The position numbers were made by a program, and so were the translations under genes. A stretch of DNA of 64,000 nt from Arcanobacterium sp. (GTDB taxonomy: Bacteria; Actinomycetota; Actinomycetes; Actinomycetales; Actinomycetaceae), in assembly GCA_022768785.1 (NCBI GenBank), contig JALELI010000125.1, positions 1,865-65,864 on the forward strand, given 5' to 3'. The notes below the pieces were generated by a model. That model searched no databases, was not told where the DNA came from, and saw only the letters and a list, made by a program, of their open reading frames with translations. Shown here piece after piece: positions 1 through 64,000 of this stretch. How positions within the stretch are numbered: position 1 is the stretch's first letter; the number at the start of each line of letters is the position of its first letter.

Positions 1-1977
1 GTTAATTGCAATCAAGCCGGCCGTACGCGCTGAATCGTAATCGGCCAAACGGGTTTTCTTCACATAGCCAAACTTTGTGGCTAGCACAAGATAATCGGCC
101 TGCTCATAATCGCGCAGAGAAATCGCAGAAGCAATGCGCTCTCCAGGCTGGAAAGCCAAAAGATTGGCGATGTGTTGCCCTTTGCTCTCGCGTGAGCCCT
201 CTGGCAACTCATAGCCTTTCACGCGATATACCCGGCCTTGGTTGGTGAAGAACAGGTGCCAATCGTGTGTGGAACCAATCCCGAAGTGCTCCACCACGTC
301 GTCACCACGCAGCGTGGTGCCTTTAATGCCTTTCCCACCCCGATGCTGCGCGCGATACTCACTCACTTTTGTGCGCTTTACAAAACCCGAGCGAGTGATG
401 GTGACCACCACATCTTCTTCAGGAATGAGATCTTCCACGGTCATTTCACCATCGAACGGCACAATCGTGGTACGGCGCTCATCGCCGTATTTATCCACAA
501 TCTCCTGCAGCTCGGTGCTCACGATCTGGCGCTGGCGCTCCGGCTTGGCCAAAATATCTTTGTAATCCTCGCGCAGTGCCTCTTTCTCTTCCTTTTCCTG
601 CTGAATCTTTAAGCGCTCCAAAGCTGCCAAACGGCGCAGCTGCATCGCCAGAATATGATCAGCTTGCACTTCGTTAATGCTGAGCAAATCCATCAAGCCA
701 GTGCGGGCTTCATCTGGAGTTTGTGAACGGCGAATGAGGGCAATCACGGCATCAAGAGCATTGAGAGCTCGCATAAGACCCTCTAAAATCATCAACCGTT
801 CTTCGAGCTTCTTCAGCCGGAAAATAGTGCGCCTGCGGATCACTTCCACCTGATGATTTACCCAGTGGAAGACGAAACCATCGAGGCTGAGCGTGCGCGG
901 CACGCCATCTACCAACGCCAGCATATTAGCCGGGAAATTATTTTGTAGCTGTGTGTGCTTGTAGAGATTATTCAGCACCACTTTTGCCACGGCGTCACGC
1001 TTGAGCACAATCACGATACGCTGGCCTGCACGGCCCGAGCTTTCATCGCGGATATCTGCAATTCCTGGCAAGCGGCCGTCTTTGATGCCCTCCACCATCT
1101 TTTCGAGCAAACGATCGGGATTCACCTGGTATGGCAGATCCGTCACCACAATGCTCTGGCGCCCATTCACTTCTTCGATATCCACCACAGCGCGCTGCGT
1201 GATCGAGCCGTGCCCAGTGCGATACATCTGCTCAATGCCTTTACGCCCCAGAATCGTTGCCCCGGTTGGGAAATCTGGGCCTTTAATGCGCTGTATTAGC
1301 GCCGTGAGGAGCTCATCACGAGAAGCTTCGGGGTGCTGCAGATACCACTGCACGCCGTCATTCACTTCGCGCAGATTATGCGGAGGAATGCGGGTAGCCA
1401 TACCCACGGCGATACCTTCGGAGCCATTGATCAGCAAATTGGGGATTCGCGCAGTGAGCACTGTGGGCTCTTGCACCGAACCATCGAAGTTCGGTTCGAA
1501 ATCCACAGTTTCCTCAGCGATATCGCGCACCATTTCCATCGCAAGCGGAGCCATGCGGGCTTCGGTATAGCGCGGAGCTGCAGCCCCCAAATCCCCGGCT
1601 GTGCCGAAGTTGCCCTGACCAGCCACAAGTGGATAGCGCATGCTCCACGGCTGCACCAGGCGCACCATCGTGTCGTAGATGGCAGCATCGCCATGCGGGT
1701 GATACTGCCCCATCACTTCGCCCACAATCTTCACAGATTTTGAGAAGCTTGCATCAGGGCGGAAGCCACCGTTCCACATCGCATAAATCACACGCCGATG
1801 CACTGGCTTTAAGCCATCGCGCACATCTGGCAGAGCCCGCCCCACGATCACACTCATGGCGTAATCGAGGTAGCTAGTTTCCATCTCGCGCTGCAAATCA
1901 ACTTCTTTGATATTGCCGTGCTGGTAGGTGCTCTCTTCAACTTCTTGCAGATCGTCTGTTTCGTCGTTGCTGCTCAC
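1..1977 (-). CDS. gyrA: DNA gyrase subunit A (5' part; runs off the window, absent from the ORF track)
   Basis: Manual translation from GTG at 1977: MSSNDETDD...[32 protein letters not shown]...[12 protein letters not shown]...[10 protein letters not shown]; directly downstream of gyrB. Confidence 0.98.
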
Positions 1978-2047
1978 GGTTCTCGCTTCGCTTAGTTGTG
2001 TGTTTCAGTTCTTCCTATGCGCCTATATGCGCTGTGACGCCGATGCC

Positions 2048-4084
2048 TCAGATATCGAGGAAACGCACGTCGTGGGCGTTGCGCTGGATAAAGGCACGCC
2101 GAGAGCTCACATCTTCACCCATCAGCAGGGAGAAGGTTTCATCTGTTTCAGCTGCTTCACCAATATTCACTTGTTTGAGGGTGCGGGTTTCTGGGTCCAT
2201 CGTAGTTTCCCACAGCTCTTCGGCGTTCATTTCACCCAAGCCTTTGTAGCGCTGAATCCCCTGCCCCTCGGCTTTCGGCAGCTTCTTACCAGCAGCTAAT
2301 CCAGCCGTGAGCGCCTCATCTCGCTCCTTATCGGAAAACACATAATCGTGTGGTGCGTTCGTCCATTTAATGCGATAGAGCGGAGGCATCGCAATATAGA
2401 TATGGCCTCCCTCGATCAGCGGCCGCATATAGCGATATACGAGCGTGAGCAAGAGGGTGGCAATGTGCTGGCCGTCCACATCGGCGTCAGCCATAAACAC
2501 AATTTTGTGGTAGCGCAATTTTGCTAAATCAAAATCATCGCCCACTCCGGTGCCAAAGGCTGTGATAAGCCCTTGAATCGTTTCTGAGCCAAGCGCTCGA
2601 TCGAGGCGCGCTTTCTCCACGTTCAAAATCTTGCCACGGATTGGCATAATCGCTTGGTGCTTTGGATCCCGTCCGTTCACGGCTGAGCCTCCAGCAGAAT
2701 CGCCCTCTACAATAAAGATTTCGCATTCTTCGGGATTACGAGAAGTGCAATCCTTGAGCTTTCCAGGCATCGATGCCGATTCGAGCACACTCTTGCGGCG
2801 AGTGGCTTCGCGTGCTTTTCGTGCCGCCTGCCGTGCGGAAAAGGCTTGCGTGGCCTTGCGAATAATTTCTTTGCCATCACTCGGGTGCATATCAAGCCAG
2901 TCGGTGAGATAAGCATAGGTTTGCTGCTGCACAAAAGTGCGCACTTCGGTGTTGCCCAGCTTTGTTTTGGTTTGCCCTTCAAACTGCGGTTCAGCAATTT
3001 TCACTGAGATCACAGCTGTGAGCCCCTCGCGGATATCTTCGCCAGAGAGATTAGGGTCTTTTTCTTTCAGCAGCCCTTTATCGCGTGCATACTTATTCAT
3101 CACCGATGTGAGAGCTGTGCGGAACCCCTCTTCGTGGGTGCCACCTTCAGTGGTGTTAATAGTGTTGGCAAAAGTATGCAGAGATTCGCTATAGGCACTC
3201 GTCCACTGCATCGCAATTTCCACATCAATCTTTTTTTCTGGATCTTCTGCCTCAAAGTAGATTGGCTCTGGGTGAATCTTTTCCACCCTCTTGGTGTGCA
3301 CTAAGAAATTCACATAATCCAACAAGCCGCCGTCGTATTTATAGCTCACTTCAGAGTGCCCGATATGAGGGTTATCTGCCTCGCCAAGCTCATCGCCGGT
3401 CACTTCATCGCCTTCAGCCACAGCGGAAGCACGCTCATCTGTGAGAGTGATGCGCAGCCCTTTATTGAGGAAGCTCATCTGATGGAACCGCTTGCGCAGT
3501 GTCTCAAAATCAAATGCGGTGGTTTCAAAAATTTCTGGATTTGGCCAAAATGTTTGAATTGTGCCGGTATCATCTACAGGTTCACCTTTGGCTAACGGCG
3601 CTAGCGGCACACCATTTTCATAGGAAATTCTCCACACGTAGCCATCGCGGTGCACTTCAGTTTCCATACGAGTAGAGAGCGCATTCACCACTGAAATACC
3701 CACACCATGCAAACCGCCAGATACAGCATACGAACCGTTGCCAAACTTTCCGCCAGCATGCAAAACCGTCATCACCACTTGCACGGCGCTCACCCCTTCA
3801 GTGGGGTGAATATTCACCGGAATGCCACGGCCATTATCCTGCACACGCACTCCACCATCTTCCTGGAGTGTCACTTCGATATGATCGCAATAGCCAGCGA
3901 GAGCTTCGTCTACCGAATTGTCTACCACTTCATACACAAGATGATGCAGGCCACGCTCCCCAGTGGAGCCAATATACATGCCTGGGCGTTTGCGCACTGC
4001 CTCCAAGCCTTCGAGCACAGTGATATCGCCAGCGTCGTAGTGATCATTGGGTTCGGGAATATGGTTTGCGCTTGTTTCGCTCAC
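2048..4084 (-). CDS. gyrB: DNA gyrase subunit B
   Basis: [54 protein letters not shown] motifs; GTG start at 4084 preceded by AAGGAG. Confidence 0.98.
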
Positions 4085-4185
4085 GCCAGTTTTCTCCTTC
4101 ACGCGGTGTTGCACCGTTTTATCCACACACAAAATGTGCTCTATCTCTCATTCCTGCACATATTGGCCGCTACTGAGTTTTATCT

Positions 4186-4213
4186 GTGGTTTGGTAGGGG
4201 GCTACCAAACCAC
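4186..4213. promoter_or_regulatory. Perfect 12-bp inverted repeat upstream of gyrB
   Basis: GTGGTTTGGTAG-GGGG-CTACCAAACCAC; function (terminator or operator) not determined. Confidence 0.45.
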
Positions 4214-4372
4214 TATCTGAAATCATTATAGCCCTTTTTACGGCATTCTCCGGCATCTGAGGCCCATCGCTGCACATCACAGGCAGCAGCCTCATATCCA
4301 CTATTTCTGGTGCAACACCTGAGCTCAATTCTGGCTGTGAAATTGCCCAAATTTAGTATTGATGCATCAGCG

Positions 4373-4963
4373 TTAGTCATACGTATCCCGTGGGCCTCTG
4401 CCTGGCACTGAATATTTCCCGTGCTTCCATGATCGTAAGTGCGGCCCTTTTATAACGAGTTCTTTCACCACACCCTCGCCAAGCACCTCAGCTAATCTCC
4501 GGTCGAGAACTGCACTCAGCGCACGCAGCTGCGTTTCCCATGCCACTGAATGAGCCTGAATTGTGAGCACTCCGTCGTCAGAAAATTCTTCCACATGTGA
4601 ATGTTGGGCCACATGTGGCCCAGCCACTTCTGGCCAACGATTCGCCATCGCAGCCACATCGAGAGCCACAAGCCAACCACGCTCCTGCAATGTGGCATTC
4701 ACCATCACACCAATTGCATGGGGATCTCTCCACGAAGGGCGAGCTCCTGATCCTACTTCTTGCCCAGGAACCGGCACAAACACATCAGCACCAAGTTGCT
4801 CACCAGCCGCGTGCAAATCTGAAAGTGCCACTCGAGATTCTTTTCGCCGGCGCACCCACCCCTGCCGCTCAGCCATCACTCGAGCTCGTTGTAACATCTG
4901 CAATGGCAGCATATCGCCGAATCGCTCAGCAGCTGCAATCTTTGCTCGGTGCACACTATTCAT
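4373..4963 (-). CDS. DUF721 / DciA-family protein
   Basis: Conserved recF-DUF721-gyrB position; WPEVAGPHVAQHS...GVLTIQAHSVAWETQLR...GPHLRSWKHG pattern. Confidence 0.85.
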   Translation of the reverse strand: MNSVHRAKIAAAERFGDMLPLQMLQRARVMAERQGWVRRRKESRVALSDLHAAGEQLGADVFVPVPGQEVGSGARPSWRDPHAIGVMVNATLQERGWLVALDVAAMANRWPEVAGPHVAQHSHVEEFSDDGVLTIQAHSVAWETQLRALSAVLDRRLAEVLGEGVVKELVIKGPHLRSWKHGKYSVPGRGPRDTYD

Positions 4964-6296
4964 CGTGTTCACCAGCTAAGCTAGTGGGCTGCATAAGTTG
5001 TATGGGCTGGCACATAGGCTGTTGTGTGGCCTCCGCCGCGCGCACGGAAGCACTGTGATCACTGTTGACGGCGGAACTGGGTGTTTCGCTCACATCTGCA
5101 GTGCCAGTGTCTGCAACTTCAGTGCTTCGCCCTGTAACAGATAGTTCAGCAACAGGCGTCACCGTTCCAGTTTTCACTATATATTGCGTGCCCTTTAAAC
5201 TTTCTGGAAGATCATCGCCTACAGCCGCTGTAACAAACACCTGCTCAGCACTTTCTATCAATGACACAAGGCGCTCTCGCCGATGAAAATCCAGTTCTGC
5301 AAAAACGTCGTCGAGAATGAGAATCGGTTCACTATGTTCATTCCACGACCCCCATTCACCCGATCTGAGTAAATCCCAACATGCGAGTTTCAGCGCAAGC
5401 GCGTAGCTCCAACTTTCTCCGTGCGAAGCATATCCCTTGGCAGGTAATGATCCTAAGCTAAGCTGCATATCATCGCGGTGCGGCCCCACGAGATTAATCC
5501 CAGCTTCAATTTCACGCTCTCTTTTTTCGCTGAGCGCCGCGATAAAAGCTTCGCGCACGGTGTTTTTATCTCCCAACCACCCGCCGGTATGCGCAATATT
5601 AGCCTGATACTCAATGTGAGCTAGCACGTGCTTATCTGCTGAAACTTCGCGATAATACCGCTCTACGGGAGCGCTCAATTGCTCAATAATTTCAGCGCGC
5701 ACGTGAATAATTTGCGTTCCAAGTTCCACCAGTTGTTGATCCCAAATATCGAGAGCAGTGAGATCATAGGGAGCTCTACGCCGGCGCATTTTCCCAATGT
5801 TTTTTAGCAGTGCTGCCCGCTGGCGCAGCACTTTTTCATAATCCGCTTTTACCGCTCGCATACGTGGAAATTTTTGCACCATCAAGTTGTCGAGAAAACG
5901 CCGGCGAGTGCCTGGATCGCCAGCCACAAGCGCTAAATCTTCAGGTGCAAATACTACTGTGCGCACCATTCCTAAAATCTCTGCAGGGCGCACAGATCCT
6001 CTGTTGAGCCGAGCTCGATTTGCTCGACCAGCCAGAATCTCTAGCTCAAGCAAACTCGAGTGATTTTCGTCGTTCACCCGCGCCCGCACCACAGCTGCAT
6101 CGGCTCCCTGGCGCACTAACGCCGCATCAGCAGCCACTCGATGAGAATTAAATGTGGAAAGATATTCGATTCCCTCCACGAGATTCGTTTTTCCCTGCCC
6201 GTTGGCTCCCACGAGCGTAATCACACCCGGCTCAAAATGCAGCACAACTTGGCTATAGGAACGAAAATCGTTGAGCGAAAAATCTGAAATATACAC
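4956..6296 (-). CDS. recF: DNA replication/repair protein RecF
   Basis: GANGQGKTN Walker A, GPHRDD, ASHGESWSYAL, ILILDDVFAELD. Confidence 0.97.
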   Translation of the reverse strand: MYISDFSLNDFRSYSQVVLHFEPGVITLVGANGQGKTNLVEGIEYLSTFNSHRVAADAALVRQGADAAVVRARVNDENHSSLLELEILAGRANRARLNRGSVRPAEILGMVRTVVFAPEDLALVAGDPGTRRRFLDNLMVQKFPRMRAVKADYEKVLRQRAALLKNIGKMRRRRAPYDLTALDIWDQQLVELGTQIIHVRAEIIEQLSAPVERYYREVSADKHVLAHIEYQANIAHTGGWLGDKNTVREAFIAALSEKREREIEAGINLVGPHRDDMQLSLGSLPAKGYASHGESWSYALALKLACWDLLRSGEWGSWNEHSEPILILDDVFAELDFHRRERLVSLIESAEQVFVTAAVGDDLPESLKGTQYIVKTGTVTPVAELSVTGRSTEVADTGTADVSETPSSAVNSDHSASVRAAEATQQPMCQPIQLMQPTSLAGEHDE

Positions 6297-6364
6297 TTTT
6301 GCCGCAGCTCACTTTCACACTACACACTGCGCATAATTCGCTATGTGTAAGCTCACTGCTGCAC

Positions 6365-7498
6365 TCAGCGAGAACCATATGTGCGAATTGGCATTAGCAG
6401 CAAGCGAAAACTTTCATCTACTGTGCCCTTTTCATCTTGCTCCGTGAGCACAGCCGGTTTGCTCTCTTGCGTATAGGCAAGCCGCACTAAATCTTCGTTC
6501 ATCACAGCTAATCCCTCTTGTAGGAACACTGGATTAAACGCCATAGTGATATCTTTCCCTTCCACTGTGGCTTGCAAAGCCTCTGAAGCTTGAGCTGCAT
6601 CGCCTTGACCGGCATCGAGCACTAGCTCACCTTCCGAAAATGCCAATCGCACCGCAGAATTCTTCTCCACCACAAGCCGGGCACGTTTAATTGCCTCTGA
6701 GAGTTCAGCTCTATCCATCACAGCGGATCCAGCCACTTCTTCAGGGAATAGCGACAGTACTTGTGGATAATCACCATCAATGAGTTGCACAGTATTTTGC
6801 CGCCCAGCTGCAGCAAACCCGATGAGCGTAGGAGTCTGCACATCGTTGAGTGAGATATCCACTGGGCCAGCCGAACCAAGCGCTTTAGCAATATCAAGCA
6901 GCCGTGTGGCACGCACTAGAATGCGCACTGAAATTTCGGGATCTACAGGCTTCCATGAAATCTCTTTCACAGCCAACCGATATCTATCAGTGGCCATCAG
7001 TAGTATTGATTCTCCGTGAATCTCTATGCATACCGAAACAAGCATTGGCAATGTGTCGTCATTTGAGGCAGCGATAGTCACCTGCTGCACAGCTTCTTGC
7101 CACTGTGCCCCGTCAACAGTTCCGGCCACTGGCGGCATATCATGCAGCTCAGCATAATCATCCATCGTCATCACTTTCATGGAAAAATGCGCTGAGCCAC
7201 ATTCAATATCTACTTTGTTTCCATCAGTGGAAAAATCAATGGGCTGTGCTGGCAAAGCTCGGCAAATATCAGCAAGAAGTTTACCGTTCACAAGAATTTC
7301 ACCAGGTTCTAGCACATCTGCTTCGATATCTGCATGTGATGTGATATCGGAATCTCGTGAGCCGAGTGAAACATTTCCTTCCGCGTCAGCCACTATTTTC
7401 ATACCAGCTAGCACCGGTACGGCAGGACGATGTGGGATCGTGCGTGCCACCCAACCCACTGCATCTGTGAAAATATCTTTCTCAACGTGAAGCCTCAT
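6365..7498 (-). CDS. dnaN: DNA polymerase III beta sliding clamp
   Basis: Size, position after dnaA, MATDRYRLA, LIDGDYP and C-terminal LLMPIR motifs. Confidence 0.97.
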   Translation of the reverse strand: MRLHVEKDIFTDAVGWVARTIPHRPAVPVLAGMKIVADAEGNVSLGSRDSDITSHADIEADVLEPGEILVNGKLLADICRALPAQPIDFSTDGNKVDIECGSAHFSMKVMTMDDYAELHDMPPVAGTVDGAQWQEAVQQVTIAASNDDTLPMLVSVCIEIHGESILLMATDRYRLAVKEISWKPVDPEISVRILVRATRLLDIAKALGSAGPVDISLNDVQTPTLIGFAAAGRQNTVQLIDGDYPQVLSLFPEEVAGSAVMDRAELSEAIKRARLVVEKNSAVRLAFSEGELVLDAGQGDAAQASEALQATVEGKDITMAFNPVFLQEGLAVMNEDLVRLAYTQESKPAVLTEQDEKGTVDESFRLLLMPIRTYGSR

Positions 7499-7813
7499 TG
7501 TTCCTCATTTCTTCGTATCTGATCACAGTTTACGCGAGAATGGCGTGCTTCTCACGATTCGCGCAGCAGAAAACACAAAAATTGCGTGGGCATCGGTGGT
7601 GATCGATTAATTTTGTAAGTTTTATAGATAGTAGTTGTAGTAGGGACTGCGAAGTATGTGGATAAGTGGAATTTTCCGCATTAGAAAGCTGAACTACACA
7701 GAGGTGATTTTGTGGATAACTTCTGTGGATAATTTCAGTAATCTGTGAATGAGGCATTTTTAAGCGGAATTTATTCGCATATTTTCTGTGGATATCCACA
7801 TGCTAATGGCATG
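7499..7813. promoter_or_regulatory. oriC: oriC, dnaA-dnaN intergenic part (DnaA boxes, AT-rich segment)
   Basis: Perfect TGTGGATAA at 7657, 7711 and 7724; 1-mismatch boxes at 7787 and 7792; AT-rich stretch at about 7605-7628. Confidence 0.92.
7629..7665 (+). promoter_or_regulatory. DnaA-trio unwinding element plus adjacent DnaA box
   Basis: TAG TAG TTG TAG TAG-GGAC-TGCGAAGTA-TGTGGATAA; same layout as the B. subtilis trios/GC spacer/two-box basal unwinding site. Confidence 0.8.
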
Positions 7814-9400
7814 TTATTCGCTGTGGCGTGCACTTTCAGTGGCGGAGTGCTTAATGCGGGTGGTCAGTTCCGTCACTTGGTTGTAGATGCTCTGATTTTC
7901 AGCCATTTTGTTTTCCACGTTGCGCACAGCATTAATTACGGTTGTGTGATCGCGACGGTTGAAAATTTCTGCAATTTTTGGCAGTGATAGATCGGTCATT
8001 TCCCGGCACAGATACATAGCTATATGCCGTGGCATAGTGATTGATCGGCTACGAGTGGGAGAAGTGAGGCTCTCCACGCTTATCTCATAGTATGCAGCTG
8101 TTTGCGCCATGATAATACTCGCAGTGATCTTGAGTGACGACGGATCAGCGATCATATCTTTGAGCACGAGCTGTGCCATATCTGAAGTGACGGGTTGGCG
8201 AGCAAGATCTGCGTAGGCAGTTACTCTCCGCAGTGCTCCTTCCATTTCGCGCACATTTGAAGTCATGTGAGTGGCAATGTATTCCACCACTTCACGAGGT
8301 ACTGCCATATTTTCGGCGGCTGCTTTTTTATCCAAAATTGCGATGCGAGTTTCTAAATTTGGTAAATCAATACTCGCTGTAATGCCTGAGGCAAATCGTG
8401 AAATCATGCGATCTTCAAAGCCAGTGAGCAATTTTGGAGCCACATCAGAAGTGATCACAATTTGTTTATTGGCATTAGAGAGCGCATTGAAAGTGTGGAA
8501 AAATTCATCGAGCGTCTGATCTTTATTGGAGATGAACTGGATATCATCAATAAGCAATATATCCACATTTCGGAATTGATCTTTGAATGTGTGCACTTGT
8601 TGATCACGTAGCGCGTTAATGAACCAATTGGTGAATTCTTCGCTGGAAACATAGAGCACTTTTTTATTGGGGAAAAGAGTGAGTGTGTAGTTGCCAATAG
8701 CGTGGAGCAAGTGAGTTTTCCCCATGCCTGAATCTGAATAGAGGAAGAGTGGATTATATGTGCTGCCAGGAGATTCAGCCACAGCAAGTGCAGTGGCATG
8801 GGCAAATCGATTTGATTCACCGATCACAAAAGAATCGAAAGTGTAGCGTGGATTGAGCCGTGCTTCTGCCTGGAGTTGTGCAATTGAATTATGCGGAGAA
8901 GCATGGCGATGATCGCGAGTGATTTCTCCGTGTCCTTCAAAATAAGCACGTTCATATGCAGGGATTTCTTCGTGTTCGGAAAAAGAAGGTGGCTCAGAAT
9001 AATCAAAATTAGATTCGGGTATAGCTGGTTCTGTGTGTGAGAGCTGTGGAGCTGGTGACGCAGAAGGCAGAGTTTCGTGAGCCGGTTCCCACATGAGAGT
9101 GGTGGGGCTAGGAGCTGGCGGAGTGGGCTGCTCAGCAAGTGCGGAATCTACAGAAATTTTGAGGTTGAGTGCACGGCCGAGAATTTTGCTCAGTTGTTCC
9201 GTCATCACACTGCTCACATGCTCAGTGATCCAATCTTTTACAAAATCAGAGCCGACGCCGATCACGAAAATATCGTCCACAGCTACAAGGGGTTGTGCCA
9301 TGCGCACAAAAGCCATTTGCGAATCAGAAAGACGACCTTCGTCTTTCAGTAACTCGGCGGCAGCCCGCCAAGCATCGCGTGCGGCAAATGAATCGCCCAT
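7814..9400 (-). CDS. dnaA: Chromosomal replication initiator DnaA
   Basis: LNPRYTFDSFVIGESNRFA, YNPLFLY..GMGKTHLL, LLIDDIQF, NVREMEGAL, RRDHTTVI. Confidence 0.99.
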   Translation of the reverse strand: MGDSFAARDAWRAAAELLKDEGRLSDSQMAFVRMAQPLVAVDDIFVIGVGSDFVKDWITEHVSSVMTEQLSKILGRALNLKISVDSALAEQPTPPAPSPTTLMWEPAHETLPSASPAPQLSHTEPAIPESNFDYSEPPSFSEHEEIPAYERAYFEGHGEITRDHRHASPHNSIAQLQAEARLNPRYTFDSFVIGESNRFAHATALAVAESPGSTYNPLFLYSDSGMGKTHLLHAIGNYTLTLFPNKKVLYVSSEEFTNWFINALRDQQVHTFKDQFRNVDILLIDDIQFISNKDQTLDEFFHTFNALSNANKQIVITSDVAPKLLTGFEDRMISRFASGITASIDLPNLETRIAILDKKAAAENMAVPREVVEYIATHMTSNVREMEGALRRVTAYADLARQPVTSDMAQLVLKDMIADPSSLKITASIIMAQTAAYYEISVESLTSPTRSRSITMPRHIAMYLCREMTDLSLPKIAEIFNRRDHTTVINAVRNVENKMAENQSIYNQVTELTTRIKHSATESARHSE

Positions 9401-9812
9401 GTTGCCTCTCTGTGGATAACTTGTGAAATTTCTGTTGAGTTTTTAGTTTTTCGCGCTCATCTGAACGTTATTGCACCATCATAAAACACAAAATCGCACA
9501 ACAAAACTGAGGTTATCCACAGCTTTGTGCACAGATGTGGATATTACATTGTTGTAATTACATCATGTGAATGGCGCTATCTCAGTGAAGAGTGAAATGT
9601 TTAGGAAAAATTCACAGCTGTGGAGAAAGCCAAAAATTTAATAAAAGTTAATTTTATTTGTGAAACTGTGGTGAGACTTCGCTCACCACAGTGGCATAAT
9701 TAATTGACCTTTTGGCATCTTGGCGCATAAAGTCGATAGGTCATAGGTGGTTATCCATCTCGTTGCTCGGCGTCCGCAGGGCAACGATGCAAACAATCCG
9801 GAGAGTTAAATC
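9401..9812. promoter_or_regulatory. dnaA/rpmH divergent promoter region with DnaA boxes (upstream part of oriC)
   Basis: TGTGGATAA at 9411, TTATCCACA at 9513, TGTGGATAT at 9536; AT-rich. Confidence 0.8.
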
Positions 9813-9953
9813 ATGTCTACGAAGCGCACGTTCCAACCGAACAACCGTCGTCGTCACAAGGTGCACGGATTCCGGCACCGCATGAGCACCCGTGCTGGCC
9901 GCGCCGTGCTTGCTGCCCGCCGCCGTAAAGGACGCGCAAAACTCACCGTTTGA
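9813..9953 (+). CDS. rpmH: 50S ribosomal protein L34 (too short for the ORF track)
   Basis: Manual translation [46 protein letters not shown]. Confidence 0.99.
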
Positions 9954-9958
9954 TTCTG

Positions 9959-10381
9959 ATGCTTCCCGCAAACTATCGAATGCGTGCCAGTGGCGATTTT
10001 GCCACGGCTATTGGGCGTGGGAAGTGCCGAAAAACTCAAACAGTGGCGGTATATGTGCTGTATCTGCCGCACTCTACGCAAGCCGACCTCTCGAAGGTCG
10101 GCTTCGTTGTGAGTAAAAAGGTGGGAAACTCGGTGATTCGCCATCGGGTATCGCGGCAATTGCGCCATATCATGCGCAGCTTGATTCCATTTGAGCGCCC
10201 GGCACATGTGGTGGTGCGCGCGCAGCCGCGTGCGGCATCGGCGTCATTCCATCGCATTGCGGCAGATGTGACGGCGGCCTGCGCCTATCTTGGATTAAGT
10301 GTGGAAACCCAAACCCCACACAATTCAGAGCCTTCCATTGCTCCTGCGGTGGAGCCAACCACAGCTGTGGAGCCTCTATGA
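9959..10381 (+). CDS. rnpA: Ribonuclease P protein component
   Basis: MLPANYRMR...VGFVVSKKVGNSVIRHRVSRQLR; follows rpmH. Confidence 0.95.
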   Translation: MLPANYRMRASGDFATAIGRGKCRKTQTVAVYVLYLPHSTQADLSKVGFVVSKKVGNSVIRHRVSRQLRHIMRSLIPFERPAHVVVRAQPRAASASFHRIAADVTAACAYLGLSVETQTPHNSEPSIAPAVEPTTAVEPL

Positions 10382-10683
10382 GTGTGGGAGCAAAATTTTT
10401 GCGTGCGGTGATTCATTGGTATCAACGCTATGTTTCTGCAGGTCGTGGGCGTGTGTGCCGATATCAGCCCACATGCTCAGCTTATGCGCTAGAAGCGATT
10501 GAAGTTCATGGCGTATTCAAAGGTACACTTTTAGCTAGTTGGCGAATTCTGCGGTGCAATCCGTGGAGTAAAGGTGGAGTGGATTGGGTTCCTTCCAGAG
10601 GTGCATGGCCTCGAAAACCTTTAAACTACGAAGAGTTACTCGAATATCGCCGGCTGCACGATCATGAGGGCCAGGCACAATAA
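10378..10683 (+). CDS. yidD: Membrane protein insertion efficiency factor
   Basis: CRYQPTCSAYA...RILRCNPWSKGGVD. Confidence 0.95.
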   Translation: MSVGAKFLRAVIHWYQRYVSAGRGRVCRYQPTCSAYALEAIEVHGVFKGTLLASWRILRCNPWSKGGVDWVPSRGAWPRKPLNYEELLEYRRLHDHEGQAQ

Positions 10684-10763
10684 GCTGAGTGAAATCGCAG
10701 TGATTATGGCAGCTCAGCGAGAGAATTAAAAAGCACGGTAAGCGTGAGAGCGAGAGAAAAACA

Positions 10764-11984
10764 GTGGATACTATCCTCTTCCCGTTAATGTGGGTGATTG
10801 GCTGGATCATTGTGGGTGTGCACAAAGTGCTCACCTTTCTTGGAATGAGTTCTGGTTCTGGCCCTGCATGGGTGTTGGCAATCGTGGGTATGACTATCAT
10901 CGTGCGCGCATTGATGATTCCGCTTTTTAATAAGCAGATTCGCTCCCAGCGGGCAATGCAACGCCTGAGCCCTGAGATCCAGAAGATCCAGAAGAAATAC
11001 AAGGGCAAAAAGGATCAAATATCGCAGCAGCGCCAGCAAGAAGAGCTGATGGCGCTTTACAAGAGCCATGGATCATCTCCATTTGCATCGTGCTTGCCGA
11101 TGTTTATTCAAATGCCGATCTTCTTCGCTCTGTATCGAGTGTTGTGGAATATTGGAGCGCTCTCGGATGGCACATATGCGCGGCCATCGCTCGGGGGGAT
11201 CGACAAAGCGCGGGCCACAGAGCTCGCTGGTTCCACGGTATTTGGAGCTCCACTCACTAGTTCAATTGGGAATGCTGGCAGCTATGGCCCATTGAAAGTG
11301 CAAATCATCATTGTGGCAGTGGTGCTTATTGTATTGATGATCGTCACGCTGTTTATCACCCAGAAACAGGTGATGACTAAAAACATGCCAGTGAATGACG
11401 ATCCTAATAACCCTGCGGCAAAGATGACTAAGTACATGCTCTACGGTATGCCACTCATCTATGTGTTTACTGGCTATGCTTTCCAGGTAGGAGTGCTCGT
11501 CTACTGGCTCGCCAGCAATATCTGGAATATGGGGCAGCAGACCTGGCTCATCACCACGAATCCCTCTCCTGGCTCGCCAGCTTATAAGGCGCGGCAGGAA
11601 AGGCTTCGGGCAAAGCGGATTGCCAAGGGCTTACCTCCTGAGGAGGAAGATACCGCTGAAGAAGCCCGCACCACTGGCCAGCGAGTGCAACCAATGAGTG
11701 CAAAGCGGCAGAAGAAAAAGGGTAAGAATTACGATCCACTTGCCAATGGGCCAGCTGATTTAGTAGGCAGTGAAAACAATGGTGCTCAATCCGGCACTGA
11801 AAAGTCAGCTGATAGTGATGAAGCCACTGAGGCGCAAGAGGCTGTAGGTAAAGATGGGCTCACCGATGCGCAACGAGCTCAAAAGCGCTATGAGCGGCGG
11901 CTCGCTGAGCGGCAGCGTTCAAGGGAAAAAGCGCAGCAGCGGGCAAAGCGCCAGCAGCAGAATAAGAAAAAACGGAACTTCTAA
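10764..11984 (+). CDS. yidC: Membrane protein insertase YidC
   Basis: LSPEIQKIQKKY, SPFASCLP..IQMPIFFALY, GVLVYWLASN; long charged C-tail. Confidence 0.96.
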   Translation: MDTILFPLMWVIGWIIVGVHKVLTFLGMSSGSGPAWVLAIVGMTIIVRALMIPLFNKQIRSQRAMQRLSPEIQKIQKKYKGKKDQISQQRQQEELMALYKSHGSSPFASCLPMFIQMPIFFALYRVLWNIGALSDGTYARPSLGGIDKARATELAGSTVFGAPLTSSIGNAGSYGPLKVQIIIVAVVLIVLMIVTLFITQKQVMTKNMPVNDDPNNPAAKMTKYMLYGMPLIYVFTGYAFQVGVLVYWLASNIWNMGQQTWLITTNPSPGSPAYKARQERLRAKRIAKGLPPEEEDTAEEARTTGQRVQPMSAKRQKKKGKNYDPLANGPADLVGSENNGAQSGTEKSADSDEATEAQEAVGKDGLTDAQRAQKRYERRLAERQRSREKAQQRAKRQQQNKKKRNF

Positions 11985-12026
11985 AGTTGATGAGATTTCC
12001 TCTTGGGGGGATAAGGAGAGGCAACG

Positions 12027-12671
12027 ATGAGTGTGGAAGAACTCGATGAAGTGAGTGACGCTGAACTTCGGCAAAAGCTTGAAGATGAAGGCGATTTCGC
12101 GGCCGATTATCTTGAAGATTTGCTCGATATAGCACAGCTTGATGGCGATATTGAAATCTCTGTAGAAGCGGATCGGGCCGCGGTGGCTATCGTGATGGAC
12201 GATGGATCTGATCGGCGTTTGAAGCGGCTCATTGGCCGGCACGGAGAAACGCTTGACGCTCTCCAAGAGCTCACCCGGTTGGCTGTGCAGTGTAAAACGA
12301 GTGAGCGATCCCGATTGATGCTCGATATTTTGGGGTATCGCGAGGGGCGGCGTAAAGCAATTCAAGCTATTGCGCGCGAGGCTGTGGAGCATGTAAAAGA
12401 AACTGGTGAAGATTACGCTCTGAAGCCGATGAATCCTTTTGAGCGCAAGGTAGTGCATGATGTGGTGGCAGAAGCTGGCCTCTATTCTGATTCTTCCGGT
12501 GTGGGGCCAAATCGGCACGTTGTTGTGATGATGCCACTTGATGATACTGAGGATATTGACGACGCCGACGATTTTGAGAGTGCACAGAGTGCCGATGAGC
12601 TGAGTGCTCTTAGCGCTGACGCTGCCTATGCTGATGATGACTTCGATGACGCAGAAAGCCATGAGCAGTGA
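12027..12671 (+). CDS. jag: KH/R3H RNA-binding protein (Jag/KhpB/EloR family)
   Basis: LIGRHGETLDALQELTRL (KH) and PMNPFERKVVHD (R3H). Confidence 0.92.
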   Translation: MSVEELDEVSDAELRQKLEDEGDFAADYLEDLLDIAQLDGDIEISVEADRAAVAIVMDDGSDRRLKRLIGRHGETLDALQELTRLAVQCKTSERSRLMLDILGYREGRRKAIQAIAREAVEHVKETGEDYALKPMNPFERKVVHDVVAEAGLYSDSSGVGPNRHVVVMMPLDDTEDIDDADDFESAQSADELSALSADAAYADDDFDDAESHEQ

Positions 12672-13312
12672 TGGCTGATACTGGGATAGAGGCTCCGCCA
12701 GCTGGCGGAGCCTCTCATTTTGGAGAGAGCGCCTGGGTTCAGCTCGTTGAGTTTAGCCGTCTGCTGGTGGCAGAGGGAGATGTGCGAGGGCTGATTGGCC
12801 CGCGCGAGCTTGAAAGGCTATGGAGCCGCCACATCCTCAACTGCACTGCTGTGGTGAGAGATTTGCCCGAAAAATGCGATATTGCCGATATTGGATCTGG
12901 TGCTGGCTTTCCAGGAATAATTGTTGCAATTTTGAGGCCTAGAGCTGAGGTATCACTCATTGAAACGATGGAACGTAGGGCGCAGTGGCTCGTTGAAGTG
13001 GCAGAAACGCTACATTTAACGAATGTTCGGGTGCTTAATGACCGTGCCGAAAATGTGGTGAGTAGTGGGCAAAAATTTGATTCGGTGACGGCGCGCGCAG
13101 TGGCACCTCTAAAAAAGTTAGTACCGTGGACTCTCCCTTTACTCCGTGGTGGTGGTGAACTTTTAGCCTTAAAAGGTGCACGTGCTGAGCAAGAGATTGA
13201 CGCAGCACGCGGAGTGTTGAAAAAATTCAAAGCCACCAATTTTTTTGTGGAAGATGTGGCTGTGTGGGGTACTAACGAAGCCACGCGAGTGCTCCACGTA
13301 GTACGACAATAA
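12668..13312 (+). CDS. rsmG: 16S rRNA m7G527 methyltransferase
   Basis: GLIGPRELERLWSRHILN, DIGSGAGFPG, VTARAVAPL. Confidence 0.96.
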   Translation: MMADTGIEAPPAGGASHFGESAWVQLVEFSRLLVAEGDVRGLIGPRELERLWSRHILNCTAVVRDLPEKCDIADIGSGAGFPGIIVAILRPRAEVSLIETMERRAQWLVEVAETLHLTNVRVLNDRAENVVSSGQKFDSVTARAVAPLKKLVPWTLPLLRGGGELLALKGARAEQEIDAARGVLKKFKATNFFVEDVAVWGTNEATRVLHVVRQ

Positions 13313-13336
13313 GCTGCGCGGTAGCAGGTGTGTGAA

Positions 13337-13352
13337 TGTTTCACGTGAAACA
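13337..13352. promoter_or_regulatory. parS: parS centromere site 1
   Basis: Perfect consensus TGTTTCACGTGAAACA inside a 30-bp perfect palindrome (13330-13359). Confidence 0.95.
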
Positions 13353-13530
13353 TTCACACCGTGATAAAGGTAGAACTTGTGCGCGTGAGCTGTGTGAGCG
13401 TGAGTGGGCATGGGATAATAGCCGTGGCGTTGGAAGCTCTAAGCTGCACATGCATATAACTGAATCACAGGTGCATGAAAAGCATAGATGTAATGACGAG
13501 TAACAACTTATACGTGCGTGAGGAGCAAAT

Positions 13531-14544
13531 ATGACGGGTTTACGAGATCGTATCGTAGCTGAATTTGGCTCTGGAGATGCGCATGCAGAGAATACCTCAG
13601 TGCAGGAAACAAGGCATGTGAGCACTGAACTAGAAAATGACGTTAATAATCAATTGCCTGATAGTGGCGATGATTCTTCAATGTTTGCGCAGATGATGCG
13701 AGATGCGAAGAGCCGTGCAGATTTTTTTGCGAGTCCGTTGCCCAAACCGGCGGCTTCGCGGATTGTGGCAGTATCGAACCAAAAGGGTGGAGTGGGAAAA
13801 ACTACCACAGCAGTTAATATTGCCGCGGCTTTGGCAGCTGGTGGATTGCAGGTATTGGTGATCGACGCAGACCCACAAGGTAATGCTTCCACCGCTTTAG
13901 GGGGGAAACCCGCTGGCGGCGAGCCTTCGATCTACCATGTTTTAACAGGTGCAATGAAACTAGCAGATATCATTAGGCAAGTTCCAGATGCGAATAACCT
14001 TTGGGTAGCTCCCTCCACGATGGATCTGTCACTCGCAGAAATTGAATTAGTGACGGGAGAACACCGTGAATTTCGACTGCGAGATGCACTGCAGAAATAT
14101 ATGAATGCCGCTCATACTGGCAACGGTATTCATTTTGATTTCGTTTTTATTGATTCTCCCCCATCGTTGGGCATGCTCACGATGAATGCACTAGTGGCGG
14201 CACAAGAAGTGATGATTCCAATTCAGGCGGAATATTATGCGCTAGAAGGCCTCACACAATTAATGAGTACTATTGCTACGATTCAGCAGAGGTTTAATAC
14301 GCAACTTAAGATCTCTACAATTCTTCTCACAATGTTTGATCGCCGCACAAATTTAGCAAATGATGTTGCTGCAGATGTGCAATCATACTTCCCGAATGAA
14401 TTATTAGAAACTAAAATTCCGCGCAATGTGCGCATCTCTGAAGCACCTAGTTTCGGGCAAACGGTGATTTCATATGATCCGCGCTCAGCGGGAGCCGCTG
14501 CTTATTTCTCTGCTGCAAAAGAAATCGCAGAACGCAATGCCTGA
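13531..14544 (+). CDS. parA: Chromosome partitioning ATPase ParA
   Basis: Deviant Walker A NQKGGVGKTTT, IDADPQGNAS, IDSPPSLG, EYYALEGL. Confidence 0.97.
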   Translation: MTGLRDRIVAEFGSGDAHAENTSVQETRHVSTELENDVNNQLPDSGDDSSMFAQMMRDAKSRADFFASPLPKPAASRIVAVSNQKGGVGKTTTAVNIAAALAAGGLQVLVIDADPQGNASTALGGKPAGGEPSIYHVLTGAMKLADIIRQVPDANNLWVAPSTMDLSLAEIELVTGEHREFRLRDALQKYMNAAHTGNGIHFDFVFIDSPPSLGMLTMNALVAAQEVMIPIQAEYYALEGLTQLMSTIATIQQRFNTQLKISTILLTMFDRRTNLANDVAADVQSYFPNELLETKIPRNVRISEAPSFGQTVISYDPRSAGAAAYFSAAKEIAERNA

Positions 14545-14822
14545 GTATAAATGCACAGCAAAAATTGCTATTCAAATGCTATCTCACACTTTTTAAATGA
14601 TATGGCCAAAGATATGAAGTCTGGGTAACTTTCGGATATAGCGCTTTGCTAATGCCGCAGAAAAGCGACAGATTTTGCATATTCTTCTAGCACAGATTGT
14701 TCTCAGCGTATTGATAATTTCATAGTTGGTTGTATCAGCTGTAGCTATGCTAATGGCCTGTGTTGGTGTGTAGTTTACTGCATTATTTTGACGAGCTGAG
14801 TTGCGCCGTACATCTAACGCAT

Positions 14823-14838
14823 TGTTTCACGTGAAACA
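14823..14838. promoter_or_regulatory. parS: parS centromere site 2
   Basis: Perfect TGTTTCACGTGAAACA inside a 24-bp palindrome (14819-14842), between parA and parB. Confidence 0.95.
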
Positions 14839-14929
14839 ATGCAAAATTTAAACTGTAGAATATGTGAGAGCAATTCGTTTTTTAAAAGCGATCATAGTTC
14901 CGCACAGTGTGAGCAGAAACGAGGAAATA

Positions 14930-16093
14930 ATGGCTGAAAGAAGGCGTGGCTTAGGCCGCGGAATCGGCGCTCTGATCCCACGGGATCAAGAAGAAAAAAG
15001 CAAACGCCCTATTGATGTGTTCTTTTCTTCTCCACAAAAATCAGTTGCGGAGAATGGTGCTCAGGCTGCAGATAAAAAAAATATGGCAGGGGATTTTTCA
15101 AGTGATAATTCTGAAAAGAAAAAGGCACCAGCGTCAGTAACTGCACCGGCAGGAGCTCATCAACAACACAGTGTGCATAAGCCCCCGAAAAAAACAGCGC
15201 CCACACCGCAAGCAGTAAAAGATAGTGATTCGCGCTCTCTAATCCCAGTGCCAGGCGCCACGTTTGGTGAATTGGATATAGCGAGCATTGTGCCCAATAC
15301 AAAACAACCTCGTCAGGTGTTTGATGAAGATGAATTACAAGAGCTTTCTGATTCCATTAAAGAAGTGGGAGTGCTGCAACCGATAGTGGTGCGGCCATTG
15401 GCGGCCCCGCTACCAGAGCACCCGCAGGCGCGGTATGAACTCATTATGGGCGAGCGGCGATGGCGAGCTACAAAATTAGCTGGGTTAAAAGAAATTCCCG
15501 CGATTGTACGGCACACAGATGATGCTGATCTTTTACGAGATGCACTCTTAGAAAATTTACACCGCACTCAGCTTAATCCTTTAGAAGAAGCGGCAGCATA
15601 TCAGCAGCTTCTCGAGGATTTCAATATCACGCACGAACAGCTGTCAAAAAAGATTGCGCGTTCACGGCCGCAAATTTCTAATACATTGCGGCTGCTTAAA
15701 TTGCCTCCTCTTGTGCAAAGGAGAGTGGCGGCAGGCGTGCTTTCAGCAGGCCATGCTCGGGCATTACTGAGTTTAAATGATCCCGCTCAAATGGAGCAGC
15801 TAGCACAGCGGATTGTGGCAGAAGGGCTCTCTGTGCGAGCTGTGGAAGAAATTGTGGCACTTGGAGGAGCTCCGCAGCCTGCCCGCACTCGCTCGGCACG
15901 GCAATCACAGTATCAAACAGAGCTCACGGCTCTTGCACGAAAACTAGGGGATCAGCTCAACACCCGAGTAAAAATTCATATGGGCGCTCACAAAGGGCGG
16001 CTCAGTGTGGAATTTGCCAGCATTGAAGATCTCAACAGAATTTTAGAGGAGATTGGTGCAGAAGAAGTCGCTGTAATGCCCAGCCAAGAATAA
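14930..16093 (+). CDS. parB: Chromosome partitioning protein ParB
   Basis: MAERRRGLGRGIGALI ParA-binding N-terminus, QPRQVF, GVLQPIVVR, GERRWRA, ENLHRTQLNPLEEA. Confidence 0.97.
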   Translation: MAERRRGLGRGIGALIPRDQEEKSKRPIDVFFSSPQKSVAENGAQAADKKNMAGDFSSDNSEKKKAPASVTAPAGAHQQHSVHKPPKKTAPTPQAVKDSDSRSLIPVPGATFGELDIASIVPNTKQPRQVFDEDELQELSDSIKEVGVLQPIVVRPLAAPLPEHPQARYELIMGERRWRATKLAGLKEIPAIVRHTDDADLLRDALLENLHRTQLNPLEEAAAYQQLLEDFNITHEQLSKKIARSRPQISNTLRLLKLPPLVQRRVAAGVLSAGHARALLSLNDPAQMEQLAQRIVAEGLSVRAVEEIVALGGAPQPARTRSARQSQYQTELTALARKLGDQLNTRVKIHMGAHKGRLSVEFASIEDLNRILEEIGAEEVAVMPSQE

Positions 16094-16136
16094 GGTGTTG
16101 GCCGAGAACGAGCGTATTAAGCACCCGGAATCACTC

Positions 16137-16173
16137 AGTGGTGAATGTGCCGATAGCAGGCACATTCACCACT
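16137..16173. terminator. Bidirectional terminator-like hairpin between convergent parB and ddl-like genes
   Basis: AGTGGTGAATGTGCC-GATAGCA-GGCACATTCACCACT (15-bp perfect stem). Confidence 0.75.
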
Positions 16174-17131
16174 ACTTATGTGCAAGTGCTGCCTGTAAAA
16201 TTTCGAGGTAAAAATCTTCCATAGATTCTCCACGGCTTTGAGCAGCGGCACTTGCGCCCTGCGGGAAAATCGATGTTTCCGCCATGCCTGGTGTGGTGTT
16301 CACATCGATAAACCATGCCATGCCTTGTTCATCGAGAATCACATCGGTGCGTGAATAGTGACGAAGACCGAGTGCAGTATGCACACCCACAGCGAGTTCA
16401 GTAACTGCAGCATATTCAGCATCAGTAGTATGAGCAGGTACGAAGTACTGCACGCGCCCAGGATTATAGCGAGCGTCGTAATCATAGGGGCCACTAGCCA
16501 CCACTTCCACAGGTGGTATCGCTTTCGGGCCGTCCCCTAAATCCACCACGCCAATTCCGAATTCACGGCCTGCCACATAGCTTTGAATAAGCGCTACGTC
16601 GTCATAAGCGAAACAATCCACCATTGCTGCTGGAAGATCGGCGCGATCGTACACTACAGTGAGGCCAAGAGAAGAACCGCCGCGAGCAGGCTTCACCACC
16701 ACAGGGAAACCATAACGCTGATCGATCATGTCTAAAATAGGCACGACACCCACTTCACGGAAAAGCGGCTGAGGCAGCGCCATCGACGACGGAACCTTAA
16801 TTCCAGCGCGAGTGAGTACAGCTGCCGCCACAGATTTATCAGAGGTGAGGCGGCACGCAGCAGCTGTGGAGCCCACAAAAGGATAGCCAGCGAGATCGAG
16901 TAGATCTTGCAGGGAACCATCTTCACCGGTGTCGCCGTGCACTAAAGGCCACACAATATCTGGCTCGAGGGCGGCTAATCGCTGGAGCACTTGAGAATCC
17001 AAATCCAGCACTTTCACTTGCACGCCGCTATCTCGTAAAGCCCCTGCCACGCGGCTTCCAGAACGCAGAGAAACTTCACGCTCATGAGTTAATCCGCCGG
17101 CGAGAATTGCAACAGTTAATGGCCTATCCAC
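16172..17131 (-). CDS. D-alanine--D-alanine ligase family ATP-grasp protein
   Basis: AGGLTHEREVSLRSG, HGDTGEDG, PVVVKPARGGSSLG, YDYDARY, DVNTTPGM. Confidence 0.88.
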   Translation of the reverse strand: MDRPLTVAILAGGLTHEREVSLRSGSRVAGALRDSGVQVKVLDLDSQVLQRLAALEPDIVWPLVHGDTGEDGSLQDLLDLAGYPFVGSTAAACRLTSDKSVAAAVLTRAGIKVPSSMALPQPLFREVGVVPILDMIDQRYGFPVVVKPARGGSSLGLTVVYDRADLPAAMVDCFAYDDVALIQSYVAGREFGIGVVDLGDGPKAIPPVEVVASGPYDYDARYNPGRVQYFVPAHTTDAEYAAVTELAVGVHTALGLRHYSRTDVILDEQGMAWFIDVNTTPGMAETSIFPQGASAAAQSRGESMEDFYLEILQAALAHK

Positions 17132-17141
17132 AGGTTCCTCC

Positions 17142-18455
17142 TCAGGCTTGGTTGCTTACGGGGCGTTCTACGCCGTCGTTGCTATGGCGTTCGTGCACTC
17201 CAAACATGTTCACGAGTTCCATTTCTTGATCAATGACGCCAGACAGCCGCCGTATTCCCTCGCGAATATTGTCGGGAGTTGGATAGCAGAAACTCAGCCG
17301 CATATGATCCCCGCCTTGGCCATCGGCGTAAAAAGCTGTTCCACTCACATATGCCACGAGATTCTTGGTGGCCCGCGGAAGCATGGCCTTTGCATCGAGC
17401 CCTTCTGGCAGCTTTACCCATGTGTAAAAACCGCCATCGGGCACATTCCATTGGCACATGGGGAGATACATATCGAGAGCCTCGAGCATGGCATCTCGCC
17501 GTTCACGATACAGTGAGCGATACTCTTTGATCTGCCCCATCCAATCGTAAGTGCGCAGATATTCGGCAATAGAAATCTGCCCCACTTTCGTGGGAGAGAG
17601 CACTTCACTTTCATTAGCGAGCACCAGCCGCTGGGTGACGGCGTGCGGCGCGAGCGCCCAGCCTACTCGATAACCAGGGGCAAAAGTTTTCGAGAAAGAT
17701 CCGAGATACACCACGCCTTCTGGGTTATAGGTTTGCAAAGCTGGCATCACTTGATCGTTGAATCCCAGCATGCCATAGGGGTTATCTTCCAGAATTAATA
17801 CGTGATAGCGCTGGCAGATCTCCACAATGCGTGGACGGCGCTCGATACTCATGGTCACGCCTGCCGGATTATGGAAGTTTGGCACGGTATATAGAAATTT
17901 AACCTCTTTGCCCTGTTTTTTCAGCTTTGCGAGAGTTTCTTCGAGAGCCTCTGGAATTAACCCGTCTGCATCGAGTGGCACGTGCACCACATTGGCCTGG
18001 TATGCACGAAATACCCCAAGAGCACCCACATATGAAGGAGCTTCAGCCACGATCACATCACCCGGATTGATGAACACTTCCGTCATAATATCGAGTGCGG
18101 CTTGAGAGCCCGTTGTTACGGTGATGTCGTCTGGATACGCGTGAATTCCCTCAGCGCGCATCACTTCTACGATCATTTCGCGCAGCTCCACCTCGCCTTG
18201 ACCGCTGCCATACTGCAGCACATATGCACCGCGCTCCCTGATAATCCGTGCACTCATCTCAGCGAGAAAATCGAGGGGTAACCCTTGGATAAACGGCATG
18301 CCTCCTGCAAGTGACACCACTTCAGGGCGATTCGCCACAGCAAATAGCGAACGCGTTTCAGATTGGCGCATTCCTAAAGAGCGGTCGGCATAGCGATCAA
18401 ACCAAGGATCAAGCCGAGTGCCAGAGCTCATGTGTGGCAGTGAATTCTCCTGCAT
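17142..18455 (-). CDS. PLP-dependent aminotransferase, class I/II
   Basis: VVSLAGGMP, YTVPNFHNPAG, LEDNPYG, YLGSFSKTFAPGYRVGW (PLP lysine). Confidence 0.92.
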   Translation of the reverse strand: MQENSLPHMSSGTRLDPWFDRYADRSLGMRQSETRSLFAVANRPEVVSLAGGMPFIQGLPLDFLAEMSARIIRERGAYVLQYGSGQGEVELREMIVEVMRAEGIHAYPDDITVTTGSQAALDIMTEVFINPGDVIVAEAPSYVGALGVFRAYQANVVHVPLDADGLIPEALEETLAKLKKQGKEVKFLYTVPNFHNPAGVTMSIERRPRIVEICQRYHVLILEDNPYGMLGFNDQVMPALQTYNPEGVVYLGSFSKTFAPGYRVGWALAPHAVTQRLVLANESEVLSPTKVGQISIAEYLRTYDWMGQIKEYRSLYRERRDAMLEALDMYLPMCQWNVPDGGFYTWVKLPEGLDAKAMLPRATKNLVAYVSGTAFYADGQGGDHMRLSFCYPTPDNIREGIRRLSGVIDQEMELVNMFGVHERHSNDGVERPVSNQA

Positions 18456-18603
18456 GAGGAATCCTTTCAGAATCGTTCACCGCTAACCATAGGCATCAAA
18501 GGAATCAGAACACAAACACGCCTCAAAAATGAGCTGTGTACAGTGCAATCCCGCAGCTAACGGATATATAGAAGATACATACAGTATCAACAGTGAAACA
18601 GAG

Positions 18604-19530
18604 CTATAGCGAAGCGAGATAGGTTTGCGCATCAAGAGCAGCAGCGCACCCCTGTCCAGCTGCCGTCACGGCCTGGCGATAGCGATGATCCACAACATCT
18701 CCGGCGGCAAAGACGCCGGGTATATTGGTGAGCGTGGTGGGCGAAGCTACTTTGATATAGCCGTCATCATCGAGTTCAACAGCGCCTTTGAGCACCTCAG
18801 TGCGAGGAGCATGGCCAATAGCCACAAACATTCCTTGAATCGGCAACTCAGAAAGCTCACCAGTTTGAGTGTTCTTCAGAGTGAGTGAAGATACTTTTTC
18901 ATCACCATTCACAGATTCCACCGTAGAATTCCAATGAATCTTAATGTTTGAGGTGTTCTCTAGGCGATCCACCAGCACTTTAGCGGCACGCATTTGATCA
19001 CGCCGGTGAATGAGGTGCACAGTCTCGCCAAAACGGGCCAGGAAGAGCGCCTCAGTGGCTGCGCTATCTCCACCGCCAATCACTGCGATTTGCCGATCCT
19101 TAAAGAAGAATCCATCACATGTGGCGCAATAGCTCACACCTTTGCCTGTGAGCGCTGCCTCGCTCTCCAGCCCCAGTTTCTTATAGGCGGAGCCAAGCGC
19201 TAGAATCACGGCTTTTGCCTTGTATGTGCCACTGTCGGTTACGATAGTTTTCACATCGCCGGAAAGATCAAATTCAATGGCATCTTCATATTCCACTTGA
19301 GCGCCAAACTTTTCGGCCTGGCTCTGCATTTTATCCATCAGTTCTGGGCCGAGCACGGGCTCGGGCCAGCCCGGGAAATTCTCCACTTCAGTGGTGGTCA
19401 TAAGGGCGCCGCCGGCGTCTAATCCGCCGGCGATCACCAGCGGTTTGAGCCCGGCTCGGGCTGTGTAGATTGCAGCTGTCCACCCCGCTGGGCCAGAGCC
19501 AACAATAATAATATCGCGAACGTCGTCCAT
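18604..19530 (-). CDS. trxB: Thioredoxin reductase
   Basis: IIVGSGPAGWTAA, VENFPG, GVSYCATCDG, GGGDSA, GVFAAGD; GGAGG upstream of ATG 19530. Confidence 0.97.
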   Translation of the reverse strand: MDDVRDIIIVGSGPAGWTAAIYTARAGLKPLVIAGGLDAGGALMTTTEVENFPGWPEPVLGPELMDKMQSQAEKFGAQVEYEDAIEFDLSGDVKTIVTDSGTYKAKAVILALGSAYKKLGLESEAALTGKGVSYCATCDGFFFKDRQIAVIGGGDSAATEALFLARFGETVHLIHRRDQMRAAKVLVDRLENTSNIKIHWNSTVESVNGDEKVSSLTLKNTQTGELSELPIQGMFVAIGHAPRTEVLKGAVELDDDGYIKVASPTTLTNIPGVFAAGDVVDHRYRQAVTAAGQGCAAALDAQTYLASL

Positions 19531-19595
19531 CGCTGTCCTCCATGAATCGGTGCTACTTAGCATGATATCAAGTTCAAACGCTGCCGAGGCCCACA

Positions 19596-21659
19596 CTATT
19601 TCACAGAAACTTCACTAATACGAATGCGATTCTCTCCAGAGGAATCTTTCGGCATGCGAGTAACCCAGATAAGCACAGAATCAGTAGAAACTTTTTGGGG
19701 TGCCGTGAGCGTGGTGGTTTCGCTCACTTCTGCTTGAGTGATCACTGTGCCTCCAGCAGGATTCGCCTGGTTGTAGGCTCGCCACTGGATTTGCCCACCC
19801 TTGCTGGCGGTTGTGAGGCTCACTGAAGTGAGGCTAGCAGGTTCTTTGAGTTTAATGAGCAAACCGAATTGATCAGTGGCAGAGAGTTCTGGGTTGTTGA
19901 AAAACCACGATTGAAATACGGTGCTGGGATTGCCATCTGCCACTTTAGGTGCATCGGCAAAAAGCCGCGCAGCACTAGCAACATCTTTGATTGCTGGATC
20001 TGCAGAGATAAAAGATGCTGATTCAATTTGTGGTAATGGCGCAGAAGGGGGCGTGGCCGCCTCAGAACGTGCGGCAGACCCACCATTTCCAGCCGGCGCT
20101 TTTTGGTTTTGGCTGGAGCCAGTGGTGGAATCTGGAGGAGCCACTTTCACTGGATCGAGCGGAGCAAAAAGCCTGATCATACCCAAAATGAGGGCGATGA
20201 AAACTCCCACGGCAAACAGTGCAATCACCGCTGTGGAAACGCGTATACTCGAGGAACCAGTGGAAACAATTGCTTCTGAAGGGAGCTCTCCAAAGCGCCT
20301 GCTCGATTCTAATGGAGCCTCTTCATTTGCCTCTGCCATCTCTCCCAAGCTGGCTGAAAGCGAGGTGCTAGCAGCGCTAGTTGAATCAGCACCCGAAGCG
20401 GCCTGCGAATGTTCCGGAGTGGCCTGTGAATCTGGGACAGCCTGTGAATCTAAAGAATCCGCTGGTGGAGCGTGCACAGTGTAACTTGGCAGGGCAAGGG
20501 CACTATCCAAATTTTCTGGGTTGCTGGCATCAGGCTCTGCGATATCAGATTCTATGGCATCTACGGCATCGGGCTCTGGAGAAATCTCATGAACGCTATC
20601 TGCTTCGTGTGCTGCCTCGGGATCCGGTTCTTCGAGATTTGCTTCTGTAGCTCCCTCAAGATCCATTTCCTCGGTGTTCTGGGCTCCCTCGTTGGTGCCA
20701 GCACTGCTGCCAGCTTCGTCGTCATCATCAGATTGATGAGGATCTTCACGCACTTCCAGATCGGTTTCTCCGGAATTGCCGTCGGAAGCTTGAGAATTCT
20801 GCGCTGGATCCGGCCATTGTGGCACGAGAGCTGGTGAGGAGGCCCCCGGAGCGAGCGAGCCACCCAATTGGGAAATTTCTGCGGGCTGGTGGAAATTCGG
20901 CAGCAGCGCCACATCGATATCCCCCCACGGCACGATCTTACGCAAGAGATCTGCTGGCGATTGTGGGCCGAAGCCGATAGCTTCTGAGTGAAACACGTCC
21001 CGCAGGCGGTCTGGCAGATCGGAGCGTTGTGCAGTGCTCTCGATAAGGCTTTGATGGGAGTCGGGATCTTCAGGGAAATCTTTTCCGGCGAGCAATGCGG
21101 CGTAGAACACCAGCAAGCCACGAGTTTCTGCGCGGTCTAGCTCAGTGCTCAGCGATTCAGTGTGGGCTCCTGCCAATCCCGCCATAGTGGCCACGCCATC
21201 GAGCATCAGCTCGCCCGAATCAGAGATAAAGATATGCGATGCCTGGAGCTGAAGATGCCGCAATCCCTGGTGGCGAGCATGGTTGATCACCGAGGTGGTC
21301 TCTCCGATAATCGCGGTGACCACCTCGGGAGGAAGTGGAGCTCCAGTGAGGCTGCGATCAAGGCTAGTTCCAATAGGAAATTCAGTGAAAAAAGCGCTGG
21401 CAGAATCGTCATCTACCACAAAGAGCACAGCAGCGGCGTGAGGATCCTCAAAGAGGCCTGCTTTTCGGGCGGCGTCGATCGCGAGGGCGCGGTGCGGGTG
21501 ATCATGAGGAATCACCACGGCTCGCAGCTCCTGAGATAGCACAGTGTCGATAGCTTTCCAAGTGCTCACGCCGTAACGCTCATAAGAATCAGCGAAAGGT
21601 GTGGCGAGCTCAAAACGATCGGCAATTCGCCGCCCCGCCACTGGCGTGTTAGTGTTCAC
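19596..21659 (-). CDS. Membrane protein with N-terminal pseudokinase domain, acidic linker, TM helix and extracellular beta-sandwich
   Basis: ADRFEL...WKAIDTVLSQEL kinase-like N-lobe without VAIK/HRD/DFG; position matches the kinase-like gene that normally follows murJ. Confidence 0.7.
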   Translation of the reverse strand: MNTNTPVAGRRIADRFELATPFADSYERYGVSTWKAIDTVLSQELRAVVIPHDHPHRALAIDAARKAGLFEDPHAAAVLFVVDDDSASAFFTEFPIGTSLDRSLTGAPLPPEVVTAIIGETTSVINHARHQGLRHLQLQASHIFISDSGELMLDGVATMAGLAGAHTESLSTELDRAETRGLLVFYAALLAGKDFPEDPDSHQSLIESTAQRSDLPDRLRDVFHSEAIGFGPQSPADLLRKIVPWGDIDVALLPNFHQPAEISQLGGSLAPGASSPALVPQWPDPAQNSQASDGNSGETDLEVREDPHQSDDDDEAGSSAGTNEGAQNTEEMDLEGATEANLEEPDPEAAHEADSVHEISPEPDAVDAIESDIAEPDASNPENLDSALALPSYTVHAPPADSLDSQAVPDSQATPEHSQAASGADSTSAASTSLSASLGEMAEANEEAPLESSRRFGELPSEAIVSTGSSSIRVSTAVIALFAVGVFIALILGMIRLFAPLDPVKVAPPDSTTGSSQNQKAPAGNGGSAARSEAATPPSAPLPQIESASFISADPAIKDVASAARLFADAPKVADGNPSTVFQSWFFNNPELSATDQFGLLIKLKEPASLTSVSLTTASKGGQIQWRAYNQANPAGGTVITQAEVSETTTLTAPQKVSTDSVLIWVTRMPKDSSGENRIRISEVSVK

Positions 21660-21825
21660 CAGTTTCCCCCTTGATTCTCTGAGTAGGCCACATTGCTGCA
21701 ACTTCCTTAAGTGTATCGGCACAATCATAAACCGGCGAGTTTCCGCGTGGGAAAATTCTTCAGAGGAAAGTGCTCATACTGCATACTGCTGCATACTGCA
21801 CGTGCACACTTTCGTGGCAGGAGTG

Positions 21826-24219
21826 CTATGAATGTTGCTGAGCGGAGGCAAGCCCTTCCGTAAATGTGGTGTTTGAAATGGGCTTGGAGCGGCGGCCTTT
21901 ACGGGCTGAATGAATAATACCGATCACGAAAATGAGCAGCACAATACCCCCGAGAATGGCGGTGCCGATGCTCTCCCAGCTTGCGTGGAGCCAAATATTC
22001 ATAGGGCGAGAGGTGGCGAGCATGTGGGTGCCAGTATAGGTGAGCTGCGCCGTCACAGTGATCAAACCGGAACCACGAGCCTCTACAGGAATCTGCACGG
22101 TGCTGGTGTTGTCGGGCTTTAGCGAAATCGCTGTGTGATTCCCCTCCGCAAGCCGCGCATCGGGAATATCGAGAGTTGGAGTTACTGCTATAGGCACATT
22201 GAGATTGCTGTGCACCCGTATGGGAATCTGAGCCTGTTCAGCGATTAAATTGAGGCTTGCTGAGCTCTCAATATGCACATTTTTAGCGAGAAAAGCGGGA
22301 ATATCGAGGGTTGCGGCGAAGCGGGCCCGCGCTGCGGGATTGCTTCGCCAGTTAGTGGCAAGTAGCTGATAAGCCGCTAAGGCAGCAGTTTCGGAAAAAT
22401 CGGTGCCCACGGGAAAGGCTTTCTCGAGTTCGCGAGAATCGTTGAAAAATGTGGAGATCTGCTGCACTCCGGAAGTGCTGAGCTCGCCGGAGTTGCGGTG
22501 CGGATCTCGAGACGCCGTCCATTCACTGCGCTGTTCACGAGCGGGAAGCCGTGAGAGATCTGTGGGGCTGAGCCACGGGGCAGAGAGCAGAGTGGATATC
22601 CACCGAGCGAATTGGGAATGCGCTGTGGGATCCGTGGGATCTAAACATGGCACCTGCACCATTGCCACGAGTGAACGCTCTTGAGAGGGCGCCTGCCGAT
22701 AGAAGATAGCAGAGCTTGCCACAGCCACTGCTTCCGCGTTGAGGGCGGAAAGTGGAATCTGGTTTTCGGTGCTGGTGGGTGCCAGGAGGGTGCCTGAAAG
22801 AGCAGCGCTCACCGTGGGATTCGCCACTAGCGCTGGATAATCAGTATTTCCGCTGTGTATCACTCCCTGAGCGTCTGGGAAATAGAAGCTCTGCTCCCAT
22901 CCCAAACTGCGGGCAGACACAATAGGGGTGCCTGCGCTGTGGGCCTTCAAGAACGCTAGTGTGGTGGTATCTACGGCGCCGGAAAGTGGCACGAAAGCAG
23001 CAGCTTGAGATGCAGATCGTGGTGCGTTTGCACGTGGGGAGATCGCGTTTGTGCGAAGCGGGGCAGGGTTTGTGGCAGCTGCGCCGGCGGGAGTATCGGT
23101 GCCAGTGGCCGTGGGAGTGAGCCCGAAAAGCAATTTTCCTAACTGCCCAGCATTAGCGTGGGCGAGAGCGGAGATATCCGCATCAAATGGAGGCAAGAGA
23201 TATTCTTTAGCGCGTTGAAATTGCGGTGGCACCACAGCGGGTGCGGCGTCACTAACAGCTGAAGGAGATGGGTTTTTCCCATTATCGGGCGAGCTGGAAG
23301 TGTGTTCTGAGGTGGAGCTATGAGTTTCTGGGGCTGACGGCGTGAGTGGGGAAGAGCTCAAAGAGCGAGCTAACGCTTCTGAGCCCATTGGATCCCAAAA
23401 GAGATTCACCCCACTGTGATCCCAAGGTTGCCACGTGGAGGGAGTGGGCAAAGGCGCCGAATCAGTGGAAAGGCGCGCACCAGAGTTAGCGCGCCGCTGA
23501 GCGAGAGGTAAAAGTGATTCGAGCGGACCAGGGAGCTCCGAAAGTTGTGCAACTGAGGGAGTGCAGATCACGGCCACGGCAGCTGGAAAACGCGGGAGTG
23601 AAGAGTTTGTGCTGGTGGCCACCACTACGGTGCGTGCCGTGGCAGTTTGTGCAGTGCCAGCTGAATTTCCTGCAATCTGAACCTCTAGCCCGCGGGCTCC
23701 CCATTCGTACGACGAGGTATGCCACTGTCGATCGCTCGCTTTTAGTGCGAACGAGATAGTGGCATGCTCGCCTGCAGCCAGTGTGAGTGGGAGCTGCTGA
23801 TCTACTGTGGCCGTTTCTGGGAAAGTTTCGTGAGAGCTGCGGGAAAACCAGGAGTAGAGTTCAGAATCGTTAGCAAAAACTTGTGGAGAGCTAGCCAATG
23901 TGGCTCTGGTGATCTGTGCAGTAGCAGCTGAGTTGTTGGCGATATCTACGCGCACTGTGAGGGGAGTTTGAGCGCTGAGCAATAGTGAGCTGAGTGATGT
24001 GATAGTGACGGCGAGCGGCTCAGTCGAGAGTTTTTGAGCGGTTGTGTGAGCTGGAGCGCCAGTGGCATGAAGGGCAGCTGTGGTGATTTTTGGAGCCGAA
24101 GCAGTGTGCGGCGCAGCAAAAGCGGGCTGGATTCCACCGATTGGCTGTGCTATCAGTGTGATTGCACAGATGAGCACCCCAAATAAAACCGCCCAGCGGT
24201 GGCGAATGTGCACAGTCAC
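21826..24219 (-). CDS. DUF6049-like large secreted/membrane glycoprotein
   Basis: Signal peptide, WGARGLEV motif, C-terminal Ig-like region and TM (WESIGTAILGG); conserved NUDIX-DUF6049 synteny. Confidence 0.75.
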   Translation of the reverse strand: MTVHIRHRWAVLFGVLICAITLIAQPIGGIQPAFAAPHTASAPKITTAALHATGAPAHTTAQKLSTEPLAVTITSLSSLLLSAQTPLTVRVDIANNSAATAQITRATLASSPQVFANDSELYSWFSRSSHETFPETATVDQQLPLTLAAGEHATISFALKASDRQWHTSSYEWGARGLEVQIAGNSAGTAQTATARTVVVATSTNSSLPRFPAAVAVICTPSVAQLSELPGPLESLLPLAQRRANSGARLSTDSAPLPTPSTWQPWDHSGVNLFWDPMGSEALARSLSSSPLTPSAPETHSSTSEHTSSSPDNGKNPSPSAVSDAAPAVVPPQFQRAKEYLLPPFDADISALAHANAGQLGKLLFGLTPTATGTDTPAGAAATNPAPLRTNAISPRANAPRSASQAAAFVPLSGAVDTTTLAFLKAHSAGTPIVSARSLGWEQSFYFPDAQGVIHSGNTDYPALVANPTVSAALSGTLLAPTSTENQIPLSALNAEAVAVASSAIFYRQAPSQERSLVAMVQVPCLDPTDPTAHSQFARWISTLLSAPWLSPTDLSRLPAREQRSEWTASRDPHRNSGELSTSGVQQISTFFNDSRELEKAFPVGTDFSETAALAAYQLLATNWRSNPAARARFAATLDIPAFLAKNVHIESSASLNLIAEQAQIPIRVHSNLNVPIAVTPTLDIPDARLAEGNHTAISLKPDNTSTVQIPVEARGSGLITVTAQLTYTGTHMLATSRPMNIWLHASWESIGTAILGGIVLLIFVIGIIHSARKGRRSKPISNTTFTEGLASAQQHS

Positions 24220-24752
24220 GCTCCTTTCAATAAATCACGTGCCATACTCACGATTTTGCGCTCATTGGGATAGGCGAGGCGGGAAGCCACTGTGGCGAGT
24301 GGCACCCATTCTGCCTTCTCTGCTTCATGATCTGGATCTCCTTCAACCCCGATAGTTCCAGAAATCGCCTCGAGAAGATAGTGGTGCACCACCTTGTGAA
24401 TCCGATGGTGGTGGCCAGAAAACCAATAGTCGATAGTGGTGAGATGCTTGAGTGCCCGGCCAAAAATCCCAGTTTCTTCGCTCACTTCTCGAACGGCTGC
24501 TTGAGCGGGAGTTTCATTACCTTCCAGGTGCCCTTTAGGAAGGCACCACTCAAGGCGCCCAGCACGATTCCGGCGGGCGATCACCGCCACATATGCCTCG
24601 CCGTCTCGCACCGCCACAATTACGCCGCCAGCTGAGGTTTCATTTGCCACCGGCAATGTGTGCTCTGAGTGATCAAACGATTCCCACGTATGCGCTCGCC
24701 GCATACCTTTGGGCGGGTGTGGTTTAGGAGCCCTCTTCTTTCTTTCTGCCAT
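24216..24752 (-). CDS. NUDIX hydrolase
   Basis: Nudix box GHLEGNETPAQAAVREVSEETG; ETSAGG. Confidence 0.92.
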   Translation of the reverse strand: MAERKKRAPKPHPPKGMRRAHTWESFDHSEHTLPVANETSAGGVIVAVRDGEAYVAVIARRNRAGRLEWCLPKGHLEGNETPAQAAVREVSEETGIFGRALKHLTTIDYWFSGHHHRIHKVVHHYLLEAISGTIGVEGDPDHEAEKAEWVPLATVASRLAYPNERKIVSMARDLLKGA

Positions 24753-24822
24753 TTTTATCACGCCACTTAGCGCCTGCGGGGGCAACGTGTCTAAATACGA
24801 AAAAATGTGACACCCTAAGAGG

Positions 24823-26313
24823 GTGACATTTCTCGAACCAGATTCAGTTGTTCCACAAGCAAACTCCACCGCTGGTGTGAACCAGCGTGCTCGCGTGCTC
24901 GCTCATGGCCACCAGGCCCTGAATGCGCTGCCGCGAACTATTCTTGAACTAGGATCTATTTTCGCACGTAACGGATCAGAATTGGCACTTGTTGGTGGGC
25001 CAGTTCGTGATGCGTTTTTAGATCGCCCAATTCACGATTTTGATTTCACCACCTCTGCAATGCCGGAAGAGACTATTCGCCTGCTTAATCTCTGGGGAGA
25101 CGCCGTTTGGGATATTGGCAAAGATTTCGGCACTATCGGAGCTGCAAAATCTGGTTTCACGGTGGAAGTTACCACCTACCGAAGTGAAAAATATGATCCG
25201 GCTTCCCGCAAACCTGAGGTGCGCTACGGGGATTCTTTAGAGGGAGATCTCACGCGCCGTGATTTCACTGTGAATGCAATGGCAGTGCGGCTTCCTTCGC
25301 TGGAGCTTGTGGATCCGTGTGGGGGGCTCACTGATCTCATAGCGGGAGTACTGCGCACGCCAGCGGCTGCCACACAATCTTTTAGCGACGATCCGCTGCG
25401 TATTATGCGCGCCGCGCGCTTTGCTGCTCAGCTGGGGTTCGACGTCACTGAAGATGTGCTGATGGCGATGGAAGAGCTCGCTGATAGATTGCATATCGTT
25501 TCGGCTGAGCGAGTGCAAGCAGAGCTCACCCGATTGATCACAGCACCTGCGCCACGGCGAGGGATCGAGCTGCTGGTGTACACCGGAGTGGCGGATATCG
25601 TGCTGCCTGAGGTGGCGAACTTACGCAATTTAGTAGATGAGCACGGGCGGCATAAAGATGTGTATGAGCACACCCTCACGGTGCTCGATCAAGCAATTGC
25701 CCTAGAAACTGGCGCAGATGGGCCAGTGCCGCGCCCAGATTTTCTGCTGCGCTTTGCCGCACTGATGCACGATGTGGGGAAACCGGCCACCCGTAAATTT
25801 GAGAAGAATGGCACAGTGAGTTTCTATAACCACGATCTTGTGGGTGCGCGGCTCACTGCCAAACGTATGAAAGCCTTACGCTTCGATAAGCAAAGTGTGA
25901 AAGACGTCTCTCGCCTGGTGGAGATGCATCTGCGATTTCATGGCTATGGCGAGCAGAAGTGGAGTGATTCAGCGGTGCGGCGCTACGTGGCCGATGCCGG
26001 TGCTCTTTACGAACGGCTCAATAGGCTCACCCGTGCGGATTCCACCACACAAAATAAGCGCAAAGCACGCTGGTTGCAGGCGGCGATGGACGATCTTGAG
26101 CAGCGCGTGAAAGAGCTGAAAGAACAAGAGGAAATTGACGCAATTCGCCCCGAAATTGACGGGCGCGAGATTATGGATATTCTCGGTTTGCAACCCGGGC
26201 CGGCGGTGGGCAAAGCGCGAGCTTTTATGCTGAATTTACGGATTGAAGAAGGGGTATTAGGCAGGGAAGAAGCCATACGGCGTTTGCAGCAGTGGTGGAG
26301 TGAACAAAACTAG
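24823..26313 (+). CDS. cca: CCA tRNA nucleotidyltransferase
   Basis: LVGGPVRD, DFDFTT, DLTRRDFTVNAMA, DDPLRIMRAARF, HD domain LMHDVGKP. Confidence 0.95.
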   Translation: MTFLEPDSVVPQANSTAGVNQRARVLAHGHQALNALPRTILELGSIFARNGSELALVGGPVRDAFLDRPIHDFDFTTSAMPEETIRLLNLWGDAVWDIGKDFGTIGAAKSGFTVEVTTYRSEKYDPASRKPEVRYGDSLEGDLTRRDFTVNAMAVRLPSLELVDPCGGLTDLIAGVLRTPAAATQSFSDDPLRIMRAARFAAQLGFDVTEDVLMAMEELADRLHIVSAERVQAELTRLITAPAPRRGIELLVYTGVADIVLPEVANLRNLVDEHGRHKDVYEHTLTVLDQAIALETGADGPVPRPDFLLRFAALMHDVGKPATRKFEKNGTVSFYNHDLVGARLTAKRMKALRFDKQSVKDVSRLVEMHLRFHGYGEQKWSDSAVRRYVADAGALYERLNRLTRADSTTQNKRKARWLQAAMDDLEQRVKELKEQEEIDAIRPEIDGREIMDILGLQPGPAVGKARAFMLNLRIEEGVLGREEAIRRLQQWWSEQN

Positions 26314-26403
26314 TGCAACCACTAGTGCCAGTAGAAATTAGTTCAAAAATTCCCCCATGCGGGCTGTAGCATTAGACACGGCAGCACACAGCGGGAGGTG
26401 CAG

Positions 26404-27729
26404 ATGGATTCCGAGCAGAAATCGGTGCCGCATGGCATGCAGATCATGGTGGGTAGCGCGCTTTTTGGGGTGATGCTTTTTGCTCTACATTCAGTGGCTG
26501 ATGTGTTTACCCCACTCTTTCTTGCACTCACGCTAGTGCTCACGGTGCGGCCGATCACACGAAAACTACGAGCACATCATGTGCCGGGGTGGGTGGCTGC
26601 CACAATCTCATTCCTCACTCTGGTTATCCTTTTTGGTGGTGTGGTTTCACTCCTGGTGTGGGCATTCACTCCAGTGCCGCAAACCCTTGTGAACTACAGT
26701 GCTAATTTTGAGCGCACGCTCAACGCCGCACGTGATTTCTTGCAGTCGAAAGGTGTGCACACAGCAGATCTGTCGATCTATCTGAATCAGCTAAATTTCA
26801 ATTCAGTGATTTCGTGGGCGTGGAGTTTGCTCGATTCATTGCGTTCGGTGGGCGGCCTGCTCGCTATCGTGATCGTGGCTTTGCTGTTTTTCACAGTAGA
26901 TACCACCACGTTGTTCTCGCGCTCGAATATCACTCGCCGGGCTCATTCGCATATTGCACAGGCCCTCGAAGGGTTTGAGAAGCGAGTGCGGCACTACTGG
27001 ATTATATCCACAGTATTTGGCCTGATTGTGGCAGTGATTGATGTGTTTGCGCTGAGCATTTTGGGGGTGCCGTTGCCGCTCACGTGGGGAATGTGGGCTT
27101 TTATCACGAACTACATTCCAAATTTGGGTTTTGTGATCGGCGTGATTCCGCCAATGATAATGGGGCTCGTGGATTCGGGTTGGCAAACGCTGGTGTGGGT
27201 GATGGTGCTCTACTCGGTAATCAACGTGGTGATCCAAACGTTTATTCAGCCGAAGCTCACTGGCGATGTTGTAGGGCTATCTCCCTCAGTTACTTTCGTT
27301 TCACTTGTACTATGGACTTCTGTGGTGGGGTGGCTAGGATCGCTACTCGCCGTGCCGCTCACGTTATTTTTTAAAGCTCTCCTCGTGGATTCTGATCCAC
27401 GCACCCAATGGCTCGATGTTTTCCTCATCTCAGAGAGCGATACGCGCCGCAAAGCAGAAGCAGGGCTATATGATGCCGATCCTCCGGCCGCGGCTGCTGA
27501 AGTGGATTTCCATGCCACAGCTAGTTTGGCAGCGCTGAGGCAGCAGCGGCGCCAGCGGCAGCGCAATGCCACAGAGCGGCCGAGCCGGAGTATGCGTTGG
27601 CAGCTAGCCACCTGGAGTGCCAACATTCGCCGTTCCCGTTCTCAGACTGCTGAAGGGCGTATTACCACACAAACTACACAAAAAGAAAGTGACCCCAATG
27701 AAGGCGCATCCGGTGAAAAGCGTGACTGA
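26404..27729 (+). CDS. AI-2E family transporter
   Basis: Multiple TM helices, AFITNYIPNLG, IQPKLTGDVVGLSP, LLAVPLT. Confidence 0.9.
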   Translation: MDSEQKSVPHGMQIMVGSALFGVMLFALHSVADVFTPLFLALTLVLTVRPITRKLRAHHVPGWVAATISFLTLVILFGGVVSLLVWAFTPVPQTLVNYSANFERTLNAARDFLQSKGVHTADLSIYLNQLNFNSVISWAWSLLDSLRSVGGLLAIVIVALLFFTVDTTTLFSRSNITRRAHSHIAQALEGFEKRVRHYWIISTVFGLIVAVIDVFALSILGVPLPLTWGMWAFITNYIPNLGFVIGVIPPMIMGLVDSGWQTLVWVMVLYSVINVVIQTFIQPKLTGDVVGLSPSVTFVSLVLWTSVVGWLGSLLAVPLTLFFKALLVDSDPRTQWLDVFLISESDTRRKAEAGLYDADPPAAAAEVDFHATASLAALRQQRRQRQRNATERPSRSMRWQLATWSANIRRSRSQTAEGRITTQTTQKESDPNEGASGEKRD

Positions 27730-29797
27730 GGTGCACTGGATTCCATACGTTGATTCACAAGCGGATCAGGCTGCACAGAGTACGCCCACACCTGCGGCGC
27801 GCTCGCGCACAGCTCAGCACAAAAACGGCAAGCGGCAGCAGCGACGCCATACAGTGAGCAAAATTATTTGGCGCACGCTTTTAGTGTTGTTGGCCACTGC
27901 AGTGGGTGTAGTTGTGGGGGCATATGTGATGGCAAGCGTGCCCGATCCGGCAAAACTGGCGTTGCCTAAAGCTGGCACGATTTATTTTGCAGATGGCACC
28001 ACTCCGATTGGCACACTAACGACTCCGCACCGCACTGTGGTGCCCGCTGAAAAAATAGCTCCAGTGATGCGCGCAGCAGTGATTGCTAGTGAAGATCCTC
28101 TATTTGAACGGCGGCCCGCCGCAAATTTTGCGGGTATGGCAAGCCGTTGGTGGGAATCCCTGTGGGGTGGTGGCGGAGCGAGCGAAGAATCACTCACAGA
28201 TAAATTTGTGCAAGCGGCAAGTGCAAATGCCAAAGCGCCAGTGTTTGAAGTACTGCGTGATGCTTTTTTGCCGGTGAAGATTGATCATGCTCTGAGCAAA
28301 GAGCAAATCGTGGCAGCGTATCTCAACACCGCCTATTTTGGCCGTGGTGCATACGGGGTGGAAGCTGGTGCACAAGCATATTTTGGTGTGAGTGCGCAAA
28401 GTTTATCCACTGCACAAGCGGTGTTGCTAGCTGCTGTACTGCCGGCCCCCTCCGCTTGGGATCCTGCCTATGATAGCGCCCAGGCCCATAAGCAGTTTGA
28501 AGCGGTAAAAGTGGCGATGGTGAAGGCCGGTGTACTCAGCCAAAGTGCTGCTGATGCAGTTGAGTTTCCTGCGGTGTTACCGTATTCGGGCGTAGGTGCT
28601 GTGAGCGGTGCTAATGGCTATTTAGTATCGATGGTGCGCGAAGAGCTTCTCACTGTAGCTCGCCTTGCTCCCGCAGTGATTGAGCGGGGTGGGATTAGCG
28701 TGGTTACCACGATTGATGCAGCTACTCAGCAGAAAGCGGTGAACGCCGTCAATGCAGCAGCGAACGGAAGACCTGCGAATTTTCAAACTGGTCTTTTTGC
28801 GATGAACCCTAAAAATGGGGAAGTGCTGGCGGCTTATGGAGGCGCAGATTTTGCGAAGCGCCGCGTGAATAACGCCACAGATCAGCGTGTTCCGGCGGGA
28901 AGCCCCTTTAAAATCTTTGGTTTAATCGAGAATTTTGAAAATGATCTCGGTGTGAACAACACCTACTACCACTACATCTCAGGATATGTGTATGGCGAAA
29001 ATTATCTCAGCATTCCTGATGTGCCTGGTGGAGTGCTGAGCATCGCAGATGCTACAAAATTTAATATCAACGATGTGTTCGTGCGGCTCGGTGGCGATGT
29101 GGGCACCGATACGATTATGAAACGGGCCGTTGCTTTGGGAATTCCTGCGCAGGCGTCTGGCCTCACGGATAAAAAAGCTAACCTCCTTGGCGCTGCGCGA
29201 GTGACGGCGCGCGAGATGGCCCGCGCGTATGCTGCAGTGGCGAATAACGGTGTGCTTACGATGCCGCACGCTGTGCGAGAAGTGCGTGATGCGGCTGGTG
29301 CAGTTATTTACACAGGTGGTGCCCGCGAAACTCAAGTGATGAAAGCCGAGACGGCGAAACTTTCCACGTATTTGCTGCAAACTCCGTTTACGAAAGATGG
29401 TGTGGCTTATGCAAATGGCCACGCCTTCGCAGAACGACACCCCGCTGCGGGATTGCCCTCTAACGGCGTAGACACTGAGGGTGCATGGTTTGTAGGCTAT
29501 ACGCCGTCGATCGTAACTGCAGTAGTGGGAACGCAACTGAGAGCTGATGGGACTTTAGCTGAATTGCAGCCATTCGGTGGGGCAGAGAATGTGGCGGGAA
29601 GCGGATATCCGCTGCAGGTATGGAGCGCTTTCATGCAGGCAGCCAGCGCGCATAAAACTGCCGAAAAATTTCCCGATGTGACCGAACTCGTGAAGAAAAC
29701 CACAAAGACTAATCCCGCTCCGGGCAGCGGAGCCCCCGAAGAGGGCGGAGCTTCCCAAGGGCACAGTGGATCTGCTGCTGGTGGATTAGCTGGCTGA
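27698..29797 (+). CDS. Class A penicillin-binding protein (PonA1 position) with degenerate catalytic motifs
   Basis: TM then GT51-like (EDPLF, YLNTAYFGRGAYGVEA) and transpeptidase-like (GSPFK, AWFVGYTP) domains; start codon uncertain. Confidence 0.85.
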   Translation: MKAHPVKSVTEVHWIPYVDSQADQAAQSTPTPAARSRTAQHKNGKRQQRRHTVSKIIWRTLLVLLATAVGVVVGAYVMASVPDPAKLALPKAGTIYFADGTTPIGTLTTPHRTVVPAEKIAPVMRAAVIASEDPLFERRPAANFAGMASRWWESLWGGGGASEESLTDKFVQAASANAKAPVFEVLRDAFLPVKIDHALSKEQIVAAYLNTAYFGRGAYGVEAGAQAYFGVSAQSLSTAQAVLLAAVLPAPSAWDPAYDSAQAHKQFEAVKVAMVKAGVLSQSAADAVEFPAVLPYSGVGAVSGANGYLVSMVREELLTVARLAPAVIERGGISVVTTIDAATQQKAVNAVNAAANGRPANFQTGLFAMNPKNGEVLAAYGGADFAKRRVNNATDQRVPAGSPFKIFGLIENFENDLGVNNTYYHYISGYVYGENYLSIPDVPGGVLSIADATKFNINDVFVRLGGDVGTDTIMKRAVALGIPAQASGLTDKKANLLGAARVTAREMARAYAAVANNGVLTMPHAVREVRDAAGAVIYTGGARETQVMKAETAKLSTYLLQTPFTKDGVAYANGHAFAERHPAAGLPSNGVDTEGAWFVGYTPSIVTAVVGTQLRADGTLAELQPFGGAENVAGSGYPLQVWSAFMQAASAHKTAEKFPDVTELVKKTTKTNPAPGSGAPEEGGASQGHSGSAAGGLAG

Positions 29798-29945
29798 GAG
29801 CACAGGTACAACAAAGGCTGAATGTAGTGAGGGAGCCTGCTCACTTTTGTGTGCGCATAGTGAGATTTTGCGATAAAATTACCGCTTGTATGTGGTCTGT
29901 ATACCTCAATTTGAGTGATGGTGCGCAGGCCATGTGCATTGCATG

Positions 29946-30001
29946 ACCCTCCTGTGGCGGAGAGACCGTCACCGTTGAGACCAAAGGAGGTGGGTACACA
30001 C
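29946..30001 (+). promoter_or_regulatory. Probable S6:S18 autoregulatory leader of rpsF
   Basis: ACCCTCCT (anti-SD) - GTGGCGG/CCGTCAC stem - CCG - AGGAGG SD; resembles the widespread S6:S18-binding leader. Confidence 0.55.
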
Positions 30002-30307
30002 ATGCGTGATTATGAAATGATGATCATTCTCGATCCTGAAGTGGACGAGCGCAATCTGCAGTCGATGCTCGATAAGCTGCTTTCCGTGGTGCCAGAGCAA
30101 GGTGGCACTCTTGTGAAAGTAGATGTGATGGGCCGGCGCGTGCTTGCTTATCCGATTAACAAGAAGAGCGAAGGCATCTATGTGGTGGTTTATATGAACA
30201 CCACACCTGATACTGCTCAAGAACTCGATCGGCAGCTCAACCTGAACGAATCAATTTTGCGCACAAAACTGCTGCGCTACGAAGCTCCTTCCGTGAAGAA
30301 AGACTGA
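30002..30307 (+). CDS. rpsF: 30S ribosomal protein S6
   Basis: [12 protein letters not shown]...[17 protein letters not shown]...[12 protein letters not shown]. Confidence 0.98.
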
Positions 30308-30321
30308 GTGGGAGGCGGATT

Positions 30322-30834
30322 ATGGCAGGCGAACCGATCATAACCTTGGTGGGCAACCTCACTGCTGATCCTGATCTTCGCTATGTGAGCTCTGGAATTC
30401 CGGTGGCGAGTTTCACTGTGGCATCAACACCGCGCACTTTGAACCGGCAAACCAATGAATGGGAAGACGGCGAGGCGATGTTTGTGCGCTGCACAGTGTG
30501 GCGTGAATATGCGGAGAACGTGACTGAATCACTCAGCAAGGGAATGCGCGTGGTAGTGACTGGGAAACTCCAGGTGCGCAGCTATCAGCGCAATGATGGC
30601 TCTCAGGGTACATCAATTGAGATGCAGGTGGACGAAGTGGGACCTTCGCTGCGCTATGCCACAGCAAAGGTGGAAAAGACTTCTGGCTCCGCTCGCGGAG
30701 GCTTTAGCCAGGGAGGTTACGGCCAAGGTAGCGGCCAGGCTTCCTACAATGCTCCTGCCGGTGGTTCAGCCAATGATATGTGGGCCCAAGGCCCGCGCGG
30801 AGGCTCCTCCTTCGATGATAATCCGCCATTCTAG
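30322..30834 (+). CDS. ssb: Single-stranded DNA-binding protein
   Basis: [15 protein letters not shown], Gly-rich linker, acidic tail FDDNPPF. Confidence 0.98.
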
Positions 30835-30934
30835 GCAATCTGAGAAGCTACTCGGAGATAGGCTGCTGCTGAGATACAGCAAGCTATAAAGCGTTTGCGG
30901 CTCTTCGGAGCCACTCCAGGAAAAGAGGATAAAA

Positions 30935-31171
30935 ATGGCTAAGCAACCAATGCGCAAGCCGCGGAAGAAGATCGCGCCAGTAAAGGCGATCAAAGTTGGA
31001 CACATCGATTACAAAGACACAGCCACGCTGCGCCGTTTCATTTCGGATCGCGGCAAGATTCGTTCCCGCCGAGTGACTGGTGTGGGTGTGCAAGAGCAGC
31101 GCCAAATTGCACGCGCTGTGAAAAATGCCCGCGAGATGGCACTTTTGCCGTACACGAGCTCAAAGCACTGA
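30935..31171 (+). CDS. rpsR: 30S ribosomal protein S18 (Cys-free form)
   Basis: [26 protein letters not shown]...AREMALLPY. Confidence 0.98.
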
Positions 31172-31183
31172 GGAGGGTAGCAG

Positions 31184-31630
31184 ATGAAGATTATTCTGAC
31201 TCACGAGGTGAAAGGCCTTGGTGCTGCTGGCGATGTGGTGACAGTGAAAGATGGCTATGGCCGCAACTATTTGATTCCGCGTGGCTATGCCGCTGCGTGG
31301 ACAAAAGGTGCCCAGCGCCAGATTGATCAGATCGCTGAAGCCCGGCGTAAGCGCGCCACTGATGATCTAGAAGCGGCACGCGAGCTGCGTGATGAGCTCG
31401 AGGCGGCAACGATTGTGGTCACTAAGAAGGCTGGCGAAAATGGCCGATTCTTCGGCTCAATCACAGCGGCTGATATCGCTGCTGCAGCCACTGAACTTCT
31501 GGGTAAGGCTGTGGATCGCCGTACGATCACGATGGATTCGACAGTGAAGAGCGCTGGCAACTACACCGGTTCAGTGAAACTGCACGACGACATTGTGGCC
31601 GCAATCAAGGTGCAGGCAAAAGCTGCATGA
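31184..31630 (+). CDS. rplI: 50S ribosomal protein L9
   Basis: MKIILTHEVKGLGAAGDVVTVKDGYGRNYLIPRG. Confidence 0.98.
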   Translation: MKIILTHEVKGLGAAGDVVTVKDGYGRNYLIPRGYAAAWTKGAQRQIDQIAEARRKRATDDLEAARELRDELEAATIVVTKKAGENGRFFGSITAADIAAAATELLGKAVDRRTITMDSTVKSAGNYTGSVKLHDDIVAAIKVQAKAA

Positions 31631-31708
31631 TATTAATGGGTGATTCATTAGACTACTCAACTGAGAGTGATGCCGGGCGGTGTAACTGAAGCTTTCGGCT
31701 GTTCTCAC

Positions 31709-31749
31709 AATGGCGAGTTTTCAACGCATTACGTTGAAAACTCGCCATT
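31709..31749 (+). terminator. Intrinsic terminator of the rpsF-rplI operon
   Basis: AATGGCGAGTTTTCAACG-CATTA-CGTTGAAAACTCGCCATT (18-bp perfect stem) ending in a T-run. Confidence 0.8.
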
Positions 31750-31808
31750 TTTGTGCTCTGAGGTGCCGTGAGATGGCCACGTTCTTTGACGATTACTGAG
31801 GGCTGTGC

Positions 31809-31897
31809 GATGAGCTCGAGGCGGCAACGATTGTGGTCACTAAGAAGGCTGGCGAAAATGGCCGGTTCTTCGGCTCAATCACAGCTGCTGATATCGC
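31809..31897 (+). repeat. 89-bp direct duplicate of an internal rplI segment (31391-31479)
   Basis: 87/89 identical by manual alignment; no start codon, with in-frame stops on both sides. Confidence 0.95.
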
Positions 31898-31955
31898 CAC
31901 CGGGCAGTACTGAAAACCAACGAGCAGAGTTTGATTACAGTAGACAACTGATCTA

Positions 31956-31968
31956 ATTGTAGTACAAT
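31956..31968. promoter_or_regulatory. Candidate GntR/FadR-type operator upstream of MFS gene
   Basis: Palindrome ATTGTA-G-TACAAT about 65 bp upstream of ATG 32033. Confidence 0.55.
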
Positions 31969-32032
31969 CATTTTTGCAGTATGACAAGCACTGTTTCTCG
32001 GTATATCGATGATGATAGAACGGATCGTAATT

Positions 32033-33364
32033 ATGGCCCACAAAGAAAAAGAAGTAGATGAAGCCGAGCAGATCGCTCTTCGCTATAAAGCAGCTCACCC
32101 GAAAGAATACAAAGAATATATAAAACGCCATTGGGTAGTGTTTGCGGTGGCCTATTTTGGCTATGTGTGCGCATATTTAGTGCGCAATAATTTCAAGCTT
32201 TCATCGGAGCAAATTCGGATCGACAATGGATGGTCGCTAATTCAGGTGGGCATGATTCTCACCGGATTTACTATCGCTTATGGCATCGGGAAATTCATCA
32301 TGGGCATGGTGGTAGATAATATTTCTTTACGCAAGGCGTTTGCGGGGGCACTTGCGGGCTCTTCCATCATCTGTATCGTTATGGGTTTCACCACGTCTGT
32401 GTGGTTTTTCTTTATTTTGATGCTGTGCTTGGGAATGATCCAAGGGGTGCTTTCTCCAGGTTCGCAATCAATGATTGCAAACTGGTTTCCCAATAAAACT
32501 CGGGGAGCTGGAATTGCCGTATGGAACACGTCGCAAAATCTGGGTGGTGCCTTGCTGCCCATGATGCTTGGCGGCTTTGCGGGTGCTGGTTTGCCAATCC
32601 GCTACTCTTTCTGGGTGCCTGCCGTCATTGTGCTGCTGCTTTCGTTTCTCTTCTGGAAATTTGGTGGTGACCGCCCAGAGGAAGAGGGGCTTCCCACATT
32701 GCGTGATATTTATGGGCATCATGGTGTGCCTATGGCTGATGAAGTTCCAGAGGGAAACTTCTGGCAAATCATGGTTAAATATGTGTTCACAAACCGGCTG
32801 CTGCTCACAATTGGTTTAATTAACGCCATTCTGTATTTCCTACGATTTGGTGTGGAAAACTGGATGCCGGCATTTTTGGGCACAGAGCTTGGGTTCACAG
32901 AAGTTCAATACACCACAGCGTTCGCGGTGCTCGAATGGGTGGCTATTCCGGGGTGCTTTTTCTTCGCCTGGGTGGCGCTTAAATTGCCGAATCGACAGTC
33001 TCTCGTAGGTGGGATTGGCCTCATCGCCCTCGCTGCGCTCGTGGTAGTGTATCACCAAAATACGAACTATGGCCTCTTGTTGGTTGTTTCTGGAATTATG
33101 GGAGCTTTGATCTATGGGCCGCAGCTTATTATTAATATCCTCACTCTCAACTTTGTGCCGCTCGAAGCTGCCGGCACTGCGGTGGGATTTGTGGGGCTTT
33201 TTGGTTATATCGTAGGTGAACTCGCAGCGAATCTCATCATGCCTATTCTGGCTCAATCCTTCTCGTGGACGACGTCATTCATATTTATGGCAGGCACAGG
33301 TGTTGTGGCAGGATTGCTGTATTTCTCTCTTGCGCGGGCAGAGAAGAAAGTGGTGGACGTCTAA
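32033..33364 (+). CDS. MFS organophosphate:Pi antiporter (OPA family; GlpT/UhpT/PgtP-like)
   Basis: AYLVRNNFK (conserved Arg), AYGIGKF, ANWFPNKTRG..WNTSQNLGG, FLRFGVENW, GALIYGPQ. Confidence 0.88.
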   Translation: MAHKEKEVDEAEQIALRYKAAHPKEYKEYIKRHWVVFAVAYFGYVCAYLVRNNFKLSSEQIRIDNGWSLIQVGMILTGFTIAYGIGKFIMGMVVDNISLRKAFAGALAGSSIICIVMGFTTSVWFFFILMLCLGMIQGVLSPGSQSMIANWFPNKTRGAGIAVWNTSQNLGGALLPMMLGGFAGAGLPIRYSFWVPAVIVLLLSFLFWKFGGDRPEEEGLPTLRDIYGHHGVPMADEVPEGNFWQIMVKYVFTNRLLLTIGLINAILYFLRFGVENWMPAFLGTELGFTEVQYTTAFAVLEWVAIPGCFFFAWVALKLPNRQSLVGGIGLIALAALVVVYHQNTNYGLLLVVSGIMGALIYGPQLIINILTLNFVPLEAAGTAVGFVGLFGYIVGELAANLIMPILAQSFSWTTSFIFMAGTGVVAGLLYFSLARAEKKVVDV

Positions 33365-33401
33365 TAGTGTGCACTCCGTTGTATATGTGCACGTAAACAA
33401 G

Positions 33402-33515
33402 TGCGCGAATCACAGATCAGCGTAATATGCCGGGCAGTATGCGTTTCTCGTGAGATTTCATAGAGATGGCTCGTGGTTGGCTGCATGGAATCGAAAGCGA
33501 TCTGTGATTCGCGCA
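33402..33515. repeat. 17-bp perfect inverted repeat with 80-bp spacer between convergent MFS genes
   Basis: TGCGCGAATCACAGATC (33402) and GATCTGTGATTCGCGCA (33499). Confidence 0.85.
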
Positions 33516-33573
33516 TTTCTGTGGATGTACTAGTTTTATCTGCTGTTTGCGGATGCGCGCTAGAGATGATGCG

Positions 33574-34884
33574 CTATGAATACGCTAAAAGCACTGATCG
33601 TTTTTCATAAGGACGTAGCCAGCGATACAGTATGGCCGTTAATAATGCTGCAGCTGCCAGAATGAGATAGATGGAGTTCCAGCCGTATCGAGCGGCGATC
33701 CCAGGGATTGCGAGATTTGCTAGCACTTCTCCAATGAGATAGCCAGAGAGCCCTACGGCTCCCACTGCTGCTCCGACCATGCGCGGAGGTAGTAGATTAA
33801 CGGTGAGTACATTCACGATCACTTGCGGAGCATAGAAGAGCCCTCCTAGAAGCGCTGCAGCATAAAACGTGGCATGGGCATCTTGCGCATTGCGATAAAT
33901 CAGTAGAACCCCTGCGAGTACTAACATTGAAATTATCCCCACAGTGCACATTCCAGCAGGCCATTTCCATGCGATAAATGCAAAGAGAATCACCATAGGA
34001 ATTGCCGTGAGCTCTAAAGCTGCAAATGTATTTTGCGCTTGAATGAGCGAAAATCCTTTTGCTTCGGGGAGATAGAACGTAATCCAATTGATTACACCAA
34101 AACGCACGAGATAGAGCAAAGCGTTGAGGGTAAGTAAGATAAAGAGCACTGGAGATGTGGTGAGTGCGCTCCATAACAATCGCCAATATGAATCTTGTGC
34201 GTGTATATCAGTGTTTGGTAGGCCCGCTTTGCCATACATTGCTGTGAGTGTAGGGTGGCCCTCTTGCCAGGGGCGTTCTTTGCCTGCGGTGAAAAGCCAA
34301 ATAGAGAAAATAAATGAAATAAGGGCAGGAATCCAGAAGATCAAGCGCCATTCGCCGGAAAAATTATCAAGCACCACCATGGCAAAAGCGGCTAGTGTAG
34401 CTGCACCGAGATTTTGCGAGGTATTCCAGGCCGTCACAGCCGCACCACGCAAAGAGTTGGGATACCATGTGCTAATCATGCCAAGAGCAGCGGGAGCGCC
34501 CGCTCCTTGTAGTACGCCCAGGAGTGCCATCGCTACCACGAGGGCGAGAAAAGAGCTAAGGAATGGAATCGCGGCACAGATCACTGATGATGCGGCCACG
34601 CAGCCAGCGAGCATCATGCGCATAGATGTGCGATCCATCAACACACCCATCAGCAGTTTTCCAGGGGCATAGGCAACTGTAAAAGCGGCGAGAATGAAGC
34701 CGATTTGTATGGGAGAGATCCCAAGATCATTAGCCATTGGGTGGGAGGCGAGTTTGAGGTTGTTGCGCACGAGGTAGCAAAAGGCATAGCCAAAGTAGGC
34801 CACGGCAAACACCATGTGCCGGTCTGCGAGGTATCTATCTCTGCCGTGTTGTTCACGAGGGGCAAAACTATCGAAGTGAGCCAC
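33574..34884 (-). CDS. Second OPA-family MFS transporter (paralog)
   Basis: CYLVRNNLK, STWYPNSLRG..WNTSQNLG, YLVRFGVINW, LFYAPQ; start codon uncertain. Confidence 0.86.
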   Translation of the reverse strand: MAHFDSFAPREQHGRDRYLADRHMVFAVAYFGYAFCYLVRNNLKLASHPMANDLGISPIQIGFILAAFTVAYAPGKLLMGVLMDRTSMRMMLAGCVAASSVICAAIPFLSSFLALVVAMALLGVLQGAGAPAALGMISTWYPNSLRGAAVTAWNTSQNLGAATLAAFAMVVLDNFSGEWRLIFWIPALISFIFSIWLFTAGKERPWQEGHPTLTAMYGKAGLPNTDIHAQDSYWRLLWSALTTSPVLFILLTLNALLYLVRFGVINWITFYLPEAKGFSLIQAQNTFAALELTAIPMVILFAFIAWKWPAGMCTVGIISMLVLAGVLLIYRNAQDAHATFYAAALLGGLFYAPQVIVNVLTVNLLPPRMVGAAVGAVGLSGYLIGEVLANLAIPGIAARYGWNSIYLILAAAALLTAILYRWLRPYEKRSVLLAYS

Positions 34885-34980
34885 GTAATTCCCCTGAAGC
34901 CTAGTGAAAATGAATGTCCTAGATATAATTGTATGTAGATCCAAGTGATTGTATAGCGATCATAGAGAATAAGGTGGCAC

Positions 34981-35583
34981 ATGAATCGATTGCATCGGTT
35001 AGCTGATGAGCTTGCTGCACATCTACGCGATCGTATTATCGCTGGCGATATTCCAGGAGGCGAGAGCCTTGCTGAGGCAGGGCTCGCCCAAGAATACGGA
35101 GTGGCTCGCCCAACGGCTCGCACAGCCATTGAGCTGCTTTTACTTGATGGATTGGTGCAAAAGAAACCGCACATGCCAGCAGTGGTATCGCGGGTGCCGG
35201 CAAGCGATATACCAGAAATTCTTGGGCTACTTAATATTTCAGAAGATTTTGCACTAGAGCGGGTACTGCGCAACGATCCAGATGTGCGCCCTTTGCGTAA
35301 ATTGCGTGATGCTTCCACGTATTCTCTGCTCGATAAGCTTGTGGAGCTGGCCGAATCAGAGCGACTTCACGCTGTGCACCGGCGTAGTACATATGAATTA
35401 TTGCTGGCACAGCTCCATCTTTCAGTTACATTTGTAGATGATGGCGAAGACCGCCTACAGCTTGTAGAAGCGGTGATGCGAGTGGATGGCGATGCTGCGC
35501 ACACTGCGCTTAAGCGTATTCAGCAGGCACGTGAGCATTCGGTGGTGGGAGTAGCTCCGCATGTAGCAGCACTCGCTCAGTAA
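34981..35583 (+). CDS. GntR-family transcriptional regulator
   Basis: LRDRIIAGDIPGGESL.E..LAQEYGVARPTARTAI..L..DGLV wHTH; divergent from the second MFS gene. Confidence 0.88.
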   Translation: MNRLHRLADELAAHLRDRIIAGDIPGGESLAEAGLAQEYGVARPTARTAIELLLLDGLVQKKPHMPAVVSRVPASDIPEILGLLNISEDFALERVLRNDPDVRPLRKLRDASTYSLLDKLVELAESERLHAVHRRSTYELLLAQLHLSVTFVDDGEDRLQLVEAVMRVDGDAAHTALKRIQQAREHSVVGVAPHVAALAQ

Positions 35584-35849
35584 AGTAGTACTTCAGAAAC
35601 AGTGATGCTGAGCAGCACAGAATTTTTGCAGTTCGGTTTTTTATATTTGTATGGCTCGTTGGGTATGCGTATATATAGCTAACTCTGCAGAGGTCGATGT
35701 TTTGGTGTAAAAGCCGCTCATTCTTGTGGCGTGTGGGCAATGAGAAGTGTTTGAGATATGAATGAGAGTGTGTCACACACTGATATGGCGTGTGCAAACT
35801 TGAAGTAAATTTTAAAGAAAAGAAACGCAGAGGATAAACGAAGTGTTAA

Positions 35850-36016
35850 TTACCCACAGATGTGGATAATATTGGGGACAATATCATGCGGTTTCTGGGA
35901 GATAATCCACAAGTGTGAATAATGGAGAAAAAAATTGTGGATAACTTCATCTTTTATCCACTATTTATTCGCAAAACATCGGCGCGTTGTCCACAGAATT
36001 CCTTAAAGAATCCACA
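35850..36016. promoter_or_regulatory. DnaA-box cluster upstream of dnaB
   Basis: TGTGGATAA at 35861 and 35936, TGTGAATAA 35914, TTACCCACA 35850, TAATCCACA 35903, TTATCCACT 35954, TTGTCCACA 35987, plus weaker boxes. Confidence 0.8.
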
Positions 36017-36163
36017 GGGTGATGCTGTGCGTACATGGTGGGCTTTGCGGCATACTGAAAACTGCATACTGATACTAAAGATAGCTAAGCGTCACAACTG
36101 CAGCCATTCACATGGTGCTTTCGTTGTTGCTTTGCATCAAAATCCGAGAAAATGTGAGGGAAA

Positions 36164-37513
36164 ATGGCACAAGGCATAGACGGTACAGCTTTTGATAGAA
36201 CACCGCCACAAAATGTGGAAGCTGAAATATCAGTGCTTGGCGGAATGCTCATCAATAAAGATGCCATTGCCGATGTGGTGGAAATTATCCACGAGCATGA
36301 TTTTTATCGCCCTCAGCACGCCCTTATTTTTCACACGATTCTCGATCTCTTTGCCAAAGGAGAGCCAGCTGATGCAATTACGGTGAGTGCCGAGCTCTCC
36401 CGCCAAGGAAAGCTTGAGCAAGTGGGGGGATTGCCTTATCTGCATACGTTAGTTTCTTCTGTGCCCACTTCAGCTAACGCTGCCTATTATGCAAAGCTGG
36501 TGCTCGATCAGGCCAAGCTGCGAGCCTTGGTGGAGGCTGGCACTAAGATTGTGCAGCTCGGATACAACACTGATGGTGGCGATGTAGACGGCTTGATGGA
36601 AACCGCTCAAGAAGAGATGTTTGCTGTGGCGGAATCTCATATTAAGCACGACTATAAACGCCTGGATTCAGTGCTTGATGAAGTGCTAGTGGAGATTGAA
36701 AAAAACAATGCTAGAGACGGCAAATTAGCGGGCCTCTCCACTGGATTTAGTGAGCTTGATGATATTTTAGGTGGTCTGCGAGCTGGGCAAATGATTATTG
36801 TGGCTGCCCGCCCAGGCATGGGGAAATCCACTTTGGCAATGGATTTTTGCCGGCATGTGGCAATCAAGCAACACCTGCCGGTAGCTTTTTTCTCACTGGA
36901 AATGAACCGTACCGAATTAGTGATGCGCGTGCTTGCTGCGGAATCTAATGTGTTTCTCAACAACTTGATCAAAGGTGGTCTCAAGCAAGACCAGTATCAG
37001 CGCATTGCGCAAACTGTGGATCGCATCGGAGATGCTCCGCTGATCGTAGACGATTCCCCCAACCTCACTATGACGGAAATTAGGGCAAAAGCGAGGCGTT
37101 TAGCTCAGCAAGAGGGCATTCAAATGATCGTAATCGATTATCTGCAGCTGCTCACCTCTGGAGGGAAAGCAGTGGAATCACGCCAACAAGAGGTGTCGGA
37201 TTTCTCGCGCTCTATTAAGTTGCTCGCCAAAGAACTCAATATCCCAATCGTGGCAATTGCTCAGCTCAACCGCAATCCAGAGGCGCGTGCTGATAAGAAG
37301 CCGCAAGTGGCAGATCTGCGTGAATCGGGTTCACTGGAGCAGGATGCTGATGTGATCTTATTGATTCATCGCAAAGATATGGATTCTAACGGCCCAGATC
37401 AGCCGCCGTCTGAAATTATTATCGGCAAGCATCGATCTGGCCCCACTGGATCAGTGGAATTGATGTTCCAAGGTAGCCGAGCGCGCTTCGCCAATTTTGG
37501 CGGCGAGCTTTAA
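36164..37513 (+). CDS. dnaB: Replicative DNA helicase (no intein)
   Basis: PPQNVEAE.SVLGGML, AARPGMGKST, FSLEM, VIDYLQL, DLRESGSLEQDAD, KHRSGPTG. Confidence 0.98.
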   Translation: MAQGIDGTAFDRTPPQNVEAEISVLGGMLINKDAIADVVEIIHEHDFYRPQHALIFHTILDLFAKGEPADAITVSAELSRQGKLEQVGGLPYLHTLVSSVPTSANAAYYAKLVLDQAKLRALVEAGTKIVQLGYNTDGGDVDGLMETAQEEMFAVAESHIKHDYKRLDSVLDEVLVEIEKNNARDGKLAGLSTGFSELDDILGGLRAGQMIIVAARPGMGKSTLAMDFCRHVAIKQHLPVAFFSLEMNRTELVMRVLAAESNVFLNNLIKGGLKQDQYQRIAQTVDRIGDAPLIVDDSPNLTMTEIRAKARRLAQQEGIQMIVIDYLQLLTSGGKAVESRQQEVSDFSRSIKLLAKELNIPIVAIAQLNRNPEARADKKPQVADLRESGSLEQDADVILLIHRKDMDSNGPDQPPSEIIIGKHRSGPTGSVELMFQGSRARFANFGGEL

Positions 37514-37580
37514 ATCGTTTGAGAGTGCCAGAATTCCTCTACATCAACTTTCTGTATCAACCTGAGGCTGCTCTCACATA

Positions 37581-38261
37581 TCACTGCTCTTTAAACCAGC
37601 GAGTAATCGTGGTGGGGTGAGTGATGGCCGTGCCTACGCAGGCAGCATGCGCCCCTAAGCTGAGAGCTTGTGCCACATCGTGGGGGTGGTGAAGACGCCC
37701 CTCCACAATCACGGGTTTATCCACGGCACTCAGCACAGATTCGATAAACTCAAAGTCTGGCCCGTCAGTTTTTTCGCGAGCATATTCGTACCCTGGTGTG
37801 TAGCCTGCAAGGGTGGTGCCAATAAAATCTGCCCCTGCTTCGGCTGCGGCAATAGCATCGGGAACCGAAGCGCAATCGGCCATCACCAGCACCCCGGGGA
37901 ATTCATCGTGAATCGCCCGTGTGGCGTCTGCAAAGGTTTCTCCATTGAGGTGTGGGCGAAGCGTAGCATCAATAGCGATGATTTCCGCTCCGGCATAGGC
38001 ACATGCGCGAGCATGTGCGATAGAAGGAGTGATGTAGACACCTTCGTGGCCATACTTAATTAAGCCGATAATCGGAACATCTGTGGCCTGCCGAGCAGCG
38101 ATGATATCAGCCACGCCTTGTACACGTACGGCGTCTGCGCCTCCAGCCACCACGGCTTGTACCATTGCAGCTGTAATATCTGCACGCCGGAGTGGTTCAC
38201 CAGGGTAAGCCTGGCAAGAGACGATGAGGCCACCTTGCAGATGCTCTACTAAATTGCTCAC
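37581..38261 (-). CDS. nanE: N-acetylmannosamine-6-phosphate 2-epimerase
   Basis: LIVSCQAYPGEPL, IIGLIK, MADC, IGTTLAGYT, VEGR, VGTAITHP. Confidence 0.93.
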   Translation of the reverse strand: MSNLVEHLQGGLIVSCQAYPGEPLRRADITAAMVQAVVAGGADAVRVQGVADIIAARQATDVPIIGLIKYGHEGVYITPSIAHARACAYAGAEIIAIDATLRPHLNGETFADATRAIHDEFPGVLVMADCASVPDAIAAAEAGADFIGTTLAGYTPGYEYAREKTDGPDFEFIESVLSAVDKPVIVEGRLHHPHDVAQALSLGAHAACVGTAITHPTTITRWFKEQ

Positions 38262-38386
38262 GTTTCCTTCTTCCTTTGTGTGTTTTCGTGAAATTATGTA
38301 CGAGATTTTTGCTGCGGCTGGTTGCTAGGAGGCTCTCCACGAACTGATTTCCTCAGTTGAGCATGCGTGGAGTGAAACGTTGCCGC

Positions 38387-39358
38387 TTAATAAGTTTCGA
38401 TTCCGGCCAAACGGAACGCGTCGAGAGCCGCTCCCAGCAGGGCAGCATTGCTCTTGAGGCTCGCACGGCGAAGTTCCACCTTGTTGCGCATATATTCTGG
38501 CAAAAGTTCCAGCAGGCGCTTTTCCATGGCTTCCCACCAGGCACTTTGCGGCTTGGGTACGCCCCCTCCCAATACGATCACTTCAGGATCGAGCATCATC
38601 ACATACCAGCTGAGCACTTCTCCTAAACGCGCTCCGAGGATCTGTGTAACCCGCACAGCCACGGGATCGCCATTTTCAGCTAATTCCATAACGAACTGCC
38701 CGCGCGGATTACTAGCACTTGCAGCTCCACCTAACTCTCTGTAAAAACGCAGCATTGCTGGGCCAGCGCTGTTTTGCTCAAATTTTCCAGGCAGCGCGCC
38801 GTCTGTCACAACGGGGCCACCGTCGTGGAAAGGAATCCTAGCAGTGCCGATTTCCCCGCCAATATGATGAGCGCCATGCAGTACGGCGCCATTCACACAA
38901 AAAGCGCAGCCGATTCCCGTGCCCACAGCCACCATAAGCATAGATTGTGCGCCGCGGCCGGCTCCTTGCCACGATTCCCCTAAAGCGTGAGCATCGGCGT
39001 CATTTTGCACCTTGATCGGAATCTCTTGCGCCCAATCGAGGCGAGCCCGAAGGCCGGAAACAATATCGGTGCCGATCCAATTCACAATAGTGCCTGAAGA
39101 GTTCACAACGACCCCACGCTCGGCGTCAATTGATCCGGCAGCTCCGATGCCGATAGCTGCCGGAGTTTCGCTGAGAGCAGCATATTGCTGGGTAACTACG
39201 GAAGCTATGACATCAAGGATCGCCTCACCTCCGATACTGGAGGGAGTGCGTTCCGTGATGATTTTACCGAGTATTTCGCCTTGAGAGCTGACGAGAGCAG
39301 CAGCTGTTTTGGTGCCTCCCAAATCCACAGCGATGGCAGTTGGCAATGTTTTCGCCAC
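38387..39358 (-). CDS. nanK: ROK-family sugar kinase (probable N-acetylmannosamine kinase)
   Basis: VDLGGTK, VQNDADA.ALGE, VGTGIG, GGEIG; context between nanA and nanE. Confidence 0.78.
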   Translation of the reverse strand: MAKTLPTAIAVDLGGTKTAAALVSSQGEILGKIITERTPSSIGGEAILDVIASVVTQQYAALSETPAAIGIGAAGSIDAERGVVVNSSGTIVNWIGTDIVSGLRARLDWAQEIPIKVQNDADAHALGESWQGAGRGAQSMLMVAVGTGIGCAFCVNGAVLHGAHHIGGEIGTARIPFHDGGPVVTDGALPGKFEQNSAGPAMLRFYRELGGAASASNPRGQFVMELAENGDPVAVRVTQILGARLGEVLSWYVMMLDPEVIVLGGGVPKPQSAWWEAMEKRLLELLPEYMRNKVELRRASLKSNAALLGAALDAFRLAGIETY

Positions 39359-39428
39359 AGTTTTCTCCTTCCAAAGTTGTTCTCAAAGCAAAGCCTCTTC
39401 TGGGAAAATCCAGAAGAGGCGCAGCTCG

Positions 39429-40340
39429 TTACAGTAGCCCCACATGGTGCAGCACAGCTTTTACGTGTGCCACATTTTCTCCTTCGAGTGCAGCTACGGG
39501 GCGTGGCATCTCGTTGGTTTCAAAAATTCCAAGCAGCTGTAGAGCAGTTTTGAAAGCACCAATTCCGGCGCCGAAACCCTGCACATCGCGCACCTGCACA
39601 ATGCGCATCAGATCGGCAAGGCGATCTTGCTCTTTGCGTACGGCGTTCCAGTCGTTTGCTTGGTAGGCATTCCATTGTTGCACATAGCCGTATGGGTCTA
39701 CATTGCCTAATCCAGGCACCGAGCCATCTGCACCGCTCATATAGGCGCCGTCTACTACTACTTCATGGCCGGTAAACAGTTGTAGTGGGTGGCCTGCTTC
39801 GTTGTTCAGAAGTGTGAGGAAACGGAAGCTAACGTCGTCGCCACTAGAATCTTTCACTCCTTGCAGCACTCCAGCTTTGGCGAGCTCAACGAGCATGGAA
39901 TTATCGAGTTTCCAATGCACGCACACAGGAATGTCGTAAGCCCAGATAGGAAGATCAGTGGCTTCGCGCAGTAGCTCAAAATGCTTGCGCACCTCACGAG
40001 GGCCTTGTAGAGCATAGAAAGGAGCGGTGGCCACTACGGCGTCTACTCCGATCTCTTCTGCTTGTTGAATATGCTCGATCACGCGCTCAGTTTCCGTGTC
40101 GATCACGCCAGCGAGAATAGGAATGCGCCCGTTCACAATACGGTGTGCTTCACGCAAGATTTGCCCACGGCGAGCATCGGTGGAAAACACCACTTCACCA
40201 CTGGAGCCTAATACGAAAAGCCCGTGGATTCCGGCGTCGATCATACGGTTGATATGCCGTTCCAGTGAGGGAATATCGAGAGCGCCATTTTTGAGTGGAA
40301 TGGTGAGAGGCGGCACTACGCCGCGCAGCGGCTGGTTCAT
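39429..40340 (-). CDS. nanA: N-acetylneuraminate lyase (DapA family)
   Basis: LGSSGEVVF, YDIPVCVH, GVKDSSGD (Schiff-base Lys); resembles the bifidobacterial NanA type; nan context. Confidence 0.82.
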   Translation of the reverse strand: MNQPLRGVVPPLTIPLKNGALDIPSLERHINRMIDAGIHGLFVLGSSGEVVFSTDARRGQILREAHRIVNGRIPILAGVIDTETERVIEHIQQAEEIGVDAVVATAPFYALQGPREVRKHFELLREATDLPIWAYDIPVCVHWKLDNSMLVELAKAGVLQGVKDSSGDDVSFRFLTLLNNEAGHPLQLFTGHEVVVDGAYMSGADGSVPGLGNVDPYGYVQQWNAYQANDWNAVRKEQDRLADLMRIVQVRDVQGFGAGIGAFKTALQLLGIFETNEMPRPVAALEGENVAHVKAVLHHVGLL

Positions 40341-40375
40341 AAATTTTCTCCTTGAATATGGATTAGCTCTGTGGA

Positions 40376-41236
40376 TTAAGAGAGGCCGGGGTGGAGCAGC
40401 GAGGGCGCCGCTCCAAGCAGCTTGCAGGTATAGGGATCTTTCGGGCTGCTCATAATTTCATGAGTGGGGCCTTCTTCCACCACGATGCCTTTATTCATCA
40501 CGGCGATCCGATCGGATATGTAGCGTACAGTTTGAATATCGTGGGAGATAAATACCATCGCAAGGCCAAGCTCTTGTTTGAGATCATTGAGCAGATTGAG
40601 GATTTGTGCCCGCACGGAAACGTCTAGGGCAGATGTGGGCTCATCGGCGATAATCGCTTTCGGGCCAAGAGAGAGCGCGCGAGCAATAGCAACGCGCTGG
40701 CGTTGCCCGCCCGAGAGTTGCCCAGGTAATGCCCCGAGTGCCGATAGTGGTAAACCAACAAGGCTGAGAAGTTCTCGAACGCGTTGATCGCGCTCTGCTT
40801 CACTGCCAACGTGATGTACGCGCAATGGATCTTTAAGCTGATCCTCAACGCTCATACGAGGATTTAACGCAGTGGCAGGATCTTGGAATACCACGCTCAC
40901 TACTTCACCAATATGACGGCGATCTTCAGTGGTGCGTTTTGTGACGTTTTTACCCATAAAACGCACGGTTCCTTTGGTGGCCACTTGAAGGCCGCACATC
41001 ACATTAGCAGTGGTGGATTTACCGCACCCGGATTCTCCCACGATGCCGAGCACTTTGCCAGGCATGATTTTCATATTGACGCCGCGCACGGCGCGCACAT
41101 AATTCGGCTTGAAAATCGAACCCGTACGAGCTTTGAAAGTCACTTCCACATCTTCTAATTCGATGATTGGCGTATCGGAATCTGCTCCTTGAGCTGCCGC
41201 AGTGACAGCTGACGATAACGGTTGTTCTGCTGCCAT
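40376..41236 (-). CDS. ABC transporter ATP-binding subunit (Dpp/Opp type; probable sialic-acid uptake)
   Basis: GESGCGKST, LSGGQRQRVAIARAL, IIADEPTSALD. Confidence 0.92.
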   Translation of the reverse strand: MAAEQPLSSAVTAAAQGADSDTPIIELEDVEVTFKARTGSIFKPNYVRAVRGVNMKIMPGKVLGIVGESGCGKSTTANVMCGLQVATKGTVRFMGKNVTKRTTEDRRHIGEVVSVVFQDPATALNPRMSVEDQLKDPLRVHHVGSEAERDQRVRELLSLVGLPLSALGALPGQLSGGQRQRVAIARALSLGPKAIIADEPTSALDVSVRAQILNLLNDLKQELGLAMVFISHDIQTVRYISDRIAVMNKGIVVEEGPTHEIMSSPKDPYTCKLLGAAPSLLHPGLS

Positions 41237-41238
41237 GT

Positions 41239-43317
41239 TCAGGCCTCCTCTCTTTCAGGAACATACTTGGGTGCTCGTTTATAGACGCCGGGTTTATCTG
41301 GCAGAGCGGCGTAAAAGTGTTGTGGGCCCACAAGCTCGAAACTGAGTGGGATATCTTCGCCGTAATCTGGGTGTGAAGAGCGGGGAGCGAAGCGATCTCC
41401 AGAGGGGAAATCTTTCGGTGATGGCACCACGCCAGGCACTTGGTGGAGACGCCCGGAGCCGCTCTCAATGGAGAGCACCGCACCGAGGAGGCCGCGTGTG
41501 TATTCGTGTACTGGATGCTCAAGAAGCTCCGATGTTGGAGCCTGCTCCACCACTTGCCCTGCATACATCACGGTGATCTTGTGAGCTACTTCGGCCACAA
41601 GCGCTAGATCGTGCGAAACAAAGACCATTGCGAAGCCGAGTTTTTCTCGGAGCTCGTTTAGCAAAGCGATCACTTGTTTCTGCACGGTTACATCGAGGGC
41701 AGTTGTTGGCTCATCGGCGATCACCAGTTTTGGATCGCGTGTGAGAGCCATAGCGATCAATACGCGCTGGCGTTGCCCACCAGAGAGCTCATGTGGATAG
41801 GATTCGAGCGTGCGCTTTGGATCGAGCCCCACGAGCTCCAGAAGTTCTTCCGCAGAGCGAGTGCCACCGCGGGAGGTGAGCTGCTTCATCTGAGACTTGA
41901 TGAGCATGGCTGGGTTGAGCGAGCTCAACGCATCTTGATAGATCATAGCCATTTCATAGCCGAGTAGCCGTTGGCGCTCTTTAGCCGGCATTGTTAGAAG
42001 ATCTTTGCCTTGATAGAGCACTTCTCCTTCAAACTCTGCGTGCGGATCAATCAATCCCATAATCGTTAGCGCTGTAATACTTTTACCGCAGCCAGATTCT
42101 CCAACGAGCCCCATTGTTTCTCCAGGGCGAACTGTGAAGCTCACGTGGTCTACCACATTGACGTCGCCATGCCGAGGGAATTTAATACAGAGGTTCTTCA
42201 CTTCAAGGAGTGGTGCGAGCCCATCAAATTGTTGATCGTCGAGCCGATCTGTGCGTTGATACTCCACAGCGCGCAGGGCGCTGAGGCGATCTTGTAAAGA
42301 TGCAGCTTGTTCTTCGTAAGAACGGCGAGGATCGAGCAGCAGGGCATCAGATTCTCGATCTGCGGTGTTTTGCTCCACATGTGCAGGTGCGGAAGCCGGA
42401 GCTGCAACCATCGCATCGGTGATTCCTTCAGAGAGAATATTGAGGCAGAGCACCGTTACCATAATGAGCAGACCGGGAAAGAGCGCTGTCCACCAAGCCC
42501 CATAGAGGATTGATCCGTTAGCTGAAGCGTCAGAGAGCACATTTCCCCAGGTGGGTACCATCACGGATTGTAGGCCTGAACCAATGAACGTGAGTGAGGC
42601 CTCTAAGATGATTGCGTCTGCCACGAGTACTGTGGTGAAAACGAGCACGGGCGCTGCAGTGTTGCGGATTACGTGGCGAATCAAGATCCAGGGGGCGCGG
42701 GCGCCAGAAACGATCACAGCGCGCACATAATCTTCGCCATACGCAGCCATGATGTTGGCTCTCACCACTCGAGCTAGCTGTGGAATGTAGACGAAAGAAA
42801 TCGCCACGACAATCACAAACACCAGCCCAACGCGGTTGCCGTTTTTGAAAAGCCCACCAAATACGAGCACCATCACTGCTGCCATAGCAATGCCTGGCAC
42901 AGCCATGATGATATCCATAATGCGCATGAGTATTTCAGAGATCCATTTGCGAGATACGGCTGCGATTGAGCCGATGATTGCTCCGAAAAATAGCGCGATA
43001 AGCGCTGAAGCGAGGCCAATCACGATAGAGTAGCGTCCGCCCATAAGCAAACGGGAGAGCACGTCGCGCCCAGCAAAATCAGTGCCGAGCAGATGGGAGC
43101 CGTTTGGGGCAGAGAGAATGGCCGTAGTATCCACGAAGTTGGGATCGTAGGGAGTAAACCATTGGGCGGTCATAGAGATGACGGCGATGAGCGCGATCGT
43201 GCACACAGCGAGTCGGGAGCTTAGGCTCATGGCGCGCCAGCGGCGGAAATGTATTTTGCGGCCTGATTCTAGCTGGCTTATCACATTTTGCTTAACGTTT
43301 GGATTCATGGATATCAC
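41239..43317 (-). CDS. Fused ABC permease + ATPase (DppC-DppD type)
   Basis: LLGTDFAGRDVLSR, EAA-like loop, then GESGCGKS and LSGGQRQR. Confidence 0.92.
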   Translation of the reverse strand: MISMNPNVKQNVISQLESGRKIHFRRWRAMSLSSRLAVCTIALIAVISMTAQWFTPYDPNFVDTTAILSAPNGSHLLGTDFAGRDVLSRLLMGGRYSIVIGLASALIALFFGAIIGSIAAVSRKWISEILMRIMDIIMAVPGIAMAAVMVLVFGGLFKNGNRVGLVFVIVVAISFVYIPQLARVVRANIMAAYGEDYVRAVIVSGARAPWILIRHVIRNTAAPVLVFTTVLVADAIILEASLTFIGSGLQSVMVPTWGNVLSDASANGSILYGAWWTALFPGLLIMVTVLCLNILSEGITDAMVAAPASAPAHVEQNTADRESDALLLDPRRSYEEQAASLQDRLSALRAVEYQRTDRLDDQQFDGLAPLLEVKNLCIKFPRHGDVNVVDHVSFTVRPGETMGLVGESGCGKSITALTIMGLIDPHAEFEGEVLYQGKDLLTMPAKERQRLLGYEMAMIYQDALSSLNPAMLIKSQMKQLTSRGGTRSAEELLELVGLDPKRTLESYPHELSGGQRQRVLIAMALTRDPKLVIADEPTTALDVTVQKQVIALLNELREKLGFAMVFVSHDLALVAEVAHKITVMYAGQVVEQAPTSELLEHPVHEYTRGLLGAVLSIESGSGRLHQVPGVVPSPKDFPSGDRFAPRSSHPDYGEDIPLSFELVGPQHFYAALPDKPGVYKRAPKYVPEREEA

Positions 43318-44306
43318 ACAGACCTAATACGTGGATTGATAAGCAGGTAAAGGAGATCAACAATAATATTGACCACAATAAATGCGAGAGCTACCACGAG
43401 GGCGGCGCCTTGCACCACTTCCACTTGGCTATTTTGCACTCCTTGCACCAGCACTTTGCCCATACCTCGGAGCCCGAAAATAATTTCGATCACCACGGCT
43501 CCGCCCATCAGATAGCCAACACGTAAGCCAAGCACTGTAACCGGAGTAATCAGAGCGTTGCGCAACACATTGCGCCCTACTACAACGGAGCGCGGGATTC
43601 CTGCTCCCAGGGCAGTGCGAACGTAATCTCGATCTAATTCTTCTACCATCGATGTGCGTACCACGCGCGTCATCTGGCCCACAACGGGAGTGGCGAGGGC
43701 CAGGGCGGGGAGGAACATACGTGCCATCCACCCGCCGAAATCTTCAAAAATCCCTGGCAGTTCGCCGGCTACTGGCAATCCTGTAATCCAGTAAAGGCCG
43801 ATGAGCACGAGCATGGTGGCGAGCCAGAAGCTCGGAGTGCCAATGAAGATCACAGAGAATACTCGAATCACTTGATCGGGCCAGCGATCACGGTAAAGAG
43901 CGGCGATCACTCCGAGTGGGAAAGAGATGAGAACGGCCAAAATAAGGCCAAAGAATGTGAGCTGCAGAGTGACGGGAAGGGCGGGGGCGATCAGGTCAGT
44001 TACATGGTGCCCAGTACCCACACCATAAATGCCGAAATCTCCGTGAAGCAATCCTATTAGGTAGTTGAAATAGCGAATAAAGACGGGAATGGGAGCGCCG
44101 GTTTTCGAGCCGTCGTCGGTGACGTATCCATGTTCAATATTGAATGCCTTTACCTGAGCAGGATCGGCAGCGTTATCTCCAAGAGCTGCCCAAGCTGGAT
44201 CAATGGGTGAGAGCTCCATGAGAAAAAAGACTAGAAGAGTTACGCCGATGGCCATGATTGGCAACGCAATCAAACGACGCACAATTAATCGCACAACATT
44301 ATTCAA
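43314..44306 (-). CDS. ABC transporter permease (DppB type)
   Basis: RTSMVEELDRDYVRTA..AG, RNALITPVTVLG, VVIEIIFG; TTG start. Confidence 0.92.
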   Translation of the reverse strand: MNNVVRLIVRRLIALPIMAIGVTLLVFFLMELSPIDPAWAALGDNAADPAQVKAFNIEHGYVTDDGSKTGAPIPVFIRYFNYLIGLLHGDFGIYGVGTGHHVTDLIAPALPVTLQLTFFGLILAVLISFPLGVIAALYRDRWPDQVIRVFSVIFIGTPSFWLATMLVLIGLYWITGLPVAGELPGIFEDFGGWMARMFLPALALATPVVGQMTRVVRTSMVEELDRDYVRTALGAGIPRSVVVGRNVLRNALITPVTVLGLRVGYLMGGAVVIEIIFGLRGMGKVLVQGVQNSQVEVVQGAALVVALAFIVVNIIVDLLYLLINPRIRSV

Positions 44307-44350
44307 TCTTTAACCCCTTTATGATGCCGCCAACTACTGTGGAAAGAGTG

Positions 44351-44382
44351 GGAGGGAGCGGACATAAAATCCCGCTCCCTCC
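44351..44382 (-). terminator. Stem-loop after the substrate-binding protein gene
   Basis: GGAGGGAGCGG...CCGCTCCCTCC 11-bp stem; typical SBP mRNA stabiliser or partial terminator. Confidence 0.6.
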
Positions 44383-44429
44383 TCATTTAGTTAGTTGGAG
44401 CCACGTATTGAGTGGGATCACTCTGCAGA

Positions 44430-46013
44430 CTACTTAACGGCCTTCACGCCGAGCAGCTGCAAACCTGTGGTGCCAATTGCCTTCACATCGCTCACCTTTG
44501 CGGGGTTATATGCGGTGTAGAGGGTGTGGAAAACTACTGGATAGATAGCGGCAGATTCGGCAGCGAGATCGAGCACATTGCCCCACTTAGCTTTGTATGC
44601 GTCTCCAGTGAGTTTGTCGGCCTCAGCGATGAGAGCCTTGAGCTTCTGATAGGTTGCGGGATCTGATTCTGCGAGGAACACGCGTTCTTTCAAGAAGAGA
44701 TCAGAGAAGTACCAGCCGCCGAGTTGGTTAGAGGGGCTCGGGCCAAACACGCCACTATCGCCGGGGGCGAGCAGAATGTCGTAAGTGCCTTGAGCCACAT
44801 CGTTGCTCCACACATCGCCAGATGCCTTGGTGGTGAGATTAACTTTTAGGCCTGCCGCTTCGAGATTTTGCTTGATCTGCGGCCCCATAGCAGCCACCCA
44901 TGCATCTGTAGTGACGATGAAGTTTACAGTTGCTCCAGCAGCGCCACCTTTTTCGAGGAGGGCTTTTGCTTTATTGACGTCGAAATCAAACTGTGTGGCG
45001 GCTTTCTTATAAACTGGGCTGGATTCTGGCAAGAAAGCAGTTGGTTTCACGCCGGCGCCACCAAGTGCGGTGCTGATGATGGTCTTAGTATCAATGGCTG
45101 TGAGAATCCCTTGGCGGGTGGCGGGTTTATCGAAAGGCGCTTTCTTGGTGTTAAAGAGCATGTTGGCGTAGCCATAGGCCGTTGCTTCTTCAACTTTCCA
45201 ACCAGCTTTTTTGAGTTGAGCCAGGCCGGCCGGGTCGGCAGATTCAACGATATCGGTGGTGCCGCTGATGGCAGCCGTTTGGCGCACTGTGGCATCGCGG
45301 GAGTTGTCGTAATGAATCTTTTCTACAGTGGCCGGAGTGGGGCCGTTGTAGTGCTCATTCACCGAGAGATCTTGGGCGATATCGGTGATCTTGTCGTACT
45401 TATATGGGCCGGAGCCTATTGGCATCTTGGTGAGTTGATCGAAAGTGGCTTTAGCCGGAACGATCTTCACCACAGCGAGCCGCTCTGGAAGAGCTTCCAC
45501 TGGATACTTGAGTTTGAGAGTGACGGTGGAATCATCTTTGGCCGTTACCGATTCAATAAACGGAACAAAAGCGGCATAGAAGCTGGGTTTCACGTCAGAA
45601 GCAGTGGAATCTCCTTTGATAACGCGCTCGAATGACGTTACTACGTCTTTTGAGGTGACGTTTGTGCCGTCGGAGAATTTGGCCCCATCGCGCAGCTTGA
45701 TTTCATAGGTTAAATCGCCCGCTTTGGTGGGAGTATCTTCTTGGGCGAGAGCTTTGTGGGCCGTGAAATTAGTGAAATCAAATTCATACAAGCCTTCGAT
45801 CACCTGTAGGTTGGCGCCCACGGCGAGTGCTGATGAAGTGTTTGAAGGATTCCAGTTAGTTGTATCGTATGCAGCAAATGCGTTAATGCTGCCAGAAGGC
45901 CCTTGAGCGGGTTTTTCTGTGTTTGGCTTATTGGCAGTGCCGCATGCGGAAAGAGCCATGGCGGTGGCGGCGAGGATTGCGCCGACTTTAGCCCAGCGTT
46001 TTCTTGAACGCAT
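44430..46013 (-). CDS. ABC substrate-binding lipoprotein (family 5), probable sialic-acid binding
   Basis: Lipobox LSAC, LRDGAKFSDG, PIGSGPYK; nan cluster context. Confidence 0.88.
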   Translation of the reverse strand: MRSRKRWAKVGAILAATAMALSACGTANKPNTEKPAQGPSGSINAFAAYDTTNWNPSNTSSALAVGANLQVIEGLYEFDFTNFTAHKALAQEDTPTKAGDLTYEIKLRDGAKFSDGTNVTSKDVVTSFERVIKGDSTASDVKPSFYAAFVPFIESVTAKDDSTVTLKLKYPVEALPERLAVVKIVPAKATFDQLTKMPIGSGPYKYDKITDIAQDLSVNEHYNGPTPATVEKIHYDNSRDATVRQTAAISGTTDIVESADPAGLAQLKKAGWKVEEATAYGYANMLFNTKKAPFDKPATRQGILTAIDTKTIISTALGGAGVKPTAFLPESSPVYKKAATQFDFDVNKAKALLEKGGAAGATVNFIVTTDAWVAAMGPQIKQNLEAAGLKVNLTTKASGDVWSNDVAQGTYDILLAPGDSGVFGPSPSNQLGGWYFSDLFLKERVFLAESDPATYQKLKALIAEADKLTGDAYKAKWGNVLDLAAESAAIYPVVFHTLYTAYNPAKVSDVKAIGTTGLQLLGVKAVK

Positions 46014-46079
46014 TTCGTTTCCTCTCCATTGAGTGAAATAAAATGTAAAACCGATCACAAAACCGGATATACTCAGCTT

Positions 46080-46097
46080 ATGTTGTCTGACAAATTT
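46080..46097. promoter_or_regulatory. Candidate NanR operator 1
   Basis: ATGTTGTCTGACAAATTT (core TTGTC-T-GACAA palindrome) in the SBP/regulator divergent region. Confidence 0.65.
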
Positions 46098-46859
46098 ACG
46101 CAAATAGTTTCGCGTAACGTTTTGGTTACGCCTGGAAATCCACAACCCGAACCCGAGCAATCAAGCAGATCTGACGATACGATACGGGCTATCAAGGCCT
46201 ATATGATTCAGCACCAGCTGCACCCAGGGGATCAGCTGCCAACCGAGGCAACTCTGTGCGCACAGCTCGGCGTATCTCGATCTAGTGTGCGCGAAGCCTT
46301 AAGGCGCTTAGAAGCTTTAGATATCGTAACGGTGCAGCAGGGGAGAGGCTCCTTCGTGGGGGAAATGACCCTGCAGCCGCTCATGGAGACGCTGTTTTTA
46401 AAAAACGCTCTCGATCCCTCTGGTGGAAAGCGCACACTGAGCGATATCACTCAAACGAGAATTGCGCTAGATCTTGGGGTTTCCTCTTCGATTGTTGCCG
46501 CTATGGCTGGCACCAGCAATCCTCAGCTCCACGACATCGTGGCCCGAATGTTGGAAAAAACTGCCCAGGGCCAGCTCTTTCCCGATGAGGATATCGCTTT
46601 CCACCAAGGTTTATTGGCTTATCTCGAAAACGATCTCATCTCACAACTTGTGGGCAGTATATGGTTTGTGCACCAAACGCTTTTTTCAAATTTAGATTCG
46701 CAATCGGCCACCGCCCACGATGAACTGATGGAGACGGCGCGTTCCCATGGAGAGATGCTCCACGCTGCGGAGACGGGTGATTTTGTGGGCTATATTGCCG
46801 CCGTCCACCGGCACTACGCTCCACTACAAAATCTTATTTCGCAGGCATTGGGCAGCTAA
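46080..46859 (+). CDS. nanR: FadR/GntR-family regulator of the nan cluster
   Basis: LPTEATLCAQLGVSRSSVREAL..LE wHTH plus FCD (DIAFHQGL); true start uncertain. Confidence 0.75.
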   Translation: MLSDKFTQIVSRNVLVTPGNPQPEPEQSSRSDDTIRAIKAYMIQHQLHPGDQLPTEATLCAQLGVSRSSVREALRRLEALDIVTVQQGRGSFVGEMTLQPLMETLFLKNALDPSGGKRTLSDITQTRIALDLGVSSSIVAAMAGTSNPQLHDIVARMLEKTAQGQLFPDEDIAFHQGLLAYLENDLISQLVGSIWFVHQTLFSNLDSQSATAHDELMETARSHGEMLHAAETGDFVGYIAAVHRHYAPLQNLISQALGS

Positions 46860-46865
46860 AATACA

Positions 46866-46883
46866 AAATTGGTCTGACAACAT
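46866..46883. promoter_or_regulatory. Candidate NanR operator 2 upstream of DUF4862 gene
   Basis: Reverse complement ATGTTGTCAGACCAATTT matches operator 1 at 16/18 positions. Confidence 0.65.
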
Positions 46884-47004
46884 TTCTCGTGTGGTACGCT
46901 TCTCACCACTGCGACTGTGCTCGCCAGAGCCCACCCGATAGCTTCCCCTAATACATGCATTGGCGCCGTAGGAACCGAACTGTAGAAATCAAAAGGAAAT
47001 CACA

Positions 47005-47943
47005 ATGAGCTACACTTCCACTCAACCGCCGTTTCTCATCGGTGCGTATGCTTCCACAAACGGAGAGTTAGACAGCCAAGAAGAATATTATGAACTGCTC
47101 GCAGCTGAGCCGTGGGTGGGCGGATTGGAAGTTCCCTATCTAGCCACTGGTCTACGCGAAGATCCCGCATGGTTTGCCGAGCGTATGGCGGCGGCTCCAG
47201 AGTTCGCCGTCAATGTGCTCACACCGATCCCTGGCGTGATGAGCCACATCGCAGACCGCACCTGGGGGATTGCATCACGTGATCGTGATGGGCGGGCTGC
47301 TGCGCTCGCATTCCTGCGCGCCGCAGCTGATACGATGTGCGATATCAATGATCGGCTCGGGCGGCGCTTCTTTCACTTTTTGGCCTTGCACACTGCCCCA
47401 CAAAAAGAAGCACACTCTGAAGCGTTGCTCCGCTCTCTCGAAGAGCTCCTTAGTTGGGATATCGACGGCGCTGCCCTCACCATCGAGCACTGCGACGCAT
47501 GGAGCTACGAGCACCCTGTGGAAAAGGGATTCTTGCAATTGCGCGAGGAATTAGCGGTGATCGCTGAGATAGGCGAGGCGAGTACAGGTGGCCTTTATTC
47601 ATCGTTGAACTGGGGACGTAGTGCGATCGAGGGGCGCAGTGCTGATCTGCCGTTGGAGCATATCCAGACGGTAGCTGCAAGTGGGTATTTGGGCGGTATG
47701 ATCCTCTCAGGGGCTCAGGATCGCTCAGACGGCATGTGGGGGCCGTGGGTAGACGCACATATTGGACTGCACGAGCACCAACCCGAATCAGTGCTCACTG
47801 AGGGAGCAGCTCGCCAGGCTTTTGCAGCTGCCCTCGCCGGAAACCCCCGCTATATTGGTGCAAAAATTTCAATCTCTACAGGAGCTAACTCCGAGCGTAT
47901 CGCTCGCCTGCGTGAACTGGCTGCTCTTGCTGGCCGTGCATAG
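47005..47943 (+). CDS. DUF4862-family protein (TIM-barrel-like, function unknown)
   Basis: FLIGAYAS, GLEVPY, LHTAP, IEHCDA, VEKGFL.L..E, NWGRSAIEGR pattern. Confidence 0.75.
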   Translation: MSYTSTQPPFLIGAYASTNGELDSQEEYYELLAAEPWVGGLEVPYLATGLREDPAWFAERMAAAPEFAVNVLTPIPGVMSHIADRTWGIASRDRDGRAAALAFLRAAADTMCDINDRLGRRFFHFLALHTAPQKEAHSEALLRSLEELLSWDIDGAALTIEHCDAWSYEHPVEKGFLQLREELAVIAEIGEASTGGLYSSLNWGRSAIEGRSADLPLEHIQTVAASGYLGGMILSGAQDRSDGMWGPWVDAHIGLHEHQPESVLTEGAARQAFAAALAGNPRYIGAKISISTGANSERIARLRELAALAGRA

Positions 47944-47975
47944 TGTTTCTGGCTGAGCCTTACCTGGCTAATTTG

Positions 47976-47997
47976 CTAGGGTAGCTAGCTGCCCTAG
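47976..47997. terminator. Hairpin after DUF4862 gene
   Basis: CTAGGGTAGCT/AGCTGCCCTAG imperfect palindrome between convergent genes. Confidence 0.4.
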
Positions 47998-48111
47998 GCT
48001 CTCACTGCACCTGGCCGTATCCGCATATGCCGCTCATGTTTTAACGCAGCGTGCACTGAACACATAAAACAACTCGGCCACGGTGAGACGCAGTTTTTAC
48101 TCACTAACGCG

Positions 48112-48154
48112 GCGTGCCAACCAACACTGCGTGCCAACCAACACTGCATGCCAA
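48112..48154. repeat. 17-bp tandem repeat, 2.5 copies
   Basis: GCGTGCCAACCAACACT x2 + GCATGCCAA, abutting the HD gene stop. Confidence 0.85.
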
Positions 48155-48880
48155 TTAGCGCGGCACCGCTGTTCGAGCCGTCCCCGCTACAATCTCTGCC
48201 AGCAGCCGCTGGAAATATTCATTCTGAAATGCAAGATTTGCAATCCAGAGTTTCTGGGCCGCCTCTGTGGAGCAATGGTAACGCTGTAACTCTTTGAGAG
48301 TGCCAAGATAGTTGAGCAGCCAAACTTTCTGCTTTTCACTGGAGAGTTCTAAGAAAGTGAAATGCTGCAGGGTGTCGAAAATACGATAAGCAGAGTAGCG
48401 GTCGATGTTGTCGCAATCCCCAATCGTGCGCGCCAGCACAGTAGGCTCTGATGTAAACGTTATATACGATGTGCCATGAGAATCTTTTTTGGTGCCTTGT
48501 TTATCTGGGCGTGCATTCCACAAACCATCAGTGTGCATAGCAATACCCTGAGCTAGCTCGTGGGCTTCCGCTGAATCCACGCCAGCCTTAAGGAGCAGAG
48601 GTTCGGCAATAAGTGCTCCTGCTCGCCCGTGATCTACTGGTTTTTGGGCGTCCCATTTGCCAATGTCGTGCAGCAAGCACCCAAGCTCAAGAAGCTCTGC
48701 ATCAAGACCCGCTGCCTCTGCCACTTGCCTGCCAATGGCAGCCACTCGCAAGCTGTGCTCAATGCGGTAGCGCCGAGTGCCCTCAGAGCGCTTTTTAATT
48801 GCGCCGAGATGAGCGCGCATCTGCGTTTCCATCGCAGCTCGCAAACTCAAGAAATCTGGGTAGTTGCCATAAGTTTTCAT
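48155..48880 (-). CDS. HD-domain phosphohydrolase
   Basis: EHSLRV...LLHDIGK...DHGRAG...MHT...DCDNID. Confidence 0.85.
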   Translation of the reverse strand: MKTYGNYPDFLSLRAAMETQMRAHLGAIKKRSEGTRRYRIEHSLRVAAIGRQVAEAAGLDAELLELGCLLHDIGKWDAQKPVDHGRAGALIAEPLLLKAGVDSAEAHELAQGIAMHTDGLWNARPDKQGTKKDSHGTSYITFTSEPTVLARTIGDCDNIDRYSAYRIFDTLQHFTFLELSSEKQKVWLLNYLGTLKELQRYHCSTEAAQKLWIANLAFQNEYFQRLLAEIVAGTARTAVPR

Positions 48881-49446
48881 TGTTCTTCACCTTTGAGCCG
48901 TGGCTCGCTGGTAAGCTCTGGGTGCACGCCGAGTTTGCCGGCGTAAAATGCCCGAATATCGTCCATATCGTGTTTCATATCGCCAGTGAGCATATGCGGA
49001 GTGGAATCCCAGCCATACACTTTTTGTGAAGCGTCAATAAACCCATAGATCACAGGAATATGCGCCCCGAGCGCGATGTGGTAGAAGCCTGATTTCCAAT
49101 AGGGGCGCTGTGCTCGCGTTCCTTTCGGGGCGATCACGAGGAGAAACTCATCAGCTGCCGCAGCTTCTTCAATAGCCTGTTCCACCACGCCATGATGCTG
49201 AGAACGCTCGATAGAAACGCCCCCGAGGGCGCGCACGAGAGCGCCGAGCACCGGCAGATCGGCCGCCTGATTTTTCACCATAAACCGCAAGGGCCTGCCA
49301 GCATACCAAAAGGCCATCACCATCAAAACGGCGTCCATCACCGAGGTGTGCGGAGCCCCAATCACCACTGCTTTAGGTGGCAGCGGGGGAGTCTGCATTC
49401 TCATGGGATACAACCGCCGAAAAATGCGAGCAATTAGCTTTTTCAT
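48877..49446 (-). CDS. 1-acyl-sn-glycerol-3-phosphate acyltransferase family protein
   Basis: GAPHTSVMD (HX4D), APKGTR, WKSGFYHIA. Confidence 0.88.
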   Translation of the reverse strand: MKKLIARIFRRLYPMRMQTPPLPPKAVVIGAPHTSVMDAVLMVMAFWYAGRPLRFMVKNQAADLPVLGALVRALGGVSIERSQHHGVVEQAIEEAAAADEFLLVIAPKGTRAQRPYWKSGFYHIALGAHIPVIYGFIDASQKVYGWDSTPHMLTGDMKHDMDDIRAFYAGKLGVHPELTSEPRLKGEEQ

Positions 49447-49701
49447 AAAAGAGTTTCACTCCTTATTTATCTCACACCTGCTGCGTTGAGAATGGCTCAT
49501 AAAGAGTGGCTCACAAACACGCAGTGAGAAAAGTTATTATGCCATGACAAGGCTACCGCATACCGGCATATTCACTCACACCGGCTGGAGACGTCACAGA
49601 GGAATAGGCTAATTCTTCCTGCTGCCTGCTGCGCTGAGATAGGGTAAGAGCAGCAGCGCTCACAGAATCAGCGCTGATTGTGCAGGTATGAGGAGGAGCA
49701 G

Positions 49702-51237
49702 ATGGGAGAGCCACGACGGCGGGTGCGAGCGATCGCGGCGTTGTGTGCAGCGGCGAGCTGCACACTTAGTGCATGCACAGCGGCGCTCGAACCACTTGAG
49801 CCAGCTGCTCCAAAATCTTCTCCAACCCAGCAATCTACTTCTGCAAAGCCCACTGCACCAGAGCCTAATTCCTATGCCGCAGGTGCAGTGCCCAGCTGGA
49901 AAGTGGCCCTGCCCAGTGCTCCCACACTAGTGGCTTACTCAGAAAAAGCGCGTGTATTTGTGGTGGCCATAGATCAGATTGGCGCGGTGCGCCCCGCACA
50001 GGTGAAGGCATTCGCAGAAGTGGGAAACACCCAAGTGCTGGAGCGCTGGAGTTTAGATGTGCCGCATGTGAGTACGGTGACGGCGCTCGCAGTGGTGGGT
50101 GATAGCGTATTTTTGAATGGTGCAGACGCCTCCGGCAGAACAGATTTTCTCACGATTAACCTCAGCACCGGAACACTGCGCAGCAGTTGGGCGCGCACGC
50201 AAGGGGTGACGGCGTCGTCACAAGATGGCCACAAAACTGGATCTGCAGGAGCTACGGCTCCCCAGATTGTGGGAGTGTATGGCGATCGATTGGGGGTGGT
50301 GAGTGCCGCTCCAGTTTCTTTTATAGCGGAGCTGCTCGATGCCAACGGCGTTAGAGTGAGTGCGCGCGATATTCCGTTTACACAAAATCAGGTGGCGGCA
50401 TCCTCTACTCCAGAAACTGACGTGCGCACGGAGGTTGGGGTGCCTGGGCCCAGCGCTGCGGATAATGCCCGTGGAGGAGCAGTGGCAGCTGGGAAATTGG
50501 TAGTAACCTCACATTTAGTAAACACTCAACTCCCTGCTCCACGCAGTGCAGCGCCACAGGCACTCCAGCCACTGAACGCTGGCACCCAATTTGTGGGATT
50601 TCCGCAGCTCGGAGTGATGAGCGGCGATGAATGTTTCGCTGCGGCAGACGGGTTTGTGTGTTTATCGTTTGCAGCTGAGCAAGTGCCTAGCCAAGAGAAG
50701 AGCAAAGCAGAGGGAGCGCTGAAAGAACCTGTAGGAGATACTGGTGCTCCTGAAACGGTTTCTAAAACGGGAGCCGCAGTGGTGGTGAGTGAATATGATC
50801 TGCTGGGCCACTACGTGCGCCAAACGGTGGCTGATTCACGTTCCGTAGCAGCCACACTGAAGCCAGTGAGCTTCATGGCTGCGATCACCGCGAGAGAGCT
50901 CGGAGACGCTCTTGTGGCAACGAATAAAGATGTGCCGGAGCGTGAAAGCGGCAAAGCGACAGCTCAAAACCGCGAAGCTGCGATGTTTTACGCCGGTGCT
51001 TGGTGGCCGTATTCTCAATGGCGTGTTCCAGATGGAGAGCGGATCCAAGGGGCTCGGGCATTGCCTGGCATGGCTCCGCTCTATCAGCTTTCAACCGGAA
51101 CGATTGTGAACGCACAAAGTGGAAAACGGATCACAGGCAAAAGCGGGATCGGCTATCAGGGAGTGGGCGATGGCGCACAGCGGCTTTTTGAGTTTGTGAA
51201 TGGTGAACTCATATTGCTCACACCCGCCCAACATTAG
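49702..51237 (+). CDS. Uncharacterised lipoprotein
   Basis: GAGGAG RBS, lipobox LSAC, beta-strand-rich body. Confidence 0.7.
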   Translation: MGEPRRRVRAIAALCAAASCTLSACTAALEPLEPAAPKSSPTQQSTSAKPTAPEPNSYAAGAVPSWKVALPSAPTLVAYSEKARVFVVAIDQIGAVRPAQVKAFAEVGNTQVLERWSLDVPHVSTVTALAVVGDSVFLNGADASGRTDFLTINLSTGTLRSSWARTQGVTASSQDGHKTGSAGATAPQIVGVYGDRLGVVSAAPVSFIAELLDANGVRVSARDIPFTQNQVAASSTPETDVRTEVGVPGPSAADNARGGAVAAGKLVVTSHLVNTQLPAPRSAAPQALQPLNAGTQFVGFPQLGVMSGDECFAAADGFVCLSFAAEQVPSQEKSKAEGALKEPVGDTGAPETVSKTGAAVVVSEYDLLGHYVRQTVADSRSVAATLKPVSFMAAITARELGDALVATNKDVPERESGKATAQNREAAMFYAGAWWPYSQWRVPDGERIQGARALPGMAPLYQLSTGTIVNAQSGKRITGKSGIGYQGVGDGAQRLFEFVNGELILLTPAQH

Positions 51238-51307
51238 CGCTTCACATGATGCCGGGTATGCGAGTGTGCGCAGCCGATATCCCCGAAGTTCTCGATACAC
51301 TCTAGCT

Positions 51308-51991
51308 ATGAGCGAGGCGTGGAACGATTCGAACGAGCGAGAGATTCCATTCGAATTTGAACGGAAATTTTATGTGAAGCAACTTCCACAGGAAGTGCTG
51401 GAGCATGGCTCACAAACTGTGATTGTGCAGGCGTATATTTTTGCTGAAGCGGGATATGCTGTGCGCGTGCGCATGGCTTTTCGCGGAGTGGCTGTGGAAT
51501 TTCCGCCTTTTGCCGAAGCTACCGATCATATGGGCGCCTACGAGCGGAAAGTGCTCGCGCAGTTAGTGGCAGCAGTAGAGCATACAGATTCAGAGAATAT
51601 CGGAGTGAGCGCCACAATCGCGGTGAAGAGCCCACCCGTGAGCGGAGAGCGCTATGAACTGGAAGATGAACTAGATCCCGATGTTGCGGTGCAAATCTTG
51701 CACCGCAGTGCCCGCCTAGTGCTCAAAACTCGTTATTCGATGTGGTATGGCGAAGATGGCTGGGAGTTCGATGTGTTCGATGGACAAAATCACGGGCTTA
51801 TAGTGGCGGAATGCGAGCGCATTAGCCCGGTGGTGGATCTAGAAGTGCCAGAATTTTGCATCACTGAACTCACTGGCGATCTGCGATTCACAAATGACTA
51901 TCTCTCCAAAGAGCCGTGGAGCCAGTGGGCACATCAATTCCGGGCGGAGCTCGCAGCACGCGGGCCATTCTTTCTCAAGCTCACCAGCTAG
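51308..51991 (+). CDS. CYTH-domain protein
   Basis: EFERKF, VRVR, VKSP..GERYELE, KTRY, WEFDVF, VAECE, TGDLRFTN. Confidence 0.85.
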   Translation: MSEAWNDSNEREIPFEFERKFYVKQLPQEVLEHGSQTVIVQAYIFAEAGYAVRVRMAFRGVAVEFPPFAEATDHMGAYERKVLAQLVAAVEHTDSENIGVSATIAVKSPPVSGERYELEDELDPDVAVQILHRSARLVLKTRYSMWYGEDGWEFDVFDGQNHGLIVAECERISPVVDLEVPEFCITELTGDLRFTNDYLSKEPWSQWAHQFRAELAARGPFFLKLTS

Positions 51992-52260
51992 CTCTCCACG
52001 AATCTAGCAGGCGGCGTGTATGGCCCAAGCTCAGGTGCCAAGCGAGGGAAAAATAGGGGCACTATCAATCGAGAGAGTTGCTCCGCTCTAAGGAACGCTG
52101 AGTTAGTGCGTCGAGGGGTGTTCGAGCTGTGTCTGGAACTGAGCTATGCACAGAATTTATGCCCTAGAACGGGGAAATGGAGGAGCACTGTGGCACCCCA
52201 GACGTGTGCTAGTTCAGGAATCGGATAGTTAGGCTGGCTAGTGAAGCTCTAGTGAGCAGC

Positions 52261-53514
52261 CTACTGGCGGCGGGCTAGAGCTCCAGCGAAGCTCGGAGTA
52301 AGCGGCAGATCTGGCAGCAGCATTGCCTGAGCAGCGTGGTAGATATCTGGTTTTCCAGGCCAGGTGACGCCGGAGGGGTGATTGGCGTTGTCGAGCTCGT
52401 GATACCAGCGGCCTGGGGCTTCAATCACGTATGTGCGCACGTATTCAGCAAGCTCCTGCCAGGTGATGCCCATACGTTTTTCCAACCCGCCCAGCTGAAA
52501 AAGCGAAGCAAAGGTGGTGAATGCCGCGCTGGCAGCCAGTGCCTCACAAGCAGTCCAATGCATACGCTCATGCACAATTGGAGTGCCGGAGAAATCTGTG
52601 GTGTAGACGATCCCGGGCGCGCCGTCTACATTCCAACCGTCAGCCATAGCGCGATCAAAAAGCTGCAGTGCAACTGTGGGAAGAGTGCTGAGCAGTTCGG
52701 TGGTGGCCGATGGGCGATCCTGCTGTGGCGCCGCTTGTACGGTGGCCCAATACTGCAAGGTGAGCCGTGCCCATTCGATGCCGTGCCCTGGAGTAACACC
52801 AAATGGGCGGAATGGATCTGCGGGGCGCTCGCGGTTGAAATCTGGCAAAAACTCCCAAGAACTGCTGTAATGCTCACCCACACGCCAGTTGAGCTGGGAG
52901 GCGTGGCTGGCCACAAAGGCCACAATAGCTCCCGCATGTGCTAGCCATTGTGAATCATGGGTGGCGTCCCAGGCAGCCAACAGACCTTCTACAGTGTGCA
53001 TATTTGCATTAATGCCGCGATAGGGCTCGGTTTCGGTGAATTCGCGATTCCAGGCTTCGCGTACCAATCCAGCTTCCGGTTCCCAGAAGTGCCGATTGTG
53101 CGCTGCAGCTGCGGCGTCAAACAACTCTTGTGCGCCCGGAATTTTGGCCTGTAAGCCAGAGCTTGCAGCTAGTAGCACAAATGCGTGGGCGTAGCCCTCT
53201 TTGCGGGTGCCAGCGCTTCCCATGGGAGTGCCCTCGAGAGTGAGAGTGGCAAAAAAGCCGCCGCATTCGGCATCGTAAAAATGTGTGAGCAGCGATTGAA
53301 TCCCGTGCTCAGCATATTCGCGAGCGCTCTGATCTCCGCGCAGGGCAGCGAGGCAGAAGATGTGGCTCATTCGGCAGTTAATCCAGAGCTGAGCTCCAGC
53401 AGCGGGATCTATTGAGCCATCGGCCTGCATCGTGCCAAAGCCAATAGCCACACGTGATTTCTTGCCGAATTCCACGAGTGCATCAAATTCACTGGCGCAC
53501 CACGATGTATCCAT
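52261..53514 (-). CDS. AGE-family sugar epimerase/isomerase (YihS-like)
   Basis: NCRMSH, YAHAFVLLA, NANMHTVE, TPGHGIEWARL, RMHW..CEA, WYHELD, KPDIYHAAQA. Confidence 0.9.
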   Translation of the reverse strand: MDTSWCASEFDALVEFGKKSRVAIGFGTMQADGSIDPAAGAQLWINCRMSHIFCLAALRGDQSAREYAEHGIQSLLTHFYDAECGGFFATLTLEGTPMGSAGTRKEGYAHAFVLLAASSGLQAKIPGAQELFDAAAAAHNRHFWEPEAGLVREAWNREFTETEPYRGINANMHTVEGLLAAWDATHDSQWLAHAGAIVAFVASHASQLNWRVGEHYSSSWEFLPDFNRERPADPFRPFGVTPGHGIEWARLTLQYWATVQAAPQQDRPSATTELLSTLPTVALQLFDRAMADGWNVDGAPGIVYTTDFSGTPIVHERMHWTACEALAASAAFTTFASLFQLGGLEKRMGITWQELAEYVRTYVIEAPGRWYHELDNANHPSGVTWPGKPDIYHAAQAMLLPDLPLTPSFAGALARRQ

Positions 53515-53575
53515 ATTTCGTCCTCACTGTTGCCACGCTGCGCATCTAAGCGCAATCCCGCTCTTATAGTTCGCG

Positions 53576-53610
53576 CTGATTGCCAACCCTATGAGACTGA
53601 TTGCCAACCC
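53576..53610. repeat. 14-bp direct repeat, 21-bp period, upstream of the epimerase
   Basis: CTGATTGCCAACCC at 53576 and 53597. Confidence 0.8.
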
Positions 53611-53678
53611 CCATAAGCTTACAGTGAAATCTGGGGCGGGAAATAGGAAGTGGGGAAGGATTAGGAAACTGGGAATGC

Positions 53679-53716
53679 GGAGCGGGCGGCTATCCACGCA
53701 TCTAGCCGCCCGCTCC
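53679..53716. terminator. GC-rich hairpin downstream of the P-type ATPase
   Basis: GGAGCGGGCGGCTA-10 nt-TAGCCGCCCGCTCC. Confidence 0.65.
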
Positions 53717-53940
53717 TCGGGAAGTGATGAAACAGCAAAGCAGAGGCACTAATTCCGCTCGCTTCATCACGCTATTCACTTTGCACTCATACTCACAGCA
53801 AGGATCCTGAGAAACAGAATCAGAGGAGGAGCCTCAGGGGAACGGCTCCTCCGTGCTGATGTTTTTAGTATGCACAGTGAAGCTGAGATAAAAGCTGGCC
53901 AACCCTGGGCATTCCCTGAAAGTTTTTCTGATAGGTAACT

Positions 53941-56370
53941 TCAGAGCCGTTGGCTCAGCCTCTTGCCGACGGTGTGCCACGTGCACTCCACCGCCACAGC
54001 AGCCACAGTGCCTATTACAGCCCCGGTGAGCATCATGGTGAGATTTGATGAATCCAGCATAAAAAGTTGCTGTGTGATCGGAAGCGTGAAAATCAACCCA
54101 TACCCGAGCAGGGGGGTGAGAAATAACGCGATCTTCCAGGCATTCCATGGCCGAGCCACACAAGCGAGCACCCACACGGAGGGAATAATCAGCGCTAGGA
54201 GCGCGGCGGTGGATTGTGGCGTGTGTTCTGGGGTAACGCCGTCTTTGCAGGTGAGCAGATACGTGAGGAATGAGCTAATAGCCACAATCGCGCCTGAAGG
54301 AATGGCAAAACCAAGCACTCGGCGGGTGAATCCGGTGCGAGCCCGAGCGTTATTAGGCGGCAGTGAGAGCAGAAAAGCTGGTAGGCCGATGGTGAACCAG
54401 CCGGTGATAGTCACGTGAATTGGCTGGAATGGAAAAGGGAGCTGGGCAATGAGCACAAGCACTGCTAACAGCGCCGAATATGTGGTTTTGGTGAGGAACA
54501 GATTCGCCACTCGCTCGATATTACCGATCACGCGCCGGCCTTCACCCACCACCAATGGCAAGGTGGCAAAGCGGTTATCGAGTAATACGATCTTCGCCAC
54601 AGCCCGTGCGGCTGAGCTGCCAGTGCCCATCGCCACGCCAATATCGGCATCTTTCAGAGCGAGCACGTCGTTTACGCCATCGCCGGTCATCGCCACAGTG
54701 TGCCCGTTGCGCTGGAGTGCTTTCACCATTGCCTGCTTCTGATCGGGCCGCACGCGGCCAAACACCGTATGCTCTTCGAGGGCAGCAGCAAAATCTTCAG
54801 GAGTGGCTCCATCTAGGCTGCGTGCATCGAGAGCGGCATCATCGGTGACGCCGAGCTGTGCTGTTACAGCTGCCACAGAGGTGGGGTTATCACCAGAGAT
54901 TACTTTAAGCGCCACATCTTGGCTGCGGAAATAATCAAGTGCTGCATGAGCATCGGGGCGCACTTTCTGCGCGAGCACCACTAGAGCATAGGGAGTGACG
55001 CCGATAGCACCCAGATCTTCGTGCGGCTGCGGGAGCCTAGGGGTGTAGGCGAGTAAAAGCACTCGCAACCCCTGCGCCTCGAGCTGTGCTGCTTGGGCGC
55101 TAGCTGTGCTGTGGGCCGGAGAAAGCACATCGGGAGCTCCGAAGAGCCAGGTGCCATGCTCGGCACATGAGATTCCAGCCCATTTAGTGGCTGATGAAAA
55201 CGGCTGGCGCGCCGTCACTTTCCAGAGCTCTGTGGGCTGCGGCAGAGCCTGAAAGACGGCTTCGGCAGTGGCATTGCGGTCTGGATCAGCGGCTACAAAC
55301 TGGGCGAGCACTTCCTGAGCGGGTGCCAAATTTTCTATGGTATTTTCCGTTTTCGCTTCGGCTTTGCCCGTATCGCTGTTGCTCAATGGAATGAGCGAGC
55401 TGAATTCCATAGTGCCCTCGGTGAGAGTGCCGGTTTTATCGGCGCACACAGTATCCACCCGGGCAAGGCCTTCGATGGCGGGGAGTTCTTGCACCAAACA
55501 ACGGTGTTTTCCAAGGCGAATCACACCGAGTGCGAAAGCTGTGGAGGTGATCAGCACGAGCCCCTCTGGCACCATTGGCACCAGAGCCCCGGTGATAGCC
55601 AGCACAGTGGTGCGATACGTTGCCATTCCGTGAGCGATTTGAGAGATTACGCTCGTCACGGCCACAGGCACGAGAATCCAGGTGATCACAACTAAAATGC
55701 GATCAATTGCTGCCTGGAGTTGAGATTTATTGAGGGTGTATTTACTCGCTTGAGCAGTGAGCTGCGCAGCATAAGAATCGGCTCCCACCGCCGTCACTCG
55801 ATAAAATCCTGAACCGGCAGCCACAAATGAACCAGATAGTACGCGGCTGCCAGGCTGTTTATGCACAGCATCGGCCTCGCCAGTGAGCAGCGATTCGTTC
55901 ACGGCGAGTTGTTCGCTGTGAATCACTTCGCCGTCCACCACAATCTGCCTGCCGGAGCCAAGCGAGATCACATCATCGAGCACGATCTGATCTTGTGGAA
56001 GCTCAACGATCTGGCCATCTCGCACCACGCTAGGGTGCTCTTCGCCGATCACGCTCAGAGAATCAAGGGTGTGCTTAGCGCGCAGCTCTTGAATAATCCC
56101 AATAGCTGAATTCACCACGATAAGTAGGCCAAAGGCGCAATTGATCCACGATCCAGTGGTGATCACAAAAGCGAGCAGCACTCCGAGAATAGCGTTAATT
56201 CGGGTGAACACATTGGTGCGAATTATCTCGGCCACCGTTTTTCCGGTGCGAGGAGGCAATGTGTTTACATCGCCGCGCTCCACGCGCTCGCGCACTTCAG
56301 CAGTGGATAAACCGAGGAGTTGCGTTGGCGAATCAGCCCACGCAACTCCGGCAGAATGAGAAGCCATCAT
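53941..56370 (-). CDS. P-type cation-transporting ATPase (CtpE-like)
   Basis: ESLLTGEA, VPEGL, DKTGTLT, VISGDN, FGRVRPDQK, MTGDGVND; start uncertain. Confidence 0.92.
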   Translation of the reverse strand: MMASHSAGVAWADSPTQLLGLSTAEVRERVERGDVNTLPPRTGKTVAEIIRTNVFTRINAILGVLLAFVITTGSWINCAFGLLIVVNSAIGIIQELRAKHTLDSLSVIGEEHPSVVRDGQIVELPQDQIVLDDVISLGSGRQIVVDGEVIHSEQLAVNESLLTGEADAVHKQPGSRVLSGSFVAAGSGFYRVTAVGADSYAAQLTAQASKYTLNKSQLQAAIDRILVVITWILVPVAVTSVISQIAHGMATYRTTVLAITGALVPMVPEGLVLITSTAFALGVIRLGKHRCLVQELPAIEGLARVDTVCADKTGTLTEGTMEFSSLIPLSNSDTGKAEAKTENTIENLAPAQEVLAQFVAADPDRNATAEAVFQALPQPTELWKVTARQPFSSATKWAGISCAEHGTWLFGAPDVLSPAHSTASAQAAQLEAQGLRVLLLAYTPRLPQPHEDLGAIGVTPYALVVLAQKVRPDAHAALDYFRSQDVALKVISGDNPTSVAAVTAQLGVTDDAALDARSLDGATPEDFAAALEEHTVFGRVRPDQKQAMVKALQRNGHTVAMTGDGVNDVLALKDADIGVAMGTGSSAARAVAKIVLLDNRFATLPLVVGEGRRVIGNIERVANLFLTKTTYSALLAVLVLIAQLPFPFQPIHVTITGWFTIGLPAFLLSLPPNNARARTGFTRRVLGFAIPSGAIVAISSFLTYLLTCKDGVTPEHTPQSTAALLALIIPSVWVLACVARPWNAWKIALFLTPLLGYGLIFTLPITQQLFMLDSSNLTMMLTGAVIGTVAAVAVECTWHTVGKRLSQRL

Positions 56371-56460
56371 AGATAGCCACTTTATGCGATTGTGAGCGAT
56401 GATGCGATCATCAGGTGGTGGGTCGCGCTGCAACCCACCACCAGCAGGGTGCATATGAGA

Positions 56461-56961
56461 TTATTCGGGATCGTCCATAATCTTTTGCACGGCTTTAGGA
56501 AGAATCGGCAGCACCACCTGCAACGTGGCTTCAAGGCCAGTATGGGTGCCAGAAGAATTCACCACGAAGATACGCTTATGGCCAGACACCAGCACTCCTG
56601 CTCGGCCACGCCACAGGCTAGCAAGTGGATTTCCATTGGCGATTCCAACGGCACGGATAGCTTCGGGAATTCCCGGAATATCCAAGCGGAAAAGCGGATC
56701 CATAGCGCGTGCAGTGTAATCCAGAGGAGACACTCCTGTGCCGCCGATAGTGAGGATAAAATCCACTTGCTCAAAAGCAGCAGTTTGCACTGCCTCGGCA
56801 ATATCGCGCACATCATCACGCACCAGCGCCGTGCTCACCACTGGAACATTCGCCGCCGTAAGCTTTTCCACCGCCATTGGCGTGGCCCAGTCTTCCTGCT
56901 CCCCGCGCGCAGTGGCATCGGAGATACGCACCACTGCGGCAGTTAACGTGGCCTCACTCAT
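56461..56961 (-). CDS. MogA/MoaB-family protein with divergent motifs
   Basis: RISD..A.G..ED, LTIGGTGVSPLDYT, IPGIPEAIR. Confidence 0.78.
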   Translation of the reverse strand: MSEATLTAAVVRISDATARGEQEDWATPMAVEKLTAANVPVVSTALVRDDVRDIAEAVQTAAFEQVDFILTIGGTGVSPLDYTARAMDPLFRLDIPGIPEAIRAVGIANGNPLASLWRGRAGVLVSGHKRIFVVNSSGTHTGLEATLQVVLPILPKAVQKIMDDPE

Positions 56962-57584
56962 TTAGCAGCCTTTTCTTCCGCCTCTGCAGCGGCAGAAGTT
57001 TCCTCTGCTGAGGATTCTTCACTAGCAGAAGTATCTGCAGTTTCTGCTTCGCTGGGAGCGTCTGCCTCAGGAGCTGAGTTGGCAATATCTTCCCAGTAGG
57101 CTTCAGCCCACGGATCCTCTACGGGTTGGGAACGCTTCCAGAGCAAATACGATGTGGCTCCAGCAGCTCCCACGAGCAACAGCGCAATCAAGCCCTTGTG
57201 AGACTTGCGGGATTTGTGCGCGGCAGGAGCTGCTTTCTTGGCTGCCTTTGCGGCGGCAGCTAGCTGTTTAGCAGCTTTTTTCTCGGCTTTAGCGGCTTTC
57301 TTAGTTGCTTTCTTAGAGAGCTCTGCCACCTGCTTCTTTGAAGCATCTGCTGCTGCAGCAGCACTGTGGCCCACTTCAGTGAGCTTAGTTTTTGCATCTT
57401 GAGCAATCGGAGCGATCATCTCAGCAGCCTTGCCAGCGGCGTCCTCAATCTTCGGAGCCGCCCATGCGCGAGCCTCATTCAGCCCATCTGTTGCCTTTTG
57501 AGCGAGAGTTGAGAGCGCGTCATTTGCGCCGTCAAGCACTGCGGCTGCGTCTTTCTTCAGCTTTCTCTTCTTGCACAACGCCAT
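56958..57584 (-). CDS. Ala/Lys-rich helical protein with one TM (DUF5324-like, conserved next to ppiA)
   Basis: Low-complexity AK repeats, TM then WKRSQPVEDPWAE; divergent from ppiA. Confidence 0.6.
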   Translation of the reverse strand: MALCKKRKLKKDAAAVLDGANDALSTLAQKATDGLNEARAWAAPKIEDAAGKAAEMIAPIAQDAKTKLTEVGHSAAAAADASKKQVAELSKKATKKAAKAEKKAAKQLAAAAKAAKKAAPAAHKSRKSHKGLIALLLVGAAGATSYLLWKRSQPVEDPWAEAYWEDIANSAPEADAPSEAETADTSASEESSAEETSAAAEAEEKAAK

Positions 57585-57794
57585 CGTGCACCTCCAATTC
57601 AGACGGCGCTTGCTGAGGCATCTGGCACTCAGAAAAGAAACGCACTATAGCGCATCGCCGTCACTATGTGTGCTTCCTATTTTTCCACGGCTGCGTTTAT
57701 TTTGCACTAGCCAATCACAAAAATTGTGCAGCAAGCGAACGCGAAATAGCAGTTGGCAGAGCTAATCGCACCAAAATATGGAAAGATAGGCGAT

Positions 57795-58316
57795 ATGAAA
57801 GCAACATTGCATACAACTCTTGGCGATATCGCCGTTGATCTCTATCCCGAATATGCCCCAGAAACGGTGGCTAATTTCACCGAGCTGGCGCAAGGAAAAC
57901 GTGAATGGAGCGATCCGCGCACGGGCGCTGCCACCACGGATCCGCTCTATAATGGCGTGATCTTCCATCGGGTGATTGATGGTTTTATGATTCAGGGCGG
58001 CGACCCGTTGGGCACCGGCACCGGCGGGCCGGGATATACGTTTGACGACGAAATCTCGAATGACGTGAACTTCACCGAACCCTACATGCTTGCAATGGCC
58101 AATGCGGGCACCCGTATGGGGCACGGCACCAATGGCTCTCAATTCTTCATCACAGTGGCGCCTACCACGTGGCTGCAGGGCAAGCACACCATCTTTGGGC
58201 GAGTGACTGATCCCAGTTCGCAGGCAGTGGTAGATGCCATCGCCACCACTCCCACCGGCCCAATGGATCGGCCGTTGGACGATGTGGTGATCACATCAAT
58301 CACCGTCGAAGAGTGA
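57795..58316 (+). CDS. ppiA: Cyclophilin-type peptidyl-prolyl isomerase
   Basis: FHRVIDGFMIQGGDP, LAMANAG, TNGSQFFIT, WLQGKHTIFG. Confidence 0.95.
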   Translation: MKATLHTTLGDIAVDLYPEYAPETVANFTELAQGKREWSDPRTGAATTDPLYNGVIFHRVIDGFMIQGGDPLGTGTGGPGYTFDDEISNDVNFTEPYMLAMANAGTRMGHGTNGSQFFITVAPTTWLQGKHTIFGRVTDPSSQAVVDAIATTPTGPMDRPLDDVVITSITVEE

Positions 58317-58322
58317 GCGCAC

Positions 58323-58991
58323 GTGCGGCGTTTTTCTTTCGCAAACCTTAAAAATGCGGGGGTCACCGATACGATTATCGGCATCTGCTTAGTGATGCTG
58401 GGAATTGGCACGGTGATCCCCGCCGTTCCACAAGCGCTCTGTTTTATCCCTCCGCTAGGGCTGGCTGAACCCTATCGATTCATCACATCAGCATTTTTGC
58501 ACAGCGGATTTTGGCACTTCGCTTTTAATATGCTCACTCTTTACCTCGTGGGCACTCAGCTTGAACGAGAACTTGGGCGCGTTCGCTATGCAGCACTGTT
58601 TTTGATCAGTGCGTGTGCGGGGAATGTGGGAGTGCTCGTGTGGGCAGCTACGGTGGGCACGCCGTTTACCGCGGTGGTGGGAGCTTCTGGGGCAGTATTT
58701 GGGCTTTTTGGGGCACTACTCGCATTTGCTGGAGTGGGCTCTCCCAACTTCAAGAGCATTCTCGTTTTAGTGCTTATCAATTTAGCTTATGGTTTTTTGA
58801 ATCCCGGAATCTCTTGGCAATCCCATGTGGCAGGATTCATTGGTGGCTATGCGCTCGCGTGGCTATGGCACCGAACCGCTACCGTGCCGCGCAGATACGC
58901 GGGTTGGCTTGATGCGGGGGCAGCGATGGGGATAGCTCTCGTGCTCGCAGCCATTGCATACGGCAGTATCCACTTCCTCTGGGGCCTGTGA
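58323..58991 (+). CDS. Rhomboid intramembrane serine protease
   Basis: FLHSGFWHFAFNM, GASG catalytic Ser, SWQSHVAG catalytic His. Confidence 0.92.
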   Translation: MRRFSFANLKNAGVTDTIIGICLVMLGIGTVIPAVPQALCFIPPLGLAEPYRFITSAFLHSGFWHFAFNMLTLYLVGTQLERELGRVRYAALFLISACAGNVGVLVWAATVGTPFTAVVGASGAVFGLFGALLAFAGVGSPNFKSILVLVLINLAYGFLNPGISWQSHVAGFIGGYALAWLWHRTATVPRRYAGWLDAGAAMGIALVLAAIAYGSIHFLWGL

Positions 58992-59290
58992 CGGGCTATC
59001 AGATTGGGGATATATAAGAGAGCCTTAATATAAAGGCGCACCAACTAAAGGGGCCACCAACTCTCATGCTGGGGCCTTGCAGGGCTTGTTACCCTAGCAC
59101 TTCTCCTAACGGCTGTAGAGGCCTGGCTGCTAGAGCGCTTGCTGTTTAGGGTTCCCGCGTTAGGGTGCCGTGGGGCCTATCGCCTCAGCTGCGTAGCGCC
59201 GTTTGCGCGGCGGGCACTGCTCTGCTGAACTGCCCTGCAGTAACGGAGCGAACGCCGTCACTCCCGCTACTTCCGCCGTCACTACAGTGG

Positions 59291-59572
59291 CTACTTCCAC
59301 CCCATAGTCATCAAGAATCCCGCGATCATCAACACCACACCGAGCAGCAGATTCCAGTTTCCAGCACCTGGGATCGGAAGCTGCATTCCCGATTGTGCCG
59401 TCACATACGCCATCACCACAATAATGAGCCCAACAATCGCGAGCGTCACCATCAGCGGAGCCCACCATTTGGGGGAGCGCAGTTGCTTCTCTGCTTTCGG
59501 ACGGCGTGCCTGGGCGTTTGCCTGAGCCTTGCGCTGCTCAACCACTTTTTTGCGTTTCTTTGATTCGGGCAT
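59291..59572 (-). CDS. crgA: Cell division protein CrgA
   Basis: MPESKKRK...SPKWWAPLMV...GNWNL..G..LM..GF.M...WK. Confidence 0.92.
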   Translation of the reverse strand: MPESKKRKKVVEQRKAQANAQARRPKAEKQLRSPKWWAPLMVTLAIVGLIIVVMAYVTAQSGMQLPIPGAGNWNLLLGVVLMIAGFLMTMGWK

Positions 59573-59721
59573 CGTGAATCCTCGCTTCGTATCCCAACGA
59601 TCTAAAAGTAAGGGTATCTGCACGAAGAGCTAAAAGCGAAAAAATCTTTTCACTCAACTAGAATAAAAAAGGATAATTTGCGTTGCCACAATTGCACGGT
59701 GGCAGCTGGCATGGAGGGTAT

Positions 59722-60582
59722 ATGAGCGCAGGAAGCACAAAGAAAAAAGTGAGTGTGCCACTCACAATTCTCGGTGTGCTAGGCGAACTGATGATTTGTG
59801 CCGGCGTGGTGCTTGGCCTTTTCGTGGTATGGCAAGTGTGGTGGACTAATCTGGAAATGGGCGGCCAGCAAGATGAAATTGTGGCTGCCACTCGCGCTCA
59901 ATTTGGAGCAGTTAATCCGCATAAGATTGGCCAACCACAGGCGGGAGATCCCCCAGTGATTGCCGCGCACGCGGCCCACAATGCCACTCTCGGATTAATG
60001 CACATTCCGCGCTTAGCGGGCAAGCAGACCACAGCAATCCGTGAAGGAGAATCTCTCGATGTGCTGCATGCAGGAGTGTTTGGGCATTATAAAAACACCG
60101 TGATGCCTGGCGCTAAAGGTAATTTTTCCACTGCGATTCACCGCGATTCCTATGGATCGCGCGTATTGCATATTGACGATCTGCGAGTGGGAGATCCCAT
60201 TGTGGTGGAAACGCCAGAAGCCTGGCTCGTTTATAAGTTTACGGATTATGAGATCGTCGATCCCACCGATGTATATGTGGTGAGCCCGGATCCTTATGCG
60301 GCTAAGAAGAGCCCAAATCCCAATAAAGCAGCAGTTGAACCCTCTGGGCGATATCTCACGATCACCACATGTCACCCACCTTTTGTGAGCAATAAGCGGT
60401 GGATCGTGCACGCCAAATTTGATTACTGGGTGAAACACTCTGATGGCATGCCCGCAGAGCTCGCACACCCCAATGGGCAGAGCGCGATCAAAGCCACCGG
60501 CACCACGATTCGAGATGCCGTTAACGACAGCCTGAATTCGGTGCAGAAATCGCTATCCCCAGCAGCTACAAAGGAGCACTGA
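59722..60582 (+). CDS. srtE: Class E sortase
   Basis: N-terminal TM; AIHRD (His), ITTCHP (Cys), NKRWIV (Arg). Confidence 0.88.
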   Translation: MSAGSTKKKVSVPLTILGVLGELMICAGVVLGLFVVWQVWWTNLEMGGQQDEIVAATRAQFGAVNPHKIGQPQAGDPPVIAAHAAHNATLGLMHIPRLAGKQTTAIREGESLDVLHAGVFGHYKNTVMPGAKGNFSTAIHRDSYGSRVLHIDDLRVGDPIVVETPEAWLVYKFTDYEIVDPTDVYVVSPDPYAAKKSPNPNKAAVEPSGRYLTITTCHPPFVSNKRWIVHAKFDYWVKHSDGMPAELAHPNGQSAIKATGTTIRDAVNDSLNSVQKSLSPAATKEH

Positions 60583-60740
60583 TGTTTGAGGCAATCTGGC
60601 GGCATCTGCCTGGCCCACGGTGGGTGAAAGCCATCGAATCACTGATTATCTTTCTCGTGATTGTGGCAGTGCTCTTTGAAGTGGTGTTTCCGTGGGTGGC
60701 GGCCAACACCCGCATCTTGGATAACGTGGTGGCGAACTAG
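60582..60740 (+). CDS. Small single-pass membrane protein (52 aa, not in ORF track)
   Basis: AAGGAG RBS; TGATG overlap with the sortase stop; MFEAIWRHLPGPRWVKAIESLIIFLVIVAVLFEVVFPWVAANTRILDNVVAN. Confidence 0.8.
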   Translation: MFEAIWRHLPGPRWVKAIESLIIFLVIVAVLFEVVFPWVAANTRILDNVVAN

Positions 60741-60995
60741 CAGTTTCACCTCAGCGGGCCAATTTTTCCCACCCTGTAAATCGTAAATCCCCACCCTTCA
60801 AGCGGTAGCGTGCGCCAAACAGCTGCAGAGCCGCCCCTCTGTAGGAGGCCTCTCTGGTAGGAGATCTTCTGCAAAGGGCGTAGAAAAGGCCACTGTAGCT
60901 GGCATGGGATAGCGGCTGGGCGGCAAGCACAGCAGCTACAGCTAGGCGAAAACCGCAGTCTATGAGGCTCCTCTATGGGAGGCGCTACTCAAAAA

Positions 60996-62882
60996 TCAGT
61001 TAGTTTTGTTGGTTCCAGTGGAGCCCCCTGTGCCGCCAGAACCGTTGCCGGATCCCGAGCCGTTCTGCCCACCTGTAGATTCACCTGGTTGAGCTGGCTG
61101 ATCTGGCGTTGGCGCCGGTGGCGGAGTGGGAGTAGGCACTGGCCCCAACGAAACAGTGAGTTTCACACGGGTATTGTATGGTTGTTTGCCAGCTCCAGGG
61201 CTCTGATCAATCACGGTGCCCTCGGGCTCTTTAGAATTCACACGGTCCGTGTCGAACTGCAGCTTCAGCGTGGTGAGTGCTTTCTGTGCGTCGTCAAGCG
61301 ACATTCCTACAAGCGATGTGAGAGTTACTTCGCCCGAAGCAACTGAAAGCTGGATCGGAGTATCTTTTGTTACTGTTGTGCCTTTAGCTGGATCAGTTTG
61401 CACCACAGTGTCTTTAGCCATACCAGGTTCATCAACGGTGTTGGTGTTCCCCGCTGTGAGCCCAGCTTTCTGTAAAACGTCTCGCGCCTCCTGCTGGGTG
61501 AGGCCAGCGACGTCGGGCACGGCGACCTTCCCTTTGCCCGCAGAGAAATGCACGGTAACGGTGGATCCTGGCTTCACGAGTGCTCCGATAATCGGATCCG
61601 AGGAAACGTAGAGCCCCTCTGCAATTTTGTCGTCTTCCACGGCACTGCCCACGGCGATCTTGAGGCCGGCATCTTGCAGTGCGGAGGTGGCAGCGGTTTG
61701 ATCTTTTCCTTCGAGATTGGGCACTTTCACCATTGTGACGGCGGGTTGGTGAGTTCCTAAAATACCGGAGCTCACAATTGCGAACCCGAGCCCCCCAATT
61801 GCGGCGAGTACCACCAGCACGATAAGCGTCACCCACAAGCCTTTGTGAGAGCGGCGCTCCTCTTCCACAGCGGGAGTGATATCAGTGGTGGTGGTGATAA
61901 AAGAATCGTGAACGGGGTTTGCAGTTGGAATCACCGGATTGACGGCAGTGCTGGCGCCACTTGCCACCAGCGTAGGGGCACTAATGCGGGTTTCCCAAGT
62001 GCCAATAGCAGGAGCTTCCACCGGTTCCCCGCGCACGGCTGCCAGGAGATCGCCGCGCATCTCGGCCGCCGTCTGATAGCGCTCGTCACGTTTCTTTGCC
62101 AGTGATTTCATCACCACGCGATCAATTGCCTCGGGGATATCCGGAGCCACAGATGAAGGAGCTTTGGGCTGTTCTGAAACGTGCTGATAAGCCACTGCCA
62201 CTGCAGAATCCCCTTGGAACGGTGGCTTCCCCGTGAGTAATTCATAGAGTAAACACCCTGTGGAATACAGATCGGAGCGGGCATCTACCACTTCTCCGCG
62301 CGCCTGCTCGGGAGAGAGATATTGAGCTGTGCCCACCACGGAGTTTGTGGAGGTCATGGTGGCAGAAGAATCGGCCACCGCGCGAGCGATACCGAAATCC
62401 ATCACTTTCACTTTGCCATCTTGCGTGATCATGATATTGCCGGGCTTGATGTCGCGGTGAATGATGCCTTCGTAGTGGGAATACTCCAATGCGGAGAGCA
62501 CTCCCACTGTAATCTGCACAGCTTCGTTGATCGGAAGTGCCTGGCCATTGCCGAGCAGCTTAGAAACGGTGCGGCCTTTCACATACTACATCACGATATA
62601 GGGGAGGGCTACAGTACGGCCGTTCTCGCTGAGTACTTTTTCTTCGCCGGTATCATAAATAGCTACGATTGCCGGGTGGTTAAGGGCAGCAGCTGACTGT
62701 GCTTCGCGCCGAAAACGCGCTAAAAAAGTGGGGTCGGAAGCTAGATCTGAGCGCAGCACTTTAATCGCCACTGTGCGCGAAAGGCGGGTGTCGTATCCGA
62801 TATGCACTTGTGCCATACCGCCACGCCCAATGAGGTCGCCCACCTCATATCGTCCGCCAAGAATGTGTGGGATATCCGTCAT
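60996..62882 (-). pseudogene. pknB: PASTA Ser/Thr kinase PknB interrupted by an in-frame TAG at codon 99 (62586-62588)
   Basis: GRGGMA, VAIKVL, then YIVM-TAG-YVKG, then HRDIKPGN, DFGIAR, GTAQYLSPEQ, TM and 3 PASTA repeats, all in one frame. Confidence 0.9.
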
Positions 62883-63064
62883 ACGAGAGCACTCCTTATA
62901 CGGCGCCGAGCTACACGTGCGCCATCTTCGTTAATACTGCACCATCTGTGTTGTGGATTGCATCTGTGGAATGTTGCGATTGCATTACAAAGGTCTGTGA
63001 GGCATGGGCCTACAAACCGAGAGTGATGATTCTTTCTGCGTAAAAAGTTCGTGCGATACATCAT
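62879..63064 (-). CDS. Putative 61-aa ORF in the pknA position
   Basis: ATGA overlap with the pbpA stop and ATGA overlap with the pknB start; no recognisable homology. Confidence 0.4.
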   Translation of the reverse strand: MMYRTNFLRRKNHHSRFVGPCLTDLCNAIATFHRCNPQHRWCSINEDGARVARRRIRSALV

Positions 63065-64000
63065 GAGGTGGCCGCCTGAATCACTTGTGCAGCAATCGGT
63101 GCTGCCGTCACCCCGCCAGTGCCGCCATGCTCTACAAACACGGCCACCGCCACTCGCGATTTCTCGGCAGCTTCAAAGCCGATATACCACGCGTGGTTAT
63201 CTCCAGAGTTTTCGGCTGTGCCGGTCTTCCCAGCAGTGTTCACTCCGGCCACCGCTGCGCTGGGATTATGGCTCACCACATCTTTCATCATTGATGTGAG
63301 TTGATCAGCTGTGGTGCGAGAAATCGGCTCGGAAAAAACAGTGGGGGTGGTTTGAGCCACTACCGCTAAATCTGCTGTGAGAGTTTGATCCACCAAATAA
63401 GGTTTCATCAAAGTGCCGTGATTCGCCACGGCCGCAGCCACCATTGCCATCTGCAGAGGGCTCGCCTGGATATCCTTTTGCCCGAAAGAATCCAGGGCTA
63501 GTGCAGCTTGATCAGCAGGCTGCGGGAATCGAGATGCGCGAGTGGGCATACCGATATCGAGATCCTGGCCGAAACCGTATAGCTTCGCTTTGTCGAGCAG
63601 CTTCTGTGCGCCCACTTTTACACCTCCGGCAGCGAAAGTGGTGTTGCAGGAGAGCACGAGAGCAGTGCGCAGAGTAGCTTTGCCGGAGCCATCTCCGCAC
63701 ACTCCCACAGCGTTGCGCACTTGGGTGTTGGTGCCAGGCAAAGTGTATGCCGTGGGAGCATCTACCAATGAATCTGGAGTGAGGCCAGATTCCAGCATGG
63801 CACTGGCAGTGATGATCTTAAATGTGGAGCCTGGCGGGTAGAGATCTCCGCCAATGGCGCGATTCAGCAGGGGGTTGTTCTTATCAGCTTGATAGGAATC
63901 CCAAGCCTTTTCTGCAGTGGCATACGTGTGGCTTGCGAGCTGATTGGGATCGAAACTTGGGGAAGACACCAATGCCAAGATCTTTCCGGTGGTGGGCTCA
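63061..64000 (-). CDS. pbpA: Class B penicillin-binding protein PbpA (3' part; start outside window)
   Basis: PGSTFK (SxxK), LSCN (SxN), GKTGTA (KTG) all intact. Confidence 0.92.
   Translation of the reverse strand, partial: EPTTGKILALVSSPSFDPNQLASHTYATAEKAWDSYQADKNNPLLNRAIGGDLYPPGSTFKIITASAMLESGLTPDSLVDAPTAYTLPGTNTQVRNAVGVCGDGSGKATLRTALVLSCNTTFAAGGVKVGAQKLLDKAKLYGFGQDLDIGMPTRASRFPQPADQAALALDSFGQKDIQASPLQMAMVAAAVANHGTLMKPYLVDQTLTADLAVVAQTTPTVFSEPISRTTADQLTSMMKDVVSHNPSAAVAGVNTAGKTGTAENSGDNHAWYIGFEAAEKSRVAVAVFVEHGGTGGVTAAPIAAQVIQAATS

What the first reader, a model, noticed from the sequence alone, without database searches (positions are those of the whole stretch)
27698..29797. The PonA1-position class A PBP looks like a double pseudo-enzyme
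Seen, transpeptidase domain: GSPFK keeps SxxK, but SxN reads KF-NIN (Ser lost) and KTG reads PAAG-LPS-NG (Lys, Thr and Gly lost). Seen, glycosyltransferase domain: ED..F is kept, but motif 2 GxSTxTQQ reads ASEESLTDK and motif 3 RKxxE reads EVLRD. PbpA in the same window keeps all three transpeptidase motifs. The ORF is full length with its TM, so it appears maintained. Known: these motifs are required for aPBP catalysis, and this locus (upstream of rpsF) normally carries PonA1. Inference: the protein may have become a non-catalytic scaffold, glycan- or beta-lactam-binding protein or sensor.
Basis: partly seen in the sequence, partly recalled or inferred. Interest (0 to 1): 0.65.

Follow-up and report, generated by a model that had tools for sequence, protein, structure and literature searches.

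The report
Catalytically dead class A PBP, conserved
In a group of at least eight uncultured Arcanobacterium species, the cell-wall synthase gene next to rpsF still encodes a full-length, well-folded protein under purifying selection, but both of its active sites have lost their key residues, so it most likely has a non-enzymatic role that is not yet known.

Summary
ORF 27698-29797 (+), 699 aa, is a TM-anchored protein with a GT51 domain and a transpeptidase domain (Pfam 1.9e-32 and 7e-17; AlphaFold pLDDT 80.6; Foldseek hits to S. aureus PBP2 and M. tuberculosis PonA1).

- **Lost motifs:** GT motif 2 reads ASEESLTDK and motif 3 reads EVLRD. SxN reads NIN and KTG reads LPS.
- **Kept residues:** only E132-D133 and S402..K405 survive.
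- **Orthology:** the gene is the positional ortholog (CCA-AI-2E-X-rpsF-ssb-rplI) of intact class A PBPs (aPBPs) in 11 other Arcanobacterium species.
- **One origin:** eight species-level lineages carry the degenerate form, and they are monophyletic (100/100) in both the gene tree and the flank-gene tree.
- **Basal versus later losses:** KTG and the SxN serine are gone in all eight. The residues that survived were later replaced independently. The GT catalytic Glu was replaced at least five times (I, Q, Q, V, N), and the SxxK Ser/Lys are lost in five lineages.
- **Selection:** every copy is full length. dN/dS is 0.08-0.24, against 0.02-0.07 for intact aPBPs. Within the window's own species there are 7 synonymous and 2 non-synonymous polymorphisms.
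- **Genome context:** the genome keeps one intact aPBP, two bPBPs and two SEDS proteins.

I read this as a maintained double pseudo-enzyme, probably an extracytoplasmic scaffold or regulator. The exact role is unknown, and I found no natural precedent in the searchable literature.

The parts
27698..29797 (+). Whole gene: degenerate class A PBP ortholog, 699 aa. Alternative in-frame starts are GTG 27617 and GTG 27713; other annotations use the 694-aa form from 27713.
   Evidence: ORF listed. The ATG start matches the N-termini of orthologs G005 and G007 (MK..SVTEAxWIPY).
27698..27862 (+). Cytoplasmic tail (aa 1-55), disordered. It lacks the YPRxGxGxxRRWxPSWR motif that intact orthologs conserve.
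   Evidence: pLDDT is below 50 for residues 1-48. Alignment. The tail is the least constrained part.
27863..27940 (+). Transmembrane anchor (aa 56-81).
   Evidence: AF2 helix 50-78 and a hydrophobic stretch.
28004..28519 (+). GT51 (Transgly)-like domain, aa 103-274.
   Evidence: PF00912 at 1.9e-32 and 112.6 bits. Intact relatives score 190-218 bits.
28088..28135 (+). GT motif 1 region SEDPLFERRPAANFAG. E132-D133 are kept and the distal NxG/HxG is lost.
   Evidence: In orthologs the Glu is Q, N, V or I.
28148..28204 (+). Clade-specific WWESLWGGGG followed by the relic of GT motif 2 (ASEESLTDK in place of QGGSTLTQQ).
   Evidence: E153, W156, E163 and S165 are invariant in six degenerate proteins and absent from all intact ones.
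28247..28261 (+). Relic of GT motif 3 (EVLRD in place of GKxKE). The second catalytic Glu is Asp.
28295..28327 (+). GT motif 4 (SKEQIVAAYLN), retained. It lies in the best-conserved structural core.
28796..29509 (+). Transpeptidase-like domain, aa 367-604. It is 'type A', shared with P0004 and P0133.
   Evidence: PF00905 at 7e-17. Foldseek to M. tuberculosis PonA1 TP domain 5cxw, TM 0.82 normalised to the target, rmsd 3.1. Domain trees.
28898..28912 (+). SxxK retained (GSPFK; S402, K405).
   Evidence: It reads MPFG, MTFS or QPFS in five other lineages.
29057..29071 (+). Relic of SxN (KFNIN). The Ser is Asn.
29441..29467 (+). Relic of KTG (PAAGLPSNG). Lys, Thr and Gly are all replaced.
   Evidence: Lost in all eight degenerate lineages.
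26398..27729 (+). Upstream AI-2E family transporter gene. It overlaps the start of the aPBP-like gene by 32 nt and is the conserved neighbour in all species.
30002..30307 (+). rpsF, the conserved downstream neighbour, followed by ssb, rpsR and rplI.
29826..29845 (+). Terminator-like hairpin 29 nt after the stop codon. This is a consensus match only.
   Evidence: The number of such sites in the region is not above the shuffled expectation.

Best explanation
The gene encodes a naturally inactivated ortholog of the PonA1-type class A PBP, a 'pseudo-aPBP'. It keeps the membrane anchor and both folded extracytoplasmic domains but can no longer polymerise lipid II or cross-link stem peptides.

**Shown**
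- It is the positional and phylogenetic ortholog of intact aPBPs.
- One ancestral event in an Arcanobacterium subclade removed KTG, the SxN serine, the QQ of GT motif 2 and the distal part of GT motif 1.
- The remaining catalytic residues then drifted independently.
- The folded domains stay under purifying selection in all eight lineages.
- Peptidoglycan synthesis in this genome can be covered by one intact PASTA-bearing aPBP, by RodA-PbpA and by FtsW-FtsI.

**Inferred**
- Selection is acting on a non-catalytic function of the extracytoplasmic fold. The cytoplasmic tail is unconstrained and has lost the motif that intact orthologs conserve.
- The most likely mechanism is protein-protein scaffolding or regulation within the wall-building machinery. 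One candidate is restraint of a RipA-like NlpC/P60 endopeptidase. Mycobacterial PonA1 does this in vitro through the C-terminal part of its transpeptidase domain. The other candidate is binding of glycan strands or stem peptides without turnover.

**My odds**
- Non-catalytic and functional: about 0.75.
- The specific hydrolase-regulator or scaffold mechanism: about 0.25.
For: - **Motif losses.** Verified against intact orthologs and PDB enzymes.
- **Fold.** Retained with pLDDT 80.6 and pTM 0.77. Foldseek matches 3dwk (TM 0.61/0.68) and 5cxw (target-normalised TM 0.82).
- **Synteny.** CCA-AI-2E-X-rpsF-ssb-rplI is identical in degenerate and intact species.
- **Phylogeny.** The degenerate clade is monophyletic at 100/100, on a stem of 0.65-1.3 substitutions per site.
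- **Catalytic Glu.** The GT catalytic Glu was replaced at least five times independently. The SxxK Ser/Lys are lost in five of eight lineages.
- **dN/dS.** It is 0.076 [0.037-0.119] for the folded part in G009-G012, 0.116 [0.088-0.152] in G005-G007 and about 0.24 in G000-P0004. These values resemble the neighbouring AI-2E gene at 0.20.
- **Polymorphism.** The window's species shows 7 synonymous and 2 non-synonymous polymorphisms. By my own binomial calculation this gives P of about 0.001 against neutrality.
- **Intact ORFs.** Every cluster member read is full length; together these sequences were seen on more than 30 contigs.
- **Other synthases.** One intact aPBP, two bPBPs and two SEDS proteins are present.
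- **Candidate partner.** A RipA-like protein is present.
- **Precedent.** The PonA1-RipA interaction is described in PMC2912383.
Against: - There is no biochemical or expression data.
- The window's own copy still has E132-D133, D188 and the S402/K405 dyad, so residual or altered activity in this species is not strictly excluded.
- I could not inspect model coordinates, and the region around motif 2 is modelled at low confidence (pLDDT 56-74). Compensating residues therefore cannot be ruled out structurally.
- Selection is 2-7 times more relaxed than on intact aPBPs.
- The proposed partner (the RipA-like protein) is only an analogy from mycobacteria.
Confidence: 0.7

Rival explanations
1. The protein is still an enzyme. 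Either the window's copy keeps weak GT activity through E132-D133 plus D188, or the former GT cleft has been rebuilt around clade-specific invariant residues (W152, E153, W156, E163, S165). The GT51 fold resembles lambda lysozyme (from memory), so the new activity could be glycan cleavage or another reaction on glycan strands.
For: E132-D133 and an acidic residue at the motif-3 position are kept in the window. Twenty-three residues are invariant in six degenerate proteins and absent from every intact ortholog. Several cluster at aa 152-165, next to the former donor site, and two of them are new glutamates. Pseudoenzymes with relocated catalytic residues are a known caveat (abstract of PMC10211241).
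Against: The canonical Glu is Q, N, V or I in five of eight orthologs, and the motif-3 acid is Ser in two. Any conserved activity therefore cannot use them. Motif 2, which lines the donor site, is remodelled in all lineages. The 150-180 region is modelled with low confidence. No homology to any other enzyme family was found.
Confidence: 0.1
2. It is a ligand sensor or decoy. The transpeptidase-like domain of 'type A' copies (the window, P0004 and P0133) keeps the Ser-Lys dyad and still binds D-Ala-D-Ala stem peptides or beta-lactams, covalently or not. It would report on or sequester them without cross-linking.
For: S402 and K405 are retained in three lineages separated by saturated synonymous divergence (dS about 1.8). 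The TP fold is well predicted. From memory, PBP-derived sensors exist elsewhere, for example BlaR1/MecR1 and PASTA kinases.
Against: KTG and the SxN serine are needed for efficient acylation in PBPs (established enzymology), and they are absent in all eight lineages. The Ser and Lys are themselves lost in five lineages. The cytoplasmic tail that would have to transmit a signal is unconstrained and has no domain.
Confidence: 0.1
3. It is a slowly decaying relic with no function of its own. The ORF stays open by chance, or because its translation is coupled to the overlapping upstream AI-2E transporter gene or matters for expression of the downstream ribosomal-protein genes.
For: The protein evolves much faster than its neighbours. 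It is 52-55% identical to G005/G007, where flanking proteins are 81-94% identical. dN/dS is 2-7 times higher than for intact aPBPs. The gene overlaps the upstream gene by 32 nt.
Against: A roughly 2.1-kb ORF stays open in eight species-level lineages, and none of the cluster members read (seen on more than 30 contigs) is truncated. dN/dS is 0.08-0.24, with confidence intervals far below 1. Polymorphism is 7 synonymous to 2 non-synonymous. In six sequences, 177 positions are invariant, and they concentrate in the fold cores. Translational coupling would not constrain the amino-acid sequence across 650 codons.
Confidence: 0.07

Closest known systems
Mycobacterial PonA1 (PBP1) and the actinobacterial PBP1A family (TIGR02074), as represented by intact orthologs in Arcanobacterium and Trueperella
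   Same: The locus is the same, upstream of rpsF-ssb-rpsR-rplI. The architecture is the same: cytoplasmic tail, TM anchor, GT51 domain, linker and transpeptidase domain. The predicted fold is the same. The phylogeny nests the protein inside Arcanobacterium orthologs.
   Different: GT motifs 2 and 3, the distal part of motif 1, and motif 5 are lost, as are SxN and KTG. The TIGR02074 score is about half the cut-off. The conserved cytoplasmic YPRxGxGxxRRWxPSWR motif and the Pro-rich C-terminal tail of intact orthologs are gone. The rate of evolution is several times higher.
Degenerate LytM factors EnvC/NlpD and the non-catalytic NlpC/P60 protein RipD of M. tuberculosis. These are pseudo-enzymes of cell-wall metabolism, cited from memory and not tested here.
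   Same: The concept is the same. A peptidoglycan enzyme fold has lost its catalytic residues and is kept for a regulatory or binding role in the cell envelope.
   Different: Those are derived from hydrolases and have a single domain. Here a bifunctional synthase has lost both activities. No partner or ligand is known.
Catalysis-independent roles of PBPs shown with engineered active-site mutants: B. subtilis PBP2B (PMC5656894) and binding of RipA by the M. tuberculosis PonA1 C-terminal region (PMC2912383)
   Same: These show that a PBP body can serve as a scaffold or regulator without its own chemistry. The PonA1-RipA contact maps to the transpeptidase domain. The equivalent domain is the more strongly conserved one in the G005-G007 comparison here.
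   Different: Those proteins are active enzymes in nature. Here the inactivation is natural, affects both domains, and is fixed across a clade.
Monofunctional or partly functional relatives: MtgA-type GT51 enzymes and E. coli PBP1C (from memory)
   Same: They are members of the GT51/aPBP superfamily with a reduced set of activities.
   Different: They keep at least the GT active site. This protein has neither site intact.

Membership tests
Class A PBP (bifunctional GT51 + transpeptidase; TIGR02074 PBP_1a_fam) | Architecture of N-terminal TM anchor, GT51 domain, linker and penicillin-binding transpeptidase fold | tested here: met
   Pfam Transgly at aa 103-274 and Transpeptidase at aa 367-604. 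AF2 pLDDT is 80.6 with a TM helix at 50-78. Foldseek top hits are full-length aPBPs.
Class A PBP (bifunctional GT51 + transpeptidase; TIGR02074 PBP_1a_fam) | Orthology with characterised-type aPBPs, by conserved locus and phylogeny | tested here: met
   Gene order is identical in 8 degenerate lineages and 4 intact genomes. The protein nests within Arcanobacterium orthologs.
Class A PBP (bifunctional GT51 + transpeptidase; TIGR02074 PBP_1a_fam) | GT51 motif 1 with the catalytic Glu (EDxxFxxHxG) | tested here: inconclusive
   E132-D133-x-x-F are kept in the window, but the distal NxG/HxG is lost (RRPAA). The Glu is Q, N, V or I in five of eight orthologs.
Class A PBP (bifunctional GT51 + transpeptidase; TIGR02074 PBP_1a_fam) | GT51 motif 2 (GxSTxTQQ) | tested here: not met
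   It reads SEESLTDK. Among the 120 best homologs, 116 keep a canonical or near-canonical motif 2; only this protein and its three nearest relatives lack it.
Class A PBP (bifunctional GT51 + transpeptidase; TIGR02074 PBP_1a_fam) | GT51 motif 3 with the second catalytic Glu (RKxxE; KxKE or KxRE in these actinobacteria) | tested here: not met
   It reads EVLRD. The Lys is Arg and the Glu is Asp. The Glu position is Ser in G009 and G012.
Class A PBP (bifunctional GT51 + transpeptidase; TIGR02074 PBP_1a_fam) | Transpeptidase SxxK with the nucleophilic Ser | tested here: met
   It reads S402-P-F-K405. It is not conserved in the clade, where MPFG, MTFS and QPFS occur.
Class A PBP (bifunctional GT51 + transpeptidase; TIGR02074 PBP_1a_fam) | Transpeptidase SxN | tested here: not met
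   It reads N456-I-N458.
Class A PBP (bifunctional GT51 + transpeptidase; TIGR02074 PBP_1a_fam) | Transpeptidase KTG | tested here: not met
   It reads L586-P-S588. The motif is lost in all eight degenerate lineages.
Class A PBP (bifunctional GT51 + transpeptidase; TIGR02074 PBP_1a_fam) | Curated family score cut-off | tested here: not met
   TIGR02074 scores 266.5 bits against a cut-off of 508.75.
Class A PBP (bifunctional GT51 + transpeptidase; TIGR02074 PBP_1a_fam) | Measured GT and TP activity, and penicillin binding | not testable with these tools
   This needs lipid II polymerisation and Bocillin-FL assays.
Pseudoenzyme (homolog of an enzyme that lacks catalytic residues yet is maintained) | Homologous fold with key catalytic residues missing | tested here: met
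Pseudoenzyme (homolog of an enzyme that lacks catalytic residues yet is maintained) | Maintained by purifying selection, so not a pseudogene | tested here: met
   dN/dS is 0.08-0.24 with bootstrap intervals below 0.25. Polymorphism is 7 synonymous to 2 non-synonymous. ORFs are open in eight lineages.
Pseudoenzyme (homolog of an enzyme that lacks catalytic residues yet is maintained) | Demonstrated absence of catalysis and a demonstrated alternative function | not testable with these tools
   No biochemistry or genetics is available, and all carriers found are metagenome-assembled genomes.

The most novel reading that the evidence does not exclude
After losing synthase chemistry, the former GT51 donor cleft was rebuilt around clade-specific invariant residues (W152, E153, W156, E163, S165). 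The protein now has a new ligand-binding or catalytic site acting on glycan strands, for example as a glycan-end sensor or cleaving module that controls the single remaining aPBP. Separately, its transpeptidase-like module exists in two deeply diverged forms, and one form has been exchanged between species by recombination. This would make it a new kind of cell-wall regulator derived from an aPBP, not a passive scaffold.
Probability: 0.12. Interest if true: 0.8.

Novelty: new variant of a known kind. Interest (0 to 1): 0.6.

Why it matters
Class A PBPs are prime antibiotic targets, and whether they have roles beyond catalysis has been debated for a long time. So far the evidence comes from engineered active-site mutants and from interaction studies such as PonA1-RipA.

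This case is a natural experiment. One whole subclade of Arcanobacterium, with at least eight species-level lineages, has kept the PonA1-position protein for a long evolutionary time after abolishing both active sites. That implies the protein body itself carries a function that selection maintains.

It gives a clean handle for finding that function. Candidate approaches are partner screens, peptidoglycan-binding assays, and comparison of sister species with intact and dead orthologs.

It also shows that these bacteria live with a single functional aPBP plus two SEDS-bPBP pairs. On the practical side, annotation pipelines call these proteins 'penicillin-binding protein' or 'transglycosylase domain-containing protein'. 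That label would mislead inventories of beta-lactam targets.

Tried and rejected

2. **Active-site geometry.** The AF2 model's coordinates are not exposed to the Python box. I could not measure distances or look for compensating residues. Only pLDDT, secondary structure and Foldseek results were usable.

3. **Literature.** Four searches for natural, catalytically dead class A PBPs found only engineered mutants and general pseudoenzyme reviews. Absence from this library does not prove novelty.

4. **Earlier scan notes.** Searches by words and by sequence gave nothing on this protein.

5. **Rejected hypothesis: the window's transpeptidase part was imported.** The TP part of G000 is only 47% identical to G005, where the flanks are 81-94% identical. 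The AU test rejects the species grouping for the TP part (p = 1.8e-5). After adding P0133 and P0134, the simpler reading is different. The window's 'type A' is ancestral and vertical, and 'type B' was exchanged between the G005/G007 and G009/G012 lineages.

6. **Rejected: assembly or annotation artefact.** Three other contigs from the window's species (one NCBI assembly and two public sequencing runs) carry the same gene with only 1-2 amino-acid differences.

7. **Rejected: a third, compensating aPBP.** Each of the eight Arcanobacterium genomes checked with the Transgly profile, and the window's own genome, has exactly two Transgly genes.

8. One script failed because of file naming. One ignored minus-strand loci. 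One MAFFT run timed out. All three were repeated correctly.

9. **Saturated comparisons.** dN/dS between the window and G005/G007/G009 is unreliable because dS is saturated (NG86 failed). I relied on the closer pairs, on G000-P0004 with a caveat, and on within-species polymorphism.

Full report
**What is there**

The region holds one long ORF on the plus strand. It runs 27617-29797 from the first GTG. The start that matches the orthologs' N-termini is ATG 27698, which gives 699 aa.

- Pfam finds a Transgly (GT51) domain at aa 103-274 (1.9e-32, 112.6 bits) and a Transpeptidase domain at aa 367-604 (7e-17).
- NCBIfam's PBP_1a_fam model scores 266 bits against a cut-off of 508.75.
- The best PDB sequence matches are class A PBPs.
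- An AlphaFold2 model built on a 17-sequence alignment has mean pLDDT 80.6 and pTM 0.77. It shows a disordered cytoplasmic tail (1-48), a TM helix (50-78) and two well-folded domains.
- Foldseek returns full-length aPBPs (S. aureus PBP2 3dwk, TM 0.61/0.68) and the M. tuberculosis PonA1 transpeptidase domain (5cxw, target-normalised TM 0.82, rmsd 3.1).

**Check of the observation**

Alignment with intact orthologs places them on the canonical motifs.

GT domain:
- Motif 1 keeps E132-D133-x-x-F but loses the distal NxG.
- Motif 2, QGGSTLTQQ, becomes ASEESLTDK.
- Motif 3, KxKE, becomes LRD. The Lys is Arg and the second catalytic Glu is Asp.
- Motif 4 is kept.
- Motif 5 loses its arginines.

TP domain:
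- SxxK is kept as S402-P-F-K405.
- SxN reads N-I-N.
- KTG reads L-P-S.

PbpA at the end of the window keeps STFK, SCN and KTG. Among the 120 best homologs in a database of 5.8 billion proteins, only this protein and its three nearest relatives show loss of several motifs.

**Organism and genome background**

The window lies in a 1.93-Mb, 129-contig assembly (96.5% complete). The GTDB genus contains a genome whose ortholog equals the NCBI protein of Arcanobacterium ihumii. Close relatives are labelled 'Arcanobacterium sp.' or 'Actinomycetaceae bacterium' MAGs.

The peptidoglycan-related genes in the genome are as follows.
- There are exactly two GT51 genes. One is this gene. The other is an intact aPBP on contig C69 with EDQRF, GGSTITQQ, RKLNE, STFK, SIN, KTG and a C-terminal PASTA domain.
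- There are two class B PBPs and two SEDS proteins.
- There is one L,D-transpeptidase and two NlpC/P60 proteins. One of the NlpC/P60 proteins has the RipA architecture: signal peptide, long coiled coil, Pro-rich linker and NlpC/P60 domain.

**Orthology**

The gene order CCA-adding enzyme, AI-2E transporter, aPBP(-like), rpsF, ssb, (rpsR), rplI is identical in four genomes with the degenerate form and four with an intact form. It is also identical in the contigs that carry P0004, P0133 and P0134. From memory, it also matches the M. tuberculosis ponA1 ... rpsF arrangement.

**How widespread, and how it arose**

Of the 16 species representatives of the genus, five carry the degenerate form: the window's genome, G005, G007, G009 and G012. 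Their Transgly HMM scores are 113-118 bits. The other eleven keep the motifs, and the four of them scored with the Transgly profile reach 207-218 bits. One of the eleven is truncated by a contig end, and one was not matched by my motif-3 regular expression.

Metagenomic proteins add three more lineages: P0004, and P0133 and P0134.

- In an ML tree the eight degenerate proteins form one clade (100/100), nested among Arcanobacterium orthologs, on a long stem.
- A tree of the flanking genes also unites the eight species (100/100). Its topology is (P0134,(P0004,((window,(G005,G007)),(P0133,(G009,G012))))).

Mapping the motifs onto this tree gives the following.

| Feature | State across the eight lineages |
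|---|---|
| KTG, the SxN serine, the QQ of motif 2, the NxG of motif 1 | Lost in all eight, so lost on the stem |
| GT catalytic Glu | E in the window and G007; I, Q, Q, V and N elsewhere; at least five independent replacements |
| Motif-3 Glu | E in P0134 and P0133; D in four lineages; S in two |
| SxxK Ser and Lys | Kept in the window, P0004 and P0133; lost in five lineages |

After one inactivating episode, the surviving catalytic residues stopped being protected. This is the strongest sequence-level argument that catalysis is gone across the family. It also argues that the residues kept in the window's copy are leftovers rather than signs of activity.

**Maintained or decaying?**

All eight lineages have open frames of 631-709 codons. 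Every cluster member read is full length (694; 701-709; 696-698 aa), and together these sequences were seen on more than 30 contigs.

| Comparison | dN/dS |
|---|---|
| G009-G012, whole gene (dS 0.14) | 0.165 [0.104-0.250] |
| G009-G012, without the cytoplasmic tail | 0.076 [0.037-0.119] |
| G005-G007 (dS 1.1) | 0.116 [0.088-0.152] |
| Intact paralog, same two genome pairs | 0.023 and 0.072 |
| Intact ortholog pair | 0.044 |
| Window versus P0004 (dS about 1.8, near saturation) | about 0.24 |
| Neighbouring AI-2E transporter | 0.20 |

By domain, the TP-like part is the most constrained in G005-G007 (0.064), and the cytoplasmic tail is essentially unconstrained.

Four contigs of the window's own species give three haplotypes, with 7 synonymous and 2 non-synonymous segregating codons. 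About three quarters of random changes would be non-synonymous. By my own binomial calculation from these counts, P is about 0.001.

Across six degenerate proteins, 177 positions are invariant. Of these, 78 are shared with intact orthologs. The best-preserved stretches in the sliding-window comparison are fold-core segments such as aa 181-260, which holds YLNxAYFGRxAYG. Another 23 are clade-specific and absent from every intact sequence.

The segments most diverged from intact enzymes are exactly those that build the active sites. These are aa 141-200, the stretch from motif 2 to motif 3 (which I take to be the GT 'jaw'), and aa 401-460, from SxxK to SxN. The gene is therefore under real, if 2-7 times relaxed, purifying selection. 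It is not a pseudogene.

**How it most likely works**

What is shown:
- A membrane-anchored, extracytoplasmic, two-domain aPBP body is conserved without its chemistry.
- The cytoplasmic tail has lost the YPRxGxGxxRRWxPSWR motif that all intact orthologs share. The C-terminal Pro-rich tail is gone as well.
- Selection therefore acts on the folded ectodomains.

What is inferred:
- The protein works by binding, either to other wall enzymes or to peptidoglycan.
- The best precedent is mycobacterial PonA1. [quoted passage not shown] Full-length PBP1 inhibits RipA-RpfB synergy in vitro (PMC2912383). PonA1 has also been suggested to nucleate elongation complexes (PMC4483258).
- A RipA-like protein exists in this genome, but that only shows the idea is possible.

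My odds are about 0.75 for 'non-catalytic and functional', about 0.25 for a hydrolase-regulating or scaffolding mechanism specifically, about 0.1 for a remodelled or residual enzymatic site, about 0.1 for a stem-peptide or beta-lactam-binding sensor or decoy, and about 0.07 for a functionless relic.

**Comparison with what is known**

By descent the protein belongs to the aPBP family: the fold, the architecture and the orthology tests are all met. By function it fails the family's defining features. GT motifs 2 and 3, SxN, KTG and the curated score cut-off are not met.

I found no report of a natural aPBP dead in both domains. The nearest concepts are these:
- engineered catalysis-independent roles of PBPs (B. 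subtilis PBP2B, PMC5656894);
- hydrolase-derived pseudo-enzymes of the envelope (EnvC/NlpD and RipD, cited from memory).

I therefore rate it a new variant of a known kind.

**Side observation**

The TP-like module exists in two deeply diverged forms.

| Type | Sequence marks | Carriers |
|---|---|---|
| Type A | SP(F/Y)K, NxND, (L/I)PS | Window, P0004, P0133 |
| Type B | M(P/T)F(G/S), AVNS, QASSATD, plus a 'GPEEAPLDLP' insertion | G005, G007, G009, G012 |

- Type B occurs in two lineages that are not sisters in the flank tree.
- In the TP part, G005 is 72% identical to G009 but only 47% identical to its sister, the window. In the GT part the pattern is reversed, 49.5% against 69%.
- An AU test on the TP part rejects the species grouping (window, G005, G007), with p = 1.8e-5.
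- The simplest reading is one inter-species recombination of the TP-like part. The window's own copy looks vertical.

**Limits**

I had no access to the model's coordinates. Codon-model software was not available, dS is saturated for the deeper comparisons, and all carriers found are metagenome-assembled genomes.

Noticed in passing
window 28796-29797; L037-L040, L045, L053: The transpeptidase-like part exists in two deeply diverged forms. Type A is in the window, P0004 and P0133. Type B is in G005, G007, G009 and G012 and carries a 'GPEEAPLDLP' insertion. Type B sits in two lineages that are not sisters, and the AU test rejects the species grouping for this part (p = 1.8e-5). This suggests inter-species recombination of half the gene.
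   Followed up: partly
window 27698-27862, compared with L014-L020: Intact orthologs across Arcanobacterium and Trueperella share a juxtamembrane cytoplasmic motif, YPRxGxGxxRRWxPSWR, and a long Pro-rich C-terminal tail. The degenerate clade has lost both. Instead, the window, G005 and G007 share an N-terminal 'SVTE(A/V)xWIPY' motif of unknown meaning.
   Followed up: no
L012/L013 (G009, G012), first ~45 codons: The cytoplasmic tail of the degenerate protein has dN/dS of about 1.8 between two very close species (43 codons, small sample), while the rest of the protein is at about 0.08.
   Followed up: no
L012/L013, GT part (aa 60-200 in window numbering): The GT 'jaw' region of G009 and G012 is only 30-48% identical to that of any other degenerate copy, and its branch in the GT tree is 1.4 substitutions per site. 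Both catalytic acids are gone there (N and S). This is either a second burst of change or an import from an unsampled lineage.
   Followed up: no
P0018, P0029, P0023 (homologs): A few otherwise intact actinobacterial aPBPs show single catalytic-motif changes. The motif-3 'KE' reads 'QQ' in P0018 and P0029, and KTG reads QTG in P0023. These could be alignment noise or further partial inactivations.
   Followed up: no
G000 contig C101, L050 1498-2844 (minus strand): A RipA-like protein of 448 aa, with signal peptide, long Ala/Gln-rich coiled coil, Pro-rich linker and C-terminal NlpC/P60 domain. It is a candidate partner by analogy with mycobacterial PonA1-RipA.
   Followed up: partly
G000 contig C69 (L001): The only intact aPBP of the genome runs off the contig end inside its C-terminal PASTA domain, so its full length is unknown in this assembly.
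   Followed up: no
window 62586-63064 (earlier notes e1-5244602 and e1-5244603): Earlier notes report an amber codon in pknB, private to this assembly, and a missing pknA in the rodA-pbpA-pknB operon. In mycobacteria PknB phosphorylates the PonA1 tail (from memory). I did not check whether the loss of pknA tracks the degenerate-aPBP clade.
   Followed up: no

Follow-up and report, generated by a model that had tools for sequence, protein, structure and literature searches.

PASTA kinases of the Stk1 (PknB), StkP, IreK and PrkC family, to which PknB of Mycobacterium tuberculosis belongs, share a kinase domain, a single transmembrane (TM) helix and extracellular PASTA repeats, and the M. tuberculosis gene is part of the locus fhaA-fhaB-pstP-rodA-pbpA-pknB. 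A different kind of precedent is provided by the strain-private nonsense alleles, or young pseudogenes, and the internal-stop artefacts known from bacterial genomes and metagenome-assembled genomes (MAGs), in which a single-base stop, absent from conspecifics, interrupts an otherwise perfect gene that has no secondary lesions, under an unchanged genetic code. Finally, kinases have been divided into two chains by design: according to PMC6168510, the engineered ligand-gated split kinases (SPELL; Camacho-Soto et al., 2014) are cut in surface loops and carry the fused inducible dimerisers FKBP and FRB. The pknB gene described here has the domain composition and the locus of the first group, and its lesion belongs to the known class of strain-private nonsense alleles and internal-stop artefacts, being nothing new in kind. 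Compared with the usual private nonsense alleles, it strikes a signalling kinase that is well conserved as a rule, and does so at a hinge residue that does not vary, and a paralogous PASTA kinase may buffer its effect.

The gene, which encodes a kinase that senses the cell wall, lies in a window of 64,000 nucleotides, by which we mean the whole stretch of DNA that was analysed, on a 71-kb contig of an uncultured Arcanobacterium. The source genome is MAG-like, with 1.93 Mb in 129 contigs and 54.9% G+C, and is rated 96.5% complete. Its nearest named relatives are Arcanobacterium MAGs (86–89% protein identity), and the cultured Arcanobacterium and Trueperella species show about 60% protein identity. 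The features of the pknB region are as follows.

60996..62882, minus strand: pknB frame (Stk1-type PASTA Ser/Thr kinase), 628 codons plus a TGA stop, with one interruption.
62586..62588, minus strand: in-frame TAG at codon 99 (GAG in all conspecifics), from the strand reading and the conspecific alignment.
62586..62882, minus strand: upstream piece, 98 codons plus the TAG, with an ATG start at 62882, from the list of open reading frames (ORFs).
60996..62582, minus strand: downstream piece, 528 codons with a GTG start, in the same frame, from the ORF list.
62580..62582, minus strand: GTG 3 nt past the TAG, the ancestral Val101 codon of YIVMEYV and a possible restart codon.
62892..62897, minus strand: AAGGAG Shine-Dalgarno site of the true pknB start (ATG 62882), with an anti-Shine-Dalgarno duplex of -9.6 kcal/mol.
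63061..64000, minus strand: 3' part of pbpA (class B transpeptidase), which precedes pknB in the operon, from the ORF list and the conspecific gene table.

Across the stop, the minus strand reads ...CTC CCC TAT ATC GTG ATG TAG TAT GTG AAA GGC..., with the TAG at 62588–62586. The altered base is 62588, where the plus strand has A in this assembly and C elsewhere, i.e., a G-to-T change on the coding strand. An earlier note on this DNA had described a single GAG>TAG change inside pknB that leaves both halves in frame, a 98-residue N-lobe being followed by a GTG-initiated frame 3 nt after the stop; the strand reading and the conspecific GAG bear out this description, and both ORFs are indeed present in the same frame.

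According to the conspecific gene table, which is collinear with the contig analysed here, the gene order is fhaA-fhaB-pstP-rodA-pbpA-pknB, the first four genes lying past the end of the window on the same contig and pknB being the last gene; beyond it lie a 52-codon ORF and a sortase gene, both convergent. No pknA is present at the fhaA-pknB locus, where the 180-bp spacer between pbpA and pknB holds just a non-conserved 61-codon ORF.

Translated through the TAG, the pknB frame yields 628 residues with a Pfam Pkinase match at residues 12–270 (E 2e-51), a hydrophobic segment at residues 349–370 that corresponds to a single TM helix, and, beyond it, three stretches of PASTA (Pfam E 1.6e-35). All the Hanks-type motifs, namely the Gly loop, the VAIK Lys, HRD and DFG, were located in this read-through protein, and the TAG distributes them over the two pieces along with the Pkinase match itself (profile positions 1–70 on the first piece and 81–253 on the second). 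The upstream piece comprises the N-lobe with the Gly loop (residues 19–26), the VAIK Lys (38–41), the alpha-C Glu region and the gatekeeper Met98. The downstream piece contains the C-lobe, with HRD (142–149), DFG (162–164) and the activation loop (172–192), as well as the TM helix, the three PASTA repeats (about residues 382–580) and a Pro/Gly-rich tail. The kinase domain aligns end to end with that of M. tuberculosis PknB (1MRU; E 5.6e-101), with LPYIVMEYV opposite LPYIVMEYV, and residue 99 falls on what we take to be the hinge Glu of that structure, Glu93 in native numbering. In an alignment of the best 119 homologues, this position is Glu in 119 of 119. The earlier identification of the interrupted codon as that of the hinge Glu is supported by both alignments. 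Thus, pknB is a regular member of the Stk1/PknB family of PASTA kinases in each tested respect except for the uninterrupted frame, which the TAG at codon 99 breaks in this assembly. It differs from M. tuberculosis PknB in the number of PASTA repeats (three instead of four), in the lack of a pknA at its locus, and in a frame that is broken in a single assembly.

The species has an intact version of the gene. The read-through protein with Glu99 has an exact match over all 628 residues in the protein database and is encoded by four independent conspecific assemblies, the NCBI MAG GCA_034173935.1 and three Logan run assemblies (SRR21357633, SRR21357693 and SRR31546696). The four contigs are 99.6–99.9% identical to the window at the DNA level, and all of them read GAG at codon 99. 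Their alignments are collinear over the TAG site for 2.7–12.9 kb, so that no contig-end or junction effect is involved. Among the congeners searched, codon 99 is GAG or GAA in 15 of 15, and a frame for an intact single polypeptide is found in these as well as in all four conspecifics. An apparent internal TAA in one congener (G006) is the natural stop of the gene, reached by an alignment that extends into the tail, and does not represent a second broken allele. Exact look-ups of the 98-residue and the 528-residue pieces retrieved no other assembly with either product, and a scan of JGI metagenome contigs for either allele found nothing. On these comparisons, the TAG appears to be a young change, private to a single assembly of a species whose normal allele is intact. 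The earlier note had held that GAG in sister strains would remove the finding as an assembly artefact; the sister strains do carry GAG at the species level, which goes largely, albeit not wholly, in that direction.

A comparison with conspecific DNA (loci L016–L019 and L100–L102) spans 34 kb of the contig that carries the window. The 101 SNP sites in this region consist of 90 transitions and 11 transversions (about 11%); by effect, 69 are synonymous, 25 nonsynonymous, 6 intergenic and a single one, the pknB TAG, nonsense. The indels are intergenic or multiples of three bases, and there are no frameshifts. Where at least two other strains cover the contig, over 16.5 kb, the window strain has 18 private differences, about one per kb; it is a distinct lineage in which private SNPs are common. 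Seventeen of the 18 are transitions and 15 are synonymous, the pknB TAG being the sole transversion and the sole nonsense change. Within pknB, the other differences in the species are nine in number, none of them private to the window; because all nine are synonymous, the gene is under strong purifying selection within the species. Contrary to the expectation for a decaying pseudogene, the 628 codons contain no further private lesion, so that the TAG is either very young or not real.

A genome-wide scan for stops flanked by coding signal on either side places the pknB TAG second among 3837. The other top candidates that were examined are ordinary gene junctions, where a GGAGG-like site is present and a start codon follows the stop directly, and the scan found no other nonsense-split gene in the 1.93-Mb genome. 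The statement that no other gene of the window has an internal TAG therefore holds, and extends to the whole genome.

From 60934 to 63229, which covers pknB together with the 3' end of pbpA, the window has a mosaic haplotype made up of two strain types. It agrees with the SRR31546696/SRR21357693 type at the 8 variable sites between 60934 and 62142 and with the GCA_034173935.1/SRR21357633 type at the 9 between 62385 and 63229; the switch thus falls between 62142 and 62385, 200–450 bases from the TAG. This pattern could stem from recombination within the species or, alternatively, from co-occurring strains merged into a chimeric MAG consensus.

Two readings would preserve a functional kinase despite the TAG, and both appear to be at odds with the data. 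The less credible of the two, to which we assign almost no weight, is that UAG is decoded, by a suppressor tRNA, as pyrrolysine or by programmed read-through, such that full-length PknB is what the cell normally makes. In its favor, the frame continues unbroken on either side of the TAG, and low basal near-cognate read-through happens at any stop; nevertheless, TAG terminates 297 of the 1149 open frames of at least 250 codons (26%), and prfA (RF1) is intact and scores 450.7 bits, above the curated cut-off. A tRNA-CUA is absent among the 31 tRNAs that ARAGORN found in the whole genome, an incomplete set; given that the list is without tRNA-Ala, Cys, Ile and Val, among others, and the MAG is accordingly short of some tRNA loci, this absence is not absolute. 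Furthermore, the genome-wide scan found no other conserved gene with an in-frame TAG, the conspecifics encode Glu99 as GAG, and an Rfam scan around pknB gave one chance match (E 0.91) and no element near the TAG. UAG is a normal stop in this organism, and recoding is excluded, in line with the earlier note, which had argued against a genome-wide form of it; of the two simpler explanations that it offered, amber read-through is largely refuted by the TAG usage, RF1 and the lack of a tRNA-CUA among those found, whereas error stays a rival. The other reading, also very unlikely in our judgement, is the cleanly split kinase of the earlier note, in which translation stops at UAG99 and restarts at GTG101, and the soluble N-lobe reassembles with the membrane-anchored C-lobe-TM-PASTA chain into an active enzyme. 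Both halves are otherwise intact and the GTG lies just 3 nt after the TAG, and such stop-start proximity can support termination-reinitiation in bacteria. However, a split pknB is seen in none of the four conspecifics and none of the 15 congeners. Codon 101 is GTG in the intact conspecific alleles as well, and GTG, GTC or GTT in the congeners; being the ancestral Val101 codon, it is unlikely to have evolved as a start. Pairing of the 20 bases upstream of GTG101 with the anti-Shine-Dalgarno tail is unexceptional at -5.5 kcal/mol, compared with -9.6 for the true pknB start: it is equalled or exceeded by 38% of random internal GTGs and is weaker than that of 61% of putative starts, whereas real tight gene junctions in this genome bear clear GGAGG-like sites. 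There are no added dimerising segments, and, since pknB has no other private change, there would have been no time for adaptation to a split state. Some termination-reinitiation may occur at GTG101, and its product would be devoid of the whole ATP-binding lobe. The engineered split kinases, which resemble the pknB pieces in presenting a kinase domain as two chains, do show that a kinase domain can be divided and put back together (PMC6168510, citing Camacho-Soto et al., 2014); in that source, however, this is achieved with surface-loop cuts and inducible dimerisers and not at the hinge, which forms the pocket for ATP, whereas pknB is cut there, has no dimeriser and gives no sign that the second chain is made. 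Were the gene a functional split kinase all the same, it would be a natural one that has only just arisen, and would mean that cutting at the hinge can be tolerated by a Hanks kinase. As it stands, the proposal finds no support.

The choice is thus between a real allele and a consensus artefact, and here we lean, with modest confidence, to a real null or hypomorphic pknB allele that arose by G-to-T mutation. In all four conspecifics the codon is GAG and the encoded protein equals the read-through product, and private SNPs are common in the window strain, as the 18 in 16.5 kb indicate. The assembly otherwise looks clean, this being the sole nonsense change among the 101 SNPs of the 34 kb, the genome-wide scan found no other nonsense-split gene, and the alignments run collinearly over the site. 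Short-read graph assemblers at usable coverage rarely fix a random error, and a 71-kb contig in a 96.5%-complete genome points to usable coverage. The alternative, that the DNA of the organism reads GAG and pknB is intact, appears somewhat doubtful to us but is a serious rival. The false base would come from template damage (e.g., 8-oxoG), from PCR duplicates at low local coverage, or from the choice of the assembler in a mixed-strain sample. In its favor, and against a real allele, the change is a one-off that affects a residue shared by 119 of 119 homologues, in a gene with zero nonsynonymous variation within the species; TAG is absent from the four conspecific assemblies and the 15 congeners, and neither the 98-residue nor the 528-residue product is on record from a second assembly. 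The genome is a 129-contig MAG, and the mosaic haplotype, with its switch close to the TAG, hints at a mixed-strain sample, but a base absent from both strains cannot arise when strain bubbles are merged, and an artefact has to be reconciled with the lack of frameshifts and of other nonsense changes in the 34 kb compared and in the genome-wide scan. With no other transversion among the 18 private differences, and with a change of the G-to-T type that is a classic artefact of oxidative template damage, the TAG would seem to point to an error as well. We nevertheless rejected the type of mutation as a discriminator between error and mutation: any change from Glu to a stop must be G-to-T, so the type tells us little, and transversions make up about 11% of the natural differences in the species.

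For the real allele, we infer that the TAG is truly in the DNA, as a very recent G-to-T mutation in the sampled strain or in the dominant subpopulation of the community of this uncultured Arcanobacterium species. RF1 would end translation after Met98, leaving a 98-residue N-lobe fragment without the catalytic lobe, and a chain restarted at GTG101 would be without the ATP-binding lobe. Because both products would be inactive for these reasons, the allele is predicted to be null or, at best, a strong hypomorph that leaks trace full-length kinase via near-cognate read-through. The loss could be tolerable given that pknB is last in its operon, so that no polarity would be expected, and given that a second, intact PASTA kinase would presumably compensate for it; PknB-type kinases are also dispensable in some actinobacteria.

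The second PASTA kinase is encoded on another contig of the genome (C35:2418-4202, locus L014) and is an intact protein of 728 aa, 36% identical to PknB, with the hinge YIVMELVEG. A third Hanks kinase (C117:998-3000, locus L015) has 673 aa and a multi-TM C-terminal region. Congeners have counterparts of both. The presence of the intact second PASTA kinase and of the third kinase counts in favor of a real allele, and the former might buffer the loss of pknB. In Corynebacterium glutamicum, PknA, PknB, PknL and PknG are each individually dispensable, according to PMC2784874, which likewise speaks for a real allele. Given this dispensability and the second PASTA kinase, the argument from the essentiality of PknB in several actinobacteria, raised in the earlier note, is weaker than was implied.

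As it stands, the observation matters little, being a single private nonsense change in a MAG of a species whose normal allele is intact, and annotators would do best to mark pknB as a pseudogene with an internal stop, in this assembly alone, rather than as two genes. A real allele would amount to a naturally occurring knock-out of the PASTA kinase of this operon, in a species of Actinomycetaceae that keeps a second one, and would point, if modestly, to redundancy of the two kinases in this lineage.

In the spacer between pbpA and pknB (62879–63064), the 61-codon ORF is ATGA-coupled to both neighbours. It is not kept open in congeners, with stops in L002, L004, L005, L007 and L011, and a Pfam search of the ORF returned no match, nor did the spacer match Rfam. 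Two short nucleotide motifs in this spacer, about TGTAATGCAATCGCAAC and TGGTGCAGTATTAAC, recur genus-wide, which points to conservation of a regulatory or promoter element and not of a peptide. Another spacer lies past the window on the same contig (C93, about 70717–70945), upstream of the fhaA operon. This 230-bp intergenic stretch shows about 20 differences and 3 indels relative to the conspecific MAG, far denser than elsewhere, and is a hypervariable spacer at the end of the contig.
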